The position numbers were made by a program, and so were the translations under genes. The notes under the pieces are model-generated. The model ran no database searches, was not told the DNA's origin, and was given only the letters and a program-made list of their open reading frames with translations. Positions 1-64,000 of a stretch of DNA of 64,000 nt are shown here, piece by piece; positions within the stretch are counted from its first letter, which is position 1; each line of letters opens with the position of its first letter. The DNA is taken from the sequence record ON631220.1, one strand, 5' to 3'.

Positions 1-90
1 GTTGGAAGGGGGACTGGCTCCGATTTATTATGACTAATGTAGAAACGAGGGGGAGGGATCATTTCTACATATCATTACATACTCAGTAAG

Positions 91-1974
91 TTATTCTTCA
101 ATACCAATGACCGTATTGCGTTCATTGGTGTTCTCTACGGTTGAACCACTTGGGAAGCTACTGACAGATGCTTGCATTAGTTTCAACATGTCGATAGCAA
201 ATACTCGATATGTAGATTCAACCTTAGCGTCGTCGTACGATGCATGAATGTTAAGAATGGCATTATCGGCCCTTTTAGCCAGCAGATATACATCCTCAAG
301 AGCATCTTTATCTTTAATAGTGGATAGCTTATGTTTGTAGATATCCCCATTGACAGATAGGTCAGGATACTGGGCTACCCAAGTGTCCGCAATAGTCTTA
401 GTGTTGTTAGACAGAACGTCAATGATAACGTTAGCTGCTTCCACAATACCGGTAGCATCAAGCAACTTAATCTTAGCACCAGCATTATCTGGCCATTTGG
501 GTTCTTGGAAGTTTGTCTTTACATTGGGTTTCCATTCAGCCAGAAGAGTAGCGACTTTCTTAGGGTCTTGCCAATCATTCCCTTTGAACAGATTAACCAC
601 GGGGGCTAGTATCTTACTGTTCTCATCCAGAACTTTCTGGTTGTGACGATCAGCTTTAGCTACAGCATTAGTGATATTGGCTTTTGCGGTCTTAGGATCA
701 TTAGACGCGAACGTCTCGTAACTCGATACTTTTACTTCGCCGGTTTTAAGCTTTGCTTCTGCCACCCATTTGGCATCACCATAGGTACTTTTCAGTGTAG
801 CAATAGCTTTCTTCTTTTTATCAAGATTGATCTCAGGGCCAGAGTCGAAGATACTCTTAATGGTGTCGATAAGACCTTCATTTGAGACTTGTATAAAACC
901 GGGAGTATTAATGATGGACTTCTCTACATACCCGCCACGAATAACTCGATTTATAAAACCATTAAGACCACTACCAGTTTCGGCCATATCTTTCATGATT
1001 TCTATATTTGTTTCACCAGCACTCTGGGCATTGTATAAATAATAAGAACCATCTTTAAATTTTAGTATAATCCAGTCATCTCCAGTTAGATATGAATCAA
1101 TATTACTATCATTCATACTTTGGTATTTAATGAATTCTGGATTAGTACTTAGTACTTCTTCAATAAACTCTTCTAATGCCGCAGAATTATTAATAGCATC
1201 AACAGGTGGAATTTCACCATCAATGGGTTCAGTAGTTGGACCAGTAACAATGGCAGGTAACGGATCCTCCTCTACAATAACAGTTTCTTCCACTGGTAGA
1301 GCACCACATGAAGCATCAATTAGTTTATTAAAACTACTAATGATCTCACCAAGTGCTACAAGAACTGCTGGCTGTTCAACTTGTTCAACTTTAGCAATAC
1401 CAGTTTCTGTAAATTCTTCAGTGATTCGGTTATAAACTTCTACTAGTTGGTTAGTAAGTTCTGCTACTTTTGGCAGAGTCTGCTTAGACAGAGGTTCAAC
1501 TACAGTTGTATCTGCTTCAACAAAAATAGAATCATCTTCTTCTAAACGGCTAGTATTAGCTGAGCCAGCTGTGAAGTTATAAGGCATATCTTGAATTACT
1601 TCATTAATTTCAGATGCCTCCATATCTTCATTTAGACGACCACTATAAGTACGCATCATACCTTCTGCTTCTTTAATAGTGGAATGCGCTAAGCGTCCCC
1701 AATCACCACGCATAATACCGCGCTCGGTAAGACCGCGTGCAGCTGAACCAAGATCAATAGGTTCTTCAATAAATGATTGTTCTTCAACCCACTCTTCATT
1801 ACTGTAACATTCTTTTAGAATGGTTTTAAATTTAGTACTAAAGGGTTGTAGAATCTTTTTATCTACTTGTTCAACATTTGTTTTAAAGTGTTCTAGACTT
1901 GGTGTAGCTTTTGAAGATACTTTTTCAGTACCGCTATATAGCGTACGGTTTAGGAAGTTTAGCATTTTATTCAT
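91..1974 (-). CDS. Internal head protein, phiKZ gp303-like, with acidic propeptide-like N-half and a KTSC-like domain
   Basis: 627-aa ORF next to the RNR genes; Glu-rich N-half; S-N-E/GLIDTIK fits the S/A/G-x-E cleavage consensus of phiKZ head protease gp175. Confidence 0.6.
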   Translation of the reverse strand: MNKMLNFLNRTLYSGTEKVSSKATPSLEHFKTNVEQVDKKILQPFSTKFKTILKECYSNEEWVEEQSFIEEPIDLGSAARGLTERGIMRGDWGRLAHSTIKEAEGMMRTYSGRLNEDMEASEINEVIQDMPYNFTAGSANTSRLEEDDSIFVEADTTVVEPLSKQTLPKVAELTNQLVEVYNRITEEFTETGIAKVEQVEQPAVLVALGEIISSFNKLIDASCGALPVEETVIVEEDPLPAIVTGPTTEPIDGEIPPVDAINNSAALEEFIEEVLSTNPEFIKYQSMNDSNIDSYLTGDDWIILKFKDGSYYLYNAQSAGETNIEIMKDMAETGSGLNGFINRVIRGGYVEKSIINTPGFIQVSNEGLIDTIKSIFDSGPEINLDKKKKAIATLKSTYGDAKWVAEAKLKTGEVKVSSYETFASNDPKTAKANITNAVAKADRHNQKVLDENSKILAPVVNLFKGNDWQDPKKVATLLAEWKPNVKTNFQEPKWPDNAGAKIKLLDATGIVEAANVIIDVLSNNTKTIADTWVAQYPDLSVNGDIYKHKLSTIKDKDALEDVYLLAKRADNAILNIHASYDDAKVESTYRVFAIDMLKLMQASVSSFPSGSTVENTNERNTVIGIEE

Positions 1975-2030
1975 GTCTACTCTCTCGTTGATGACTGTTA
2001 ATAAGAGTGCTATAGAATTGTTAGCATAAA

Positions 2031-2050
2031 CCCTCCCAATTAAGGGAGGG
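2031..2050. terminator. Hairpin CCCTCCC-AATTAA-GGGAGGG
   Basis: Perfect 7-bp stem between genes; same 20-mer recurs at 3708-3727. Confidence 0.75.
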
Positions 2051-2059
2051 TCATTATGT

Positions 2060-2476
2060 CTACATTATTTCGTAGGTACCATCAGACATTTCTACAATAG
2101 TTACAGACATGTCTGGTTCTAACTTCTTATTTGTGACGATTTGATTCATGTACAGTTTACCATGATCTTCAATGATCATCTTACATTGGTAAGTTTCTGT
2201 TGCAGCCATGTTATTACCGATAGCACCGCCAGCTGCCCCACCAATCAGACCTCCAATCCAACTACCCGATTTACCAAGAAGTGCTTTACCCACCGCAGCA
2301 CCGGCAGCAGCTCCGACGGTGCCTCCAATAGTTGCACCAGCGATACTATTATCTTTAGCTACAAGTTGGCAATCGACTTGTTTAATAATCCCACTAGTGG
2401 TTGCTTTAATTTCACTGGCTTCAAGAGTCATAGATACGAGTACTAAGGATAGTGCAAGAATTAATTTATTCATCAC
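2060..2476 (-). CDS. Glycine-zipper membrane/secreted protein
   Basis: N-terminal hydrophobic signal; GATIGGTVGAAAGAAVG...GGLIGGAAGGAIG two-helix glycine zipper. Confidence 0.7.
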   Translation of the reverse strand: MMNKLILALSLVLVSMTLEASEIKATTSGIIKQVDCQLVAKDNSIAGATIGGTVGAAAGAAVGKALLGKSGSWIGGLIGGAAGGAIGNNMAATETYQCKMIIEDHGKLYMNQIVTNKKLEPDMSVTIVEMSDGTYEIM

Positions 2477-3636
2477 ATGAAATCTACTTCGAATTCTTCT
2501 TCTTCACCAACATCATTCACAACGTTGACCATGTAATCAGGTTTCTCTTCTTCTTGAGGAGAAGCTTGGGTTGATGAAATGTCTAGGTAGTCTTCCATAT
2601 AAAGAAGTGGGTTCTTCTCTGGCCAAACAAAATCAAATCCAGCTGATTCTTTAAACTCTACTTGATACTGTTCTACAACATCATTTTCAATACTTAGGAA
2701 TGTTGCTGCGGCATTAGCATTGAAAAGTACCCAGTTAATAAGTTTAGTCGCATTAACACCAGTCAGTTCACGACCTTCAGAGAATAGATAATTAACCCAG
2801 GTAACTTCAGTCTTTACAATTTCCCATAGTAGTTCAATGATTTTATCTTTACATTGACTGTAAGCGAGTTTACCACGTTCAGTTGCCAGTAGTGCACGAA
2901 TAACTTCTTGACCATATTGCGCATGGATTTCGAATTCGTCTTGGGCAATCTTCTTAACAGCAGCTGCAATTTGCTGGAATGCACCGGTGCGACCAATAGC
3001 AAAGGTTACTGCAAAGGATGCCATGAACTGGATACGTTCTAGGAAATACAGAGCGATGAAGAACATGAATACTTTATTGTAAAGTTCTTGATCATTGGGT
3101 ACCTGATTAAGAGCATACGCGTGAACTGCATCATGCGCCTCACCCATAGTACGGGCTACTGCAACCATCCGTTCTTGTGCTTCTTCTACCCTAAGAATTT
3201 CATCTAGAATAACTTTAGGATCTTTAAAGCTATTACGTACAATTTCAGAATAAGTTAAAGCATGTACGTCTTCATTATCATTAATACGTACATATCCTGC
3301 CCATACTCGTGAATCTGTCATGACAGGTGATAGAATATTAACAATGGAACGACTGGCTACAGAGTCAGCTTCCCATTGCCAGGCCAGTGTCTTAATCATC
3401 ATGTCATAAGTTGATTTATCACACGTTTCAAATTCTACTAGACAAGTGGAAAAGTCAAATTCTAGCTCATCCCAATCAAGCATCTTTAGACGCTTATATA
3501 GCTCCCACATTTTAGGATAATGAGTGTGGATTGAATCTAGTAGACCTGGATCATCTCCAAGAATAATTTCCGGTAGATGATAATCACTCTTAGCAGCATT
3601 GAAGATTTTCTTTGGTAGTTGAGATTTAGTAGACAT
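2473..3636 (-). CDS. nrdB: Ribonucleotide reductase class Ia beta subunit
   Basis: WEADS, NEDVHALTY (E-x-x-H plus radical Tyr), ERIQF, DEFEIH, C-terminal SPQEEE...Y tail; adjacent to nrdA. Confidence 0.95.
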   Translation of the reverse strand: MSTKSQLPKKIFNAAKSDYHLPEIILGDDPGLLDSIHTHYPKMWELYKRLKMLDWDELEFDFSTCLVEFETCDKSTYDMMIKTLAWQWEADSVASRSIVNILSPVMTDSRVWAGYVRINDNEDVHALTYSEIVRNSFKDPKVILDEILRVEEAQERMVAVARTMGEAHDAVHAYALNQVPNDQELYNKVFMFFIALYFLERIQFMASFAVTFAIGRTGAFQQIAAAVKKIAQDEFEIHAQYGQEVIRALLATERGKLAYSQCKDKIIELLWEIVKTEVTWVNYLFSEGRELTGVNATKLINWVLFNANAAATFLSIENDVVEQYQVEFKESAGFDFVWPEKNPLLYMEDYLDISSTQASPQEEEKPDYMVNVVNDVGEEEEFEVDFM

Positions 3637-3705
3637 ATCGGTTCCTTTACAATTTAAAAATATTTCTTACAATAAATAATAGAGGTTAGTATAAATTGGG
3701 AATAA

Positions 3706-3729
3706 CACCCTCCCAATTAAGGGAGGGTG
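3706..3729. terminator. Hairpin CACCCTCCC-AATTAA-GGGAGGGTG
   Basis: 9-bp perfect stem immediately after the nrdA stop. Confidence 0.75.
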
Positions 3730-3736
3730 TATACAC

Positions 3737-6025
3737 TTAAAGAGTGCACGAACCGCCTGCACACCCAACTTCAGCATTAGTTACCTCAACAGCACGTTCA
3801 AGTGATTTAATGTCAAGTCCTGCCGCTGTTTCTAGATTTACATAATACCGGGTTTTCATTCCACGTTTCACCATGTAGAAGTGATTACTTAGCATTTCAT
3901 TAGAAGAGATCTTTTCCGAACCTACAATGCGTCGATAGAGGTCTGCACTGATTGTTTGATCAGTCCACTTTTGAATAATGGCATAGCAGTCAATAAGATC
4001 TTTAGTGGGGATATCATAAGCTGATTCATACACATAGGAATCATCATCTCCATATGGAGCAGCCCATAACACACGTGCGCCATTATCAGTCTTATTCAGA
4101 ATTAGACGACGTACCGGATATGGACCATTAGTTGACCCTAGTGCTTTAGATGATGCCTCACCAGGCATGTATGCAGCTAGTACGGAGTGTGCAATACCAC
4201 CATTCTCCTTAATCTCTTTCTCTAGCTCATCCCATGGATAAAGTTCTTCAAAGCCACCTTCGATGATAGTATCCACTGACTTATTATAAGTCTTACGTGG
4301 AGTCCATCCCTCTGGCCATTTAGTCTTATGAATCCAAGGCGCATTCCCGCGTTCTTTAGAAATCTTAAGTGATGCCTTAATGAGGAAGTACATATGCCGT
4401 TCAGCAATGAAGTGGATTTCAGCTTTACCAGCATCGCTACTATATTTAAGACCAGCACGTGCCATATGCGTGGCTAGACCCATGATACCAACACCAGCGC
4501 TCATTCGATTCTTAGCGGTTAGTGCAAGGTGTGGGAAAGCATACTCTGCATTAAGGATACAATAATCAATCATCTTAAGTGCGTAGTAAGCAGCCATTTC
4601 ATAAGTTTGCTTATCAGGAACATTATCCACTGCAATAGCAGCCAGTGAACAAGTAGCAATCTCGCCGCGCCCGTGATCCTCACTAGAATAAAGATCTTCC
4701 ATTCGATAGTAAGGCTTAGTGGGTTCTGCGATTTCAAGGCATAGGTTAGAACTGTAAATAGGTTCTTTAAATGGCGTATGATGATTGAGTTCATCAATTT
4801 GAGCTGAATAGATGGTTCCAGTCTCATATGCTTCAACTAGCATTGATTTGAGAAGATCCCGAGCATTTACATAAGTTTTCTCAAATTTAGGATCCGCTTC
4901 ATATTTTTCATAAAGCTTAATAAACTTATCAATATCGCCACTATAGAAAGCATCATGTAAATCTGGAGCAGTAAATGGATTGAATACAAAGATCATGCCA
5001 TCTTTCTGAGCCGCTTTCTTAGCAAAGAACTTATTACTTAGGAATGCATAGTGAAGATCACGGTTCTTCCTATCCTCAGTAGAACGTGGATTACGTAGCT
5101 GGGTAATCATATCTGCTTCAGGATCGAAAGCACTATAGTAACACGTAACAGCACCACCTCGACCATTCTGTAGGTTAGCCCTTACTGCTTTACCCATTAC
5201 ATCGATGTATGGTTTCTTACCTTGGTGAATGATTAGACCATTACGGATAGGATCACCAATTGACCTAGTCATTAAGTTAACACCAATACCTGCTGATGAT
5301 TGGGTCATGATGTTGGCAATATAATCACCCATTGCCAGTGATACGCCATTATCACCAGAAGCAAATAGGCAGCATGATGCAAAACCACGAAGCTTAGTAC
5401 CTAGATTAACGTAGTTAGGTGTTGGGGCACTAAGAATTTTATTAGAAAGTAGTTTATAGTAATTCTCCACATGGGTCATGCGAGTTTCAGCTGGCTCTTT
5501 TTCAGCTAGAGCCATTGCCATTCGCATATATACAAACTGGGCAGTCTCATATTCTTGACCAGTTTTACGATTACGTAGAGCATACTTTCCACGAATGTGA
5601 TGAAGTGAAAAATGCGGACAAAGTAGGTCAAGATCATGATCAATGATCTTTTCAATCTGAGCGTATTCTTTACTACTATAATCTAATTTAACAATGATAC
5701 CATCTTTACGCATCCTGGTTTGAAGCGCTTTAACAGTTGGGATGCCATTTAGACCATAGAACTTCTTACGAAGATAAATCGCATATAGTCGACCAGCCAT
5801 TAGATAATAAGACCATGTCTTACGATTTAGACATTCTTCAATAAGTTGTAATTGTAGTTCTTGTGATGAAGTTTTATCACCAAGAGCTTGAACAGCATCC
5901 ATCACAACACTACTCCAATCCACCTTATCGCCAAGATGTTGGGCTGCCCATTCACCCCAACCATTAATCTTAGCAGGTGAGTATGCTTCTTCAGTACCGT
6001 CTAGTTTAATGATAGTTTTTAACAT
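3737..6025 (-). CDS. nrdA: Ribonucleotide reductase class Ia alpha subunit
   Basis: SAPTP, ASCCL, SSNLCLEI catalytic motif, MPGEASS, KTRYY, C-terminal CAGGSC; start moved to MLKTII at 6025. Confidence 0.97.
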   Translation of the reverse strand: MLKTIIKLDGTEEAYSPAKINGWGEWAAQHLGDKVDWSSVVMDAVQALGDKTSSQELQLQLIEECLNRKTWSYYLMAGRLYAIYLRKKFYGLNGIPTVKALQTRMRKDGIIVKLDYSSKEYAQIEKIIDHDLDLLCPHFSLHHIRGKYALRNRKTGQEYETAQFVYMRMAMALAEKEPAETRMTHVENYYKLLSNKILSAPTPNYVNLGTKLRGFASCCLFASGDNGVSLAMGDYIANIMTQSSAGIGVNLMTRSIGDPIRNGLIIHQGKKPYIDVMGKAVRANLQNGRGGAVTCYYSAFDPEADMITQLRNPRSTEDRKNRDLHYAFLSNKFFAKKAAQKDGMIFVFNPFTAPDLHDAFYSGDIDKFIKLYEKYEADPKFEKTYVNARDLLKSMLVEAYETGTIYSAQIDELNHHTPFKEPIYSSNLCLEIAEPTKPYYRMEDLYSSEDHGRGEIATCSLAAIAVDNVPDKQTYEMAAYYALKMIDYCILNAEYAFPHLALTAKNRMSAGVGIMGLATHMARAGLKYSSDAGKAEIHFIAERHMYFLIKASLKISKERGNAPWIHKTKWPEGWTPRKTYNKSVDTIIEGGFEELYPWDELEKEIKENGGIAHSVLAAYMPGEASSKALGSTNGPYPVRRLILNKTDNGARVLWAAPYGDDDSYVYESAYDIPTKDLIDCYAIIQKWTDQTISADLYRRIVGSEKISSNEMLSNHFYMVKRGMKTRYYVNLETAAGLDIKSLERAVEVTNAEVGCAGGSCTL

Positions 6026-6369
6026 TGTTAATTTCCAATTGTGAGTCGTAAGTTCATGTGAAAAAGTATTCAACATATCTTTAGATCAACTAAGTATTTT
6101 TACGACCCATTTTAAATGAATTTAGTTGATCTATTGTAAAAGCATATTATGGTACATTGGATATCTTTATCTTAAAAACCTCTGTAGCCTTAGTGCCTTA
6201 AGGGTTACAGCTATATAGTCCAATATCGTTCTACCATGCTATTTAAGAGCTTTAAACAATAACCCACTATGTACCCTTAGGTTTTATTTTATCAGCAATA
6301 TAACTTAAAATAGAAATATACCTAAGTGCTTTTTACTATACTACTATTATTTATCGGAGTTAATTAAGA

Positions 6370-6759
6370 ATGTCTTTTTATCTACCGAGATACACCGATC
6401 CAATTGAAGCAATCGAATGGAAAAAGAACGGTGATATACCTGGTGATGGCGTTATCAATAATATCAACCAAGGTGCTATTGTTGGTTATGCTATACCTAC
6501 TAAAGAGTCTACTCTTAGTAATGCGATTTGCCCATTATGTAATCTAACTGAATCTAGTCATGGTATTTTACGTGTGGGTTCAGATAAAGATAAAATTGTC
6601 TGTCCGGGTGATTTTATTATTTTAATTCGTAAAAATAATGGGCGTATATTAGATTACAAATTAATGCGTCAACATGAATTTAATAAACTTTATCAACTGG
6701 TAACAAAAGAGGAAGCTAAACAATGGGCAATGATGTTGGATCCAGAAAAGAAGGACTAA
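6370..6759 (+). CDS. Hypothetical protein (position of phiKZ gp1)
   Basis: 129-aa ORF opening a co-oriented four-gene block; CPLC motif. Confidence 0.7.
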   Translation: MSFYLPRYTDPIEAIEWKKNGDIPGDGVINNINQGAIVGYAIPTKESTLSNAICPLCNLTESSHGILRVGSDKDKIVCPGDFIILIRKNNGRILDYKLMRQHEFNKLYQLVTKEEAKQWAMMLDPEKKD

Positions 6760-7307
6760 AGTTATATGAAGCTTTAGTTGAGGACATAATCATCACCAAT
6801 GATCTTGGTACTGGTCTTCGACCATCTCTTAATATAACCACTAGTGATGGTGTAACCAGAAATGTTACATTTGATCAACTTGAGAATTTTATTAAAGTTA
6901 TAAAAGCCACGCATGATACGCAAACTGTTGGCACTCCACTACAATGGTGTATTTACAGGTATGCTCCTAATTTAGTTAAAGCTCGATATATTGCAACTAG
7001 CTGGAAAATAACTGTAGACCATGTTAAGAAGACTTTGAATTTTCAAGGTACTTTAAATCACGAAGGCACTGTAGTTGATCATCCTAACTATGATCCAGAT
7101 ATTACCGCAAGAGAACTAATGTTCGATGAAACTATCACTGATTTTAGTCGATTTGAACAAATTGCTCTGTCTGGAAATATCGCTAACTTTAAAGAAGAAT
7201 TCAAAATGATGAAATATAGTTTTGATTTTAGTTACATTATTGAAGTTAGCAATGGCATGACTAGACTCAAGGAATTAGTTAATGATCAAACTGGATTATC
7301 AGATTAA
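6723..7307 (+). CDS. Probable ChmB-like nuclear-shell-associated protein (position of phiKZ gp2)
   Basis: 194-aa ORF two genes before DHFR (phiKZ gp4); size and position match gp2/ChmB; positional inference only. Confidence 0.5.
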   Translation: MGNDVGSRKEGLKLYEALVEDIIITNDLGTGLRPSLNITTSDGVTRNVTFDQLENFIKVIKATHDTQTVGTPLQWCIYRYAPNLVKARYIATSWKITVDHVKKTLNFQGTLNHEGTVVDHPNYDPDITARELMFDETITDFSRFEQIALSGNIANFKEEFKMMKYSFDFSYIIEVSNGMTRLKELVNDQTGLSD

Positions 7308-7788
7308 ATCAGAAGTCAATCATCTATTAAATAGATTATTAGTTAAAAACTTAGATGGTACTGTTTATTTTAGAACAACTATTAAAGAAGACGATTTAAA
7401 AGACTTACCTGTTAATCTGATTAGTCTACAAGTACTTATAAATCTATTGATAGGTTATGAAGGACTAGATATTACAACTAGTATTGAGGAATTCACACAA
7501 CAGATTAGTCTGATTCTTTGGGACATACCTATACTAGAAAAAGGCGAAGTGGAATACCTCTATATTGAACAAGATATTAAGTTGAATGAATTAGTTATTA
7601 AACATAAAAGACCTGGTGTATTGATTGATGAGAAAGTATATGGTGAATTAACACTATTACAAATGGCTCAAATTAATTACCTATTAGCGTCTACATTTAA
7701 GTTTAAAACTAATTTCACTTGCTGTAGTTGGGCTATTGAATTTAAAGATAATGAAGTATCTTGTAAATTCTGGCCTAAGGAAAATTGA
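7282..7788 (+). CDS. Hypothetical protein
   Basis: 168-aa ORF overlapping both neighbours. Confidence 0.7.
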   Translation: MIKLDYQIKSEVNHLLNRLLVKNLDGTVYFRTTIKEDDLKDLPVNLISLQVLINLLIGYEGLDITTSIEEFTQQISLILWDIPILEKGEVEYLYIEQDIKLNELVIKHKRPGVLIDEKVYGELTLLQMAQINYLLASTFKFKTNFTCCSWAIEFKDNEVSCKFWPKEN

Positions 7789-8309
7789 TGGCTATTAAAT
7801 TAATCGTTGCCCATGACCTAAATGGTGTCATTGGATATAATAATCTATTACCTTGGCATATACCTGAGGATTTAGCTTTCTTTAAAGAAATGACAACTGG
7901 TTGCTGTGTTATCATGGGTAAAAATACTTTCTTATCCTTAGGTAGTAAACCGTTACCTAATCGTAATAACATTGTTGTATCATCAAGTTTATATCGTAAC
8001 GGTAATTACCCAGTAGCCTATGATAATAAATTAGGTGTACTCCCTAATCTAAGTGCAGCTATTGTTTATGCCACTCATTTCAATAAAGAAACTGGAAAGG
8101 ATGCATGGATCATTGGCGGTTCTCAACTTTATAAAGAAGTCATTGAAAAGGATATTTTAGACGAAATGTACATTACTGCTGTCAAGATGGAAATCGATAA
8201 TAGTAGTTGTGTTTATTTCCCTAAAGAAATCATTAAATGGGATAAATGGAAATCAACCATTATTAAAGAAACTGACCTATGTACATATACCCATTGGATT
8301 AAAACATAA
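7788..8309 (+). CDS. folA: Dihydrofolate reductase
   Basis: IVAHDLNGVIG...LPWHIPEDLAFFK, VIMGKNTF, KPLPNRNNIVVS, WIIGGSQLY. Confidence 0.97.
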   Translation: MAIKLIVAHDLNGVIGYNNLLPWHIPEDLAFFKEMTTGCCVIMGKNTFLSLGSKPLPNRNNIVVSSSLYRNGNYPVAYDNKLGVLPNLSAAIVYATHFNKETGKDAWIIGGSQLYKEVIEKDILDEMYITAVKMEIDNSSCVYFPKEIIKWDKWKSTIIKETDLCTYTHWIKT

Positions 8310-8313
8310 TAAT

Positions 8314-8335
8314 AGCCTTCCCCCAGGGGAAGGCT
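8314..8335 (+). terminator. Hairpin AGCCTTCCCC/GGGGAAGGCT followed by TTATG
   Basis: 10-bp inverted repeat right after the DHFR stop. Confidence 0.75.
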
Positions 8336-8366
8336 TTATGTCATGTATTCAAATGTATTTAAAGGG

Positions 8367-8374
8367 TATATTAC
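8367..8374 (+). promoter_or_regulatory. phiKZ-type early promoter TATATTAC
   Basis: Exact match to the phiKZ early consensus, preceded by TTTAA, between a terminator and an ORF. Confidence 0.75.
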
Positions 8375-8425
8375 AAAGGTGAATTAAATATAGATTATTC
8401 TATTTATTATTGAGGAGTGCAGTCC

Positions 8426-8830
8426 ATGAAAAACACTAAGAAAACAACTTATAATGCTATCGATCTAAATAAATTAAGTAAAGATATGTTCAGTGGTGGT
8501 AGAACCTGGGCAGCGGTTGAGTTTGCAATAAATTGTGCAAATGAGTTAATGGAGTTAAATAGTAAAGGAAATACTATTTTATTTGATGACGACATTGTCG
8601 ACAAAGTTGAATTTGAACTTAAGATCTATGATTGGTGTGATGCACCACATGGCTGTTATCTTTATAGATCTTTATGGAAGAATACTCAGGAAATTGTCTT
8701 TGGTGATAATGTAAACAAAGATGGAAGACTTGTATTGACTAAAAAAGAAGTACGTGAATACTTTTCAAGATTCAAAATTTTCCGTAGTGTCATGTACTTA
8801 TCCAATAGTATTAAAAAGTTAAAAGGGTAA
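8426..8830 (+). CDS. Hypothetical early protein
   Basis: GAGGAG RBS 8 nt before ATG 8426. Confidence 0.75.
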   Translation: MKNTKKTTYNAIDLNKLSKDMFSGGRTWAAVEFAINCANELMELNSKGNTILFDDDIVDKVEFELKIYDWCDAPHGCYLYRSLWKNTQEIVFGDNVNKDGRLVLTKKEVREYFSRFKIFRSVMYLSNSIKKLKG

Positions 8831-8870
8831 CCCTCCTCTACCGATAATACATTCAAACCATTTTAAACAG

Positions 8871-8878
8871 TATATTAC
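8871..8878 (+). promoter_or_regulatory. Early promoter TATATTAC
   Basis: Exact motif in CATTTTAAACAG-TATATTAC context. Confidence 0.75.
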
Positions 8879-8879
8879 T

Positions 8880-8914
8880 AACTTGATATTTAACCTTCAA
8901 TTAATGTAAAAAGG
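8880..8914 (+). repeat. 35-bp leader/RBS repeat, copy 1
   Basis: AACTTGATATTTAACCTTCAATTAATGTAAAAAGG identical to 10695-10729. Confidence 0.9.
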
Positions 8915-8924
8915 AATCTATACC

Positions 8925-9440
8925 ATGTTCGAAATTAAATTTTCTAAAAAAGAACAATTCCCTGGCCGTGGTCACTGCATCGAACTTTATGGTGATTATG
9001 TCACCGAGCGTGTATGGCATGCAGTGAAACAAATAGTTGAATGCAACATCACCAATCACGAGTTTTATAAAGCAAAAGAAGGTTTCTGTGTATTCTTCCA
9101 AGGTGGGTATGATAACCCTCATGGGAAATGGATCCTACTGGAATTCTGGGTAGACGACATCGAAAAGACCCGTGAGTTCGTTCGTCTCCTGACCATCACT
9201 ATTAATCGAGTATTGACAGAGCGCTTTACTCAAATCTGTGTTAACCCTAATCAAATGGGTTATGCAGATGGCGCAGGTGCATATGTCGCACTTGGTGAAA
9301 TCCATAAAGAAACTGGATGTCGTGTTAATTGGGGTAGTCCGACTACACCCATTACCTTCTATCCAGAAAATAACTTGGAACATCGTAAAGTACTCGATCT
9401 TTGCGCAACATTCGAACTCCCAGTAACTAAATGGGTGTAA
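8925..9440 (+). CDS. Hypothetical early protein
   Basis: 171-aa ORF with AAGGA RBS downstream of an early promoter. Confidence 0.75.
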   Translation: MFEIKFSKKEQFPGRGHCIELYGDYVTERVWHAVKQIVECNITNHEFYKAKEGFCVFFQGGYDNPHGKWILLEFWVDDIEKTREFVRLLTITINRVLTERFTQICVNPNQMGYADGAGAYVALGEIHKETGCRVNWGSPTTPITFYPENNLEHRKVLDLCATFELPVTKWV

Positions 9441-9457
9441 TTAGAGGATAAAGTACC

Positions 9458-9697
9458 ATGTACATCGTTATACACAGAGATGAGTCTGAAAGACATGAAT
9501 TGACTGTAGGTGATCCTAAAGATCTTATCGCGATCTTAGTCATTCTGGAGAATAGTGATAAAGTCATTGAATATAAGGTTATCGATTCGGATGTTGGTGT
9601 AATCAAGGACTTTAGATACTCATTTGGTTGGGGTAACGAATTCTTCACTAAAAATGCAAAAGATAATTTTAACTGGAATCAATCGAGGAAACAATAA
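9458..9697 (+). CDS. Hypothetical protein
   Basis: 79-aa ORF with GAGG RBS. Confidence 0.7.
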   Translation: MYIVIHRDESERHELTVGDPKDLIAILVILENSDKVIEYKVIDSDVGVIKDFRYSFGWGNEFFTKNAKDNFNWNQSRKQ

Positions 9698-9909
9698 TGG
9701 CAGACGGTAAAATCAGTGGTGAAGCTGTAATGAAATATCTACGTTCTCGAAATGACCACGTGGATTTTATGCGAGATGAACTGTCGGTTTACATTGAAAA
9801 TGATGAAGTGGTAGTTAAGATTACAGATACTACTTCAGGTGGTTCTGCAACACACCACTCAGGTTATGATGTAAACAACTTTGAAAGAACGTATGGTCAA
9901 ACTAACTAA
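9697..9909 (+). CDS. Hypothetical protein
   Basis: 70-aa ORF, TAATG stop/start overlap, GAGG RBS. Confidence 0.7.
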   Translation: MADGKISGEAVMKYLRSRNDHVDFMRDELSVYIENDEVVVKITDTTSGGSATHHSGYDVNNFERTYGQTN

Positions 9910-9941
9910 ATAAATTAGTAACACTTATTGGCAACATACAT

Positions 9942-9957
9942 CCTCCCTTCGGGGAGG
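9942..9957 (+). terminator. UUCG hairpin terminator
   Basis: CCTCCC-TTCG-GGGAGG followed by a T-rich tail. Confidence 0.75.
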
Positions 9958-10009
9958 GCTTTATTTTCAATATAGACATATTTTTTAATACATTAGTTGG
10001 AGTTTAAAA

Positions 10010-10342
10010 ATGTTTAATAAAAATTTTATCAATGGTATTCAAATTTTTGTTGCCGCAACTACTGTTGCTACAACCATTGTTAAGTTAGTCGAATCATACA
10101 ACAAATTAAATGAAGAAAAATCGGCTAACGATGTATGTAAGAAAATCCATATGGAAATCCATAAATTAACTAGCTTGTTTATCGAACAAGATATACCTAA
10201 CGAAGAACGCTGCGTTAGGTTACGTAAAACTGTTGATACATTAGTTAATAAACACTGCTCTAAATTAACTGGTCGGCGGCGACTTAGGGCTGTTGCAGAA
10301 ATCACTCGACATGTAGATGACTATTGTCGTCTGTGGAAATAA
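10010..10342 (+). CDS. Hypothetical protein
   Basis: 110-aa ORF with GGAG RBS; hydrophobic N-terminus. Confidence 0.7.
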   Translation: MFNKNFINGIQIFVAATTVATTIVKLVESYNKLNEEKSANDVCKKIHMEIHKLTSLFIEQDIPNEERCVRLRKTVDTLVNKHCSKLTGRRRLRAVAEITRHVDDYCRLWK

Positions 10343-10370
10343 AATAATACATTCAAAGCATTTTAACCAG

Positions 10371-10378
10371 TATATCAC
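10371..10378 (+). promoter_or_regulatory. Early promoter variant TATATCAC
   Basis: Flank ATAATACATTCAAAGCATTTTAACCAG is near-identical to that of the 8871 promoter. Confidence 0.7.
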
Positions 10379-10423
10379 AACAGTGTAATTAAACCTATTA
10401 AATCAGTAAAAAGGAATCAAACT

Positions 10424-10684
10424 ATGGCAACTTTCCTGACTTTCAAATCTGATGAAGACTTAGAGAAAGAAGCAATCCGTCGTGCACGTGCTATCATGGG
10501 TTTCCGTGGCGACCGTGATGCAGCTACTCGTCAGGTATGCATCAATCCTGTACGAGGTAAGGATTACCGTGACTGGTTATCCCATAGCGCTACCTGGAAA
10601 GATGGTAACATCGTTGTTGATGAAGATAGCCTCATTGAGCTAGCCCGTGCCATCATTGATGAGACCTACCTGCACGATATGTAA
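10424..10684 (+). CDS. Hypothetical early protein
   Basis: 86-aa ORF with AAGGA RBS. Confidence 0.75.
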   Translation: MATFLTFKSDEDLEKEAIRRARAIMGFRGDRDAATRQVCINPVRGKDYRDWLSHSATWKDGNIVVDEDSLIELARAIIDETYLHDM

Positions 10685-10694
10685 TAACCACTAC

Positions 10695-10729
10695 AACTTG
10701 ATATTTAACCTTCAATTAATGTAAAAAGG
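10695..10729 (+). repeat. 35-bp leader/RBS repeat, copy 2
   Basis: Identical to 8880-8914. Confidence 0.9.
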
Positions 10730-10739
10730 GACTTTAAAA

Positions 10740-10889
10740 ATGAAAGCATTCGCACTAGTGGTTATTGGTTTGACTTTTGGCGGACTGTTTGTAAACGCTA
10801 AGTTTGAAGAGCAAACTATTTCTAATGAAACTGTTATCCTCGGTCATCGCATCGGTCCCAATGGTCAAGAAATGCTCGTAACTAAATAG
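10740..10889 (+). CDS. Small membrane protein (49 aa, not in ORF track)
   Basis: MKAFALVVIGLTFGGLFVNAKFEEQTISNETVILGHRIGPNGQEMLVTK after the repeated leader/RBS. Confidence 0.65.
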   Translation: MKAFALVVIGLTFGGLFVNAKFEEQTISNETVILGHRIGPNGQEMLVTK

Positions 10890-10900
10890 AGGAATAATAA

Positions 10901-11308
10901 ATGGATAGTCGTCTGTCGAGAGTATTCCAAAACGTGGACTATGTGTTCACCCAAGAACAGACCAATGAACTGGTCAACCGTCGTAATGAAGACATGTTGT
11001 TGACTGTAAAGGTTGATGACATGTTGGCATTAATCCATAACGACCATGTTAAGTACAAGGACCTGGAAAAGATTATCATCGAAGATACCATCGCCTTCAT
11101 AAAAGCAGAGCGTTTATCGCTCATTGGTGTAGGTCTTTTCAACAAGATGGTCTATATTGATCAAGGTCCGGATGCTGTTGGCTTTTTAGAATATATTAAG
11201 GTAGCTGAGTACACATCCACTCATGTGGACGAGTCCAATGCATGGGTGAATATGTATCGCAATAAGATAAAGACTTTCATGCTACCAATTCTCTCTCAGC
11301 TTCTGTGA
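10901..11308 (+). CDS. Hypothetical protein
   Basis: 135-aa ORF, GAGGA RBS. Confidence 0.75.
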   Translation: MDSRLSRVFQNVDYVFTQEQTNELVNRRNEDMLLTVKVDDMLALIHNDHVKYKDLEKIIIEDTIAFIKAERLSLIGVGLFNKMVYIDQGPDAVGFLEYIKVAEYTSTHVDESNAWVNMYRNKIKTFMLPILSQLL

Positions 11309-11457
11309 TATGAATAAACCAGCGCCCGAGGGCACTGTCAAAGAACTGACCCAGGAATAAAAAATGGGTCTCTTCGGAGACCCCATCCCAATGTATCTTG
11401 GAAAGGATGCATTGGGATGTACATAATCCAAATTAATCGTAAGAAGGAAAATACACC

Positions 11458-12570
11458 ATGAAAAAATATCGTGAACCCGTAACCCGTCTGTCCAAAGAAA
11501 AACTGGAATGGGTTATCAGCCGTCGTAAGGAAAGAAAGGCTGAACAACCTTTCGGTCGTGCCCATTTCCCTGCCGGTACTCGTGCTATCTTCGAATCCTG
11601 CACCCTTGGTTACCTGGATGAGAACGAACGTGTGTATCCTGGCCAGCGCTACGGGACATTCGAAGCAACTGTCCTCGGCGTTGTGGCCAATGGTCATAAC
11701 AGTTATGTCGCTATTCTGGACATGCCCTGTGATCTTACTGAAAGCCGTAACAAGGCAATCAACGTCAGTTGGTGTCGCGGTATTGTGTCGCGCGGTGAAG
11801 GTAACTTCACTTGGTTCAAGGAAGAGTCAACCGAGTATGATCGCAATCATGGTTGGAACATCCGTGAGAAACATCCGACTGTTCGTTGGGCAGAAGGTCC
11901 TCGTCCTACTAAAGTACGTAGCCTTACATGGGCAGAGGAATTCGATTATAACCGCGTAGTAGATCCGGCATACGTCGAAGTCAACAAACATCATAGTCAG
12001 TACTATATCACTGACATGCGTTCGTTTGTGTTGTTCGCTCTTCAGGAACATCCTGCTTATGCAAATTCGTCTAAAGATCATCTGTACAAACTGGACGCGC
12101 TGGTCAATGCGCTGTATTTCGAGCCGACCATCAAAGCAGCTGAAGTAAAGCTGTCTCGCTACTCGGTTAACTGGTTGATCAGCAAGAAGAAGTTCCATAA
12201 AGTCCTGCAACGCCTGCTGCCGTTCTACAAGACTTCTCGTCGTAAGGCGCAAGAAGAAGACGAAAAAGCAATAAGCGAGATGTATGAAAAAGAAATGGAA
12301 CATGACTTCGATGAGCTGTACGGTGAGTCTTCGGACTCTTCCGATGAATCAAGCTATTCATGGAATGACAGCACGCCACTGGACGATGATGATCTGAATG
12401 TGTTTGATATGCACGACGACTCGGCATGCTCGCGTGAAATCAGTGATGATGTTCAACCCAAAACCATCGGTGAACTCCTGCATGAAGCAATGGAGAACCC
12501 TGAAGAAGAGAAATCCAAATTAGTTATTGGAAGTATGGAAACTCTTTCTAAAGCGGTTATTATCAAATAG
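11458..12570 (+). CDS. Early protein, probably the phiKZ014-like ribosome-binding factor
   Basis: 370 aa, basic N-terminus, long acidic low-complexity C-terminus, host-like CTG codons; size and position recall phiKZ014. Confidence 0.5.
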   Translation: MKKYREPVTRLSKEKLEWVISRRKERKAEQPFGRAHFPAGTRAIFESCTLGYLDENERVYPGQRYGTFEATVLGVVANGHNSYVAILDMPCDLTESRNKAINVSWCRGIVSRGEGNFTWFKEESTEYDRNHGWNIREKHPTVRWAEGPRPTKVRSLTWAEEFDYNRVVDPAYVEVNKHHSQYYITDMRSFVLFALQEHPAYANSSKDHLYKLDALVNALYFEPTIKAAEVKLSRYSVNWLISKKKFHKVLQRLLPFYKTSRRKAQEEDEKAISEMYEKEMEHDFDELYGESSDSSDESSYSWNDSTPLDDDDLNVFDMHDDSACSREISDDVQPKTIGELLHEAMENPEEEKSKLVIGSMETLSKAVIIK

Positions 12571-12585
12571 ATTACACGCAATAAT

Positions 12586-12603
12586 GGGAGTCTTCGGACT
12601 CCC
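12586..12603 (+). terminator. Intrinsic terminator
   Basis: GGGAGTC-TTCG-GACTCCC followed by TTTTATTTT. Confidence 0.85.
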
Positions 12604-12676
12604 TTTTATTTTCTACATCGTATTATTTTTTTTTATTTAGCAATATATTCATAAACTGCAAAAAGGAAGATATCTC

Positions 12677-13678
12677 ATGATCATCAATGCAACCATCACT
12701 CGCGCAATGTTGAGTGCTCAAACTACAGAATCATCGCTTCTGTTTATTCTGACACACCTATGTGGCAGTCCAGATGCTACTTCGTCGGATATGAACGACA
12801 CCAAGCGCATTCTCGCCTCTAACGATCCTCTAAGTACCCTGTGGCAATGTGGTTGCCATTTGGTCGTATCGGAAGACGAACGCTGGTTCATTTCTCCATT
12901 CGGTGATACTGTACGCCTGGCATACCAGCACAAAGTACGTGGTAGCTGGATTACTTTCGGCATAGACCTGTTCGATCCGGAAGAATCCGAATCGGTACTA
13001 TTGGCTATCCGTAGGCGGCTCCGCACCGGTTTCCCAGCAGATGAACTTGAAGTTAACTGTGGTATCAAAGGTTACCTCGAAGAAAGTTACGAGGTCAACG
13101 GGACCGGTTTGTGGAGCGTAGGTCGGATCATTCTGGCTCTGCATCCCACCAGCCCTTTCCGTTTTGCTGCTCTGGAACGTTTGTACGAGATTGCTAAGTT
13201 CCATAAGAACTACGCTGACATCGTGGATAATGTCGGGATCAATCATGATCGTAATTACCTGAATAACATCGTTGATGGAAAATGGGTGGTCGAAGAGAAA
13301 GATGCTCAAGCTGTATTGAACAGCTACTTCACTTCGATGCTGAAGTTATTCTTCGACCGTGGTTTCTACTATCAGGATACTATCGATGGCGGCAGGATCG
13401 ATGTTCGTAGCAATGAAAGATCGTACTACCTCATTGGTGGTAATGCCACTGTAAATACCATCAATATCACTTACCTCAGTGCTAACAAAATAGAGATTCG
13501 TGATGGTGAATGGGAGTTCGCTTGGGACTGCAACAACACTGAATACTTCTTCGCTGAACATCCAGTAGATGCACTGCTTGCATATCACAAGCGTGTTGAT
13601 CAGGAACATTCTTACAAAGCCACTGGTCTTGGTCATAGCCTGGAAGACATCCACAAGGTTCAACATATTCTAAAATGA
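12677..13678 (+). CDS. Hypothetical protein
   Basis: 333-aa ORF, AAGGAAG RBS. Confidence 0.8.
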   Translation: MIINATITRAMLSAQTTESSLLFILTHLCGSPDATSSDMNDTKRILASNDPLSTLWQCGCHLVVSEDERWFISPFGDTVRLAYQHKVRGSWITFGIDLFDPEESESVLLAIRRRLRTGFPADELEVNCGIKGYLEESYEVNGTGLWSVGRIILALHPTSPFRFAALERLYEIAKFHKNYADIVDNVGINHDRNYLNNIVDGKWVVEEKDAQAVLNSYFTSMLKLFFDRGFYYQDTIDGGRIDVRSNERSYYLIGGNATVNTINITYLSANKIEIRDGEWEFAWDCNNTEYFFAEHPVDALLAYHKRVDQEHSYKATGLGHSLEDIHKVQHILK

Positions 13679-13690
13679 GGAAGATTAATT

Positions 13691-14170
13691 ATGTCGTATA
13701 ACCTAGGCATTGTCACTCGCAATAAGTCGGCACTGATTGTCACCAATGATTACAAATATGATGAGTTCGTTCTACTAAAACCGACCAGTGGTCTCAAGGT
13801 AGAAGGTCAGTTGGTGCAATTGGTCTGTATCTGTTTCGGTGACAAGGAAAAGCGTTCTCTGACTCACAAGATCATGACCAATGCTGAACAAGCAGATTAC
13901 ACCAAGGAAGACATCCTGGCTATGATGAAGGAACACGGTGTAGAACTTCGAGTGATCACTGATAAGGCAGTTCATGTATTTCAGTACATTCGTGATGTGG
14001 CTATCCATGGTGTGGTTGATTCCAATAACACCACCTTCTGGTTCGGCGACACGGAACACCGAAAATTGTTTTATCCGTATTGCGGTATTGAAGGTAAATC
14101 TTTTCATCATGCCCATCGTGATAAAGAATTGTGTCGGGTATTTGAGTTTGTCGCTGTAATCAATTGGTAA
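13691..14170 (+). CDS. Hypothetical protein
   Basis: 159-aa ORF, GAGGA RBS. Confidence 0.75.
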   Translation: MSYNLGIVTRNKSALIVTNDYKYDEFVLLKPTSGLKVEGQLVQLVCICFGDKEKRSLTHKIMTNAEQADYTKEDILAMMKEHGVELRVITDKAVHVFQYIRDVAIHGVVDSNNTTFWFGDTEHRKLFYPYCGIEGKSFHHAHRDKELCRVFEFVAVINW

Positions 14171-14176
14171 CGATAT

Positions 14177-14202
14177 AAATACCCTCCTTCGGGAGGGTAT
14201 TT
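14177..14202 (+). terminator. Intrinsic terminator
   Basis: AAATACCCTCC-TTCG-GGAGGGTATTT. Confidence 0.8.
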
Positions 14203-14226
14203 ATTTTGTGATTAGAGGAATAAAAA

Positions 14227-14370
14227 ATGGTAGGTTATCGTATTATTGCTTTTAATGGTACTCAGTGGGAATCTCCGAGTGGGTACACCATTCAGCAAGC
14301 GGTGAATGAGTTCCTAAAGAAATATGATTTACATGAATTAGATATTCGCAGTATTACCGCATTACACTAA
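14227..14370 (+). CDS. Small hypothetical protein (47 aa, not in ORF track)
   Basis: GAGGA RBS then MVGYRIIAFNGTQWESPSGYTIQQAVNEFLKKYDLHELDIRSITALH. Confidence 0.6.
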   Translation: MVGYRIIAFNGTQWESPSGYTIQQAVNEFLKKYDLHELDIRSITALH

Positions 14371-14398
14371 ATCCAATTTTAAATAGGAATACGTATTA

Positions 14399-14791
14399 AT
14401 GAATTATAATGCAGAGAAATATGCTGCACTGCTAGTTTCAATTGCAGCAAACATTGACACTGTAAATAAACTCACCAAAGAAATTTTATCGTCTTCTGAT
14501 AATAGGGATTTTCTCTATGATGTGCATCAAATGACTGACATGTCCCTCGCCAGTCTTCATACGCATCTAACTAAAGAAGTCGAAAAGTTGGTAGAAACAA
14601 TGGATCTAGTTAAAGATGGTCTATATGTCCAGGATGTTGAACTCATTAAGGGTAAGGGAAACTGGCGACATATCGCGGATAATGAACCTACCATCAACGC
14701 TATTAAAGCACTGCGTAAACACATTGGCGAAATCAGTGCATTAGAAGCTAGAACTGTTGTTAAAGGTTACAAGGCAGGTGTCTTAAAATAA
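14399..14791 (+). CDS. Hypothetical protein
   Basis: 130-aa ORF, TAGGA RBS. Confidence 0.7.
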   Translation: MNYNAEKYAALLVSIAANIDTVNKLTKEILSSSDNRDFLYDVHQMTDMSLASLHTHLTKEVEKLVETMDLVKDGLYVQDVELIKGKGNWRHIADNEPTINAIKALRKHIGEISALEARTVVKGYKAGVLK

Positions 14792-14853
14792 CATCGAATA
14801 GTATTAAGTCTATCTTCTAGGAGGTATACTTAATAAATCATGAGGAAAATATA

Positions 14854-15183
14854 ATGTCCAATATGAAAAAATCTAGTTTGAAAGAATTCTTCGAACATAT
14901 CACTCAGGCTGATCCATTTAATCCTTATTCCTTCATCTACTCCAGACCTATACAATACATTGGTGAAGATAGCGAGTACGCACTACATGTTACGTATGTG
15001 CATGGTGCAGCTTACATTGAAGGTCTTGTTGGCCATGAAGGAATCAGAATCAATGTATTCTACAATAAACTCCAAGGTATTCAACTTTGGACATACTTTG
15101 ATAACGAACCTCGTGTTGATTCATGGCCGTATTATCAAGTTGATGCAGCTTTAGAAGAAATCATCCGCCTAACTAAACTATAA
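14854..15183 (+). CDS. Hypothetical protein
   Basis: 109-aa ORF, GAGGA RBS. Confidence 0.7.
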   Translation: MSNMKKSSLKEFFEHITQADPFNPYSFIYSRPIQYIGEDSEYALHVTYVHGAAYIEGLVGHEGIRINVFYNKLQGIQLWTYFDNEPRVDSWPYYQVDAALEEIIRLTKL

Positions 15184-15203
15184 ACTCTATTTATAAAAAA
15201 TAG

Positions 15204-15422
15204 GTGAAGAAAATGATCTATCTGGGATGGTTTACCATTATCTTTGTTACAATGAGTCTATGTCTGTTTTATGTATTTTGTCACCGTAGTATTCGTGAAT
15301 CACACCCAGGTGTAATAGAAAAACAGACTACTCGAAAAATTGTTATTTGGGCTGGTATTCTATTGGCACTCGCTTACTTAAATGAAATCAGCCGAGTCTA
15401 TATAGAGCAGATGGTAACCTAA
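15204..15422 (+). CDS. Small two-helix membrane protein
   Basis: Two hydrophobic stretches in 72 aa. Confidence 0.6.
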   Translation: MKKMIYLGWFTIIFVTMSLCLFYVFCHRSIRESHPGVIEKQTTRKIVIWAGILLALAYLNEISRVYIEQMVT

Positions 15423-15479
15423 ATATTCAATAACTCCGAAATAATCAAAACTATTTAATATATCAAAAGGAATATTTCA

Positions 15480-15767
15480 ATGTTTGAAACTCAAGTCGCC
15501 CTTACTGATGAACTTAAACAGATCTTCGATCAGATGACCAATGAGTTCATTCGTGAGAAAGGTTACATTACTTGTGAGTTTTCCATCCAACAAAAATATC
15601 TTGCGGCCGCTCACGATTATGCTTATTTGAAAAACCGTGAACTACCTTCATATGGAATGTGGCGTATCTTCAAATGCGAGGCATGTATCAGCCATAATGT
15701 GGATCATCCTTATCATGTCGAAATCGTGGCGCTGGCGGCCATCGATACGAAGGAACACAATATCTAA
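15480..15767 (+). CDS. Hypothetical protein
   Basis: 95-aa ORF, AAGGA RBS. Confidence 0.7.
   Translation: MFETQVALTDELKQIFDQMTNEFIREKGYITCEFSIQQKYLAAAHDYAYLKNRELPSYGMWRIFKCEACISHNVDHPYHVEIVALAAIDTKEHNI
15486..15514 (+). repeat. 29-bp direct repeat, copy 1
   Basis: GAAACTCAAGTCGCCCTTACTGATGAACT identical to 16581-16609. Confidence 0.9.
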
Positions 15768-15817
15768 CAACTGGAAGATATTCATAATGTCCAACATACT
15801 AAATGTGAGCCCACCGT

Positions 15818-16123
15818 GTGGGAACAAGAGAAGTGATTAACATTAATCATGATCTACCTATCTGGATATTACTACTGTTAAGTACAGCTACATCATTCAT
15901 CTATGCCTTTGTAAAAACCTTTCAGCAAAGAAACATCTTTCATGGGTACAAAAAAGCTGCTTTCTTCACCTCATGGGGTATCAGTACCCTTGAGTTGACC
16001 ACCATTGGACTATTTGTAATAGTGGGTCTTCCTGCTATCATATCCAGCGGTCTAGGTGGTTCGATAGGCGTCGTGTTGGCAATGACGTTCCATGATAAGA
16101 TTTTTCGTAAAACAACAGAATAG
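15818..16123 (+). CDS. Small multi-pass membrane protein
   Basis: About three hydrophobic segments; exact start uncertain. Confidence 0.6.
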   Translation: MGTREVININHDLPIWILLLLSTATSFIYAFVKTFQQRNIFHGYKKAAFFTSWGISTLELTTIGLFVIVGLPAIISSGLGGSIGVVLAMTFHDKIFRKTTE

Positions 16124-16134
16124 GAAAAAACATA

Positions 16135-16473
16135 ATGTCTAGGAAACTTGGAAAGAAACATCCTCGCAATCATCACGAAGATGCAAAGAAATACGAAACT
16201 CGGCTACGTACCGAGAAAGCCAAGTTGGCTAACTGCCGGCTTGGTCAACTGTACTCGGTTCGAATCCTGAATGATAACTGCTTCTTGCGTAATCGATTCA
16301 TGTGTCAGGAACAAGATATGTTCGATCCTCTTCGCTTGACCCGTGCTAAACGGGAACGTTATTTCAAAGGGGAGCGTTATTGGCTCAATGCCGCCGGCGC
16401 TAAGTTCATCCGTTCCGATTATGAAAAGAACTGGGCCAAAAACAAACGTAAGGAGATGGCCAATGAGCAGTAG
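16135..16473 (+). CDS. Basic hypothetical protein
   Basis: 112-aa Lys/Arg-rich ORF, TAGGA RBS. Confidence 0.7.
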   Translation: MSRKLGKKHPRNHHEDAKKYETRLRTEKAKLANCRLGQLYSVRILNDNCFLRNRFMCQEQDMFDPLRLTRAKRERYFKGERYWLNAAGAKFIRSDYEKNWAKNKRKEMANEQ

Positions 16474-16603
16474 TTATAATCCACCGGTGGACACCGTTGA
16501 TGTCCTCCATATCGACTGCGAGTATGAAAAGTTCTCGTTTGGCAAGTTGTTCCAACGAATGATCGATCATTTCGGTGTTCGAAACTCAAGTCGCCCTTAC
16601 TGA
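16463..16603 (+). CDS. Small hypothetical protein (46 aa)
   Basis: ATG at 16463 after AAGGAG; MSSSYNPPVD...NSSRPY; TGATG coupling to the next ORF. Confidence 0.55.
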   Translation: MSSSYNPPVDTVDVLHIDCEYEKFSFGKLFQRMIDHFGVRNSSRPY

Positions 16604-16609
16604 TGAACT
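16581..16609 (+). repeat. 29-bp direct repeat, copy 2
   Basis: Identical to 15486-15514 but read in other frames across a TGATG stop/start junction. Confidence 0.9.
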
Positions 16610-16860
16610 CTGACAAGCTACGAGGGATACTGACTGACCTCAGTATACTCCCACCTCGCTTTGTTGAGAGCACCGATATCCGTGTCGGCAACTTCCGATT
16701 TCAGCGCTGGAAAACCCAGGTCCTCAAACCTGCTGCACCTGGTTATCGGAAGTGGATTGACGTGGATAGGTTAGAATGGGTGGAGGTTAAATACCACCTC
16801 AACAAATTACTTAAAGAGAATAATCTCAATATCCAAGAAGAAAGTAATCGGTCTGGATAA
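16603..16860 (+). CDS. Hypothetical protein
   Basis: 85-aa ORF translationally coupled to the upstream ORF. Confidence 0.6.
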   Translation: MNSDKLRGILTDLSILPPRFVESTDIRVGNFRFQRWKTQVLKPAAPGYRKWIDVDRLEWVEVKYHLNKLLKENNLNIQEESNRSG

Positions 16861-17006
16861 CCTCCGGAAGCTCCTGTCAGATCAACTCAACCCGCCACGT
16901 CAGTTAACAGACGCTGTACGCGAGAAAAATCTTCACAGCAAGTAACGATATAAGGCCCCTCCCTTCGGGTAGGGATTGTCTATTCATTTCTTAACAGGAA
17001 ATTCTA

Positions 17007-17342
17007 ATGGAAGACTTCAAAGAAATCGAGATTTACAGTATGACGTTCATCGACCATTCGGAAAATGCTTCTCGTGTAGTGATTGCACAGATCACTACTT
17101 TGGATGATCGTACTGTTTACGGGGTAATGGAGGTCAATGGTTTCGGCGGTCAGGCCACTACTAATCTGCGTCGGTTCGAACAGAACCGTCAACACGCTCG
17201 TTACTTCTTCACCAAGTCGGTAGCCACTGCTCACGCCGAGGCTTACGTCAAGTACCTGAATGACGACATGGTCGAACAAGACTACCTCGACATGAATACT
17301 GGCTATAACTACGCCGAATTTATGAACATGGTAAATATCTGA
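17007..17342 (+). CDS. Hypothetical protein
   Basis: 111-aa ORF, CAGGA RBS. Confidence 0.7.
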   Translation: MEDFKEIEIYSMTFIDHSENASRVVIAQITTLDDRTVYGVMEVNGFGGQATTNLRRFEQNRQHARYFFTKSVATAHAEAYVKYLNDDMVEQDYLDMNTGYNYAEFMNMVNI

Positions 17343-17349
17343 GGCCATC

Positions 17350-17463
17350 ATGGACAAGATGCGGTCGATGTCCGAGTTCAGCAACAAGCGTCTCATCGAG
17401 AACTACGAATATAATAAGAAGGAAGATACCTACCAACGTAAGAACGTGGGTTTGGAAATATAA
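17350..17463 (+). CDS. Small hypothetical protein (37 aa, not in ORF track)
   Basis: GAGG RBS then MDKMRSMSEFSNKRLIENYEYNKKEDTYQRKNVGLEI. Confidence 0.5.
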   Translation: MDKMRSMSEFSNKRLIENYEYNKKEDTYQRKNVGLEI

Positions 17464-17493
17464 GAAATATCCAATAAAGAAAGAAAAAGCGGC

Positions 17494-17621
17494 ATAAAAG
17501 GAATTCCCACTGGCCGCTAAACCAGTGGGGTTCCAAACAGCACATTTGCAACTACACTGTCAGTAGGTATCATCCAAGAGAACTGCGGATTAGCTACTTA
17601 CCTATCATGGGTATTTTCGCT
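17494..17621 (-). ncRNA. Candidate small non-coding RNA
   Basis: Minus-strand TGTTATAAT at 17628-17636, internal stems, and a long hairpin (17500-17534) followed by TTTT; no ORF. Confidence 0.35.
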
Positions 17622-17752
17622 AGCAGTATTATAACAACACCGTACGTTCTGAAAAGATTAGCCCTCCTGTCGCACCAGGAGGGCTATATGTCGTCAAGTT
17701 TAAGCTTGACATTTTTTGCCCAAAATGGGCTTTCTTGCAGAGGAGACTTCGA

Positions 17753-18019
17753 ATGAAAGTCTTTGAAACAAGTTCCAGACCTGATCCAATTTATGGATAC
17801 ATGTCTGGTTTAGAAGTAACAGCATTCAATGGTAAGCCACTAGTCTACGGACGAAATGAGCTAATCAAAATTGCTGTATATGATAATAAAACTTTCCTAG
17901 GTTACATTGGCAATGGTCAGCTTGTAAACAAGATTTCCGATGCTAAATGGATTGACGGATCGTCTAACTATCATATTAATTCTAACTCCAGTAATCTTTT
18001 GTTCGCTAGAGTTACTTAA
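17753..18019 (+). CDS. Hypothetical protein
   Basis: GAGGAG RBS before ATG 17753. Confidence 0.7.
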   Translation: MKVFETSSRPDPIYGYMSGLEVTAFNGKPLVYGRNELIKIAVYDNKTFLGYIGNGQLVNKISDAKWIDGSSNYHINSNSSNLLFARVT

Positions 18020-18026
18020 CTTCAAA

Positions 18027-18051
18027 TACCCTCTTCATTGCGAAGAGGGTA
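18027..18051. terminator. Hairpin between convergent genes
   Basis: TACCCTCTTC/GAAGAGGGTA 10-bp stem. Confidence 0.7.
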
Positions 18052-18072
18052 ACGTATTATTATTTTTTTTGT

Positions 18073-20226
18073 TTAATACCAACTATTTCTAGAATATCTG
18101 TTAATACGCACTCTACGTGTACGCTCTGCACGAGCTTGATTTAACATGGCATCAATACCTACACCACTGCTATCATCAATATTAACACGTTTAGACAATT
18201 GTTTCAAACGCATTTCTAATTTAGCTGCAATCATCGGGTTCTTTTCACCGCGAAGCTGCTCAATTATCTCTTCAAATTCTTTACGACCTTGCTGTTCTTT
18301 CTCTTCATGATATTTTTCAAGTTGACTTGGTTCTTTATCACGTAATTTTGATTTACCTAAGATGGGAACATTGATACCATAATAAGATAAATTCTTACCT
18401 TGTATTAATAACCAATGGGCTAATAATAATGATACCACTAAGTCATCATGGTTCCCCTTAGCATGGTCAATTCTACCATTACGGATAGTAAGTGCTAATA
18501 ACTCCGTGCTAAGTGGTTTATCATAGATGGTCCTTACCCCATAATGCATTGCTGATGGTAATGCCACCTTAAATAGATTATCACGAGAATACTCGCCAGT
18601 ACCTGACGTTGCATAGCCAAAATAACGTTTAAACCTATCATAGAACGATGGTTGTCTTGCTGATAGCGGAGTTTGAATGTCTCTGAAATCATTTTCTCTT
18701 TCTGATGATTCATTGACAATTCTGTTAAAGATACGCCGGAATGGATCTACTCCTTTAGTATGTAGAATCAAGATAACATGGTCAATTAACGATATACCTA
18801 TTGATTTACGTTCTGGTATCCAAAGAATATTAGGATATCTCAATAGCATTGTTGCAAAGAAATTACCCATTGATGGCACTGATGATTCATTGTATCTACC
18901 AACACACATAACCTCATGTGTTTCTACGTCAACTACAACTGTGCCAGTGGCATCATTATCTTCGCCAAGAAGTTCGGATGGGTCAGTTCCCATAACGAAC
19001 CTACCCTTCATCATCCGTGAGGCTACTTCATCTTTTGGTATATACCAACGAAGTGTATAACCATCATCCGTGATTTCTGTCCAGCTTGGCTCACGCATAT
19101 TGTTTTTAAGTTTATCTTTCTCATCTGATGATAAGGGTGAACCTTCACCACCAACTGTCCAGATATTGAAGAAGTCCCTATCGGCAATTTCACCGAATGA
19201 ACCTGATTCACGAAGTGTGTTATATAACCACTCATCGGTACGTCCTAATTGACGGTGGTTAAATGCACCATAAACTAGAGGTTTCTTTCCAGTAGTGCCT
19301 TTTTCTACAACACGATGTAGAGTTTTCTGATCTGGTAGATCAAAGAATTCCTCTGACCATGGGCAGCCACCTGTTAAGAAGTGGTATGCAAATTCACCAT
19401 CACGGGTAGTGATGTTACCAGCTGTAGTTGTATAGATGTTACCATAAGGCTGGTTCTCACGGCGAGCTTCATCACGAGCTGCTGAACCTGACGCAAGTGC
19501 AACAGGTAGTGAAACACCAATTAAGTTAATATATGCAAGTTCGTCAAAGTGCATATTTGGTACAGTAAGACCACGACCTAATTTATCAGCTGCGTTAACA
19601 TCATTTCGACCAACAGCTGTTAGATACCTATTACCTAATCTAATACATGTCATCAATTCGGAGTTATCCGCATCTAATGGATCAGTATAGTGAATATACT
19701 CTGGTAACAAATCACGCATTACTTTTAGACGCTCGATGTTAGCATTGCGTAGTTTGTTATCTTTAGTAATAAGGTTAATCTTAGTGTTCTCACCCCAGAT
19801 ATACATCATGCCTGTATTGAGCACGTCAGTTGATACGGACTTACCTGTCTGACGAGGCTGTAATAAACCAAAATCTACGTGATTGAAATAACACCAGAAT
19901 AAAGCAATATTACCACGGTTAGCTTGAAATGGAATTGGATTATTACCCGAGTTAGGGGGGATTCTTGCCACTTCCCTAAAAAAATACCAAGGATTATATT
20001 TGCATTCCATGTTAATACGGAACTTCATTTCTTCGCTAAGATTAGGGTCATATGGATCCACCCCAATTAAACCTTGGTCCAATATAGCTAGTATAAATTT
20101 GTAATTTTTAATACCCATCTTTTTATAAGTTAAAGCTAACTTTATAAAAGATTTATTTTTAGTAGTAAGATCAACATTAGCGCTGTAGTATTTATCCCAA
20201 TCACTATTGAAAAGTATAACGTCCAT
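18073..20226 (-). CDS. terL: Terminase large subunit (phiKZ gp25-like)
   Basis: Walker A QPRQTGKS, Walker B MHFDE, nuclease VMGTDPSE and HDDLVVS. Confidence 0.93.
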   Translation of the reverse strand: MDVILFNSDWDKYYSANVDLTTKNKSFIKLALTYKKMGIKNYKFILAILDQGLIGVDPYDPNLSEEMKFRINMECKYNPWYFFREVARIPPNSGNNPIPFQANRGNIALFWCYFNHVDFGLLQPRQTGKSVSTDVLNTGMMYIWGENTKINLITKDNKLRNANIERLKVMRDLLPEYIHYTDPLDADNSELMTCIRLGNRYLTAVGRNDVNAADKLGRGLTVPNMHFDELAYINLIGVSLPVALASGSAARDEARRENQPYGNIYTTTAGNITTRDGEFAYHFLTGGCPWSEEFFDLPDQKTLHRVVEKGTTGKKPLVYGAFNHRQLGRTDEWLYNTLRESGSFGEIADRDFFNIWTVGGEGSPLSSDEKDKLKNNMREPSWTEITDDGYTLRWYIPKDEVASRMMKGRFVMGTDPSELLGEDNDATGTVVVDVETHEVMCVGRYNESSVPSMGNFFATMLLRYPNILWIPERKSIGISLIDHVILILHTKGVDPFRRIFNRIVNESSERENDFRDIQTPLSARQPSFYDRFKRYFGYATSGTGEYSRDNLFKVALPSAMHYGVRTIYDKPLSTELLALTIRNGRIDHAKGNHDDLVVSLLLAHWLLIQGKNLSYYGINVPILGKSKLRDKEPSQLEKYHEEKEQQGRKEFEEIIEQLRGEKNPMIAAKLEMRLKQLSKRVNIDDSSGVGIDAMLNQARAERTRRVRINRYSRNSWY

Positions 20227-20327
20227 ACACTGCCCTTTAAGGTACTTATTTTAATGTGCCATAATAAAGCCGTATTGAACGGCAATTGTAAAGTATAGTC
20301 TCATATGGATAATGTGTTAAAAGACGT

Positions 20328-20366
20328 TATAAAGCCCCCCTAGGTGGTTCCTAGGGGGGCTTTATA
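20328..20366. terminator. 17-bp perfect inverted repeat
   Basis: TATAAAGCCCCCCTAGG-TGGTT-CCTAGGGGGGCTTTATA right after the stop of the 552-aa gene. Confidence 0.75.
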
Positions 20367-20367
20367 T

Positions 20368-25698
<5,331 letters not shown>

Positions 25699-25822
25699 TA
25701 CCGCTACTCCTTAAATGGATAGTAAAAAATAACTAGTATGGTCAACTATGATTAATATCTATGATTGACTGTTAGTTAACACTCATAACATCGAGTTCAA
25801 AGCTCCAACTTGGGAGAATTAA

Positions 25823-27913
<2,091 letters not shown>

Positions 27914-27941
27914 GTGGGTGGCTTTCAGAATGAGGAAAAGT

Positions 27942-28825
<884 letters not shown>

Positions 28826-28826
<1 letters not shown>

Positions 28827-29008
28827 TGGCAAAAGTATATCCGATGGTCCCACCTGGGAAGACTCGCAACCAAGATCAGAACTTTGATATCAATGCATTC
28901 TTTTCTCCCGATGTAGTTGCGGCTGGCAATGGTCTGGTTAGTCAACTTCGGCGAAATGCTCAAACTGAAAAGAATGAGCAGACTGTCGGTACTAACCAAA
29001 AAAGCTAA
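28826..29008 (+). CDS. Small hypothetical protein
   Basis: 60 aa, TAATG coupling to the tube gene, terminator follows. Confidence 0.6.
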
Positions 29009-29016
29009 AGCATATC

Positions 29017-29034
29017 GCCTCCCTTCGGGGAGGC
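29017..29034 (+). terminator. UUCG hairpin followed by TTTATG
   Basis: GCCTCCC-TTCG-GGGAGGC. Confidence 0.8.
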
Positions 29035-29074
29035 TTTATGTTGTTAAAAACTATGCTAAAAAATAATTAAGATA

Positions 29075-29082
29075 TATATTAC
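29075..29082 (+). promoter_or_regulatory. Early promoter TATATTAC
   Basis: Exact motif after a terminator and upstream of an ORF. Confidence 0.75.
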
Positions 29083-29135
29083 ATGTTTGCTTATTCAATA
29101 AGTAAAACTAGATTGTAAATTTTAGAGAGGTTAAA

Positions 29136-30332
29136 ATGAAAATTAATGAACTTACAAATACTGATTTATTATTAGAAAACCACACTATTAATAAAATTGA
29201 TTGTTTACTAGGATTACTTTATAAACATAACTTCGATAAAGAATTTACATCTAAAATTAATTTTGGTATTCTAACGCAAATGACATATCAGAAGGATGAT
29301 GTCAGTTTCGTAGTGAAGCCTAGCTTTGAACAAGGTTTTATTAATATCACTTTTAGTAATGATACATCATGGAATGTTAATTTTGCACTCATCGATGGTA
29401 AACCTAAATACATTGGTTATACTGATCAAGAAGTGACAATTGAAGAGCCGCATAGCAGGGAATATTACACTCTAACAAGTGAGAGTATTCGGCAATTAAC
29501 AATTCAAGTATTAATTAATACATGGTATCAAGTAAATAATATTCCAAGCGAAGTATACGAGTATCAACATCACTGGAAACTGGATAAAAATATTCTTAAC
29601 GATGATGATATTATTCGATACTATTATCGTTTCATTTTAACTACCTATTGGGGAATGCCAACACCTGATAGACAAGCTACATTTGAAAAGTGGTTAGAAA
29701 ATGACATTGCAAATGGGGAAGGTGATGACACAACTAATAGTCATTTAAAATGGCTATTCAAACAGGATCATTCTAATATTACTGAAACAACTAATGTTAG
29801 AGATGAAATTAATGCATGTAGCATCCACCACATTTATCCGTCAGGCAATATTACGTGTGTTTTAACTGATAATAAGAAACCCACACGTTGGCGAGAATAT
29901 GTAATGCATGCCTTCTATAAAACCATTGGGTATACTTGGGTTAATCCAATTGAACTATATTGGCATAAAGGTACTTCTGTGGAGTATGTTAGTTTAGAAA
30001 CGGTTAATGCCAACCTTTTACTAGCTGCAAATATTTTCACTGTATACAGTAATTGGAATATTACGGAAAATAGCCATACTTCAGATAACTCTGTATCTAT
30101 CCCAGCTATTAACCTATTTTGCATCAATAGTGAAAATAGTCAATATGCAGTATCCTTTAAGAATAAAAATAATAACTCTTATGAATTATTTGATTCATTA
30201 TCCTTAAGTGGAAATCAAATAATTTCATACACTGAAACCGCTATTGAGAAATCTAATTGTTCTGGTCCATTGAAATTTGTAAGTGATCACGTTATCAAGT
30301 TTATTTGTAAGGAACTAACAACGTGTCGATGA
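29136..30332 (+). CDS. Hypothetical protein
   Basis: 398-aa AT-rich ORF, GAGG RBS. Confidence 0.75.
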   Translation: MKINELTNTDLLLENHTINKIDCLLGLLYKHNFDKEFTSKINFGILTQMTYQKDDVSFVVKPSFEQGFINITFSNDTSWNVNFALIDGKPKYIGYTDQEVTIEEPHSREYYTLTSESIRQLTIQVLINTWYQVNNIPSEVYEYQHHWKLDKNILNDDDIIRYYYRFILTTYWGMPTPDRQATFEKWLENDIANGEGDDTTNSHLKWLFKQDHSNITETTNVRDEINACSIHHIYPSGNITCVLTDNKKPTRWREYVMHAFYKTIGYTWVNPIELYWHKGTSVEYVSLETVNANLLLAANIFTVYSNWNITENSHTSDNSVSIPAINLFCINSENSQYAVSFKNKNNNSYELFDSLSLSGNQIISYTETAIEKSNCSGPLKFVSDHVIKFICKELTTCR

Positions 30333-30685
30333 AGAATGAAATTGATAGTTTAACTAAAATTATTAATGATTTATTAAAAGAGCACTTTACTAATCGTAAA
30401 GAATTTATTACGAAGATTGGTAATAAACGTATAGTCGTTCCGGGTGCTCTAGTTTTCTTCAAAAAGTTACGTGGAGAAATTACGGCTAAGGTTTATGCAA
30501 AGCGTAAAGTAGATGGTGGCTATCATGAGCCAGCTATTAGCACTGTATGTGTTAGTAATACAAATGTATCATGGGGTGGATTCAGTGGCACCCCACGTAA
30601 GGAAATTAAAGATAGTTTAACTATTTTTACTTATGTGGCTATTTACGATGCTCTGAAAAATTTATGTAATGATCAATCTAGCTGA
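30323..30685 (+). CDS. Hypothetical protein
   Basis: 120-aa ORF overlapping the upstream stop. Confidence 0.65.
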   Translation: MSMKNEIDSLTKIINDLLKEHFTNRKEFITKIGNKRIVVPGALVFFKKLRGEITAKVYAKRKVDGGYHEPAISTVCVSNTNVSWGGFSGTPRKEIKDSLTIFTYVAIYDALKNLCNDQSS

Positions 30686-30697
30686 TGTTACTTAACA

Positions 30698-30730
30698 GCA
30701 TAAGCCCTCCCATTACGGGAGGGCATTATG
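30698..30730. terminator. Palindromic element between convergent genes
   Basis: GCATAAGCCCTCCC-ATTAC-GGGAGGGCATTATG; arms identical to 40398-40430. Confidence 0.8.
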
Positions 30731-30731
30731 T

Positions 30732-32006
30732 TTATTTTGTTTTTGTATAGTAATTCTTAGTCATAGCACGTAGAATTAAATACAACATCAACCCAGTCCT
30801 AGTTGCCGCGATATATGCAGGTACCCTAGAATTAGTCGCATCCCTAACTAACTTCTCACCTTCTTCACGCATGAAAATAACTTGAGCATTTTCTGTTTTA
30901 GATGCCATTATCTTTGCTCGTATTTTTACAAGCAATGTTTGTAGATCATTATTTCTAGCAACCATTGTACGTAATGACTGCATATAATCGAAAGCATACA
31001 GTAAGCACTCATCCACGAGTTTCTCAAGCTTTTGTGCCCTAGGTTGGCCGATGTTACGGGAAAGGTGTCTAAGTGTCGCCATGAACATTTCTGGTGGCAT
31101 TGTGGGCATTATCTTTTCAATAATACCAACTAGCTCAGGTCTAATGAAATTTTGTTCTTGTTGCGCAACTTGATGGATGTAAGTAAGATATGAACGATAC
31201 CCGGTAGACTTATCACGTAGAATCTGTTCACCATCGGAATTGACAGCCATGTCTGATGAAATAACTAATTTACCACCTGATTGCAGTGTTCTGATATAAA
31301 CATCATAGTACTTGTTGATTAATTCACGTAGACGTGTTTGAGTATCAGATACCACACGGCCAGACCAATAATCCAGTTCTTGTGTTTTACCAGTTAAGAA
31401 AGGTGCATAAATAGAATCAGGTGCAATAATACCTTCGGCCCGTTGCCTAAATAGTTTCTCCCATGACCCAATTGTCTTAATGTCAAATCGATAATTAAGC
31501 GCGGCGAATGCAGCTTCGGCTACTTCTTTACGTGCAGGATATTTAAAGCGTGGTACAAGTAAAGATGTTAGATATTTAAAATGCAATACCATGAAACAAC
31601 TAACCATTGCTTCATGCCTAATATTCAAAGGAACATTAGTTGTTTTCAATAACCTAGAACAAATATAGGCAGGAAGGTGATTGAATACATCTGACATCAC
31701 ACGATGGTTGGGATCAATAAATTCAACAGACTTAAAATCTTGAACTAACAATGCTTCGTCGATTCGTAAAACATCATCATACCAGATCTCGCGATCCGTA
31801 TCGAAGAATCTGACTTGTTGCACACCTAGTAATACACCGCCAAAGAAAGCAGAATGATCGGCATTCCTATTCATAAAACTAATGGTAAAGTCAATAATTC
31901 TTTTACATAAATCTCGATCAAATTGAACATCCTTAAAATTTCTATCAAGGACTTCTTTAATAGTTGCCATTGGGAAAACCTCCTGGAGAATCAAATCATA
32001 AGTCAT
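30732..32006 (-). CDS. Conserved structural protein, phiKZ gp32-like
   Basis: 424-aa ORF (likely start MATIKEVLDR after GGAG); synteny. Confidence 0.55.
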   Translation of the reverse strand: MTYDLILQEVFPMATIKEVLDRNFKDVQFDRDLCKRIIDFTISFMNRNADHSAFFGGVLLGVQQVRFFDTDREIWYDDVLRIDEALLVQDFKSVEFIDPNHRVMSDVFNHLPAYICSRLLKTTNVPLNIRHEAMVSCFMVLHFKYLTSLLVPRFKYPARKEVAEAAFAALNYRFDIKTIGSWEKLFRQRAEGIIAPDSIYAPFLTGKTQELDYWSGRVVSDTQTRLRELINKYYDVYIRTLQSGGKLVISSDMAVNSDGEQILRDKSTGYRSYLTYIHQVAQQEQNFIRPELVGIIEKIMPTMPPEMFMATLRHLSRNIGQPRAQKLEKLVDECLLYAFDYMQSLRTMVARNNDLQTLLVKIRAKIMASKTENAQVIFMREEGEKLVRDATNSRVPAYIAATRTGLMLYLILRAMTKNYYTKTK

Positions 32007-32060
32007 AAAAGTACTTATGTTATTTATTCCATGTAATTACATAAATTAGAGGATAATAAA

Positions 32061-32930
32061 ATGGTTTATAAAATGATTAGTTTATTAAACCTAGCTAACC
32101 CTAGTTTAATTCAGCAATTAAGTCAATTGGTATCTAATGAAAATGATCTAGAAAATCTTAGAACTAGTGGTTGGCTAAAAGATGATCTTAATAATAATGT
32201 GTTTTTCATTTATTCTGAAACATCTTCTGATATTCTAGCTAGTCTAAGGATTTTTTTAAATATTGACCCATGGGTAGATAGTGGTAGTAACTATCAGAAA
32301 CTAGATGTTAGTCAAGTTAGTCGATACATGACAACTGCACTTGCTTGTACTAATAATGATTATGAAGTTAATGTTATTAAAACTATTTCTAAACTATTAT
32401 TATCATTTATTAATAATCAAATATGTTCAGTTAATAATATTAAGTTTAACAATAGTGGTAATGAGACTCAACTATCAATTGGTTTAATGCATGATTCTTA
32501 CACACTGGACATAGATTTAAATATTGGGATGAAATCATTTATTGATAATAAAACTATTATTGATAAATATAAATTATTTGAAACATCGTTAAGTAAAACT
32601 AAGAGTGAATTTAATTTTTCTATAGTCACTAATGACAAAGTTAATAAAGTTGCATCCATATACAAGACCGCAGCTACATGCGAATATGATGATGCAATTC
32701 TATTTAACAAAGATTCGCTAGTAAGTATAAAACCATTTATTGATGGACATTCACTTATTACTAATGAGCTTATTGAATCGCTTATCAAAGAAATTCAAAA
32801 TAAAGAAACTAAAAAATTAAAGTTAATCAAAGTTATGTGTTCCAATCATTATCAAAGAACTCATAGAGATTTAATCACAATTGTCTTATGCAGTCCTGTT
32901 AATATTTGGTCCATAACTATCCATGTATAG
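32061..32930 (+). CDS. Hypothetical protein
   Basis: 289-aa very AT-rich ORF, GAGGA RBS. Confidence 0.7.
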   Translation: MVYKMISLLNLANPSLIQQLSQLVSNENDLENLRTSGWLKDDLNNNVFFIYSETSSDILASLRIFLNIDPWVDSGSNYQKLDVSQVSRYMTTALACTNNDYEVNVIKTISKLLLSFINNQICSVNNIKFNNSGNETQLSIGLMHDSYTLDIDLNIGMKSFIDNKTIIDKYKLFETSLSKTKSEFNFSIVTNDKVNKVASIYKTAATCEYDDAILFNKDSLVSIKPFIDGHSLITNELIESLIKEIQNKETKKLKLIKVMCSNHYQRTHRDLITIVLCSPVNIWSITIHV

Positions 32931-32937
32931 GTAACAT

Positions 32938-33141
32938 ATGGATTTAAATCCTCATGACATCGATAATCAAGCAATATTTAATTATTTAGAAATGCTGCCA
33001 TCTACTTTTAAGATAACTGAATCTACTTTTATTGCTGCTGATTTTGATAGTAATGGCGATGTCATCATACAACTAGAGCAATCATTAATTTATACTGGCT
33101 GCTCATTATCTAAATTTAATGCGTGTTTTAACACTATGTAA
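32938..33141 (+). CDS. Hypothetical protein
   Basis: 67 aa, TAGG RBS, followed by hairpin 33149-33170. Confidence 0.6.
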   Translation: MDLNPHDIDNQAIFNYLEMLPSTFKITESTFIAADFDSNGDVIIQLEQSLIYTGCSLSKFNACFNTM

Positions 33142-33227
33142 ATATAATGCCCTCTCCATAAGGAGAGGGCTTATGATGTATTTTCTCTTTTATCATCTGT
33201 AGTACAATAACTCAAATATAATTGTAG

Positions 33228-34007
<780 letters not shown>

Positions 34008-34016
34008 GGTACAACC

Positions 34017-34832
34017 ATAGCTAAAAGAAAAGCTCGTGCAGCTAGTGCACCTGTGGCATTATCAGCAATTAGTGAACCTTCTAATGAAGTAACTAATGTA
34101 GAGGATAGTGACAATGAACTTGAAACCACTCCTACTGAAATTGTTTCTACTGAATCAAATGCAAATGAAAACATTACGACAGATTCAGAAACTACAACCC
34201 CAAGTGACACATCTACAGATGAGAAATCAGAAGACCCAAGCCCTGTTGAAGAAGTTGGAAATGGGGAATCAGAAGAGTCCGATCTGTCGGAGAATCAGGA
34301 AACTCCGGAAGCACCCATAGAAACGCCAGAGGAGCCTTCTGAAGATGAAAGTAATACAGGTGATCCAAGTGGTGACACATCTGAAGAAAAGCCAACAGAA
34401 GGCGATCCAGAGGCTCCTGAAGAGCCTACTGAACCTACTGACCCTGAAGAACCCACTGATCCAGTTGATCCGGTGGAACCACCACCTGAAGAACCTAAAG
34501 CATTCCAATTAAACTTAGCTACAGTGAAATCACAGTTTGGTGATTTACCAATGTATTGGGCTATTGAGTTAATTAAACGTTATTTCAGTGCACCACCTGC
34601 TATCTATATCCCGGATGTAGTCGATAACCCTGATTTCAAAATAATGGTTCAACAGGTGAAATTCTTTGGTAATGGTCTACGCCCGATATATAACTCTAAG
34701 AACATGATTACTTTCACCACTATGTTAGAAGGTGCAAGTGAAGCAACAATCTTAGAGGATATGAAGAAACAACAACCGGCATTACTAAGTTTATTACCTT
34801 GGTATGATCCAAACGCTGAAATAGATAAATGA
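34017..34832 (+). CDS. Acidic Pro/Glu-linker virion protein, phiKZ gp35-like; start codon uncertain (ATA 34017 or GTG 34053)
   Basis: Long E/P/T/D low-complexity region then a folded C-terminal domain; AAGGT RBS precedes an in-frame ATA-GCT-AAA-AGA. Confidence 0.6.
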   Translation: MAKRKARAASAPVALSAISEPSNEVTNVEDSDNELETTPTEIVSTESNANENITTDSETTTPSDTSTDEKSEDPSPVEEVGNGESEESDLSENQETPEAPIETPEEPSEDESNTGDPSGDTSEEKPTEGDPEAPEEPTEPTDPEEPTDPVDPVEPPPEEPKAFQLNLATVKSQFGDLPMYWAIELIKRYFSAPPAIYIPDVVDNPDFKIMVQQVKFFGNGLRPIYNSKNMITFTTMLEGASEATILEDMKKQQPALLSLLPWYDPNAEIDK

Positions 34833-34887
34833 ACATATTGCCTCCCCTAGGGGAGGCTTTATGCTGAGTTAAAAAAAGTTTAAGATC

Positions 34888-34895
34888 TATATTAC
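34888..34895 (+). promoter_or_regulatory. Early promoter TATATTAC
   Basis: Exact motif in GTTTAAGATC-TATATTAC context after hairpin 34840-34857. Confidence 0.75.
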
Positions 34896-34935
34896 TAATT
34901 TGCAATAATAAACAATATTCAAATAGGTATCTATA

Positions 34936-35748
34936 ATGACTGAATCAACTACTTTTAGTTTTACCCCTAATCCACATCTAAAAGAAATATACGATAATTT
35001 TAAAAATAAATATCCTAGAAACAGTGTAATCTACGGTTGGATAAATAAAGAAAATAATAAATGGGGAATTACCGGTAATACAAAATATAATTCAATTACA
35101 GGCGCTGGTCATAATGTTCAATACATTAATCATCTAATTTCTAGATTACTAGAAGAAGAACAGCATTTTGAGAATACACGTATTGAAAGAGCATGGCTTA
35201 ATTTAATTGAGTCATATGAAGACAGTTATAAAAGTGATGTATCCCACTATACTAACCTACCATTAAAAGCCACCTTACCAATTGGTAAGCTCAATGTATT
35301 TCAAATCGGAAGAGCACACTCAGATGAACTAGGTATGATTACACTAAAATCTACCAATACATCAGAAATCATTATTGAGTCTAAATCAGCTCTTGATGAA
35401 GCTCTTGATTCTATTGATTGCATTATACATGAAAACATTAAAACTGATTTTAAAGTGCTCATGCATGAATTTTATAAAAATGAACCATATAGACCTGATT
35501 GGTTAAAAGAAAATGGTACATGCAAATTTATTCAATTAATCTTTAACATTGGTTCATCATTTGATTTAATTTACTATGGATGGAAGTGGGAAGGTGTAAC
35601 CAGCAAAACAAGTGATCGAGACGTAACCGATATGCTGTATTCTGGTATTATTATTAATACATCAAAATTAGTTAATGATCCAGATAACGAACCGTTATTT
35701 GAACAATTAGTTAATGTATGTGAAGTATCAACTGCTAAAGTAAAATAA
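34936..35748 (+). CDS. Hypothetical early protein
   Basis: 270 aa downstream of an early promoter. Confidence 0.75.
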   Translation: MTESTTFSFTPNPHLKEIYDNFKNKYPRNSVIYGWINKENNKWGITGNTKYNSITGAGHNVQYINHLISRLLEEEQHFENTRIERAWLNLIESYEDSYKSDVSHYTNLPLKATLPIGKLNVFQIGRAHSDELGMITLKSTNTSEIIIESKSALDEALDSIDCIIHENIKTDFKVLMHEFYKNEPYRPDWLKENGTCKFIQLIFNIGSSFDLIYYGWKWEGVTSKTSDRDVTDMLYSGIIINTSKLVNDPDNEPLFEQLVNVCEVSTAKVK

Positions 35749-35784
35749 GTGTATTATTTTTAATAAATGAAGAGGTTAGAAAAA

Positions 35785-36606
35785 ATGACTCAATTTAACA
35801 TTACCTGGGAAGAACAACTCCAAGCCCTATCTAAGCTAGATGGTTTACATCATCCACATAAATTAGAGGATATCTCTATTCATTGGATTTTTAATCCAGT
35901 AGATATTTCAGTTTTTGTTACATGTGCGACCATGAGTAGTCATAACACCCACTATACGTTTAAACCGCAATCAAGTCCAGATGATGCCATGGTGCGAGAA
36001 TATGTGCTATCCCGCATTATTGCCGATAATCTGAAATATGTTGATAATTTATATCTAGCGGCCGGCGCCGTTATTTGCGGTGATGACGAATACATTAGTG
36101 ATGGTAATGTGATTGGAATTCATATCGCTGATGGCGTAGGAGGTAACAAGCTTATTCTACCAGTCATTGAATTTATGCCGGGCGTTCATGTTGATGATAT
36201 CAGTGATGAACTAATCGAGTCGTCATCTTATCAAGGTATTTTCAAAACAGATAACCTTGAAGAGTTTGAATTCCTTGTTGATAAGAAGAATGCAAATAAT
36301 GTAAAAGAATTAATTCTAGCCCATACTGATTATTTCGCTAATAAGTTGGCCTTTAAAGATCCAGCTGAACCAGCTGTAGAAATGTATCAGTTTATTGATC
36401 GGACTGAAGTATATTTTAGTTTCGAAGGATGTCATTCAGATGTTGAAGAAGTTCTATTTACTATTAAGATCACACGTTATAATCAACCGCTCAATTCAAC
36501 TGCGATGCAAGTATTTTTGAAAAACCCGCTATTACCGCACATCCGGACCATCGTCTGGCAGGCCAATCCGACGCAAAGGACGCGCGGTGTACTATTTAAT
36601 TTTTGA
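35785..36606 (+). CDS. dip: Degradosome-interacting protein Dip (phiKZ gp37; RNase E inhibitor)
   Basis: MTQFNITWEEQLQALSKLDGLHHPHKLEDIS recognised as Dip; two genes before PhuZ. Confidence 0.85.
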   Translation: MTQFNITWEEQLQALSKLDGLHHPHKLEDISIHWIFNPVDISVFVTCATMSSHNTHYTFKPQSSPDDAMVREYVLSRIIADNLKYVDNLYLAAGAVICGDDEYISDGNVIGIHIADGVGGNKLILPVIEFMPGVHVDDISDELIESSSYQGIFKTDNLEEFEFLVDKKNANNVKELILAHTDYFANKLAFKDPAEPAVEMYQFIDRTEVYFSFEGCHSDVEEVLFTIKITRYNQPLNSTAMQVFLKNPLLPHIRTIVWQANPTQRTRGVLFNF

Positions 36607-36853
36607 GAAATTCATTACTTTAATAGACTGTATTTCTCTTATTTATCTCTTTTCTTCTAAAAAGAAAATTATATAAATAGTATATTATGTGGGGGGGACC
36701 CTTTGGGGGGGTCCCATATAATATTCCTTATTATTAGAGAAGGGGTATAACCCATCCTTAGTTCGAGAATCTAATACTTTTAGTAATAAGGGATTGGCTA
36801 TAAAAAGCCAATACCGTTTAATTTGAAAATAGAAAAATTGGAAAAAATGAAAA

Positions 36854-37366
36854 ATGACTGAACAGAAAGATTACACTCTAGTACGTACTCCACTAACTCA
36901 TGATGAACTAAAGAAAGCATTTAAAGAAGATAACATTCATGCATCTGATGTTCAACTAGATAGGTTAGTTAAGTTATCTGAAGAAGTATGCAGTGCTAAA
37001 GGTAATTACAATATTCGTCCTTTAGCTAATACAAAAGGTATGGTATTCGAATTCACCAACAAAGATGGTGAGATCATTGCATTAATTCCTTTTGATATTT
37101 CTAAAGAACGTAAAAATGCCAAAATCCCAAAAACGAAATGGCTTACTGAACTTCTAAGTATTTACCGTTATAAAGTCAGTAAGATTGAAGTTAAGAATGT
37201 ACTTAACATGATTATTGATTGTGTTAAGTCTGGTGGCACTTGGCAAACCTATATGTGTCGAGATAAGCTTGCAATTGAATTTAAATCAGATATTGGTAAA
37301 GTGGTTAATGAATTAATTGTTCATCAAGAACGAACTCATGAAGAGATCGTTACTTTTAAGCACTGA
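36854..37366 (+). CDS. Hypothetical protein
   Basis: 170 aa between dip and phuZ. Confidence 0.75.
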   Translation: MTEQKDYTLVRTPLTHDELKKAFKEDNIHASDVQLDRLVKLSEEVCSAKGNYNIRPLANTKGMVFEFTNKDGEIIALIPFDISKERKNAKIPKTKWLTELLSIYRYKVSKIEVKNVLNMIIDCVKSGGTWQTYMCRDKLAIEFKSDIGKVVNELIVHQERTHEEIVTFKH

Positions 37367-37416
37367 TACCATTTACAAGTTGGTATATGAATTTATATTA
37401 AATACAATGAGGTGTA

Positions 37417-38400
37417 ATGATGTCTAAAGTAAAAACTCGAATTTACTTTTGTGGCGGTGCTGGTTTCCGTATTGGTGAACTATTTCATGGTTATCATGAG
37501 GATGTTTGTTACATTGATACCAGTGTACAGAATAAACACAAACATAATACTGACGATAATACGATCATTATTGAAGCGGATACTAAGCTAGCTGACCAGA
37601 CCGCGCGTAAACGTGCTATCGGTATGGGTAAAGATCGTAAGGCAGCCGCAGAACTAATCTCTGCACACATTCCTGCCATTGCCCATCATTTCCCAGCAGG
37701 GGATGCTAACATTGTAGTGTATTCAATGGGTGGTGCTTCTGGTTCAACTATTGGTCCTTCCCTTGTCAGTCATCTACAACAACAAGGTGAAGTAGTTGTA
37801 AGTGTGGTCATTGGATCTTACGACAGTGATATTAGTCTTCGAAATAGTAGTGGTAGCCTTAAGACGTTCGAAGGGGTTTCCTCTGTTAGTAAAGTTCCGA
37901 TGATTATTAACTATCATGAGAATGTTGAAGGTGTACCGCAGTCAATGGTGAACCAAAACATTCTTGAAGTACTAGATGCACTAGTAACTCTATTTAATCA
38001 AGAACACCAAAGTCTTGATCTAATGGATATCACTAACTGGGCACACTTCCATAAGCACCATGATGTACCTGTGCAGACTGTCCAATTACACGTGTGTTTT
38101 GATCGTCAAGAAGCCCAGGCTATTCTGGATCCAATTTCTATTGCCTCACTATACACTGACCCTGATCGCGAAGTATCCATTAACACTGTTTTAACTCGTA
38201 CTACTGGTTATGCCGATCCCGAGAAATATGATTTCGATCAAATGCATTTTGTGATCACTAGCCTATCTGTTGAAGATATTCGTAAACGATTAGAAGAACG
38301 TCGTGAAATGATGAATCGAGCCAAAGCTAATATGCGTAAGCGTCAGTCTACTCTAGATGTGGATGACCAAGCAACTAGTAGTGGTCTTGTATTCGATTAA
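37417..38400 (+). CDS. phuZ: PhuZ (TubZ) phage tubulin
   Basis: FCGGAG, tubulin signature GGASGS, C-terminal SGLVFD tail. Confidence 0.95.
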   Translation: MMSKVKTRIYFCGGAGFRIGELFHGYHEDVCYIDTSVQNKHKHNTDDNTIIIEADTKLADQTARKRAIGMGKDRKAAAELISAHIPAIAHHFPAGDANIVVYSMGGASGSTIGPSLVSHLQQQGEVVVSVVIGSYDSDISLRNSSGSLKTFEGVSSVSKVPMIINYHENVEGVPQSMVNQNILEVLDALVTLFNQEHQSLDLMDITNWAHFHKHHDVPVQTVQLHVCFDRQEAQAILDPISIASLYTDPDREVSINTVLTRTTGYADPEKYDFDQMHFVITSLSVEDIRKRLEERREMMNRAKANMRKRQSTLDVDDQATSSGLVFD

Positions 38401-38408
38401 CTTATACT

Positions 38409-38425
38409 GGAGCCCTTCGGGGCTC
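38409..38425 (+). terminator. Intrinsic terminator
   Basis: GGAGCC/GGCTCC stem followed by a long T-run. Confidence 0.85.
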
Positions 38426-38454
38426 CTTTTATTTTTTTTGTAACGAGGTGTAAT

Positions 38455-38937
38455 ATGAAGCCAGTAAATACAGTTACTTATATTCCTTTGCATGTGGCTG
38501 AATCATTTTATTCCCCTAGAAATATGATCTGTCTACTGGAGAAAGGTAGAGTCCCACTTTATTCAGCAAAACATCTTAATTATTTACGTATCAATGTTGA
38601 TGACATTGAGGATTATGTTGATTCTTCTTATGATCTATTTGATCATCGTCATGCACAACGTATTATTTCGTTCTGTGAAGCTCTTGGTAAGGATCAACAC
38701 CTATTCGTACACTGTGAGGCAGGTATTAGCCGATCGGCTGCTGTAGCTAAGTTTCTGTGCGATAAAATGGGATTCATTCATGTACCGCATAATCCATCTT
38801 TATTTAATTTTGATGGTTACAATGGTCACATTTATGGAGTTTTATGTAATGCTAAAGCAGGGAAGCTTTATTATGACGATAGAGCTGATGGTATTTTTAT
38901 GGGTAAAGTAAATCAGAATTTTGCAGATATTAAATAA
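38455..38937 (+). CDS. Cys-based (PTP/dual-specificity-like) phosphatase
   Basis: LFVHCEAGISRSAAVA = HC-x5-R P-loop. Confidence 0.8.
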   Translation: MKPVNTVTYIPLHVAESFYSPRNMICLLEKGRVPLYSAKHLNYLRINVDDIEDYVDSSYDLFDHRHAQRIISFCEALGKDQHLFVHCEAGISRSAAVAKFLCDKMGFIHVPHNPSLFNFDGYNGHIYGVLCNAKAGKLYYDDRADGIFMGKVNQNFADIK

Positions 38938-38976
38938 CTAGCGATAATTAATAATCTGTATATTAGGAGATAACCG

Positions 38977-39450
38977 ATGGCAAAGAACACTGCTAAAAAG
39001 CTCGACGAGCAAATGGCAGCTGAACTTGATCTGACGTTATCTCCGTTTACTATGGTTCTGAAACACGTAGTTCGTCTCCCCAACATAGTTGAGGGATTTA
39101 TCTTTGTAATGGTTAAGGATGGAATTATTAGCTATGATCGGGTAGACAAATGGGCTGAAGTAAACGGGATGCGTTTGCGAGTTCCTCGTTTCAAATCGCA
39201 TTCGGTTATTGAGAAGCGGTTAAACGATAAGCTGTATAGACGTTGGTATGTTTGGGGGAATGGTATTTTATATCCATTGCAAACATCCAAGGTTGAAGAT
39301 TTAAAAGATAATTTCTATTTCAAGATTGACAGTAACCCCCACTGTTGTACCATTCACATTCCAAATATAGATGCAGACAGTATACGAAATAATACATTGC
39401 CATTTTTCGAAAGAGTCCACCCTGGATGGGGTGTTATATTAACTGATTGA
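38977..39450 (+). CDS. Hypothetical protein
   Basis: 157 aa, AGGAG RBS. Confidence 0.7.
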   Translation: MAKNTAKKLDEQMAAELDLTLSPFTMVLKHVVRLPNIVEGFIFVMVKDGIISYDRVDKWAEVNGMRLRVPRFKSHSVIEKRLNDKLYRRWYVWGNGILYPLQTSKVEDLKDNFYFKIDSNPHCCTIHIPNIDADSIRNNTLPFFERVHPGWGVILTD

Positions 39451-39779
39451 GATTTACGTATATGCTATTATTGATTGATTATCCTGAGGTTAAGGAACTG
39501 GCAGATTATGTAATGTCTGAATTTGAACAATATCCTAAATTAGTTAGTGGTTCTATTCTTACACTTGAACACGACACTAAAGGATCATTTGATTTTATCT
39601 GGAGATATGACGGGTGTATTGATATTAGATATAAAAATCATATCTGTGGGACTATTACATTTATGGGTTCATATCCAACTTATTTAACTTATAAAAATGT
39701 TATTACCATTAATGTCCAAGATATGATTAATTCATTAACAGATATCGAGAAATCATTATGTCAACAGTTGCTCAGTTAA
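39447..39779 (+). CDS. Hypothetical protein
   Basis: 110 aa; start uncertain. Confidence 0.6.
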   Translation: MRFTYMLLLIDYPEVKELADYVMSEFEQYPKLVSGSILTLEHDTKGSFDFIWRYDGCIDIRYKNHICGTITFMGSYPTYLTYKNVITINVQDMINSLTDIEKSLCQQLLS

Positions 39780-40045
39780 GTATTTATGTAAAACAGTTTG
39801 TTCGTCTTAATCTTAAAGATGAGGATGTTATTTTAGCCGATGGCGAGAAATGGAATATTTTTGTTTTAAATAAAAATAAACTATTGATTCGTGATAGTGA
39901 TCGAATAGTGGTTACAACTATCGATTATGATTCATTTGGTAAGATTATTAAGATTGATCATTCTGATTTTGTCAATAGCTCCATGGCAACTGATAAGGCG
40001 TATGAGGTATTAAAAACATATATAGCTCATCGCTATGGGGTTTAA
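39758..40045 (+). CDS. Hypothetical protein
   Basis: 95 aa overlapping the upstream ORF. Confidence 0.6.
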   Translation: MSTVAQLSIYVKQFVRLNLKDEDVILADGEKWNIFVLNKNKLLIRDSDRIVVTTIDYDSFGKIIKIDHSDFVNSSMATDKAYEVLKTYIAHRYGV

Positions 40046-40070
40046 TAAATATTTAAATACATTTAAAGGC

Positions 40071-40078
40071 TATATTAC
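40071..40078 (+). promoter_or_regulatory. Early promoter TATATTAC
   Basis: Exact motif in CATTTAAAGGC-TATATTAC context. Confidence 0.7.
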
Positions 40079-40112
40079 AAACATGATAATAATCTATGTT
40101 AAAGGAATAATC

Positions 40113-40340
40113 ATGAATAGCCTTGCATATAAAACAACTGTTGTATTCGGTAAGACATATCGCGTAACAGGTAACAAAGCATTTATATCCATTCTAGATT
40201 CACGTGGTAATATTTGCTTTGAATTAAATATCGTTGAAAAGAAAGCATGCCAACCGTGTAATAACTTTAGACGGTATTGTTCAGGCATTGGTATTGCACC
40301 TAGTGACCTCATCAAAAAGATTCTCAACAGTATTAATTGA
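40113..40340 (+). CDS. Small hypothetical early protein
   Basis: AAGGA RBS before ATG 40113, downstream of the promoter. Confidence 0.6.
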   Translation: MNSLAYKTTVVFGKTYRVTGNKAFISILDSRGNICFELNIVEKKACQPCNNFRRYCSGIGIAPSDLIKKILNSIN

Positions 40341-40397
40341 TGATGGGTTATACCAGTATGTTTTTAAATATAGTGTTATTTAGATATTATCTTAATG

Positions 40398-40430
40398 GCA
40401 TAAGCCCTCCCGCAATGGGAGGGCATTATG
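40398..40430. terminator. Palindromic element between convergent genes
   Basis: GCATAAGCCCTCCC-GCAAT-GGGAGGGCATTATG. Confidence 0.8.
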
Positions 40431-40447
40431 TCTTTTTTTTTATTTTT

Positions 40448-41257
<810 letters not shown>

Positions 41258-41384
41258 CTATAATGCGCTGTACGCGTTTTTTCGATGGAGATAATACCCA
41301 ACTAAGGTATAATATACATCGGCTTACCACGAACAGATTTGACTAAAAATATTTTTAGATCTATATCATGTTCCTGAACATTTA

Positions 41385-41813
41385 ATGAGAGATTGTACTG
41401 TGACTACTCCCCAAGTAGCTGACCTGTATGTAATAGATGTAACGAGGGTAATAGCCAAGTTAGTACCAAGATCACCAAAAGAGCTAATAAATGCGCGTTT
41501 AGCAATTAGGTGCCAAAGCTTTGGAATACATCCAGATGACTATGGTACATTAGAGCATATATTTAAATCAGTAGAGGACAGCTTAATTGATGACTTCTTT
41601 AAATACTCTATTGACTCTTTTGAATTCATGTATACTACTGGATATAGCCCAATAAACAATACCCCTCAAGAAATCCAATGGTTTCATGATAATCATGAAG
41701 CCGCATCTGATCTTTGGGATATATTAAAAATTATACCTAGAGTAAATGCAGGTAAGTTTGTAATATTCTATCGGTTAAAGAACACAGTTTGGATCGCTAT
41801 TCCAAAAAATTAA
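41385..41813 (+). CDS. Hypothetical protein
   Basis: 142 aa after a TATATCAT promoter variant at 41362. Confidence 0.6.
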   Translation: MRDCTVTTPQVADLYVIDVTRVIAKLVPRSPKELINARLAIRCQSFGIHPDDYGTLEHIFKSVEDSLIDDFFKYSIDSFEFMYTTGYSPINNTPQEIQWFHDNHEAASDLWDILKIIPRVNAGKFVIFYRLKNTVWIAIPKN

Positions 41814-41826
41814 TTGGAGAAATATA

Positions 41827-42900
41827 ATGTCGAATAAGCTCATTGTACTTGATACACGCCACCAAGAAAAAGCAATATACGATTTACTAGGTCAGCTTAC
41901 AGCTTCAGCTTCAATTGATGAAGCGATTGGGGTGAAATTGAGTAAAGATGTGGCTCAACAGTTTTTACATCTAATGGTTGAAAATATAGTAGAGAGTTTA
42001 GTTTCATATAAAACAGCCAAAGACCAGTACACCAATCTTAAGATGGCAGCAGCTATTTTTAATTGTGCTGTAACTGACGTAGATAGTAATAAAGTTGCTT
42101 GGGTAGAAAATCTAATGAAACTACCTTATCTAGAAACTATCTATCTAGATATCTATAAACAAGTAGCTAAATATATCGATAGTGGTACATGGATCCAATG
42201 GGATGTAGTTAAAGCTGGTTCAGTTATAACTTTAATCAGTGGCAAAGATTATCGTATCGCAGAATATGATCGTGTCCATGGGATTGATAATGGCGATGAT
42301 CATGCAGTAGTGTCACTTAACCTACTGAACCCATTAAACTATTTATTTAGTGAATTTCTCCGTACATTCTTCCATGGCTTTGACAAAATTAAGTTACAAG
42401 CACTAGGTTATAGCATCTGTGAATCTAGGCGTAAAACTCAGCTATCTACTACTAGTGCCAGTAGCTATACTTTAAATAAAGACCACATCACTACTAACCA
42501 TGCATATAACATCGCAGTAGAATATATTCAAGAACAGTTAACTGCATTACTTATTGGTGTAATTGTTAAACAATATAGTAATATTAAAGTATCTTATCTA
42601 ATACCTAAGGTTAACCATGATTTCTTTGCAAATTTAGGACTTGATAATTTAATACTATTTGAAGAGAAATATATTAGCCCTCTAGTTAGTTCTATTAACA
42701 TGGCATATTTTTCAACCAGAATTGAGCATGATGTTAAGTATGAACTAGAGTATCATAGCTATGTAATTTCTGTATACAAGAATAAGAATGCAACTTATCC
42801 TATTGAGAAATTAGTATTTGAATATCAACGTGGTGATTATTTACCTGATGATCAGCGAGCGCAAGCTGAGCGATACATTTTAGAAAATAATCTATACTAA
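41827..42900 (+). CDS. Hypothetical protein
   Basis: 357 aa, GGAG RBS. Confidence 0.8.
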   Translation: MSNKLIVLDTRHQEKAIYDLLGQLTASASIDEAIGVKLSKDVAQQFLHLMVENIVESLVSYKTAKDQYTNLKMAAAIFNCAVTDVDSNKVAWVENLMKLPYLETIYLDIYKQVAKYIDSGTWIQWDVVKAGSVITLISGKDYRIAEYDRVHGIDNGDDHAVVSLNLLNPLNYLFSEFLRTFFHGFDKIKLQALGYSICESRRKTQLSTTSASSYTLNKDHITTNHAYNIAVEYIQEQLTALLIGVIVKQYSNIKVSYLIPKVNHDFFANLGLDNLILFEEKYISPLVSSINMAYFSTRIEHDVKYELEYHSYVISVYKNKNATYPIEKLVFEYQRGDYLPDDQRAQAERYILENNLY

Positions 42901-42949
42901 ATAAAGCCCTCCTTATGGGGGGCTTTATACCGATTATAAGGTTTTTATA

Positions 42950-43339
42950 ATGAACATATCTAATGATAAAGACACATCAATGTGTATCAGAATGGAAGTA
43001 AGATCTTTTGTACAAGATCAACATTCTGATATTTGGAAATCTATAAAAAATAGTATTGGTGCAGAATATGCATTAACAATTGTATTGGCAGCAGCGTCTG
43101 AGAGGGCATCAGGTAGCACATCTAATGATATCATAGAACTAATTAATCAGATGCTGGGTTATAGAGATATTTGTGATATTGACTTAACAACTTATCTGTA
43201 TAATTGTTCTAACCGGGTAGTTCTACCATCAGCTGGTAACATCCAGTTAAATAGGGTTATTTATGATACTGAGAAACCAGAAGATCTATACGTCACCATT
43301 ACTCACACCACAACCTCGTTTTTTACTAAGAGCGACTAA
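42950..43339 (+). CDS. Hypothetical protein
   Basis: 129 aa, AAGG RBS. Confidence 0.65.
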   Translation: MNISNDKDTSMCIRMEVRSFVQDQHSDIWKSIKNSIGAEYALTIVLAAASERASGSTSNDIIELINQMLGYRDICDIDLTTYLYNCSNRVVLPSAGNIQLNRVIYDTEKPEDLYVTITHTTTSFFTKSD

Positions 43340-43715
43340 AAGTAAACTTATTAAAGATGATAACTATCTAAGATTTGTATTAGACTTTTTAGATATTAGT
43401 TATATCGAAGCAATGCATTTGCTTGTTGCATTGGCAGAACAGAAGCTTATGCAAATGGTCGTTAAAGAAGAAATGTTCTATGAATATGCTAAAGACATTC
43501 ATTTCATGCATAAACTAATAGAACTTCTCGATGAGGGCGCTGAGCAGATCATGCACCTCATTCCAACAAATACTAAGGAACTGTGGTATGAAACAGAAGC
43601 ACGAGATGGATTGTACATCGGAGGAAGTACAACGTCTGGTATATGTATTGCCAATCGAAGTGGTATTCCCACAATTAATCACATTGATAAAGAAATTTAC
43701 TTACCTAACAAATAA
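43263..43715 (+). CDS. Hypothetical protein (start uncertain)
   Basis: ORF in a co-oriented run, overlaps neighbours. Confidence 0.55.
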   Translation: MILRNQKIYTSPLLTPQPRFLLRATKSKLIKDDNYLRFVLDFLDISYIEAMHLLVALAEQKLMQMVVKEEMFYEYAKDIHFMHKLIELLDEGAEQIMHLIPTNTKELWYETEARDGLYIGGSTTSGICIANRSGIPTINHIDKEIYLPNK

Positions 43716-44046
43716 GGATGAAGCTACAGCTATCGTCTTATTAACTCAATGGGTCGTTAAGATGATGTCTAAATTACAACAGGATAATACGGTTATTCCT
43801 TTTGTGGATATACCAATACAATTAGGAAACGGTCCAGATTGGGATGAGTTCATTAATTTGTTTTATACAACTGGAATCCAATTACTACATAGAACACCGA
43901 AGAATTTAATAGACTATAAGTTCATTAGAGTAATAGATAATAAAGTTGTTCTATTAACTATAGTCACTGGTAAAGAGTGGAGTCAATATGCAATTGTTGC
44001 TAATTTTGAAACCGCGTTCTTTTACGGAAGAGCTAGGTGTAGATGA
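43531..44046 (+). CDS. Hypothetical protein (true start probably near 43685)
   Basis: C-terminal ~120 aa fill the gap between neighbours. Confidence 0.5.
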   Translation: MRALSRSCTSFQQILRNCGMKQKHEMDCTSEEVQRLVYVLPIEVVFPQLITLIKKFTYLTNKDEATAIVLLTQWVVKMMSKLQQDNTVIPFVDIPIQLGNGPDWDEFINLFYTTGIQLLHRTPKNLIDYKFIRVIDNKVVLLTIVTGKEWSQYAIVANFETAFFYGRARCR

Positions 44047-44422
44047 GCCGACTGATTTTGTACTGTGGTGTATTAATAGACTTCTAGCAGCATATGTAGA
44101 ATACTTTAACCATTGGCAGAGATTAGATTGGCCTACTTTTTTAGAGCAATGGTTAGAAGATTACTTAAGCGATACCTATATAGAACCAGATAGACCGACG
44201 AGTATGATGGTATTTGATCATCAGGGAAATCCTAATACCATCAATTGGCACTTAAGATCTGCTGAGATTATCGAAAGGGTATTGGATTTATTTGGAACTG
44301 ATTTCCTAGAGATAATCCAAAAACAAGTTATTCAAGCAGGTAATCTTATTACTAGTCTTAAATGTATAGAAGTAGATAAATATAAGATGGTAACTAAATT
44401 AGTTATGAGGTCTCAAACATGA
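43988..44422 (+). CDS. Hypothetical protein
   Basis: 144 aa, GGAG RBS. Confidence 0.65.
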   Translation: MQLLLILKPRSFTEELGVDEPTDFVLWCINRLLAAYVEYFNHWQRLDWPTFLEQWLEDYLSDTYIEPDRPTSMMVFDHQGNPNTINWHLRSAEIIERVLDLFGTDFLEIIQKQVIQAGNLITSLKCIEVDKYKMVTKLVMRSQT

Positions 44423-44955
44423 TGCATCCACTTCTTTATAGACAACAAGAAATGCAGCGAATAAATGATGCTAATAACATAACTCCAGGTCAACAAGGAC
44501 TGACGAGTTTCGTAGTTATTAACATCAGTGATATCTGGCCCATTGTTAATAAAATGGCTGATGTAGTTGTCAATAAATCTTACAATACCCCTTACCCATA
44601 TACTGAACACCAGTCTATAGAACAGTTATGGTATCAGGCGATTAATGCATATATTGAATTTCTAGCACAACAGCCTACTCAACCAATCATAGGGGTTGAC
44701 TATTATTTACAAGAATACTTTCCATCAGTAGCACCTGTGATTATGCAAGATAAATATGCATTGAGTATTCTTAATATGTGGTTTGCGACTGTGTGTAAAA
44801 CATTGGCTAGTAAACTACAATCTGAAATAACATATCTCTATCAGAATGGATATGGTGTAGAAAGAATCCAATCAATAGCAGTTGATCAACATAATCAGGG
44901 TTATATTCTAGAAGGTGAAGACTTTGGTATGGACTGTTACAATGATGTGGATTAA
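44419..44955 (+). CDS. Hypothetical protein
   Basis: 178 aa, GAGG RBS, ATGA overlap. Confidence 0.7.
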   Translation: MMHPLLYRQQEMQRINDANNITPGQQGLTSFVVINISDIWPIVNKMADVVVNKSYNTPYPYTEHQSIEQLWYQAINAYIEFLAQQPTQPIIGVDYYLQEYFPSVAPVIMQDKYALSILNMWFATVCKTLASKLQSEITYLYQNGYGVERIQSIAVDQHNQGYILEGEDFGMDCYNDVD

Positions 44956-45027
44956 GTGACACATATTAACAATTGACGCAAATAGGAAAGCCTATCGGTT
45001 CACATAGGCTTCCTACTAGGAACCGAT

Positions 45028-45411
45028 ATGGAAAAACGAGTATTTATCGTATTTAAATCTAAAGAGTCAGAAGTATATTCGCAACATTTGCTTCATGAAT
45101 ATACAAAGCGAATGATATATCCAGATTGTCCAACACCACTTGATTTATTTGAAGAATCACGTAAGTTAAGTTATATGGATACGCTTAATAATGACATATA
45201 CATCCATATGCTGATGTATGGACATGACTCATTTGATGATCCTGATGAAGATATTGAGTTAGAGAATTATTCTACTAAAGGATATGTTATTGAATATTGC
45301 ACCGACTTTATCAATAGCTTTAAAGAAAAGTATCCAGATGGACATGTACTCATTACAGTACCAATGGATACGAAAGGTCTGTTTGGTGTAGTAGTATTAC
45401 TAGATGAGTAA
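45028..45411 (+). CDS. Hypothetical protein
   Basis: 127 aa, TAGGA RBS. Confidence 0.7.
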   Translation: MEKRVFIVFKSKESEVYSQHLLHEYTKRMIYPDCPTPLDLFEESRKLSYMDTLNNDIYIHMLMYGHDSFDDPDEDIELENYSTKGYVIEYCTDFINSFKEKYPDGHVLITVPMDTKGLFGVVVLLDE

Positions 45412-45436
45412 TACCCTATGTAACCAACTATTTTAG

Positions 45437-45862
<426 letters not shown>

Positions 45863-46063
45863 CTATAAAGGAGCCATTATGGCTCCTTTTATGTTGTTTT
45901 ATTTTTACTTACTTACATCATCTAATGTGAATGTAAGTTGATGTGCTACCTCTCAATTTAGGGTACCCGTATAGGGTACCCATTCTTTCCTTTTCTTTTT
46001 TAGTTAAAAAGAGAGAAATCATTCACTATAATTAAAAAATAAGTATACTGAGAGATATGTGAA

Positions 46064-48259
46064 ATGACCGCATTTGCCCAACCAAATCCGTTTTTAAAAG
46101 ATGTCAATGATTACCATCGTGATATTGATATCATTAATGCATGTCTTGATGATAATGCCAAATATCTTCAATTAATGACAAAAGATGAATTAAATATTAG
46201 TTTAGAAGAATGTAAAGAATTTGTTAAAGAACAATTACGTCAAAATGGTGAATATGCACTTCGTAATCCATTAGCAACTATTCTAGATAAAAATAAGTTT
46301 GGTGATAGGGAATTAAAGACGGTTTCATTTATGGCTTTTCTTAACCGTGTTAAGAAACAGAATCTATTATTATCTCCATCAATGACCGCATATTTACCAG
46401 AGTCTGTTAGACAGTCTACGCACTCCATCTATATTGCCGAAGGTGTGAAAAACCGTAAGCGTGTTAAAGGTGAACAGATGCAGGCTGAACGTGAAGCAGC
46501 TGCTTTCCTACAGGCCGGCGATAAAGAGAATTCACAAATTAAAACAGAACTTGCACAAGTACGTAAAGGCGAGCAAGAAAACTTCAAAATTAACAATAAC
46601 TCATATTCAGGCGGTACTGTATCTGCTGCCACTATTCTTTATTATAAGTCCACACACTCTAGTTTAACATCTACCTGTAGAACTGGTACCTCTTATGCTA
46701 ACTCAAATAATGAAAAATTCATTATGGGTAATAGGCATTATTATACTCCAGAAATCACAAAAGCTAATTTAGTAAACACTATTAATGTAGCTGATATGGA
46801 GTTAATTCAAAAAGCAGTAACTAATTTTAATCTACATTGCCCAACGCCAGAAGAAGTAGTTGATATGGTTCTTTATTCAACTAAACACTATTGGCAAAAT
46901 AAGTACTACACGGCGCAGATTTTAAAACTAGCTACTGGGATGACACCAGTCGAACGAGCAGCAGTTATGTACGTAGGTGATCTATATCACTTATATAAAT
47001 ACAATAAAGAATTAATCAAGAGCTTTCTAATTAAATTAAGCCAGGTTGGAACAAAAGAACAAATCATCACTGAAGAAGAATATTCAACTTATGATGGTGA
47101 TATGGATCTATTGGCTAGCTTTATTTGCTTTGATACTGTTAAAGGTCGATCTAAAGCTAAACTAAAAGAGTCAGATCCAGATACATTAAACCAAGTTTAT
47201 GCCACTGGTCGAAATATCGCTGAAACTCTTAATGAATATCGTCTATTGATTGAAGCTTTCTTCTTGACTAAATGTGTACCATCAAGCATTCATGCTTTTC
47301 CAACTGTGTATAGACGAGCTGCTGTTATTTCAGATACTGACTCCACTATGTTTACATTACAATGGTGGGTTGAGGAATTCTTTGGTAAAGTAACTTTTAG
47401 CAATGAAGCTAAGCGACTAGTATTCGCACTAGTGTTTCTAGTGTCTGAAGTAGTTATGCATATCTTGGCGATTCAATCCGCTAATATGGGTGTATCTAAA
47501 GATAAGCTTCGTCTATTTGCAATGAAGAACGAATATTATTTCGCAGTACTGGCCTTAACTACTCGTTCTAAACATTACTTTGCATCACAGGATGCCCAAG
47601 AAGGGGTAATGTTTAATGAGTCACGAATGGAGATCAAGGGTGTAGGACTAAGGGATAGTAAAGTACCTAAGAAGATTAATAGTCGTGCTAAAACACTCAT
47701 GGAAGATATCATTAAAACTGTAAAGACTGAAGAGAAAATCGACTTGGCTTCAATTCTAAAAGAAGTTGGTGATATCGAAAGAGAAATTATTGAGTCTGTT
47801 AGAAGTGGTAAAGCTGAGTATCTGACAAGTGGTCAAACTAAACGACCTGAGTCTTATAAATCTGAAGATAACTCAACCCATAAAAAGGGATTAGTGTGGA
47901 AGACTGTATTTGCTCCATCATTTGGTGACGCTGGTGATCCACCTTATTCACATGTAAAGATCTCAGTTACTCTTAATAATAAAACTGCGATCAAAGAATG
48001 GATTGATGGTATCGAAGATAAGAAATTAGCTGCTCGTATTCAAGCATGGGTTACTGAAGAAAATAAAACCAGTATTGGTGATTTCCATATCCCGAGTACA
48101 GTAGTAGAAACTGGTCGTATTCCAGAAGTTATTACGCGTGTTGCTGACGTTAGAACTATCATTGGAAATACTATGGGTGTATTCTATCTAACCTTAGAGT
48201 CCCTAGGTATTTTCCTTATTGATAAAAATAACGATCGACTCATCTCCGACTTCTATTAA
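46064..48259 (+). CDS. Family B DNA polymerase, polymerase-domain subunit of a split enzyme (phiKZ gp50-like)
   Basis: Motif B KINNNSYSG, motif C ISDTDSTMF, MKNEY, EIKGV; no exonuclease or motif A region in this ORF. Confidence 0.85.
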   Translation: MTAFAQPNPFLKDVNDYHRDIDIINACLDDNAKYLQLMTKDELNISLEECKEFVKEQLRQNGEYALRNPLATILDKNKFGDRELKTVSFMAFLNRVKKQNLLLSPSMTAYLPESVRQSTHSIYIAEGVKNRKRVKGEQMQAEREAAAFLQAGDKENSQIKTELAQVRKGEQENFKINNNSYSGGTVSAATILYYKSTHSSLTSTCRTGTSYANSNNEKFIMGNRHYYTPEITKANLVNTINVADMELIQKAVTNFNLHCPTPEEVVDMVLYSTKHYWQNKYYTAQILKLATGMTPVERAAVMYVGDLYHLYKYNKELIKSFLIKLSQVGTKEQIITEEEYSTYDGDMDLLASFICFDTVKGRSKAKLKESDPDTLNQVYATGRNIAETLNEYRLLIEAFFLTKCVPSSIHAFPTVYRRAAVISDTDSTMFTLQWWVEEFFGKVTFSNEAKRLVFALVFLVSEVVMHILAIQSANMGVSKDKLRLFAMKNEYYFAVLALTTRSKHYFASQDAQEGVMFNESRMEIKGVGLRDSKVPKKINSRAKTLMEDIIKTVKTEEKIDLASILKEVGDIEREIIESVRSGKAEYLTSGQTKRPESYKSEDNSTHKKGLVWKTVFAPSFGDAGDPPYSHVKISVTLNNKTAIKEWIDGIEDKKLAARIQAWVTEENKTSIGDFHIPSTVVETGRIPEVITRVADVRTIIGNTMGVFYLTLESLGIFLIDKNNDRLISDFY

Positions 48260-48357
48260 GAAATATAGCCTCCCCTAGTGGGAGGCTTATATACTAAAAA
48301 ATAATTAAGATTTATATAGTCTGATTGCCAATTACTAACTTAATATGGTTCAATATA

Positions 48358-48534
48358 ATGACAAATCATACCGAATTTAATTTTGACTTAGATCGGATGA
48401 AGAAGGCAATTAATAGCGGCACTATCACATTACCAACAGTACCATCGGGATTAACTCGTGAAGAGAAACGAGCTTTTATCCGAAAATATATTAAAGATAA
48501 ATTAAAAGAGGTAGATGATAATGGAAAAGACTAA
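48358..48534 (+). CDS. Small hypothetical protein
   Basis: 58 aa MTNHTEFNFDL..., after hairpin 48267-48287 and a promoter-like TATATAGT. Confidence 0.55.
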   Translation: MTNHTEFNFDLDRMKKAINSGTITLPTVPSGLTREEKRAFIRKYIKDKLKEVDDNGKD

Positions 48535-49240
48535 TGAAGTTCGTGTAATCACTTGGAATGATTATAGTAAATTAGTAAATGATAATCGTATTAGGATCCA
48601 TGGATTAGCCCCTGATGATTCCACCAAAGCAACAGCCTATGTTCTTTTGGATGATGGTACTGAGGAATTGGTATATGTAACTTATTCTAATGAATTAAAA
48701 GAAGCTGATGTTACTACTGAAACAACTGCAATTACTAGTGATAAAAGTTCACTAGATGATGTTCAACCAATTGGTTTAATTACCTCTAATAACGAACCAC
48801 CAAAGTTAAATAGTCTAAATGACTATATCGATGAATTCAATTGGCACTCAAGTGCTGACAATGATTACAATAATGTCTCACTTGAATTAATGCTAAATAC
48901 CCATCATACAACTCTTTGGGAATGTGATAATATTCTAGTAAAAGACGTAACTATTAAACAAGCTCTTAAAGAAGGTGTTGATAAACAACTTATTAATACT
49001 GATAGTTCATTCGATGAACTGGTTACGCATCTAAGGCTAACTGCTAAAACTATTATGGATCCATTAGATGAAATGGATAATGGAGTTAAAAGCAGTGACC
49101 AAGCTGTAGTTGATCAATTACTAAATCATGACCGTCGACCAGGTAAGTTTAGTAATAAAATGCTATTGCCAGCTATCCCAGGAATTAACCGAGCTGAACG
49201 TAGAAAATTACTTTCTAAAATGAAGAAAGGTAATTTCTAA
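48515..49240 (+). CDS. Hypothetical protein
   Basis: 241 aa, GAGG RBS. Confidence 0.7.
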   Translation: MIMEKTNEVRVITWNDYSKLVNDNRIRIHGLAPDDSTKATAYVLLDDGTEELVYVTYSNELKEADVTTETTAITSDKSSLDDVQPIGLITSNNEPPKLNSLNDYIDEFNWHSSADNDYNNVSLELMLNTHHTTLWECDNILVKDVTIKQALKEGVDKQLINTDSSFDELVTHLRLTAKTIMDPLDEMDNGVKSSDQAVVDQLLNHDRRPGKFSNKMLLPAIPGINRAERRKLLSKMKKGNF

Positions 49241-49284
49241 TAAAACGGCATATAACCCCCCTCCAATTTAGGAGGGGGTTTATG

Positions 49285-50376
49285 TCACATTTCTTTTCTT
49301 TTAAGTGCATCTATCATCCAATCAACTTGTGCCTGTTGAGCTTTTACAAACTCGCTATTTGCTTGTTGCTTAAATGCTTGATCATTAGATGCTTCTATAA
49401 GATCAATTAATACAGCGTTAACAGAAGATTGATCATAACCAGTGTTCTTTAAAAGCTGTCCTACAAGATACTTAATGAAGGGTGTGCGAGCCAATACATA
49501 AGCCCATTCATTATTCCTATTAATAGGTTCTCGTGGGAGTCGCATCATATCGAACAAATTAGATTGTACGATAGCTGGTGTTATCCATGATAAACCCTCC
49601 ATGTCTACACCCTTTAATATGGATTCTCTATTGATAGTTGTACATAGTTTATCAATACGTGGATTCATATCAGTGATGTAAAATGGATGCGGTATAGGGA
49701 ATGTTGGATTTTTAATATCTAAAGCATTCCTTGCTAACCTGTTAAAGAAAGAAATATCTAAATAAGAGTCAACCATATTTGGCAATACAAATGATCCTAT
49801 AAACCTATATGTATCTTCAACTTCATCAGGATTCTTCTCAACTTGCCATCGATACCAGTAACGGTACATCACAAGAAGCATTGGTATATTTACTAGAGTT
49901 ACACCATAGCCTCTACCCTGCGTGGTATTGTTCATGATAGGTAAATTAGTATCAGTACGTGTATGATACAGATACGTAACAGGGGAAAGTTTATACCATG
50001 TTTTATTTAGATCTTTTAGATCAAAGCTCTCTGATGTGGATACTAAAACTTCTTCAGTCTGAGGGCCAAGTGTAACACCACCTACATGAACCTTACCTTT
50101 ATTTAAAGATGATGTAATACCAAATGAACGAATAATAGCACGTGAACGATCGTCCACGTTCTTTATAAAAGTAGCATCATCACTTAGTAACTCTACGTTA
50201 AAATGTCGAATCATTTGTGCTAATATATTTTTAGATTCAACATACTTCGGTGCCCGTCTATAATAACTTTTAACGTCCCTAATTTGCTCAGCGTAGATTC
50301 GTCGGATATAATGGATGTTAGGATCAACCACCTGCCCCAATTTACGTGACGGAGCATTCTTAAATAAATTATACAT
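49285..50376 (-). CDS. Conserved phiKZ-family (virion) protein, gp52-like
   Basis: 363 aa minus-strand gene two before chimallin. Confidence 0.6.
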   Translation of the reverse strand: MYNLFKNAPSRKLGQVVDPNIHYIRRIYAEQIRDVKSYYRRAPKYVESKNILAQMIRHFNVELLSDDATFIKNVDDRSRAIIRSFGITSSLNKGKVHVGGVTLGPQTEEVLVSTSESFDLKDLNKTWYKLSPVTYLYHTRTDTNLPIMNNTTQGRGYGVTLVNIPMLLVMYRYWYRWQVEKNPDEVEDTYRFIGSFVLPNMVDSYLDISFFNRLARNALDIKNPTFPIPHPFYITDMNPRIDKLCTTINRESILKGVDMEGLSWITPAIVQSNLFDMMRLPREPINRNNEWAYVLARTPFIKYLVGQLLKNTGYDQSSVNAVLIDLIEASNDQAFKQQANSEFVKAQQAQVDWMIDALKRKEM

Positions 50377-50457
50377 GGTTATTATCCGATTAAAAATTAA
50401 TTGAGATCTATATCATAGTTTGGTAACAACAGTAGTAATTACAAATAGGAATATACA

Positions 50458-50823
50458 ATGGCTAAAAATAATGTTGAAGACCCGCCACTATATTTAGGTA
50501 ATAACAAAGATCTTACTGTATACATGACTAGCAAAGAAATTGTAGTTAACTTTTTCAATGTAGAGCGTAGAGTTAAGATAGATCCTAATGACCCCAATCC
50601 ATTAGCAACTGCTACTAAACTCCATGAGGAATTAGTTAAGCTATTAGTCGCGCATCGATTTGGTAGTGTAGTTAAAGTAAATGAAACATCTGCTTCAGCA
50701 CATTCACCATTTGTTGCTAAATTTGACACAACTGATAATAATAAAGTTGATCCAGTTAGTAAACTATACAAACTGTACCATTCTCTTTTTGGAACAGTTC
50801 GTAAATATATGCAAAGTAAATGA
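50458..50823 (+). CDS. Hypothetical protein (gp53 position)
   Basis: 121 aa, TAGGA RBS, TATATCAT promoter variant at 50409. Confidence 0.7.
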   Translation: MAKNNVEDPPLYLGNNKDLTVYMTSKEIVVNFFNVERRVKIDPNDPNPLATATKLHEELVKLLVAHRFGSVVKVNETSASAHSPFVAKFDTTDNNKVDPVSKLYKLYHSLFGTVRKYMQSK

Positions 50824-51054
50824 TAACTGCATTTTATAAAAATACTGATAGTTATTATTTAATACAGGACTGACGTAAATTAGTTTCTGGATTCAAACTT
50901 TATACCCATAAACTCAAAAAAGAAGATATGGAAATTGTAAAATGAAAAATAAATAATACTCAGATTGTAATAATATGTAGTGAACATAGTGTTCGTTACG
51001 ATCTGCTGATAGCAGATTATAGCGTCTATGTTGTAATGAAAAAAATTTGAGATT

Positions 51055-51062
51055 TATATTAC
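51055..51062 (+). promoter_or_regulatory. Early promoter of chimallin, TATATTAC
   Basis: Exact motif 72 nt upstream of the chmA ATG. Confidence 0.8.
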
Positions 51063-51134
51063 TAAATTGAATCTAGTATACTAAGTACTTAGGTTCTTCT
51101 TGATCAAGAAACCATAATCGTAAAGGTATTTAAA

Positions 51135-53015
51135 ATGGCTGTTAACGAAAACGAAATCGGCACCGTTCAAACTCAAGCTACTGCTCCTGCTCCGCAACCC
51201 ACTGCACAGCGTCAAGCTCAACGTCCTACTGGCGCGCCTGGGTCTACTACTGGCATTAACCATCTAATGCGTCGCTCTGGTCGACTAGATGGCTCTGATG
51301 CTCGTTCAGCAGATGCCCTACAAGTATTCACTAAAGTAAAAGAAGAAGCAATCCGCCATCAGGACCTACCTGATGACTTCGATATCCATCGTTTCGATCG
51401 TGATGCGCAACAAGTTGGTATGGCTGGTCTACTCATTGTTAAACTAGCTAAAGATATCAATGGTTCCATGAAGGCATTCGTTCGTACTCTAGTACTCGAT
51501 AACCTACCTGGTACTCGCATCCGTCCCCGTACCCACAAAATCAACAATGGTCTAACCGACGACATCATTGAAGAGAAGGTACTACCGCGTGATGTATTCA
51601 CTGCTCAATACTGGAGCAAGATCGGCGAGTTCCTACGGAACCGTTACAACATCCCTGGTCTAGAAGTACTATCTGCCGGTCCCCGTGCAGTGTATGCTGA
51701 CTTCGACTTCAAAGATGAACTAGCTGTTAAGAACCTACTAGTTGAATCTGTTAACATCTGTGAAGATGCTATTGCACGTCGTAACAATGAGACTCCGTTC
51801 TCTATTGCGACCCACATCAAAGCAGAAAACGAACAGCTTACCTGCAACCTAGACTACAATGGTATTCCGGTTAAAGATAGCTGTGGTAATCCGATCCGTT
51901 CTGACATGGTCATCTCCACTAGCCGTGGTAAGAAAACCAACGTACCTGAGAACGAGTTCTATGATACCGATAGCCAGCTAAACCAAGTTAGTCTATTCGT
52001 AGATCTACATTGGACTCCGACCACTGGCCAGCAACAAGGTATGTTTGGCGTAACTCTACCTGGTGCAGCTCTACCTCCGCAGTTCACTCCTTACATCGTT
52101 ATCACTGACGTTCGTAAGGCATCCTGGATCCAAGCATGGACTCTAGAAATGTGGCTGTTCGCACTCGGTAATGCGTATCGTGCAACTGCATCCCAGGCAT
52201 GGGCTCGTACCCTAATGCCGAAGATCGCTACTAGCAAGATGCGTGATATTGGTGCACTTGGTTATTACTCAGAGCTAGGTAAAGCGATTGAAACTCGCAC
52301 CGAAGCATTCATGGCAGACGACAGCAACTTCGTAATGCTAATGAACAAGATGGTTAACCAGAACCCTGCATTCCAGATCGATATCGATCCAATGGGCGAC
52401 AACTCAGCTATTGAGCAAGTCATCCTAGATGCAGCTGGTGGCGTAAACCAAGCTCGTGCAGTTAGCCTGATCTTCCAAGCTCTAACTAACCTATACGGCA
52501 CTGATTTCCGTCAGTTCTATAACCTAGCTGAAGCTGGTCCGATTATCTTTGACAACCATCATGAAGTAGACCTCGGTCACTACACTGATGAGCATGGCGA
52601 ACTAAGCGACCGTCGTGATCTTGACGTTCTAGGTGCCATGAACATGTCTGAAGGTAATGACCAAGAGTGGAAGACCTGGTATGCTACTCAGGTAGGTAAT
52701 GACCACATTGTGCGTCGTATGAATAACAGTAAAGGCTTCGACAAGATGTACCTAGGTAACGTTACCTATACTGGTCGTGCTCGTCGTCTAACCTTTAACC
52801 CGAAATTCATCACCGCAATGGATGCCGCAGCAGCAGCCGCTGGTGTAACTGTAACCATGGAAAACCTAATTACCAACTTCGGTCAACAGCGCTTCGCTGG
52901 TTACACCGGTATGGGTAACATGGCTGTTTCTGGTAGTGCACAAGTTGGTATGGCTGGCAGCATGGGTCAAACTTACGGCGCTCCTTCCTATAATGCACCG
53001 GGTACCTGGTACTAA
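51135..53015 (+). CDS. chmA: Chimallin / PhuN, major phage nuclear shell protein (phiKZ gp54)
   Basis: 626 aa, flexible N-terminus, recognised sequence; canonical position immediately upstream of the nvRNAP beta-prime gene. Confidence 0.92.
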
Positions 53016-53346
53016 TAGGAAATACCTCGGTAGATAGGGATGTTAAATAAGTAACATCCCGATTCTAATACTGCGACCCTGGTTCACTTCGGTGATAACG
53101 GTTAGGAGTAGGTTCCGTGAAGTAATCGACTAGTGGACTTAGTCTAGGTCGACCTATCACTACACGAGGATGATAGATCACTTAACCGAAAGGAGTTACT
53201 CAAAAGGTGACGTGTGATCAAAAACTACAATGGATGGTAAATGATACTAGTGCCGGTATGCTACAGAGAAGAGCGGAGGTTAAGCTTTGTAGATGACGCT
53301 AGGATCGGGCCAGGCTCCGTTGGTGGTCCATTGTAAAAACTGATAT
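53016..53346 (+). ncRNA. Candidate structured non-coding RNA / 3-prime UTR domain downstream of chimallin
   Basis: At least seven predicted helices, UUCG and GAAA tetraloops, a 7-bp pseudoknot, no ORF; bounded by a terminator. Confidence 0.6.
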
Positions 53347-53368
53347 AGCGGCTCCTTCGGGGGCCGCT
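53347..53368 (+). terminator. Intrinsic terminator
   Basis: AGCGGCTCC-TTCG-GGGGCCGCT followed by a T-rich tail. Confidence 0.85.
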
Positions 53369-53409
53369 TATATCTCCTTTTTTTGTTAATCGATAAATAG
53401 GAGTTTGGT

Positions 53410-54546
53410 ATGGGTCTTTATGCCAAAGTTGTTGATCATAATGAAGTTCATGATCAATTTACGGGTAAACGAATTTATGCCAATGATTACAATACGAGTA
53501 ACTCAGATGAGAAAGAAGAATTTGATAGGCATTTCTATTCTCATTTCCAAGATTCAGAAGCAATTGAAAGTAGTGTAAGCTGTGATTGTCGAGCAATCGA
53601 AGACGCACATAAACTCGGAGTAATCTGTGATATTTGTAATACTCCAGTTGTCAATACTTCTAGCCGTCCTATCGAACCATCAATGTGGGTTCGTACACCA
53701 AAACATGTACGTAGTCTAATTAACCCACGTTTAATCATTATGCTAACCGGATATCTAGTAACTAAAGAATTCGATTTCTTAGCATATCTAACTGATACTT
53801 CTTATCGATACGATGTGGAATCTATTGGTTCTAAAGAAACACGCAGAAAAGTAGATAGGCTACTGCATCGTGGATTTGAAAGAGGATTAAATCACTTCAT
53901 TGATAATTTCAATGAGATCTTCCAATTCCTACTAGATGCAAATATTATCTCTAATAATAAATCCGAATTCGCTCAATTCGTTGCTCAGAATAAAGATAAG
54001 TTATTCCCTAAATATTTACCAGTTCCTTCTAAACTCTGTTTCGTAGCAGAATCAACCACATCTGGTACTTACTTAGATAAACCAATTGAAGCAGCAATTG
54101 ATGCTACCTTAACCTTCGCTAGTATTGATGCATCATCTGTACCACTTAGTCCAATTAAAGCTCAGAATAGGACTATGCGAGGACTAAGACTATATGGCCA
54201 GTTCTACGAGATCTACGCAAAATCACGAATTGCTCAAAAGCCTGGTCTTGCTCGGCGTCACATGTTTGGTGCTCGTCTCAACGCTACGGCACGTGCAGTA
54301 ATCACTTCTATTAGTGACCCGCATGATTATGATGAATTACATATCCCTTGGGGAGTAGGTTGTCAATTATTAAAGTATCATCTAACTAACAAGTTAAAAG
54401 CTAAGTTTAACATGACAACTCGTGAAGCATTCTCATTTGTATATGAGAATGTACTTCAATATAACCAAATCATCGCAGATCTATTTAAAGAGTTAATTGC
54501 AGAAGCAGCCCCTTATAAAGGGATGGGTTGTACTTTTCACCGAAAT
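53410..54546 (+). CDS. nvRNAP beta-prime N-terminal subunit (phiKZ gp55-like), exon 1 (379 codons)
   Basis: Zn-finger CDC...CDIC, RRHMFGARLNATARAVI; ends FHRN at a U-ending 5-prime splice site. Confidence 0.9.
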
Positions 54547-55796
54547 TAATCTATTAAGTTAAAGCGCTACAGATTCTGGGTGTGGTAACCAGGAATCTCT
54601 AATGAGGAATTATGAATGAAGAAATAAGATGGCGTAAAATACCTGGTTTCAATAATTACGAAGTCAGTGATCATGGTCAAGTTAGGAACCTTAAAGGCGA
54701 ATTAATCTCACAACACGAGAATAAGACAACTAAAGGTACTTACCTTACCGTTAACATCCACAATGATGACGGTATTAGAAAGATTCGTTATGTTCATCGT
54801 TTTGTGTGCATGGCGTTTCATGGGTTACCTGAAAACTTTAATGAGTTGGACGTTAACCACAAAGATACCATTAAGCATAATAATCATTACCTTAACCTAG
54901 AGTGGGAAACTCGTAGCGGTAATGTTAAGCATGCATTTATAACCGGTGCCAATAAACATGCACTCGCTGTTAAATGTACAAACATTCTGACTGGTGAAGT
55001 AAATAACTTCATCTCGATGAAAGAAGTAGCCGAGTTCCTAGAGCTTGGTCACAATAAAGGGTTACATGTCGTATTGGGTCATTTAGTTAAACCATTCAGA
55101 GGTAAATATGTATTCGAAGTAAGTGGGGATTATCACCCACAGAAGCGTAAGAATGCAATTGAAGTTTATTGCATAGACTTCAAGACCAACACCTTTGGAC
55201 GATATGTAAACCTAACGCAGTTACAACTTAGAACCGGGTTAATTAAAGGGTCAGTGCAGGACATTTTAAAGAAACCAGATCTAAGATTATTCAACGGTGT
55301 TGTTATCTGTAGGGTCGATGATAAGGAACGGCTATTCGAATACGTTTCTAACCTAACCCAAGAAATGGTTAACAAATCCATTGATGATTACAATAGATAC
55401 AAAGCGCGTAGAGAGAAGCTACATACCACCTAAGCAATTAGTGTAGCGACTTAACTTAATATGGGTTTCCTTGTATCAGAAATGATACTCGACAAAACTT
55501 CTTGAATTGCTGGAACAACTCGTTAGGTCAGTTAGCTACAATAGTTCCGAAAGGTTCTATGAATGCTTAAGAATAACTGAATAGAGTCAATCAGCAGCTA
55601 AGCCGCTAAGTTACTTAACTGTAATATGTGGAACGTTCAACGACTAGTGCATTGGCACGTAGGGTCCAAGTGGACTCGAAGTGGGAAGCACCTTACTGGG
55701 TAAAGCCAAAGGTGAAGATATAGTCTCAACGTCTAGCGAGAGCTAGAGCTGCACGTAATGGTGCGGGTTAGCCTAACGAACTAACTGAAGATATTG
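54547..55796 (+). mobile_element. Group I intron 1 (1250 nt), ORF 5-prime of the ribozyme core
   Basis: P AATTGCTGGAA 55505, Q AATCAGCAG 55589, R GTTCAACGACTA 55635, S GAAGATATAGTCT 55714; ends in G; removal restores HRN-PTLQ. Confidence 0.93.
54612..55433 (+). CDS. Intron-encoded HNH homing endonuclease (NUMOD4-HNH-NUMOD1 type)
   Basis: WRKIPGFNNYEVSDHGQVRN; VHRFVCMAF...VNHKDTIKHNNHYLNLEW...N; GAGGA RBS. Confidence 0.9.
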   Translation: MNEEIRWRKIPGFNNYEVSDHGQVRNLKGELISQHENKTTKGTYLTVNIHNDDGIRKIRYVHRFVCMAFHGLPENFNELDVNHKDTIKHNNHYLNLEWETRSGNVKHAFITGANKHALAVKCTNILTGEVNNFISMKEVAEFLELGHNKGLHVVLGHLVKPFRGKYVFEVSGDYHPQKRKNAIEVYCIDFKTNTFGRYVNLTQLQLRTGLIKGSVQDILKKPDLRLFNGVVICRVDDKERLFEYVSNLTQEMVNKSIDDYNRYKARREKLHTT

Positions 55797-55922
55797 CCAA
55801 CGCTTCAACGTGGATCTACGCAGCAGTTCTTTATTACTAAAGTAAAAGATGACATTAATGATAATTCTATCAGCATGTCAGTTTTATGCCTTAAGGCTCC
55901 AAACGCAGATTTCGACGGAGAT
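55797..55922 (+). CDS. nvRNAP beta-prime exon 2 (42 codons) carrying the catalytic NADFDGD motif
   Basis: PTLQRGSTQQFFITKVKDDINDNSISMSVLCLKAPNADFDGD; missed by the ORF track. Confidence 0.93.
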
Positions 55923-57446
55923 TTTAATTGGTCTCCTAACCTTCTTAATTGCTGGAACCTCCTTAGAGCCTAACTACCAAAGCAGATAGCGAAAGCTAAA
56001 ATGTAACGGTTTGAAAAGTGTTAGGATTGGACAATCAGCAGCGAAGCTTCTACGTATTGCCGTGAGGCGAGATAGGAAGAACGTTCAACGACTATCGAAA
56101 CCACTGCGAAAGCAGCCAAGGGAGTAGAGTAGGGCCAAGTGGTCCGAAATAGAAGGCTTCCCTCTGGGAAGAAGATATAGTCTCACCATCTAGTGAAAGC
56201 TAGAGCAGTTACTTAATGTCGGGAGATATTAAGTGGACGGTACAGCAGCGACATGTCTTCCAATGGAGGATATGTGTTTATTTACAGTCGTATACCCAAA
56301 TCGAGAGAAATTGTGATTCCCGGTACATTCGGGCGTTATAGACTGACTCTGGATGGGTTAGTCTATGATCGATTTTGGATAAATTGATAGATCCAATAAA
56401 CCGACATTACGTTCTTGAATTACCATGGCATAGACTACCCATTCATGTTACTAAGTTGATAGCAGTGTGTTTTAAAGGCTGGCATGCGCCATTAGAGTTT
56501 GTTAGCCGCTGCGAAATATTGTTTTCTGATGGAGATGAAGACAATATTCATCCTAGAAACTTGATTTGGAAATTCCCGGAAGAAGGATTGGAGGTTCCCA
56601 CCTTCCCAGGATATTATTTCATCCCTAGTTTTACCTGCTATGCAATCAATGATGAACTCAAGGTCATAAGTCTTTTTGAAGGTTCAGCTAAATTAACAAG
56701 TTTGGCGACAACTGGATACAGAGATCTTGGATTGCGTCGAGATGATGGCACCTATGTAGGAACGAATTTACACCGTGTAGCTGCACTGACATTTATTGAA
56801 TACGATAACACCATCAATGAGAAAGTGGTCAACCACATAGATGGTGATCGTGACAATACAGTACCCGATAACCTAGAATGGGTAACCCAGAGTGAAAATG
56901 TGTTGCATGGAAATGCAATCAAAACCGGTTATATTGGATCAGCAAAGAATACCGCGATCATGAGAATGTTGAAAAATCGCGGAATTAACACGGACGGAAT
57001 TGTTCTTGAGCACGACGGTATTGAGATAAAGGATATCGTTACGGGTGAAATCAGGAAATATGACTCGCAAAAGAAAGCAAGTGAGGCGATAGGGGTTAGT
57101 GTAGGTACGATTTCTTTGAAAGTTAGCGGACATGCAATTTATCCAGTCATTATGGATAGGTACATTGTACGTCGGGTTGGTTCAGAATGGCCAACCTGGG
57201 ATGAATCCATTGAGTATAGTCAGGCTAAAAAATAAGACCACACTTGTGAAAAATGTGGAAACTGGCGAGATTTTGAAATACAAATCAGCCAAGCAGGCAT
57301 ATCTCGATCTTGGATTATCAAAGAAAGTAGTAACTAGCAAACTCAAAAAGAAAGACCGTCGACCAATTAATGGGTTCATTTTTAAATATGAAAATGACCC
57401 AGATGATTTTTAGACATGTCGCTGACGATGCTGTATGAAGATAGTG
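55923..57446 (+). mobile_element. Group I intron 2 (1524 nt), ORF 3-prime of the ribozyme core
   Basis: P1 GGAGAU/GUCUCC with U-G at the splice site; P 55947, Q 56033, R 56083, S 56171; long-range stem 56241-56258 with 57412-57435 encloses the ORF; ends in G. Confidence 0.93.
56274..57413 (+). pseudogene. Intron-encoded HNH endonuclease interrupted by two compensating frameshifts (about 379 aa if repaired)
   Basis: GGAGG then GTG start with a NUMOD4-like IPGTFGRYRLTLDGLV; shift in a T4 run near 56372; HNH core NHIDGDRDNTVPDNLEW; shift in an A6 run near 57230 into a NUMOD1-like tail. Confidence 0.7.
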
Positions 57447-57650
57447 CAACTTAATTTAACATTAATGCCCGATGTGTATTTAACCAAAGCAACTGAACGC
57501 ATCGCGCCACATACATGGGTTCTATCTATTGATGAACCACATGAAATCTCAGGTAACCTTGAATTACAGGGTCCTGTTGTAGAAACAATTATTAACTGGG
57601 CACATGAGAAGTATTTACCGCCATTAGAAGAGTGGCTAAAAGCAAAATAA
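57447..57650 (+). CDS. nvRNAP beta-prime exon 3 (67 codons; phiKZ gp56.1-like)
   Basis: QLNLTLMPD... continues DFDGD-Q as in other beta-prime subunits; preceded by the intron terminal G; spliced product 488 aa. Confidence 0.9.
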   Translation, partial: QLNLTLMPDVYLTKATERIAPHTWVLSIDEPHEISGNLELQGPVVETIINWAHEKYLPPLEEWLKAK

Positions 57651-57698
57651 ATTAATAGGGGAGTCTAACTCCCCTATTATTTCTTTGAGGCTGGTAGC

Positions 57699-58082
57699 AT
57701 GCATGATTTAGTTATCTATTGGAAAGCTCATGATGGTTACTATATACAAGATGAATATGGCGAACATCCTGTAACTTTCCAATTCGCAGAAATTAATTGG
57801 AATTTCACCGGAGCTTATGAATACGGTGGTTCTGAATTGATTGATGATCACTTAAGATTTGGTATAGATTTCAAAGTACGTGATATTGAATGGCAAATTA
57901 GGTTTGATTTAGACGGTAAATTTACTCTGTACAATATGTCAAATAATGATCGGGATGATACCTTTGTAATTCCAGCTACTTCAAAATTTGCCCAATTCTT
58001 TAAAAAGACAGGCAAACATGTAATTACTAATGAAGTTATCACTATTCCAATCAATTGTTCTTTTGATAAACAAATCTATTAA
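57699..58082 (+). CDS. Hypothetical protein
   Basis: 127 aa, GAGG RBS. Confidence 0.7.
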   Translation: MHDLVIYWKAHDGYYIQDEYGEHPVTFQFAEINWNFTGAYEYGGSELIDDHLRFGIDFKVRDIEWQIRFDLDGKFTLYNMSNNDRDDTFVIPATSKFAQFFKKTGKHVITNEVITIPINCSFDKQIY

Positions 58083-58094
58083 AGGTAAATAAAG

Positions 58095-58520
58095 ATGGAT
58101 AGTAAATGCAACGAATGTACTAAGCAAATCGATAATTCCCATGATGTACCAAAAACACTTGGTATCTGCCATAAGCATTATCGGTTCAATGTATTTGGGG
58201 ATAATGGTTTACTTAAAGATTCAGATAAACTAGTTACATTTAAACTTAATAAAGAAACTAATCTATTTGAATGTATTCTAGAAAATACTAAAGGTGAGTA
58301 TACGGGATTCCATCATCCTAAGTTTGGATTCCGTATTAAACATGATGATCCAATCGCTATTGTGGTAACTGCACCTGAACATGACATCTATGTTGAATTA
58401 ACTGTAACTGTTGAAGGTGTTACAAAAGCTGTAAATTGGTGCGGTCAGGAACTAGACACATTTAATTTACCTATGCAACATCCGTTTAATCTATGCTGGT
58501 CATATACGGCCAATAACTGA
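58095..58520 (+). CDS. Hypothetical protein
   Basis: 141 aa, AAGG RBS. Confidence 0.7.
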   Translation: MDSKCNECTKQIDNSHDVPKTLGICHKHYRFNVFGDNGLLKDSDKLVTFKLNKETNLFECILENTKGEYTGFHHPKFGFRIKHDDPIAIVVTAPEHDIYVELTVTVEGVTKAVNWCGQELDTFNLPMQHPFNLCWSYTANN

Positions 58521-58528
58521 AGTGTATA

Positions 58529-58588
58529 ATGATTATAGACGCCCATGGTGTAGACCTCTTGGACAACTATGCCGTGAAGTTACACTGA
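58529..58588 (+). pseudogene. Truncated duplicate of the 5-prime end of the 58895 gene
   Basis: MIIDAHGVDLLDNYAVKLH-stop versus MIVDAHGVDLLD; 22-bp exact match. Confidence 0.75.
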
Positions 58589-58603
58589 ATTCAATTTCAG
58601 ATT

Positions 58604-58611
58604 TATATCAC
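58604..58611 (+). promoter_or_regulatory. Early promoter variant TATATCAC
   Basis: AGATT-TATATCAC, same context as the other promoters. Confidence 0.6.
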
Positions 58612-58642
58612 TAAGGTGCAATAGTGATAAGGGGAATACCCA

Positions 58643-58825
58643 ATGTCTAATATTCGTGAAATTATTCGACGTAACCCGGAACGTTTATCACAAGCCGAAC
58701 GAGATGAACGTGAAGCCAGATCGGTAGCTATATTAACTGGGAGATATATCACTCGTGGGAATGGTGATGTAGTGGTAAACAGAAGGTTTGTCGATGCATA
58801 TGTCGAAATGATCTCTAAGCTTTAA
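58643..58825 (+). CDS. Small basic hypothetical protein
   Basis: 60 aa, AAGGGG RBS, downstream of the promoter. Confidence 0.6.
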   Translation: MSNIREIIRRNPERLSQAERDEREARSVAILTGRYITRGNGDVVVNRRFVDAYVEMISKL

Positions 58826-58894
58826 GAGGTAACCTATTATGCAACGTCTATTTAATCTGTGCTGGGTATATGAGTACAGTATCTGAGGTGAATA

Positions 58895-59506
58895 ATGATT
58901 GTAGATGCACATGGTGTAGACCTCTTGGACATCTGTGCAGGTGGCCATCTTACACAGCAAACAACCCAATGGTTGGGTGAGCGTAGTCAGGCACTGCGTT
59001 CAACTATGTCAACTGCTGCTGCTAGCTTTTTCAATACTGCACAAAATATGTACAGTATGATTAGTGAATCAGCTGCTGTTCAAGCACTGCGGAATCTAAC
59101 CACAAAGAAAGATAATTTATGGCAGTCGAACAACATTGTGTATCTTGAGACATTAGCTGAACTACAAACAGCTGGTCCGATTATGCAACGTTGGGTTATG
59201 GCGCATGAACGTCTAAGAACTATGTATCTTAATAATGAAGTTGATGGATATAGTGGTTCTTATAATAACATCCAAGGTGATGCAGTAGGTGAGCGACAGT
59301 TTGATTATCGTCGCGTGATGGATGGAGTTATGTATACCGATAAGAAAGAATTCGGTTATAAAAACTATCACGAAGATATCAAGAGTGATCGTAAACTTAG
59401 TTTGCATGAAAAAGTTGACATCATCCGTATGTGGAATGCTATTGATGGGCATCTAGACGCAGGTGAAGAAGATCCAACTTCAGTCGTAGGTAATCTTCTA
59501 GGTTAA
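58895..59506 (+). CDS. Conserved protein at the phiKZ gp59 position (possible nuclear-import factor Imp3)
   Basis: 203 aa, GAGGTG RBS; gene count between gp54 and the gp65 nuclease is consistent; positional inference. Confidence 0.5.
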   Translation: MIVDAHGVDLLDICAGGHLTQQTTQWLGERSQALRSTMSTAAASFFNTAQNMYSMISESAAVQALRNLTTKKDNLWQSNNIVYLETLAELQTAGPIMQRWVMAHERLRTMYLNNEVDGYSGSYNNIQGDAVGERQFDYRRVMDGVMYTDKKEFGYKNYHEDIKSDRKLSLHEKVDIIRMWNAIDGHLDAGEEDPTSVVGNLLG

Positions 59507-59557
59507 ATAAATGAGAGTCCCGTACAGGGGCTCTCTTCTATCGTTTAGGAGAGATCT

Positions 59558-59893
59558 ATGTCAATTGATCTACTCGTACCAAATAAACTAAAGATGTTTC
59601 AAAAAAGTCCAGATGGTACGGGATATATGTATTTTAATAGTACAGATGGAATAGAACTTAAACACGATAATCAAACACGACTATTGTATCTTCCTGATAA
59701 TGACTATGTAACTGGTGATTATGTTTCACCTGATACTAAATTTATTTTTACAGTTATTGAAGGTGAAGTGGTCTCTGTTAAATTAGATACTGGCGAGGAA
59801 ATACATAGTTATAGTTTTTGTGATGAGAGTCCATTGTGGAACCATCCACATATTGCTTATTACGTTAAGGAAAATACCGATGCTATTAATTAA
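59558..59893 (+). CDS. Hypothetical protein
   Basis: 111 aa, AGGAG RBS. Confidence 0.7.
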   Translation: MSIDLLVPNKLKMFQKSPDGTGYMYFNSTDGIELKHDNQTRLLYLPDNDYVTGDYVSPDTKFIFTVIEGEVVSVKLDTGEEIHSYSFCDESPLWNHPHIAYYVKENTDAIN

Positions 59894-60332
59894 GCACAAT
59901 AACCCATCAATGCCACTGCACCCTATTCTTAAATTAACTACTGCTGTAGTTGATTCAACTCGTTTTAATCTTGAAGAATATTCTTATCTTAAAGAAGCAT
60001 TTAAAAATGGTACTCTACGTATCTATGTGACTGGATATGACTATGCTTACCCATCTGAAGATGGCCATCTTGTTATTAAAGACGACTATCCTAAGGTGGC
60101 TAACAGACCACCATTTGTACATGTTGGTAGAGATCCGAATGGGTTAATTGATGATACCCAGCTATATGTAGCTACAACCCATTTTTCAGGGACAAGTAGT
60201 GAAATTACTACCAGACCCATTAGTGTACATGCATGTGTTACTGAACACGATATCGTTTTAACAAGTACACTCAAGAAAAAAGAAGATGCTGTTATTGTGT
60301 ATCACATTGAACTAATTGCATGTAAATATTAG
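59880..60332 (+). CDS. Hypothetical protein
   Basis: AAGGA RBS before ATG 59880. Confidence 0.65.
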   Translation: MLLIKHNNPSMPLHPILKLTTAVVDSTRFNLEEYSYLKEAFKNGTLRIYVTGYDYAYPSEDGHLVIKDDYPKVANRPPFVHVGRDPNGLIDDTQLYVATTHFSGTSSEITTRPISVHACVTEHDIVLTSTLKKKEDAVIVYHIELIACKY

Positions 60333-60410
60333 TATACTAGTTAATGTAAGTATTTAACTGTATGTATCAAGTAATATAAAGGGAGCCATTTGGCTCCCAT
60401 CTTAACTTAA

Positions 60411-60848
<438 letters not shown>

Positions 60849-61406
60849 ATGACTAGTGAAGTTGAACAAAATGAAAGCGAAGCTATGAACTCCATGCTAT
60901 TAAAACGAATTCATATGCTAGAAGTAACAGTTAGGAATCTAACGAAACATGCTAAAGTTATAGATGAGTCTTTCCAACAATTGGTAAAAGTTAAAGCTGA
61001 AGAAACTGCAACATTTAATATTCGCGTTAGTCGAGTTCTTGCAGATATTCTTTGCAATATGGGTGAAAGTATTCGGCGTGAAGTTGATGACGCAATGCGA
61101 GCTATCAATGGTGATACTAAACCAGTATTCTCACTAGTTGAAGTAGATGGAGTTAATCAGAAAGAACATATGGACTCGGTCATTGTTCGTAAAGGCGGTG
61201 ATAAAGGTTATATGTTTGCTACTGTTGGAACACCTAATAAGTTCACTACTGAAAACTGCGATGCGTTGATTGATTACCTAAATAGTAATCCTCAACTAAT
61301 GGAAAACAAAGAAGAAGCTCGTTTCAATATCATCACTACTCTGACTAAACAACAGATTGAACAAGTTATGGGTAAAGAAGATGGCAACTCCGGAACCGAA
61401 CACTAG
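60849..61406 (+). CDS. Hypothetical coiled-coil protein
   Basis: 185 aa abutting the upstream stop. Confidence 0.7.
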   Translation: MTSEVEQNESEAMNSMLLKRIHMLEVTVRNLTKHAKVIDESFQQLVKVKAEETATFNIRVSRVLADILCNMGESIRREVDDAMRAINGDTKPVFSLVEVDGVNQKEHMDSVIVRKGGDKGYMFATVGTPNKFTTENCDALIDYLNSNPQLMENKEEARFNIITTLTKQQIEQVMGKEDGNSGTEH

Positions 61407-61989
61407 AGTTACAGATAGCGATAACATGATCATGGATGCAATGCAAGCCATGGTTAGCATTCATCAGAAAGAGATACCTATTGTCCATGAGGACGTTTTT
61501 GTAAAGAATATATTACCGTTACTTGAATGTCCGTGGGCACCTGGTGCATTAGATGAATATCGTAAATATGTTCATGAGCTATCAAATCCATTACGTGTAG
61601 CAAGTGTTAATACCAAAGAAGCAGTTGTACTTTTTACAGTTCCAGCACTTTATCCTCGTCCAAGTGTTGCAATCTCATCTGGTGAGAATGTTGCTAGTAT
61701 TTCTAATGTAATGGATTATTATAATAAAGAACATAATCGCAATCCACGCGGTGGGTTTGCTAAAGAAGCAGCTCAATTCTTAGAGCGGTGTGTTTATAAT
61801 GAACCATTGGAAAAACAACTTCTACAAGTGTTAATCCAAATCTTAGCAGCATATGGTCGGGTATTAAAAAATACTGATGGTACTCCGTTATATGAGTTAC
61901 CGAATGCATCTTCATCTAAATCTGGAGGTGTGCAAGTAGATACACCTGAGAATGATGAATGTGTTTACGGTGACGAATATGAAGACTGA
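61381..61989 (+). CDS. Conserved hypothetical protein (gp64-like)
   Basis: Start MATPEP at 61381. Confidence 0.7.
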   Translation: MATPEPNTRVTDSDNMIMDAMQAMVSIHQKEIPIVHEDVFVKNILPLLECPWAPGALDEYRKYVHELSNPLRVASVNTKEAVVLFTVPALYPRPSVAISSGENVASISNVMDYYNKEHNRNPRGGFAKEAAQFLERCVYNEPLEKQLLQVLIQILAAYGRVLKNTDGTPLYELPNASSSKSGGVQVDTPENDECVYGDEYED

Positions 61990-63118
61990 TAAAACAAAGA
62001 AACCTGGCATATTTCGATATTTAACAGTAGGCGATGTCCATATGGGGCATCGCCAAACTCCTACTGAATTAATCATCAATAACTTTTGGAAAACTGTCCC
62101 TGATACAATTTTAAAAGATATTGATATGTTGATTATTACAGGGGATTTATTTGATCGCCAATTAAACAATGGTGATCCAGCTGCATACGCAATTGATAGA
62201 TTTATTACAATACTTCTCTACAAATGTGAAATGTATAATGTAATGATCCGTATTGTTGAAGGGACTCCATCACACGATCGTGGGCAAATGCAGTTTTTCG
62301 TAGAACAAAAGAATAATGCTAATATTAAAGTTGATTTGCATTATTCAAAGATTCTCGATATCGAGTATATTGAGAAACTAGATGCATATTTCCTTTATGT
62401 CCCTGATAAATGGAATCCATCCACATCAGAGACTTTAAATCAAGTAAAAGATTTAATGCATAAGAAAGGTATATCTCAAGTTGACTTCACTATTTTACAT
62501 GGTGCATTTAAACACCAGCTACCTAGCATTGTTGAAGAGCCAACACATGATCCAGATGAATATTTAGCATTAACTAAATATATGATCAATGGTGGACATG
62601 TTCATGAGATGTCTATCTATGAACGCATTTTAGCTGCCGGTGGATTTGACCGATTAAGTCACAACGATGAAATTCCAAAAGGATTATTTGATGTTGTGGT
62701 GAAAGAAAATGGCGAATGGACTGCTACATTCCTTGAGAATAAGGGTGCGCGTAGATATGATACTTTGAATGTCCATGGAATGGATACTAAGCAACTTAAT
62801 TACACTGTTAAAGAACATATCAAGACACTACCAACTAACTCTGCAATTAGGTTAAGATGTAATCCAGGTGATGTAGCTACTGGTGATCTCGATACATTTC
62901 AAAATGAATATCCTAATTTTTCATGGAGTATCTTAATTGAAAAAGTTACTACAAAGAAAAATACTGTGTCAGATAGCCTAAAGAATTTTGATTTATCAGA
63001 ATTTTTGGATATAACTCCAGAAAGTATTTCTGATTTAATTATTCCAGATATTGAAAAATTTACAGCGGACGCTGCTCAGATCCAGCGGGTATTGGGATTA
63101 TTGACAGAGTTCAAATAA
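61979..63118 (+). CDS. sbcD: SbcD/Mre11-family metallophosphoesterase nuclease
   Basis: GDVHMG, TGDLFD, EGTPSHD, LHG, GHVH motifs. Confidence 0.88.
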   Translation: MKTDKTKKPGIFRYLTVGDVHMGHRQTPTELIINNFWKTVPDTILKDIDMLIITGDLFDRQLNNGDPAAYAIDRFITILLYKCEMYNVMIRIVEGTPSHDRGQMQFFVEQKNNANIKVDLHYSKILDIEYIEKLDAYFLYVPDKWNPSTSETLNQVKDLMHKKGISQVDFTILHGAFKHQLPSIVEEPTHDPDEYLALTKYMINGGHVHEMSIYERILAAGGFDRLSHNDEIPKGLFDVVVKENGEWTATFLENKGARRYDTLNVHGMDTKQLNYTVKEHIKTLPTNSAIRLRCNPGDVATGDLDTFQNEYPNFSWSILIEKVTTKKNTVSDSLKNFDLSEFLDITPESISDLIIPDIEKFTADAAQIQRVLGLLTEFK

Positions 63119-63130
63119 AAGGCAATAATA

Positions 63131-63961
63131 ATGGATATTATCGAGAGAGATGTAGGTGCTAATATTCCGATTAGCATTGGAACTTCTTTTGCTCTCGAAG
63201 GGCTTATAGGAACACATCCACAAAAGCCTAGACAACCAACTGATGTTAAGTCTATTAAAGAAATATGGATTAATGTCCGTACTCTTGCAAGAAATATGTG
63301 GCAGGCTATGAAGTCTGAACAACAAACTAATATTAACTTGGTTGCAGCAGTCGATGTTTTATTTCAAGAAGCACAAACAATCCCGGTTGCTTTACGGCAA
63401 TCGGGGATAAAAGCAACTGTAAAATATTACATTACTGGTCGAGATGCAGTGAAGTGGTTATTCCCTAAAGCTACATTTAAAGTATCACGAACACCGCAAC
63501 AATTAGCTTATGATGTTTATGAACGATTTGTGTCAATTGAACTATACCAGAAGTTAAAAGATACAGATTTAACTACAATGGAAATATCTAATAAACCTCC
63601 AAAGGTTGAAGGTACTGTTTTACTATTAACCCATTTCCCACATGAATTATTATGGAAACCCCATTTTAATAGACTTCTTTTATTGGAATCCCATACGGGC
63701 AAAATAAAGACATACAACATGTGGTATACTAAACTAAATGGTTTAAAAGAAGATACTCCATTTCCTTTTACATCATTTGCTATACAGATATTTGGCGATA
63801 AACAATTACTTGAACCACAAGACAAAGCTATTCGTGCACAGTTAAAACAATTGGCACAATCTAGAAAATGGACAGGATTAACAACACCAGATAAAGTTCA
63901 TCATGACATTACTGCTTATGGTTCTAAAGAGTTAAAAGAAGCATACAAGAAATTCAAATAG
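63131..63961 (+). CDS. Conserved phiKZ-family protein (gp66 position)
   Basis: 276 aa, AAGG RBS; function not recognised with confidence. Confidence 0.7.
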   Translation: MDIIERDVGANIPISIGTSFALEGLIGTHPQKPRQPTDVKSIKEIWINVRTLARNMWQAMKSEQQTNINLVAAVDVLFQEAQTIPVALRQSGIKATVKYYITGRDAVKWLFPKATFKVSRTPQQLAYDVYERFVSIELYQKLKDTDLTTMEISNKPPKVEGTVLLLTHFPHELLWKPHFNRLLLLESHTGKIKTYNMWYTKLNGLKEDTPFPFTSFAIQIFGDKQLLEPQDKAIRAQLKQLAQSRKWTGLTTPDKVHHDITAYGSKELKEAYKKFK

Positions 63962-64000
63962 AAGAAATACTTGTTGCGATAATATTACGTAGAAATCATT

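Follow-up and report, generated by a model that had tools for sequence, protein, structure and literature searches.

The phage phiKZ is the model nucleus-forming phage, in which chmA yields the first and most abundant essential transcript and the gene that follows the segment described here codes for the polymerase to which transcription is handed over. Structured RNAs of several described kinds invite comparison with that segment. GOLLD, ROOL, HEARO, OLE, and raiA are often phage associated and were found by covariation. Flavivirus xrRNA/dumbbell units and plant virus 3' CITEs are independently folding, pseudoknotted 3'-UTR modules that are duplicated, lost, and exchanged between viruses and that act via the host machinery. 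A structured RNA also stands just before an intrinsic terminator in HK022 putL/putR, EAR, terminator-coupled riboswitches, and T-boxes, and introns in phages of this type move between coinfecting genomes. Shorter RNAs derived from 3' UTRs include 3'UTR_PHIKZ298 of phiKZ (~100 nt) and ncRNA1 and ncRNA2 of PAK_P3 (~210 and ~120 nt) (PMC8545117, PMC10914365).

The segment between chmA and its terminator resembles 3'UTR_PHIKZ298 and the PAK_P3 RNAs in its position from a stop codon to that gene's own terminator, in being cotranscribed with the upstream gene, and in having no transcriptional start site of its own. It differs in being 3 to 4 times larger and multidomain, with covariation and invariant loops that extend across genera. 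GOLLD, ROOL, HEARO, OLE, and raiA are likewise long multihelix RNAs with pseudoknots or kissing loops; unlike them, this element is only ~320 nt long, is tied to the 3' UTR of one gene, is built of separable modules, and is not matched by their models. Its likeness to the flavivirus and plant virus modules is an organizational analogy only, as Pseudomonas has neither Xrn1 nor a cap and no similarity in sequence, nor any demonstrated one in structure, links them. As with antitermination RNAs, the downstream gene depends on readthrough past a terminator; in contrast to them, there is no family match and no evident antiterminator, and many relatives keep the terminator without the RNA. The group I introns found at this locus share its size (~300 nt), raised GC content, and gene neighborhood, but the element lacks a P7/P3 core, an exon context, and an endonuclease open reading frame (ORF).

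The window, a 64,000-nucleotide stretch of sequence record ON631220.1, comes from a phiKZ-type phage. Positions 52700 to 53700 are 100% identical to several Pseudomonas aeruginosa phiKZ-type phages and 99.3% identical to phiKZ itself (megablast). The counterpart of the segment in phiKZ is AF399011 47,529 to 47,887, with PHIKZ054 (ChmA) on one side and PHIKZ055 (nvRNAP beta') on the other. In the window, the main features of the locus are as follows.

51135..53015, plus strand: chmA (chimallin, PHIKZ054 homologue), from the ORF list, with a 100% tblastn match to the PHIKZ054 "nuclear shell protein"
53016..53342, plus strand: whole structured noncoding element (chmA 3' UTR before the terminator), marked by the lack of a conserved ORF, by pair retention, and by an island of identity
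53342..53385, plus strand: intrinsic terminator, with an extended stem (53342-74), a UUCG loop, and then UCC plus U7
53410..54549, plus strand: first exon/ORF of nvRNAP beta' (N-terminal part, PHIKZ055 homologue)
55447-55748 and 55901-56205: the two group I introns of the locus (RF00028, 87 and 75 bits)

A first-pass annotation, made from the letters of this stretch, had placed a structured noncoding segment directly after chimallin and ahead of a terminator, and both its coordinates and its content were right: the chmA stop codon ends at 53015, the next gene starts at 53410, and the gap between them is 394 nt. The element spans the interval from the stop codon to the gene's own terminator on the chmA strand, the position of a 3'-UTR-derived noncoding RNA. 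The ChmA protein stops at the residue where homologues lacking the element also stop. A simple terminator scan made no call at 53342 to 53385 because a 3-nt spacer separates the extended stem from the U run, yet a terminator is kept at the homologous position in all relatives sampled, including those lacking the element, as a canonical GC hairpin with a UUCG loop and a U run. The nvRNAP beta' gene begins 25 nt past the terminator with its own ribosome binding site and ATG, which leaves no room there for a promoter of its own. No sigma-70-like promoter was called in 53016 to 53342 by a tool whose models exclude phiKZ promoter types. PHIKZ054 belongs to a six-gene operon (PMC8244752).

The first-pass annotation had also called the segment less AT rich than other gaps, and its GC content is indeed 0.44, compared to 0.26 to 0.39 in most other ORF-poor gaps of the window; the remaining GC-rich gaps contain GTG-start or small ORFs or belong to the intron region. 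The minimum free energy of 53016 to 53374 is −118 kcal/mol (z = −3.5), and the UTR minus the terminator has a z score of −2.1. Because this thermodynamic signal is modest, the case for a folded RNA rests on comparative evidence.

Such evidence was available from 55 phage records found by blastn, each with the segment at a single place in the genome. Most (47/55) are Phikzvirus records with 95 to 100% identity, and the other eight are of the PA1C/PS119XW type (84 to 85%). An alignment of ten sequences from phiKZ- and PA1C-type phages gave a consensus fold (alifold) with 108 pairs, 8 of them compensatory. Standard pairs occupied 99.5% of 1,099 pair cells, including those of the pseudoknot proposed in the first-pass annotation, compared to 34 to 44% for slid partners, and each varying helix still pairs. 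The cells include 125 G-U pairs, and the minus strand keeps only 88% of the pairs, an asymmetry that places the RNA on the plus (chmA) strand. A minus-strand RNA and a DNA-level palindrome were rejected on this asymmetry.

Pairwise comparison of phiKZ with PA1C-type phages revealed how closely the element is held. Over 100-nt intervals, it is 79 to 92% identical while its flanks are 44 to 67% identical. The three domains are 86%, 89%, and 91% identical, and unpaired positions of the element 76%, compared to 3/8, 5/9, and 2/8 positions in the linkers (10/25, or 40%). Third codon positions of chmA are also 40% identical (first and second positions, 62 to 67%), and the ChmA proteins of PA1C/PS119XW-type phages are 48 to 49% identical to that of phiKZ. 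Recent horizontal movement of the block as a whole was considered and rejected: a transferred block would keep its linkers alike, and these linkers are at neutral divergence, which points to long-term purifying selection on each domain. Judged from these alignments, purifying selection acts more strongly on domains I to III than on the ChmA protein, and the stems of these domains evolve by compensatory change with loops and junctions fixed.

Domain III, the 3'-most module, shows this pattern most fully.

53226..53335, plus strand: domain III, a three-way junction (CM R1, alignments)
53226-34/53327-35, plus strand: P-a
53243-52/53297-306, plus strand: P-b
53261-68/53285-92, plus strand: P-c, with an invariant 16-nt loop, AGAGCGGAGGUUAAG
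53309-13/53320-24, plus strand: P-d, a short hairpin
53274..53278, plus strand: CGGAG in the P-c loop, proposed kissing/pseudoknot partner, complementary and invariant
53315..53319, plus strand: P-d loop sequence CUCCG, proposed to pair with 53274-78, complementary and invariant

In the long arm of this domain, P-b is followed by an asymmetric internal loop, itself invariant, and then by P-c; GGUAAA (53236-41), the P-c loop, and CCAGGCUCCGUUGGUGG are likewise invariant. In a model-based alignment to which three metagenomic relatives were added, double-sided changes are seen at 21 of 32 pairs, and pairing holds in 97.1% of cells, compared to 31 to 55% in slid controls; none of 500 shuffles matched the observed values. 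Covariation was also examined in a MAFFT alignment. The helix TACAATGGA/TCCATTGTA suggested by the first-pass annotation is P-a, in which 8 of 9 pairs covary, and its CTAGTG/CGCTAG and CTACAGAG/CTTTGTAG helices were confirmed as well. Every stem is rewritten in the L045, L046, and L054 lineages, with loops and junctions unchanged. The two strands proposed to form a pseudoknot (53272-78 and 53315-21) are invariant in 12/12 distinct sequences, even where all stems differ. These data are compatible with pairing of CGGAG (53274-78) with CUCCG (53315-19), a plausible tertiary contact on sequence grounds, and a workable geometry is also plausible, in which P-b runs out, the hinge turns, and P-c returns toward P-d. 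The P-d loop contains GGCUCC, a 6-mer that recurs in the terminator as its 5'-arm core, and the domain is always placed 6 to 8 nt upstream of the terminator stem. By eye, the internal loop between P-b and P-c departs from the K-turn consensus, and a likeness to a type I-F CRISPR repeat covers 7 nt, too short to count.

Domain I, at the 5' end of the element, is a larger junction closed by a long-range helix.

53025..53169, plus strand: domain I, a multihelix junction (alifold plus pair counts)
53026-29/53165-68, plus strand: H1, long-range closing helix, CUCG with CGAG, in which U-A becomes C-G in PA1C
53031-34/53064-67, plus strand: H2
53037-45/53052-60, plus strand: H3
53069-78/53100-10, plus strand: H4, with an inner UUCG-capped hairpin at 53084-95
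53117-22/53154-60, plus strand: outer H5, GUGAAG with CUAUCAC
53126-38/53142-52, plus strand: inner H5 hairpin

Compensatory pairs occur in H1, H2, H3, and both parts of H5 (alifold and pair counts). CM R2 matches domain I in phiKZ and PS119XW and partially in PhiPA3, which retains H1 to H3 and the base of H5, the latter as a perfect 7-bp GUGGUAG/CUAUCAC helix. Its H4 differs in sequence yet keeps its shape and is capped by GAAA, and an insertion of about 170 nt lies at the tip of H5. Eight of the nine helices drawn in the first-pass annotation were borne out across the element. In domain I, these include 53037-45/53052-60, now supported by compensatory changes; TCAC-TTCG-GTGA (53084-95), which is invariant; and TCGAC/GTCGA (53126-30/53148-52), in which A-U becomes G-C in W10-2. 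The exception, CTATCA/TGATAG (53154-59/53171-76), had been misassigned: it fails in PA1C-type sequences and clashes with two covarying helices, 53154-60/53117-22 and 53165-68/53026-29.

Domain II is the most compact of the three.

53176..53219, plus strand: domain II, a three-way junction (alifold, pair counts)
53176-81/53214-19, plus strand: closing helix
53186-93, plus strand: CC-GAAA-GG hairpin
53195-200/53206-11, plus strand: second hairpin

Its closing helix and GAAA hairpin had been read correctly from the single sequence (GATCAC/GTGATC enclosing CC-GAAA-GG). The domain is complete in PhiPA3, where the closing helix carries two compensatory pairs; it is also found in phiHQ, and an A-U-to-G-C change occurs in Temi. 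Compensatory changes in independent lineages are thus found in domain III, in the domain II helix, and over the whole element, the pattern of a conserved structured RNA; the covariation observed among chmA-downstream regions of relatives amounts to the 21 of 32 domain III pairs and the 8 whole-element pairs given above. Comparative evidence confirms the segment as a genuine plus-strand, three-domain folded RNA in the chmA 3' UTR that is selectively maintained.

A key question was whether this RNA belongs to a described family. At gathering thresholds, Rfam 15 (4,227 models) matched only the two group I introns, elsewhere in the window, and gave zero matches on 20 related loci. On 52900 to 53500 at an E value of ≤10, the best scores were 12 to 18 bits against thresholds of 42 to 55, and riboswitch, T-box, antitermination, and ribozyme models were unmatched on the element. 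ARAGORN found 0 tRNA or tmRNA genes in the window, and there was no match to the Rfam tRNA clan, in agreement with the first-pass annotation, in which the segment could not be matched to tRNA, tmRNA, or intron cores. A group I intron was rejected on three grounds: no RF00028 match at an E value of ≤10, no flanking exons, and a gp55 with its own start. A CsrA/RsmA sponge was rejected as well, since GGA is not enriched in the element (9 observed versus 7.0 ± 2.2 expected) and the best-looking sites are not kept in PA1C or L045. An RNA in the chmA 3' UTR is described nowhere in the searchable literature, apart from a remark on PhiPA3 eCLIP data, and the UTR is unmentioned in the main texts of the phiKZ dRNA-seq, Grad-seq, ONT-cappable-seq, and ASO papers. 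With strand-specific covariation, selection, and the lack of an Rfam, tRNA, or intron match, the proposal of an undescribed noncoding RNA or 3'-UTR domain cotranscribed with chmA held up.

The distribution of the element was followed by a profile search of 26 Chimalliviridae chmA-nvRNAP gaps from GenBank and IMG/VR, together with pattern scans of IMG/VR and metagenomes. Every member of the sampled clade has the order chmA, terminator, nvRNAP beta'. Noxifer, D6, and eight UViGs make up ten lineages in which just 13 to 24 nt precede the terminator. The other 16 have inserts of 78 to 569 nt that fall into several unrelated groups, and most show significant structure (z from −2 to −5.6). Domain III occurs alone in three uncultured relatives from the Psa21/D6 clade (L027 = L045, L037 = L046, and L054); between D6 and L027, a 108-nt domain III is cleanly swapped for 5 nt, and L037 has a hairpin plus domain III. 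PhiPA3 lacks domain III and has an unrelated 3' module after part of domain I and domain II, while phiHQ has domains II and III after a different module, common to Psa21 (module X). CM R1 and CM R2 each hit the 64-kb window once and gave no copy at another place in the 26 related loci. Among 185,579 genomes, a search for a cellular counterpart of domain III with the pattern AGCGGAGG-N15-45-CCAGGCTCCGTTGG returned only 7 chance-type matches (~2 expected by chance), all in GC-rich coding sequence and lacking the other motifs; the metagenome scan gave 1 real match (L054) and 4 by chance. By these sequence comparisons, the element is an accessory feature and not a core one, with modules gained, lost, and recombined among Pseudomonas Chimalliviridae, in every case on the chmA side of the terminator. 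What had been drawn as one undescribed, structured domain is structured as proposed, but it consists of three separable modules instead of one fold and is absent from many Chimalliviridae. Modules exchanged among Pseudomonas jumbo phages thus make up an element of ~320 nt that is better conserved than the ChmA protein.

From the combination of invariant loops and junctions with freely covarying stems, we infer a defined three-dimensional fold that is recognized by a partner. Our leading interpretation, to which we assign a probability of roughly 40%, is a factor-binding ribonucleoprotein platform on the chmA 3' UTR that sets the fate of the chmA(-nvRNAP) transcript. Such a platform would ride on the most abundant early phage mRNA, with domain III folding back on itself via a contact between its invariant CGGAG and CUCCG loops. 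The factor bound, from phage or host, would govern the stability or translation of the chmA(-nvRNAP) transcript or its location near the nascent nucleus. The sole candidate factor with any data is ChmC. In PhiPA3, eCLIP of ChmC yielded unannotated high-coverage peaks between chmA (gp53) and gp54, which its authors took for small regulatory RNAs (PMC11077065). This gap is the homologue of the domain I and II region, with domain III absent, and the peaks indicate that, in a relative, this region is expressed and can be cross-linked to ChmC. The chmA mRNA level is unchanged when chmA translation is blocked (PMC12571901), which hints at intrinsic stability. Manual inspection of 10-min Grad-seq data did not flag the region as sedimenting unlike mRNA, an observation that is neutral toward a role in cis. 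The locus itself offers a mutable handle on the stabilization, translation, and positioning of early phage mRNA before and after the shell forms, and on what the RNA-binding shell protein ChmC recognizes.

Two observations concern ChmC itself. The eCLIP support for it stems from PhiPA3, a phage without domain III. ChmC is a core gene product whose binding to phage mRNA is little specific, whereas the element is missing in ten sampled lineages with the same gene arrangement, and these points count against the platform reading.

The element could also act in trans as a stable RNA, with the UTR or its modules cut from the chmA transcript to serve as a decoy, sponge, or regulator, a reading that we consider possible but unlikely. 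Its targets would be a host factor or an RNA-directed defense, with the chmA promoter serving as a strong vehicle for early expression. The patchy mosaic of modules, turning over rapidly in close relatives, is typical of accessory or counterdefense loci; 3'UTR_PHIKZ298 and the PAK_P3 RNAs, which share an mRNA terminator, provide precedent; and the interpretation of the PhiPA3 peaks by their authors fits. However, a processed species from this locus is unreported in the main texts on phiKZ dRNA-seq, Grad-seq, and ONT-cappable-seq, none of the comparisons with tRNA, tmRNA, Rfam families, or GGA motifs offers a target of mimicry, and domain III has no cellular counterpart in the genomes searched. 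The locus likewise offers a handle on possible accessory or counterdefense roles of RNA modules in jumbo phages.

Readthrough at the terminator provides the basis for a more doubtful proposal, in which the RNA, with or without a factor, acts in cis as an attenuator or antiterminator on the phage RNA polymerases at 53342-85 and thereby tunes the ChmA:nvRNAP ratio; the comparison with HK022 put, EAR, or a protein- or ligand-responsive leader is doubtful to the same degree. Given the position of nvRNAP beta' 25 nt past the terminator and the six-gene operon that includes PHIKZ054, expression of nvRNAP beta' needs readthrough. The 6- to 8-nt spacing of domain III ahead of the terminator stem also fits, and the P-d loop could compete for the 3' arm of the terminator through its GGCUCC. 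However, inspection found just this shared 6-mer, with no extended alternative helix and no convincing antiterminator that would pair with the 5' arm of the terminator in a mutually exclusive way. In ten lineages, the same terminator functions with no module, the 3' module of PhiPA3 differs, and the riboswitch, T-box, and antitermination models were unmatched.

More speculative still, the UTR modules might be a new class of RNA cassettes in nucleus-forming phages, autonomous and exchangeable, that kiss intermolecularly via the domain III loops in the manner of phi29 pRNA or the ROOL/GOLLD assemblies, or they might be RNA counterdefense modules; either would be a long shot. Kissing of this kind would gather chmA mRNAs together at the early infection vesicle, or seed condensates of ChmC and RNA there, and an RNA architecture would then help organize where and when the phage nucleus forms. 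In the counterdefense version, the modules would arrive on the earliest transcript.

That the element is a catalytic RNA, either a ribozyme that cleaves or processes itself or a degenerate group I intron relative, is very improbable. Self-processing was among the functions guessed at in the first-pass annotation, with mRNA localization, stability, and shell nucleation; no sign of it was seen. The element's size, complexity, invariant junctions, and possible pseudoknot are compatible with catalysis, and the neighboring gene has two group I introns, 2 kb downstream. However, ribozyme and intron models were unmatched at an E value of ≤10, there are no flanking exons, ChmA ends like its homologues, gp55 has its own start, and the presence of one domain without another in different phages speaks against a single catalytic core.

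The first-pass annotation had stated that the gap contains no ORF; none is conserved, but two short ones exist, of 31 and 38 amino acids (53241-53336, plus strand, and 53065-53181, minus strand). The ATG at 53241 is missing in W10-2, PA7, SL2, T2P, and all PA1C-type phages, and neither frame is conserved. Although several GenBank records annotate two "hypothetical proteins" here, a small protein gene, a DNA-level feature, or a neutral remnant can be set aside almost completely as an explanation of the segment, since that start codon is lost within the genus, indels of 1 to 2 nt separate aligned relatives, substitutions track base pairing rather than codons, the G-U pairs are a strand-specific RNA signal, and the domains are far better conserved than the neutral linkers. 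The "hypothetical proteins" called in the chmA-nvRNAP gap are spurious, a warning to annotators, for whom the modules are candidate families for Rfam-type curation. On comparative grounds, domains I to III, each without a described family, are three candidate new RNA families. Module X of phiHQ and Psa21, with compensatory changes at 11 of its 39 pairs and zero broken, is probably another.

D6 (locus L008) and the uncultured relative represented by locus L027 are close relatives that differ by an indel of domain III of the structured RNA in the chmA 3' untranslated region. When the first 40 nt past the chmA stop codon were compared, the indel was clean, with TAAGACC-AATAG-TGGTTGA in D6 and TAAGACC-(108-nt domain III)-TGGTTGA in L027.

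In all lineages bearing domain III, the 6-mer GGCUCC in the loop of its short hairpin P-d exactly matches the terminator's 5'-arm core. The two copies of this 6-mer in the window lie at 53312-53317 (P-d loop) and 53352-53357 (terminator), and the loop copy could pair alternatively with the terminator 3' arm. A consensus scan misses this terminator (53342-53385) because a 3-nt spacer, UCC, separates the extended stem from the U7 run. At the equivalent position, relatives that lack the element carry a terminator of canonical form.

The chmA 3'-untranslated position is occupied in a Pseudomonas aeruginosa phage (phiHQ) and a Pseudomonas syringae phage (Psa21) by a shared module of ~160 nt, termed X, which is unlike the modules of the element. 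The two copies, 73% identical, lie in the chmA-nvRNAP gap loci as follows:

L003 4385-4556, module X of phiHQ
L004 4402-4562, module X of Psa21

Because 11 of 39 predicted pairs are compensatory between these phages and none are broken, module X is probably a further undescribed structured RNA.

More, unrelated kinds of insert, 80 to 190 nt long, separate the chmA stop codon from the terminator in gap loci L022, L023, L026, L029, L031, and L005/L009/L021; their folding z-scores lie between -3 and -5.6. One insert module is common to L022 and L023. The L026 insert, which starts at its 5' end with CUCCAGUAGAUAGUGG..., resembles by eye the H1-H2-H3 helical core of domain I, and the covariance model of that domain (CM R2) gave no match to it.

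Automated annotation placed two "hypothetical protein" coding sequences within the noncoding RNA region in homologues of 53016-53409 (GenBank records for KEN51, 6B, HPP-Temi, HHBS36_1, ANB1, and others). These coding sequences show no conservation, and it is very likely that they are spurious gene predictions.

Downstream of the terminator, the nvRNAP beta' gene is split within 54550-57235, with the following features:

54549, end of the nvRNAP beta' ORF
54612-55433, HNH-type endonuclease ORF, 3' of that end
55447-55748, first group I intron core (87 bits)
~55794-55900, short exon with the NADFDGD catalytic motif, between the two cores
55901-56205, second group I core (75 bits)
56375-57235, second endonuclease-like ORF, after the second core

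Within the nvRNAP beta' ORF, nucleotide identity to the PA1C-type phage PS119XW peaks at 80% in 54263-54362, versus ~60% in the surroundings, ~200 nt 5' of the intron insertion point. This peak may mark a stretch of the protein under strong constraint, or it may be a tract of co-conversion from intron homing.

Follow-up and report, generated by a model that had tools for sequence, protein, structure and literature searches.

An intron in the gp55/gp56/gp56.1 region of phage phiKZ was reportedly predicted by Mesyanzhinov in 2002, and the fused phiKZ gp55 chain used in PDB 7OGP represents the same gene, with the same 488-aa product, that we analyze here in a phiKZ relative, Pseudomonas phage OMKO1, the source of the 64-kb window (the whole stretch of DNA that was analyzed). 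Like the introns of OMKO1, that of phiKZ belongs to group I and carries an I-HmuI-like HNH gene; its core is ~60% identical to theirs, and it has a 37-nt identical P9 segment in common with OMKO1 intron 1. Unlike them, it is inserted after the N415 codon and is absent from OMKO1.

Both predicted OMKO1 enzymes belong to the HNH family of I-HmuI and I-HmuII, from the DNA polymerase introns of SPO1 and SP82, and of I-BasI, from Bastille. Literature cited in PMC12908238 describes I-HmuI-family members as HNH nicking endonucleases, places the SPO1, SP82 and Bastille introns at conserved polymerase-gene motifs, as in OMKO1, and reports that related phages carry different introns at nearby positions, with flanking markers co-converted. 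The SPO1 and SP82 hosts are DNA polymerase genes, whereas the OMKO1 host gene encodes a multisubunit RNA polymerase beta-prime-like subunit. Twort orf142 contains three group I introns, and the DNA polymerase and terminase genes of Bastillevirinae contain 2-3 introns with a small internal exon and exon skipping (PMC11878797). Like OMKO1, these phages place several group I introns in one essential gene with short exons between them, but the genes are others and the phages infect Firmicutes, while the short exon of OMKO1 is the RNA polymerase catalytic core. Finally, in PhiPA3, a nucleus-forming Pseudomonas jumbo phage, an intron of the virion RNA polymerase gene encodes the HNH endonuclease gp210, which was shown to harm a related co-infecting phage in which the intron is missing (Birkholz et al. 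2024, PMC11620839). PhiPA3 has a single intron in the virion polymerase, whereas OMKO1 has two in the non-virion polymerase. OMKO1 replicates inside a protein nucleus, so its endonucleases would have to be imported to act.

The gp55 gene encodes the N-terminal beta-prime-like subunit of the non-virion RNA polymerase and bears the catalytic DFDGD loop (residues 417-421 in the phiKZ structure paper, PMC8287921). In OMKO1, gp55 is very probably split by two mobile, self-splicing group I introns with I-HmuI-type HNH genes. Its three exons are listed with their matches to 7OGP_A (phiKZ gp55), whose numbering includes a 20-aa tag:

53410-54546, plus strand: gp55 exon 1, 379 codons, ending ...FHRN; 7OGP_A residues 21-399, E 1e-261
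55797-55922, plus strand: gp55 exon 2, 126 nt, 42 codons, PTLQRGS...KAPNADFDGD; 7OGP_A residues 400-441, 100% identical
57447-57650, plus strand: gp55 exon 3, QLNLTL...WLKAK and stop; 7OGP_A residues 442-508, 100% identical

Searched singly, the exons tile 7OGP_A with no gap and no overlap. Joined, they form 1467 nt in frame (488 aa plus stop), and removing both introns restores exactly the protein known from phiKZ. An earlier note on this DNA had given the same exon and intron coordinates and the same product length, and these are exact: the 7OGP_A tiling and the intron-less alleles fix the boundaries to the base. Exon identity was settled by PDB sequence search, in which exon 1 is also similar to the AR9 beta-prime-like subunit (7S00_d); Pfam searches of exon 1 alone and of exon 3 alone gave no match, and exon 2 matched RNA_pol_Rpb1_2 weakly. 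Exon 2 holds the catalytic Mg-binding Asp triad, with NADFDGD at its end. The PhiPA3 homologue, gp054, is uninterrupted, unlike OMKO1 gp55; the joined product is 71% identical to it and colinear, without gaps at the junctions, and is likewise colinear with 201phi2-1 gp107 and Psa21 gp058, which are uninterrupted too. Its predicted mass is 55.7 kDa, and native phiKZ gp55 is 56 kDa (PMC4666361). The OMKO1 GenBank record labels the whole locus only as 'hypothetical protein'; therefore, the catalytic subunit of the middle/late polymerase is mis-annotated as four unrelated ORFs.

Intron 1 falls in a conserved NRxPTLxR-type motif and contains the following features:

54547-55796, plus strand: group I intron 1 (site 1, after N379), 1250 nt, between the N379 and P380 codons
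54612-55433, plus strand: intron-1 homing endonuclease gene, 273 aa, intact, predicted HNH
55447-55748, plus strand: intron-1 ribozyme core, Rfam RF00028, 87.2 bits, E 7e-21, model 1-253
55463-55470, plus strand: intron-1 internal guide sequence, pairing checked base by base
55635-55646 and 55714-55726, plus strand: intron-1 P7 strands

Its first three bases (54547-54549) are an in-frame TAA stop. The core consists of the P1 3′ strand, P2 and P3-P9; a 3′ tail then runs to G55796, the terminal G. P1 pairs GUUUC (55465-55469) with exon GAAAU (54542-54546), with U54546, the base before the 5′ site, and G55465 as the splice-site U.G pair, and a 3-bp P10 pairs UGG (55462-55464) with the CCA that opens exon 2. 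In phiKZ, PA7 and 30-1, exons 1 and 2 are contiguous and intron 1 is missing exactly here, while site 1 holds ORF-less introns of 350 nt in KEN49 and 305 nt in PA_ZH1.

Intron 2 lies at NADFDGD, directly after the last Asp codon:

55923-57446, plus strand: group I intron 2 (site 2b, after D421), 1524 nt, between the D421 and Q422 codons
55901-56205, plus strand: intron-2 ribozyme core, Rfam RF00028, 74.8 bits, E 4e-17, model 1-253
56083-56094 and 56171-56183, plus strand: intron-2 P7 strands
56253-57413, plus strand: intron-2 homing endonuclease gene, downstream of P9, in three frames in OMKO1
56253-56387, 56375-57235 and 57132-57413, plus strand: the three intron-2 ORF fragments

The RF00028 match takes in the P1 strand within exon 2. 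P1 pairs GGAGAU (55917-55922) with GUCUCC (55931-55936), the splice-site U.G pair is U55922 with G55931, and a 3-bp P10 pairs CAA (57447-57449) with UUG (55928-55930). The base before the 5′ site is U55922 and the terminal base is G57446; with U54546 and G55796 of intron 1, these are the flanking U and terminal G that had been claimed for both introns. Alleles of the phiKZ type lack an insert at this point, which the earlier note had placed exactly after the last Asp codon; in them, ...GAT and CAA... are contiguous. OMKO1 intron 2 is 99.8-99.9% identical to the copies in fnug, PA7, W10-2 and Brmt.

Both inserts are confirmed as genuine group I introns, and their coordinates hold. Both cores are complete, as had been proposed: each matches the full RF00028 model (87.2 and 74.8 bits, where the gathering score is 50), and these are the only two gathering-level Rfam matches in the window. 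RF00028 also matches at the homologous sites in eight related loci (74-90 bits), including three matches in KEN49. Across seven introns from all three insertion sites known in the genus, 31 of 62 consensus pairs show compensatory changes on both sides; in the consensus fold, these fall in P3, P5, P6, P8 and P9. P7 was missed by the pseudoknot-free predictor, yet both of its strands were found in each intron.

The intron-1 ORF occupies the P1 loop, with the 5′ splice site on one side of it and the internal guide sequence on the other, as deduced by alignment with the ORF-less introns. Its product matches Pfam NUMOD4 (1e-9) and HNH_3 (1e-7; 31.8 bits, above the cut-off) and I-HmuI (PDB 1U3E, E 2e-6), and is 34% identical to phiKZ gp56. 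A hairpin hiding the ribosome-binding site upstream of this ORF was considered and dropped, as the minimum-energy fold shows no clear sequestering hairpin.

The intron-2 ORF is intact in fnug and PA7 (386 aa). In OMKO1, it is interrupted by a −1 frameshift at 56373-56376 (T4, versus T5 in fnug/PA7) and a +1 frameshift at 57226-57231 (A6, versus A5 in fnug/PA7), and these two homopolymer changes are the sole intron-2 differences between OMKO1 and fnug/PA7. The frameshifts may be true decay or a sequencing error of the assembly. Because the endonuclease gene is frameshifted twice, intron 2 may have lost its mobility out of OMKO1. The middle fragment matches Pfam HNH_3 (42.2 bits, above the cut-off), and the intact fnug/PA7 form contains Pfam NUMOD1 and the I-HmuI NUMOD-like domain. 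With the intact fnug copy as query, the intron-2 endonuclease matches 1U3E with E 2e-9. The earlier note had correctly located the endonuclease ORF 5′ of the core in intron 1 and 3′ of it in intron 2, but had overlooked the three-frame split of the latter.

That note had also proposed that the two introns invaded independently. Independent invasion holds for the endonuclease genes, which share 26% identity and occupy different loops. It holds poorly for the ribozymes: the cores are ~60% identical and alignable throughout, with compensatory pair changes and patches of near-identity. The two OMKO1 cores are related to each other, and an independent origin is not well supported.

Across the genus, a 144-nt span of gp55 contains three intron sites (after N379, N415 and D421), all of them known both with and without an endonuclease gene. 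The phiKZ intron (gp56/gp56.1) follows ...KAPN and lies 18 nt 5′ of the point where OMKO1 intron 2 is inserted. It is neither member of the OMKO1 pair but occupies the third site (site 2a), so both OMKO1 introns are absent from phiKZ and, therefore, the two phages differ at three sites rather than by a single additional intron. At the phiKZ-type site, OMKO1 has AAC rather than AAU, and so lacks the U needed for splicing there.

The OMKO1 pair (sites 1 and 2b) recurs only in fnug, an independently sequenced phage that has this two-intron structure at 98.8% identity. Six phages (KTN4, fMGyn-Pae01, ANB1, SL2, Churi and PA_ZH1) have site 1 and the phiKZ-type site occupied, and KEN49 has all three sites filled, leaving an 18-nt ADFDGD exon between two introns (the MRostami-2023c record, for which no classification was reached, was excluded from these counts). 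Among the phages that had been suggested for comparison, phiKZ has neither OMKO1 intron, and KTN4 and SL2 have site 1 filled together with the phiKZ-type site. Double introns are common in the genus, and the double insertion, which had been suggested to be strain-specific, is not. In IMG/VR, a scan for the site-2b junction found the PA7 genome only and a scan for the site-1 junction found no match. A literature search retrieved the prediction of the phiKZ gp56 intron and the study of PhiPA3 gp210; site-1 introns, site-2b introns and the three-site arrangement were not found described there, and may still be published. The type of element is itself known; what is new is that, among related phages, introns occur at three alternative sites, all within 144 bases of the active-site motif. 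Introns 1 and 2 lie in the NRxPTLxR-type motif and at NADFDGD, respectively, and so both target the gene's most invariant DNA.

Comparison of near-identical alleles is consistent with homing. Exon 1 of OMKO1 departs from that of fMGyn-Pae01 at 3 of 1137 nt, and intron 1 is identical in the two phages, but between spliced nt 1231 and 1332 they show 20 differences, all synonymous. This ~100-nt divergent block surrounds the second site, where the two phages have different introns at different positions; it is co-conversion-like and fits a homing history. In Pawinskivirus PS119XW, identity is 86-92% for the site-2b intron but 64-75% for the exons, which is indirect evidence for horizontal transfer between genera. 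The ORF-less site-2b intron of KEN49 retains the first 15 nt and the last 12 nt of the ORF, which argues for endonuclease loss.

We therefore favor, with high confidence, the reading already given, of two mobile self-splicing introns. The pre-mRNA would undergo two guanosine-initiated splicing reactions; left unspliced, its translation would end at the UAA opening intron 1 and yield a 43-kDa fragment lacking the active site. Each intron would carry, or would once have carried, an I-HmuI-type HNH homing endonuclease gene. The endonucleases would nick DNA near the insertion sites in co-infecting relatives whose alleles have no intron, and repair would copy the intron, along with a little of the adjoining exon, into those alleles. 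In a long-read transcriptome study of phiKZ, the introns predicted for gp56, gp72 and gp179 yielded no spliced reads under the conditions used (PMC10914365); therefore, splicing at the gp55 locus rests on protein-level and comparative evidence. On this evidence, the earlier note's proposal that the catalytic subunit depends on two splicing events is supported, with splicing itself a step that we infer.

It is very unlikely that the introns are instead domesticated regulators, whereby splicing efficiency in the ribosome-free phage nucleus would set the timing or amount of polymerase and the skipping of exon 2 would produce a catalytically dead gp55. Exon 2 has 42 codons, so an exon 1-exon 3 join stays in frame; the identical P4, P6 and P7 strands of the two cores could form hybrid folds; and there are documented cases of phage group I introns causing exon skipping, in Twort and in the SIOphi terminase (PMC11878797). 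Nevertheless, the intron-1 guide pairs with only two of the first five exon-3 positions, non-adjacent ones, which argues against skipping via P10, and intron presence varies freely among near-identical phages, including alleles that lack intron 1, which makes both OMKO1 introns dispensable for the life cycle.

Still less probable is a truly split gene, whose exons would encode separate polypeptides that assemble in the polymerase, with free-standing HNH genes between them. Jumbo-phage polymerase subunits are split over several genes (PMC7598289), a 59-aa ORF starts at a TTG that lies one codon before exon 2, and the lack of spliced reads in the phiKZ study (PMC10914365) would agree with such an arrangement. 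However, both inserts have full group I cores whose P1 and P10 pair to the exon ends, native phiKZ gp55 has the mass of the entire protein and its solved chain runs through the second site without a break, the pieces are contiguous within a single ORF of sister phages, and exon 3 does not itself open with a start codon. That the arrangement is an artefact of sequencing or assembly in the OMKO1 record has a negligible probability, and for the introns themselves this is refuted: both intron-2 ORF frameshifts lie in homopolymer runs, a typical error type, but fnug has the same structure and each intron recurs in several other genomes.

The 144-nt catalytic-loop stretch may be, we tentatively suggest, a battleground of three rival intron-endonuclease lineages, each filling its own site and synonymously recoding its neighbors. 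Were this true, intron make-up would decide which genotype wins at the polymerase locus in a shared cell, or would decide the infection itself by interference, as with PhiPA3 gp210, and OMKO1 (with sites 1 and 2b) and phiKZ (with site 2a) would each be armed against the other, at three targets that lie side by side. Phage-therapy work has made use of OMKO1, which is phiKZ-like. The near-identical genomes provide a natural series with every combination of the three sites, each with and without its endonuclease gene, which is suited for testing intron endonucleases as drivers of marker exclusion or of interference competition in nucleus-forming phages, and for testing group I splicing where transcription and translation are apart. 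In cocktails of phiKZ-like phages with unlike intron sets, gene conversion or mutual interference would be possible at the gp55 locus.

The exons of the OMKO1 gp55 gene, which encodes the N-terminal beta-prime-like subunit of the non-virion RNA polymerase, join in frame (53410-54546, 55797-55922 and 57447-57650) into 1467 nt encoding 488 amino acids and a stop codon. The 4.2-kb region matches Pseudomonas phage OMKO1 (ON631220.1, genus Phikzvirus) at 100% identity, and that record labels every ORF in it 'hypothetical protein'. We searched the three exon pieces individually against the PDB and found that all match a single chain, 7OGP_A (named 'PHIKZ055' and 'DNA-directed RNA polymerase, PHIKZ056.1'), at residues 21-399, 400-441 and 442-508 with neither gap nor overlap, exons 2 and 3 being 100% identical to it. 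The frame and this tiling bear out the exon joins and the 488-residue product proposed in an earlier note. The spliced product is 71% identical to the uninterrupted PhiPA3 gp054 (488 aa) without gaps at the junctions, and is likewise gap-free there against the uninterrupted 201phi2-1 gp107 and Psa21 gp058. Its predicted mass of 55.7 kDa agrees with the 56 kDa of gp55 purified from phiKZ-infected cells (PMC4666361).

The catalytic loop of phiKZ gp55 is 417-DFDGD-421, followed by Q422 (PMC8287921), which puts intron 2 exactly at the D421/Q422 boundary, directly after the last catalytic Asp as the earlier note had it. Exon 2 matches the Pfam family RNA_pol_Rpb1_2 weakly. Intron 1 is inserted in what we take to be the conserved NRAPTLHR-type motif of bacterial beta-prime; because exon 2 runs from this motif through NADFDGD, both introns occupy the gene's least variable DNA.

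Features of the gp55 region of OMKO1 (sites 1, 2a and 2b are the insertion points after the N379, N415 and D421 codons)
51135-53015: homologue of the nuclear-shell protein (phiKZ gp54), upstream of gp55
54542-54546 with 55465-55469: P1 of intron 1, GAAAU with GUUUC, U.G wobble at the splice site
54612-55433: intron-1 endonuclease ORF, 273 aa, intact, in the P1 loop between splice site and guide sequence
55447-55748, + strand: RF00028 core of intron 1, 87.2 bits, whole model
55901-56205, + strand: RF00028 core of intron 2, 74.8 bits, whole model
55917-55922 with 55931-55936: P1 of intron 2, GGAGAU with GUCUCC, U.G wobble at the splice site
55890-55922 plus 57447-57515: recoded block around sites 2a and 2b, spliced gp55 nt 1231-1332

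An Rfam scan of all 64 kb at the gathering threshold returned exactly two matches, both to the group I intron model RF00028. Exons 1 and 2 are contiguous in phiKZ, PA7 and 30-1, so that intron 1 is unambiguously 54547-55796; in phiKZ-type alleles, where site 2b is empty, GGCGAT runs directly into CAATTG, which sets intron 2 at 55923-57446. Each intron has a U before its 5′ splice site and a terminal G, confirming the earlier reading at the base level, and a P10 of 3 bp.

Only two insertion sites had been considered, and there is a third. The known phiKZ intron, which carries the HNH gene gp56, follows KAPN (the N415 codon) and its 3′ end adjoins GCTGATTTTGACGGCGAT, encoding ADFDGD; this site, 2a, precedes that of OMKO1 intron 2, 2b, by 18 nt. 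Since OMKO1 is filled at sites 1 and 2b and phiKZ at 2a only, neither OMKO1 intron is present in the reference phage, the comparison on which the earlier note had staked the novelty of the arrangement.

Occupancy of the three gp55 insertion sites, read directly from 12 loci
phiKZ: site 1 empty; 2a intron with HNH gene; 2b empty
30-1: site 1 empty; 2a ORF-less intron; 2b empty
PA7: site 1 empty; 2a empty; 2b intron with HNH gene
OMKO1, fnug: site 1 intron with HNH gene; 2a empty; 2b intron with HNH gene (broken in OMKO1)
KTN4, fMGyn-Pae01: site 1 intron with HNH gene; 2a intron with HNH gene; 2b empty
ANB1: site 1 intron with HNH gene; 2a intron with shorter ORF (NUMOD1 only, HNH not matched); 2b empty
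SL2, Churi: site 1 intron with HNH gene; 2a ORF-less intron; 2b empty
PA_ZH1: site 1 ORF-less intron; 2a ORF-less intron; 2b empty
KEN49: site 1 ORF-less intron; 2a intron with ORF; 2b ORF-less intron

In KEN49 (full name vB_Pae3705-KEN49), the single gp55 gene holds three group I introns within 1638-3874 of its locus, with Rfam matches at 1640-1939, 3097-3418 and 3466-3769. Its 2a and 2b introns flank an 18-nt exon, GCTGATTTTGACGGAGAT (3469-3486), which codes for ADFDGD alone. The ribozyme before it must use it as 3′ exon, and the one after it must pair with it in P1.

Searches with each intron across the 51 Phikzvirus records put an intron at site 2a in about 40 of them and at site 1 in at least 17 phages; site 2b holds one in OMKO1, fnug, PA7, W10-2, Brmt and KEN49. 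In T2P and Wadjak 1, the exon 1-2 ORF is uninterrupted and the 2a intron is ORF-less. None of the Phikzvirus loci read has an intron-free gp55, whereas other genera do have intron-free homologues. The suggestion that the double insertion may be strain-specific has to be relaxed: across these records OMKO1 shares the exact combination of sites 1 and 2b with fnug only (98.8% identical over the full length of the 4.2-kb region), and KTN4, SL2 and others are doubly filled at sites 1 and 2a.

The endonuclease genes occupy different positions, 5′ of the core in intron 1 and 3′ of it in intron 2, as had been noticed from the sequence. The intron-1 ORF was placed in the P1 loop by alignment with the natural ORF-less intron 1 of KEN49 (350 nt) and PA_ZH1 (305 nt); its domains are NUMOD4 and HNH_3, and it is I-HmuI-like. 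The intron-2 ORF follows P9 and is intact in fnug and PA7 (386 aa, ATG at window 56253), with HNH_3, NUMOD1 and an I-HmuI NUMOD-like domain. OMKO1 intron 2 differs from these at just two places, T4 versus T5 (56373-56376) and A6 versus A5 (57226-57231), which together split the ORF into three frames with the HNH-bearing middle out of frame. Both changes are in homopolymers, and the breakage is either real decay or a sequencing or assembly error. In the ORF-less 2b intron of KEN49, 15 nt from the start of the ORF and 12 nt from its end survive, and this intron is therefore a deletion derivative.

The earlier note read the two introns as independent invasions, which fits the endonuclease genes better than the ribozymes. 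The intron-1 endonuclease is 26% identical to that of 2b and 34% to gp56, and they sit in different loops; by sequence they are distinct members of one family, and the low identity and different loops indicate that the genes were acquired separately. The ribozymes, however, are related: the cores of the three sites can be aligned over their whole length, with 56-66% identity, and fold alike, with compensatory changes in P3, P5, P6, P8 and P9. Patches of near-identity among the cores go with the genome and not with the insertion site: in its P9 region, the OMKO1-type intron 1 is identical to the 2a intron of phiKZ type over 37 nt, and the site-1 and 2a introns of PA_ZH1 both carry another P9 version. 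This pattern suggests that neighbouring introns exchanged sequence, or that one intron lineage spread to new sites in the gene.

Within intron 1, the P6 hairpin (55600-55632) of OMKO1 and fMGyn-Pae01 is unlike that of SL2 and KEN49 in sequence and 6 nt longer, the remaining core being almost identical: a swap confined to one hairpin of a ribozyme that is conserved elsewhere. Matches to the cores at 86-88% identity also occur at 186376-186562 of the phiKZ record and 254521-254653 of the OMKO1 record (outside the window). Other genes of these phages presumably carry introns of this family there, and published work names phiKZ gp72 and gp179 as predicted intron endonucleases. The phiKZ-type intron starts with GGACAATTGAAT, which repeats CAATTGAAT, the start of the last exon, 18 nt past the 3′ splice site of that intron (1746-1757 and 3136-3144 of the phiKZ locus); CAATTG is self-complementary, and the repeat could be an insertion relic or a long-range pairing.

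The exons flanking sites 2a and 2b bear what looks like a co-conversion tract, the pattern expected of homing with co-conversion of flanking exon. Between OMKO1 and fMGyn-Pae01, exon 1 (1137 nt) differs at 3 positions and intron 1 at none; 20 differences follow within spliced nt 1231-1332, and then a single one at 1449. Eighteen of the 20 also separate OMKO1 from phiKZ and are synonymous, as are the OMKO1-phiKZ differences of exons 2 and 3 generally because the encoded proteins are identical; the other two (1231 and 1233) additionally separate fMGyn-Pae01 from OMKO1. The block, which brackets both sites, contains GGA versus GGC, GGA being needed for the 2b P1 pairing, and AAC versus AAU, AAC lacking the U on which a 2a intron would rely. 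An ORF-less 2b intron is found at the same codon boundary, between NADFDGD and QLN, in Pawinskivirus PS119XW (3001-3362 of its locus) and phiLBG22. There, identity to the Phikzvirus copies is 86-92% for the intron but just 64-75% for the exons, which suggests horizontal transfer between genera.

With two sets of group I ribozyme features, exact frame restoration and polymorphic presence in the sequence, the established biology of group I introns and HNH homing would have each intron excised through two transesterifications, guanosine starting the first. Translation of an unspliced message would end at the UAA formed by 54547-54549, and the HNH enzymes, by analogy, would nick intron-less alleles of co-infecting relatives, whose repair would copy the intron. 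The polymerase reportedly transcribes the middle and late genes. Because gp55 provides the catalytic loop of this enzyme, which is assembled from early gene products (PMC8287921), the phage would depend on both splicing events. In the long-read cDNA data of Putzeys et al. (PMC10914365), spliced reads were absent for the predicted introns of phiKZ. Their absence sits oddly with the 56-kDa native gp55.

SPO1, SP82 and Bastille provide the classical cases of phage polymerase genes whose conserved motifs house group I introns with HNH genes of I-HmuI type. Twort and the Bastillevirinae are documented examples of phage genes with several introns, of small internal exons and of exon skipping (PMC11878797). 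Competition mediated by an endonuclease from an intron in an RNA polymerase gene of a jumbo phage has been shown (PMC11620839), and one intron has been predicted in phiKZ gp55 since 2002. The OMKO1 arrangement therefore belongs to a known kind, and its two-intron structure is itself ordinary for phage introns. In the literature searched, we found no recognition of site 1 or site 2b, no three-site cluster with recoded flanks, and neither the 18-nt exon of KEN49 nor the second-genus copy of the intron. Together, these alleles form a natural series at the polymerase active site of a nucleus-forming phage, and thus a good experimental handle.
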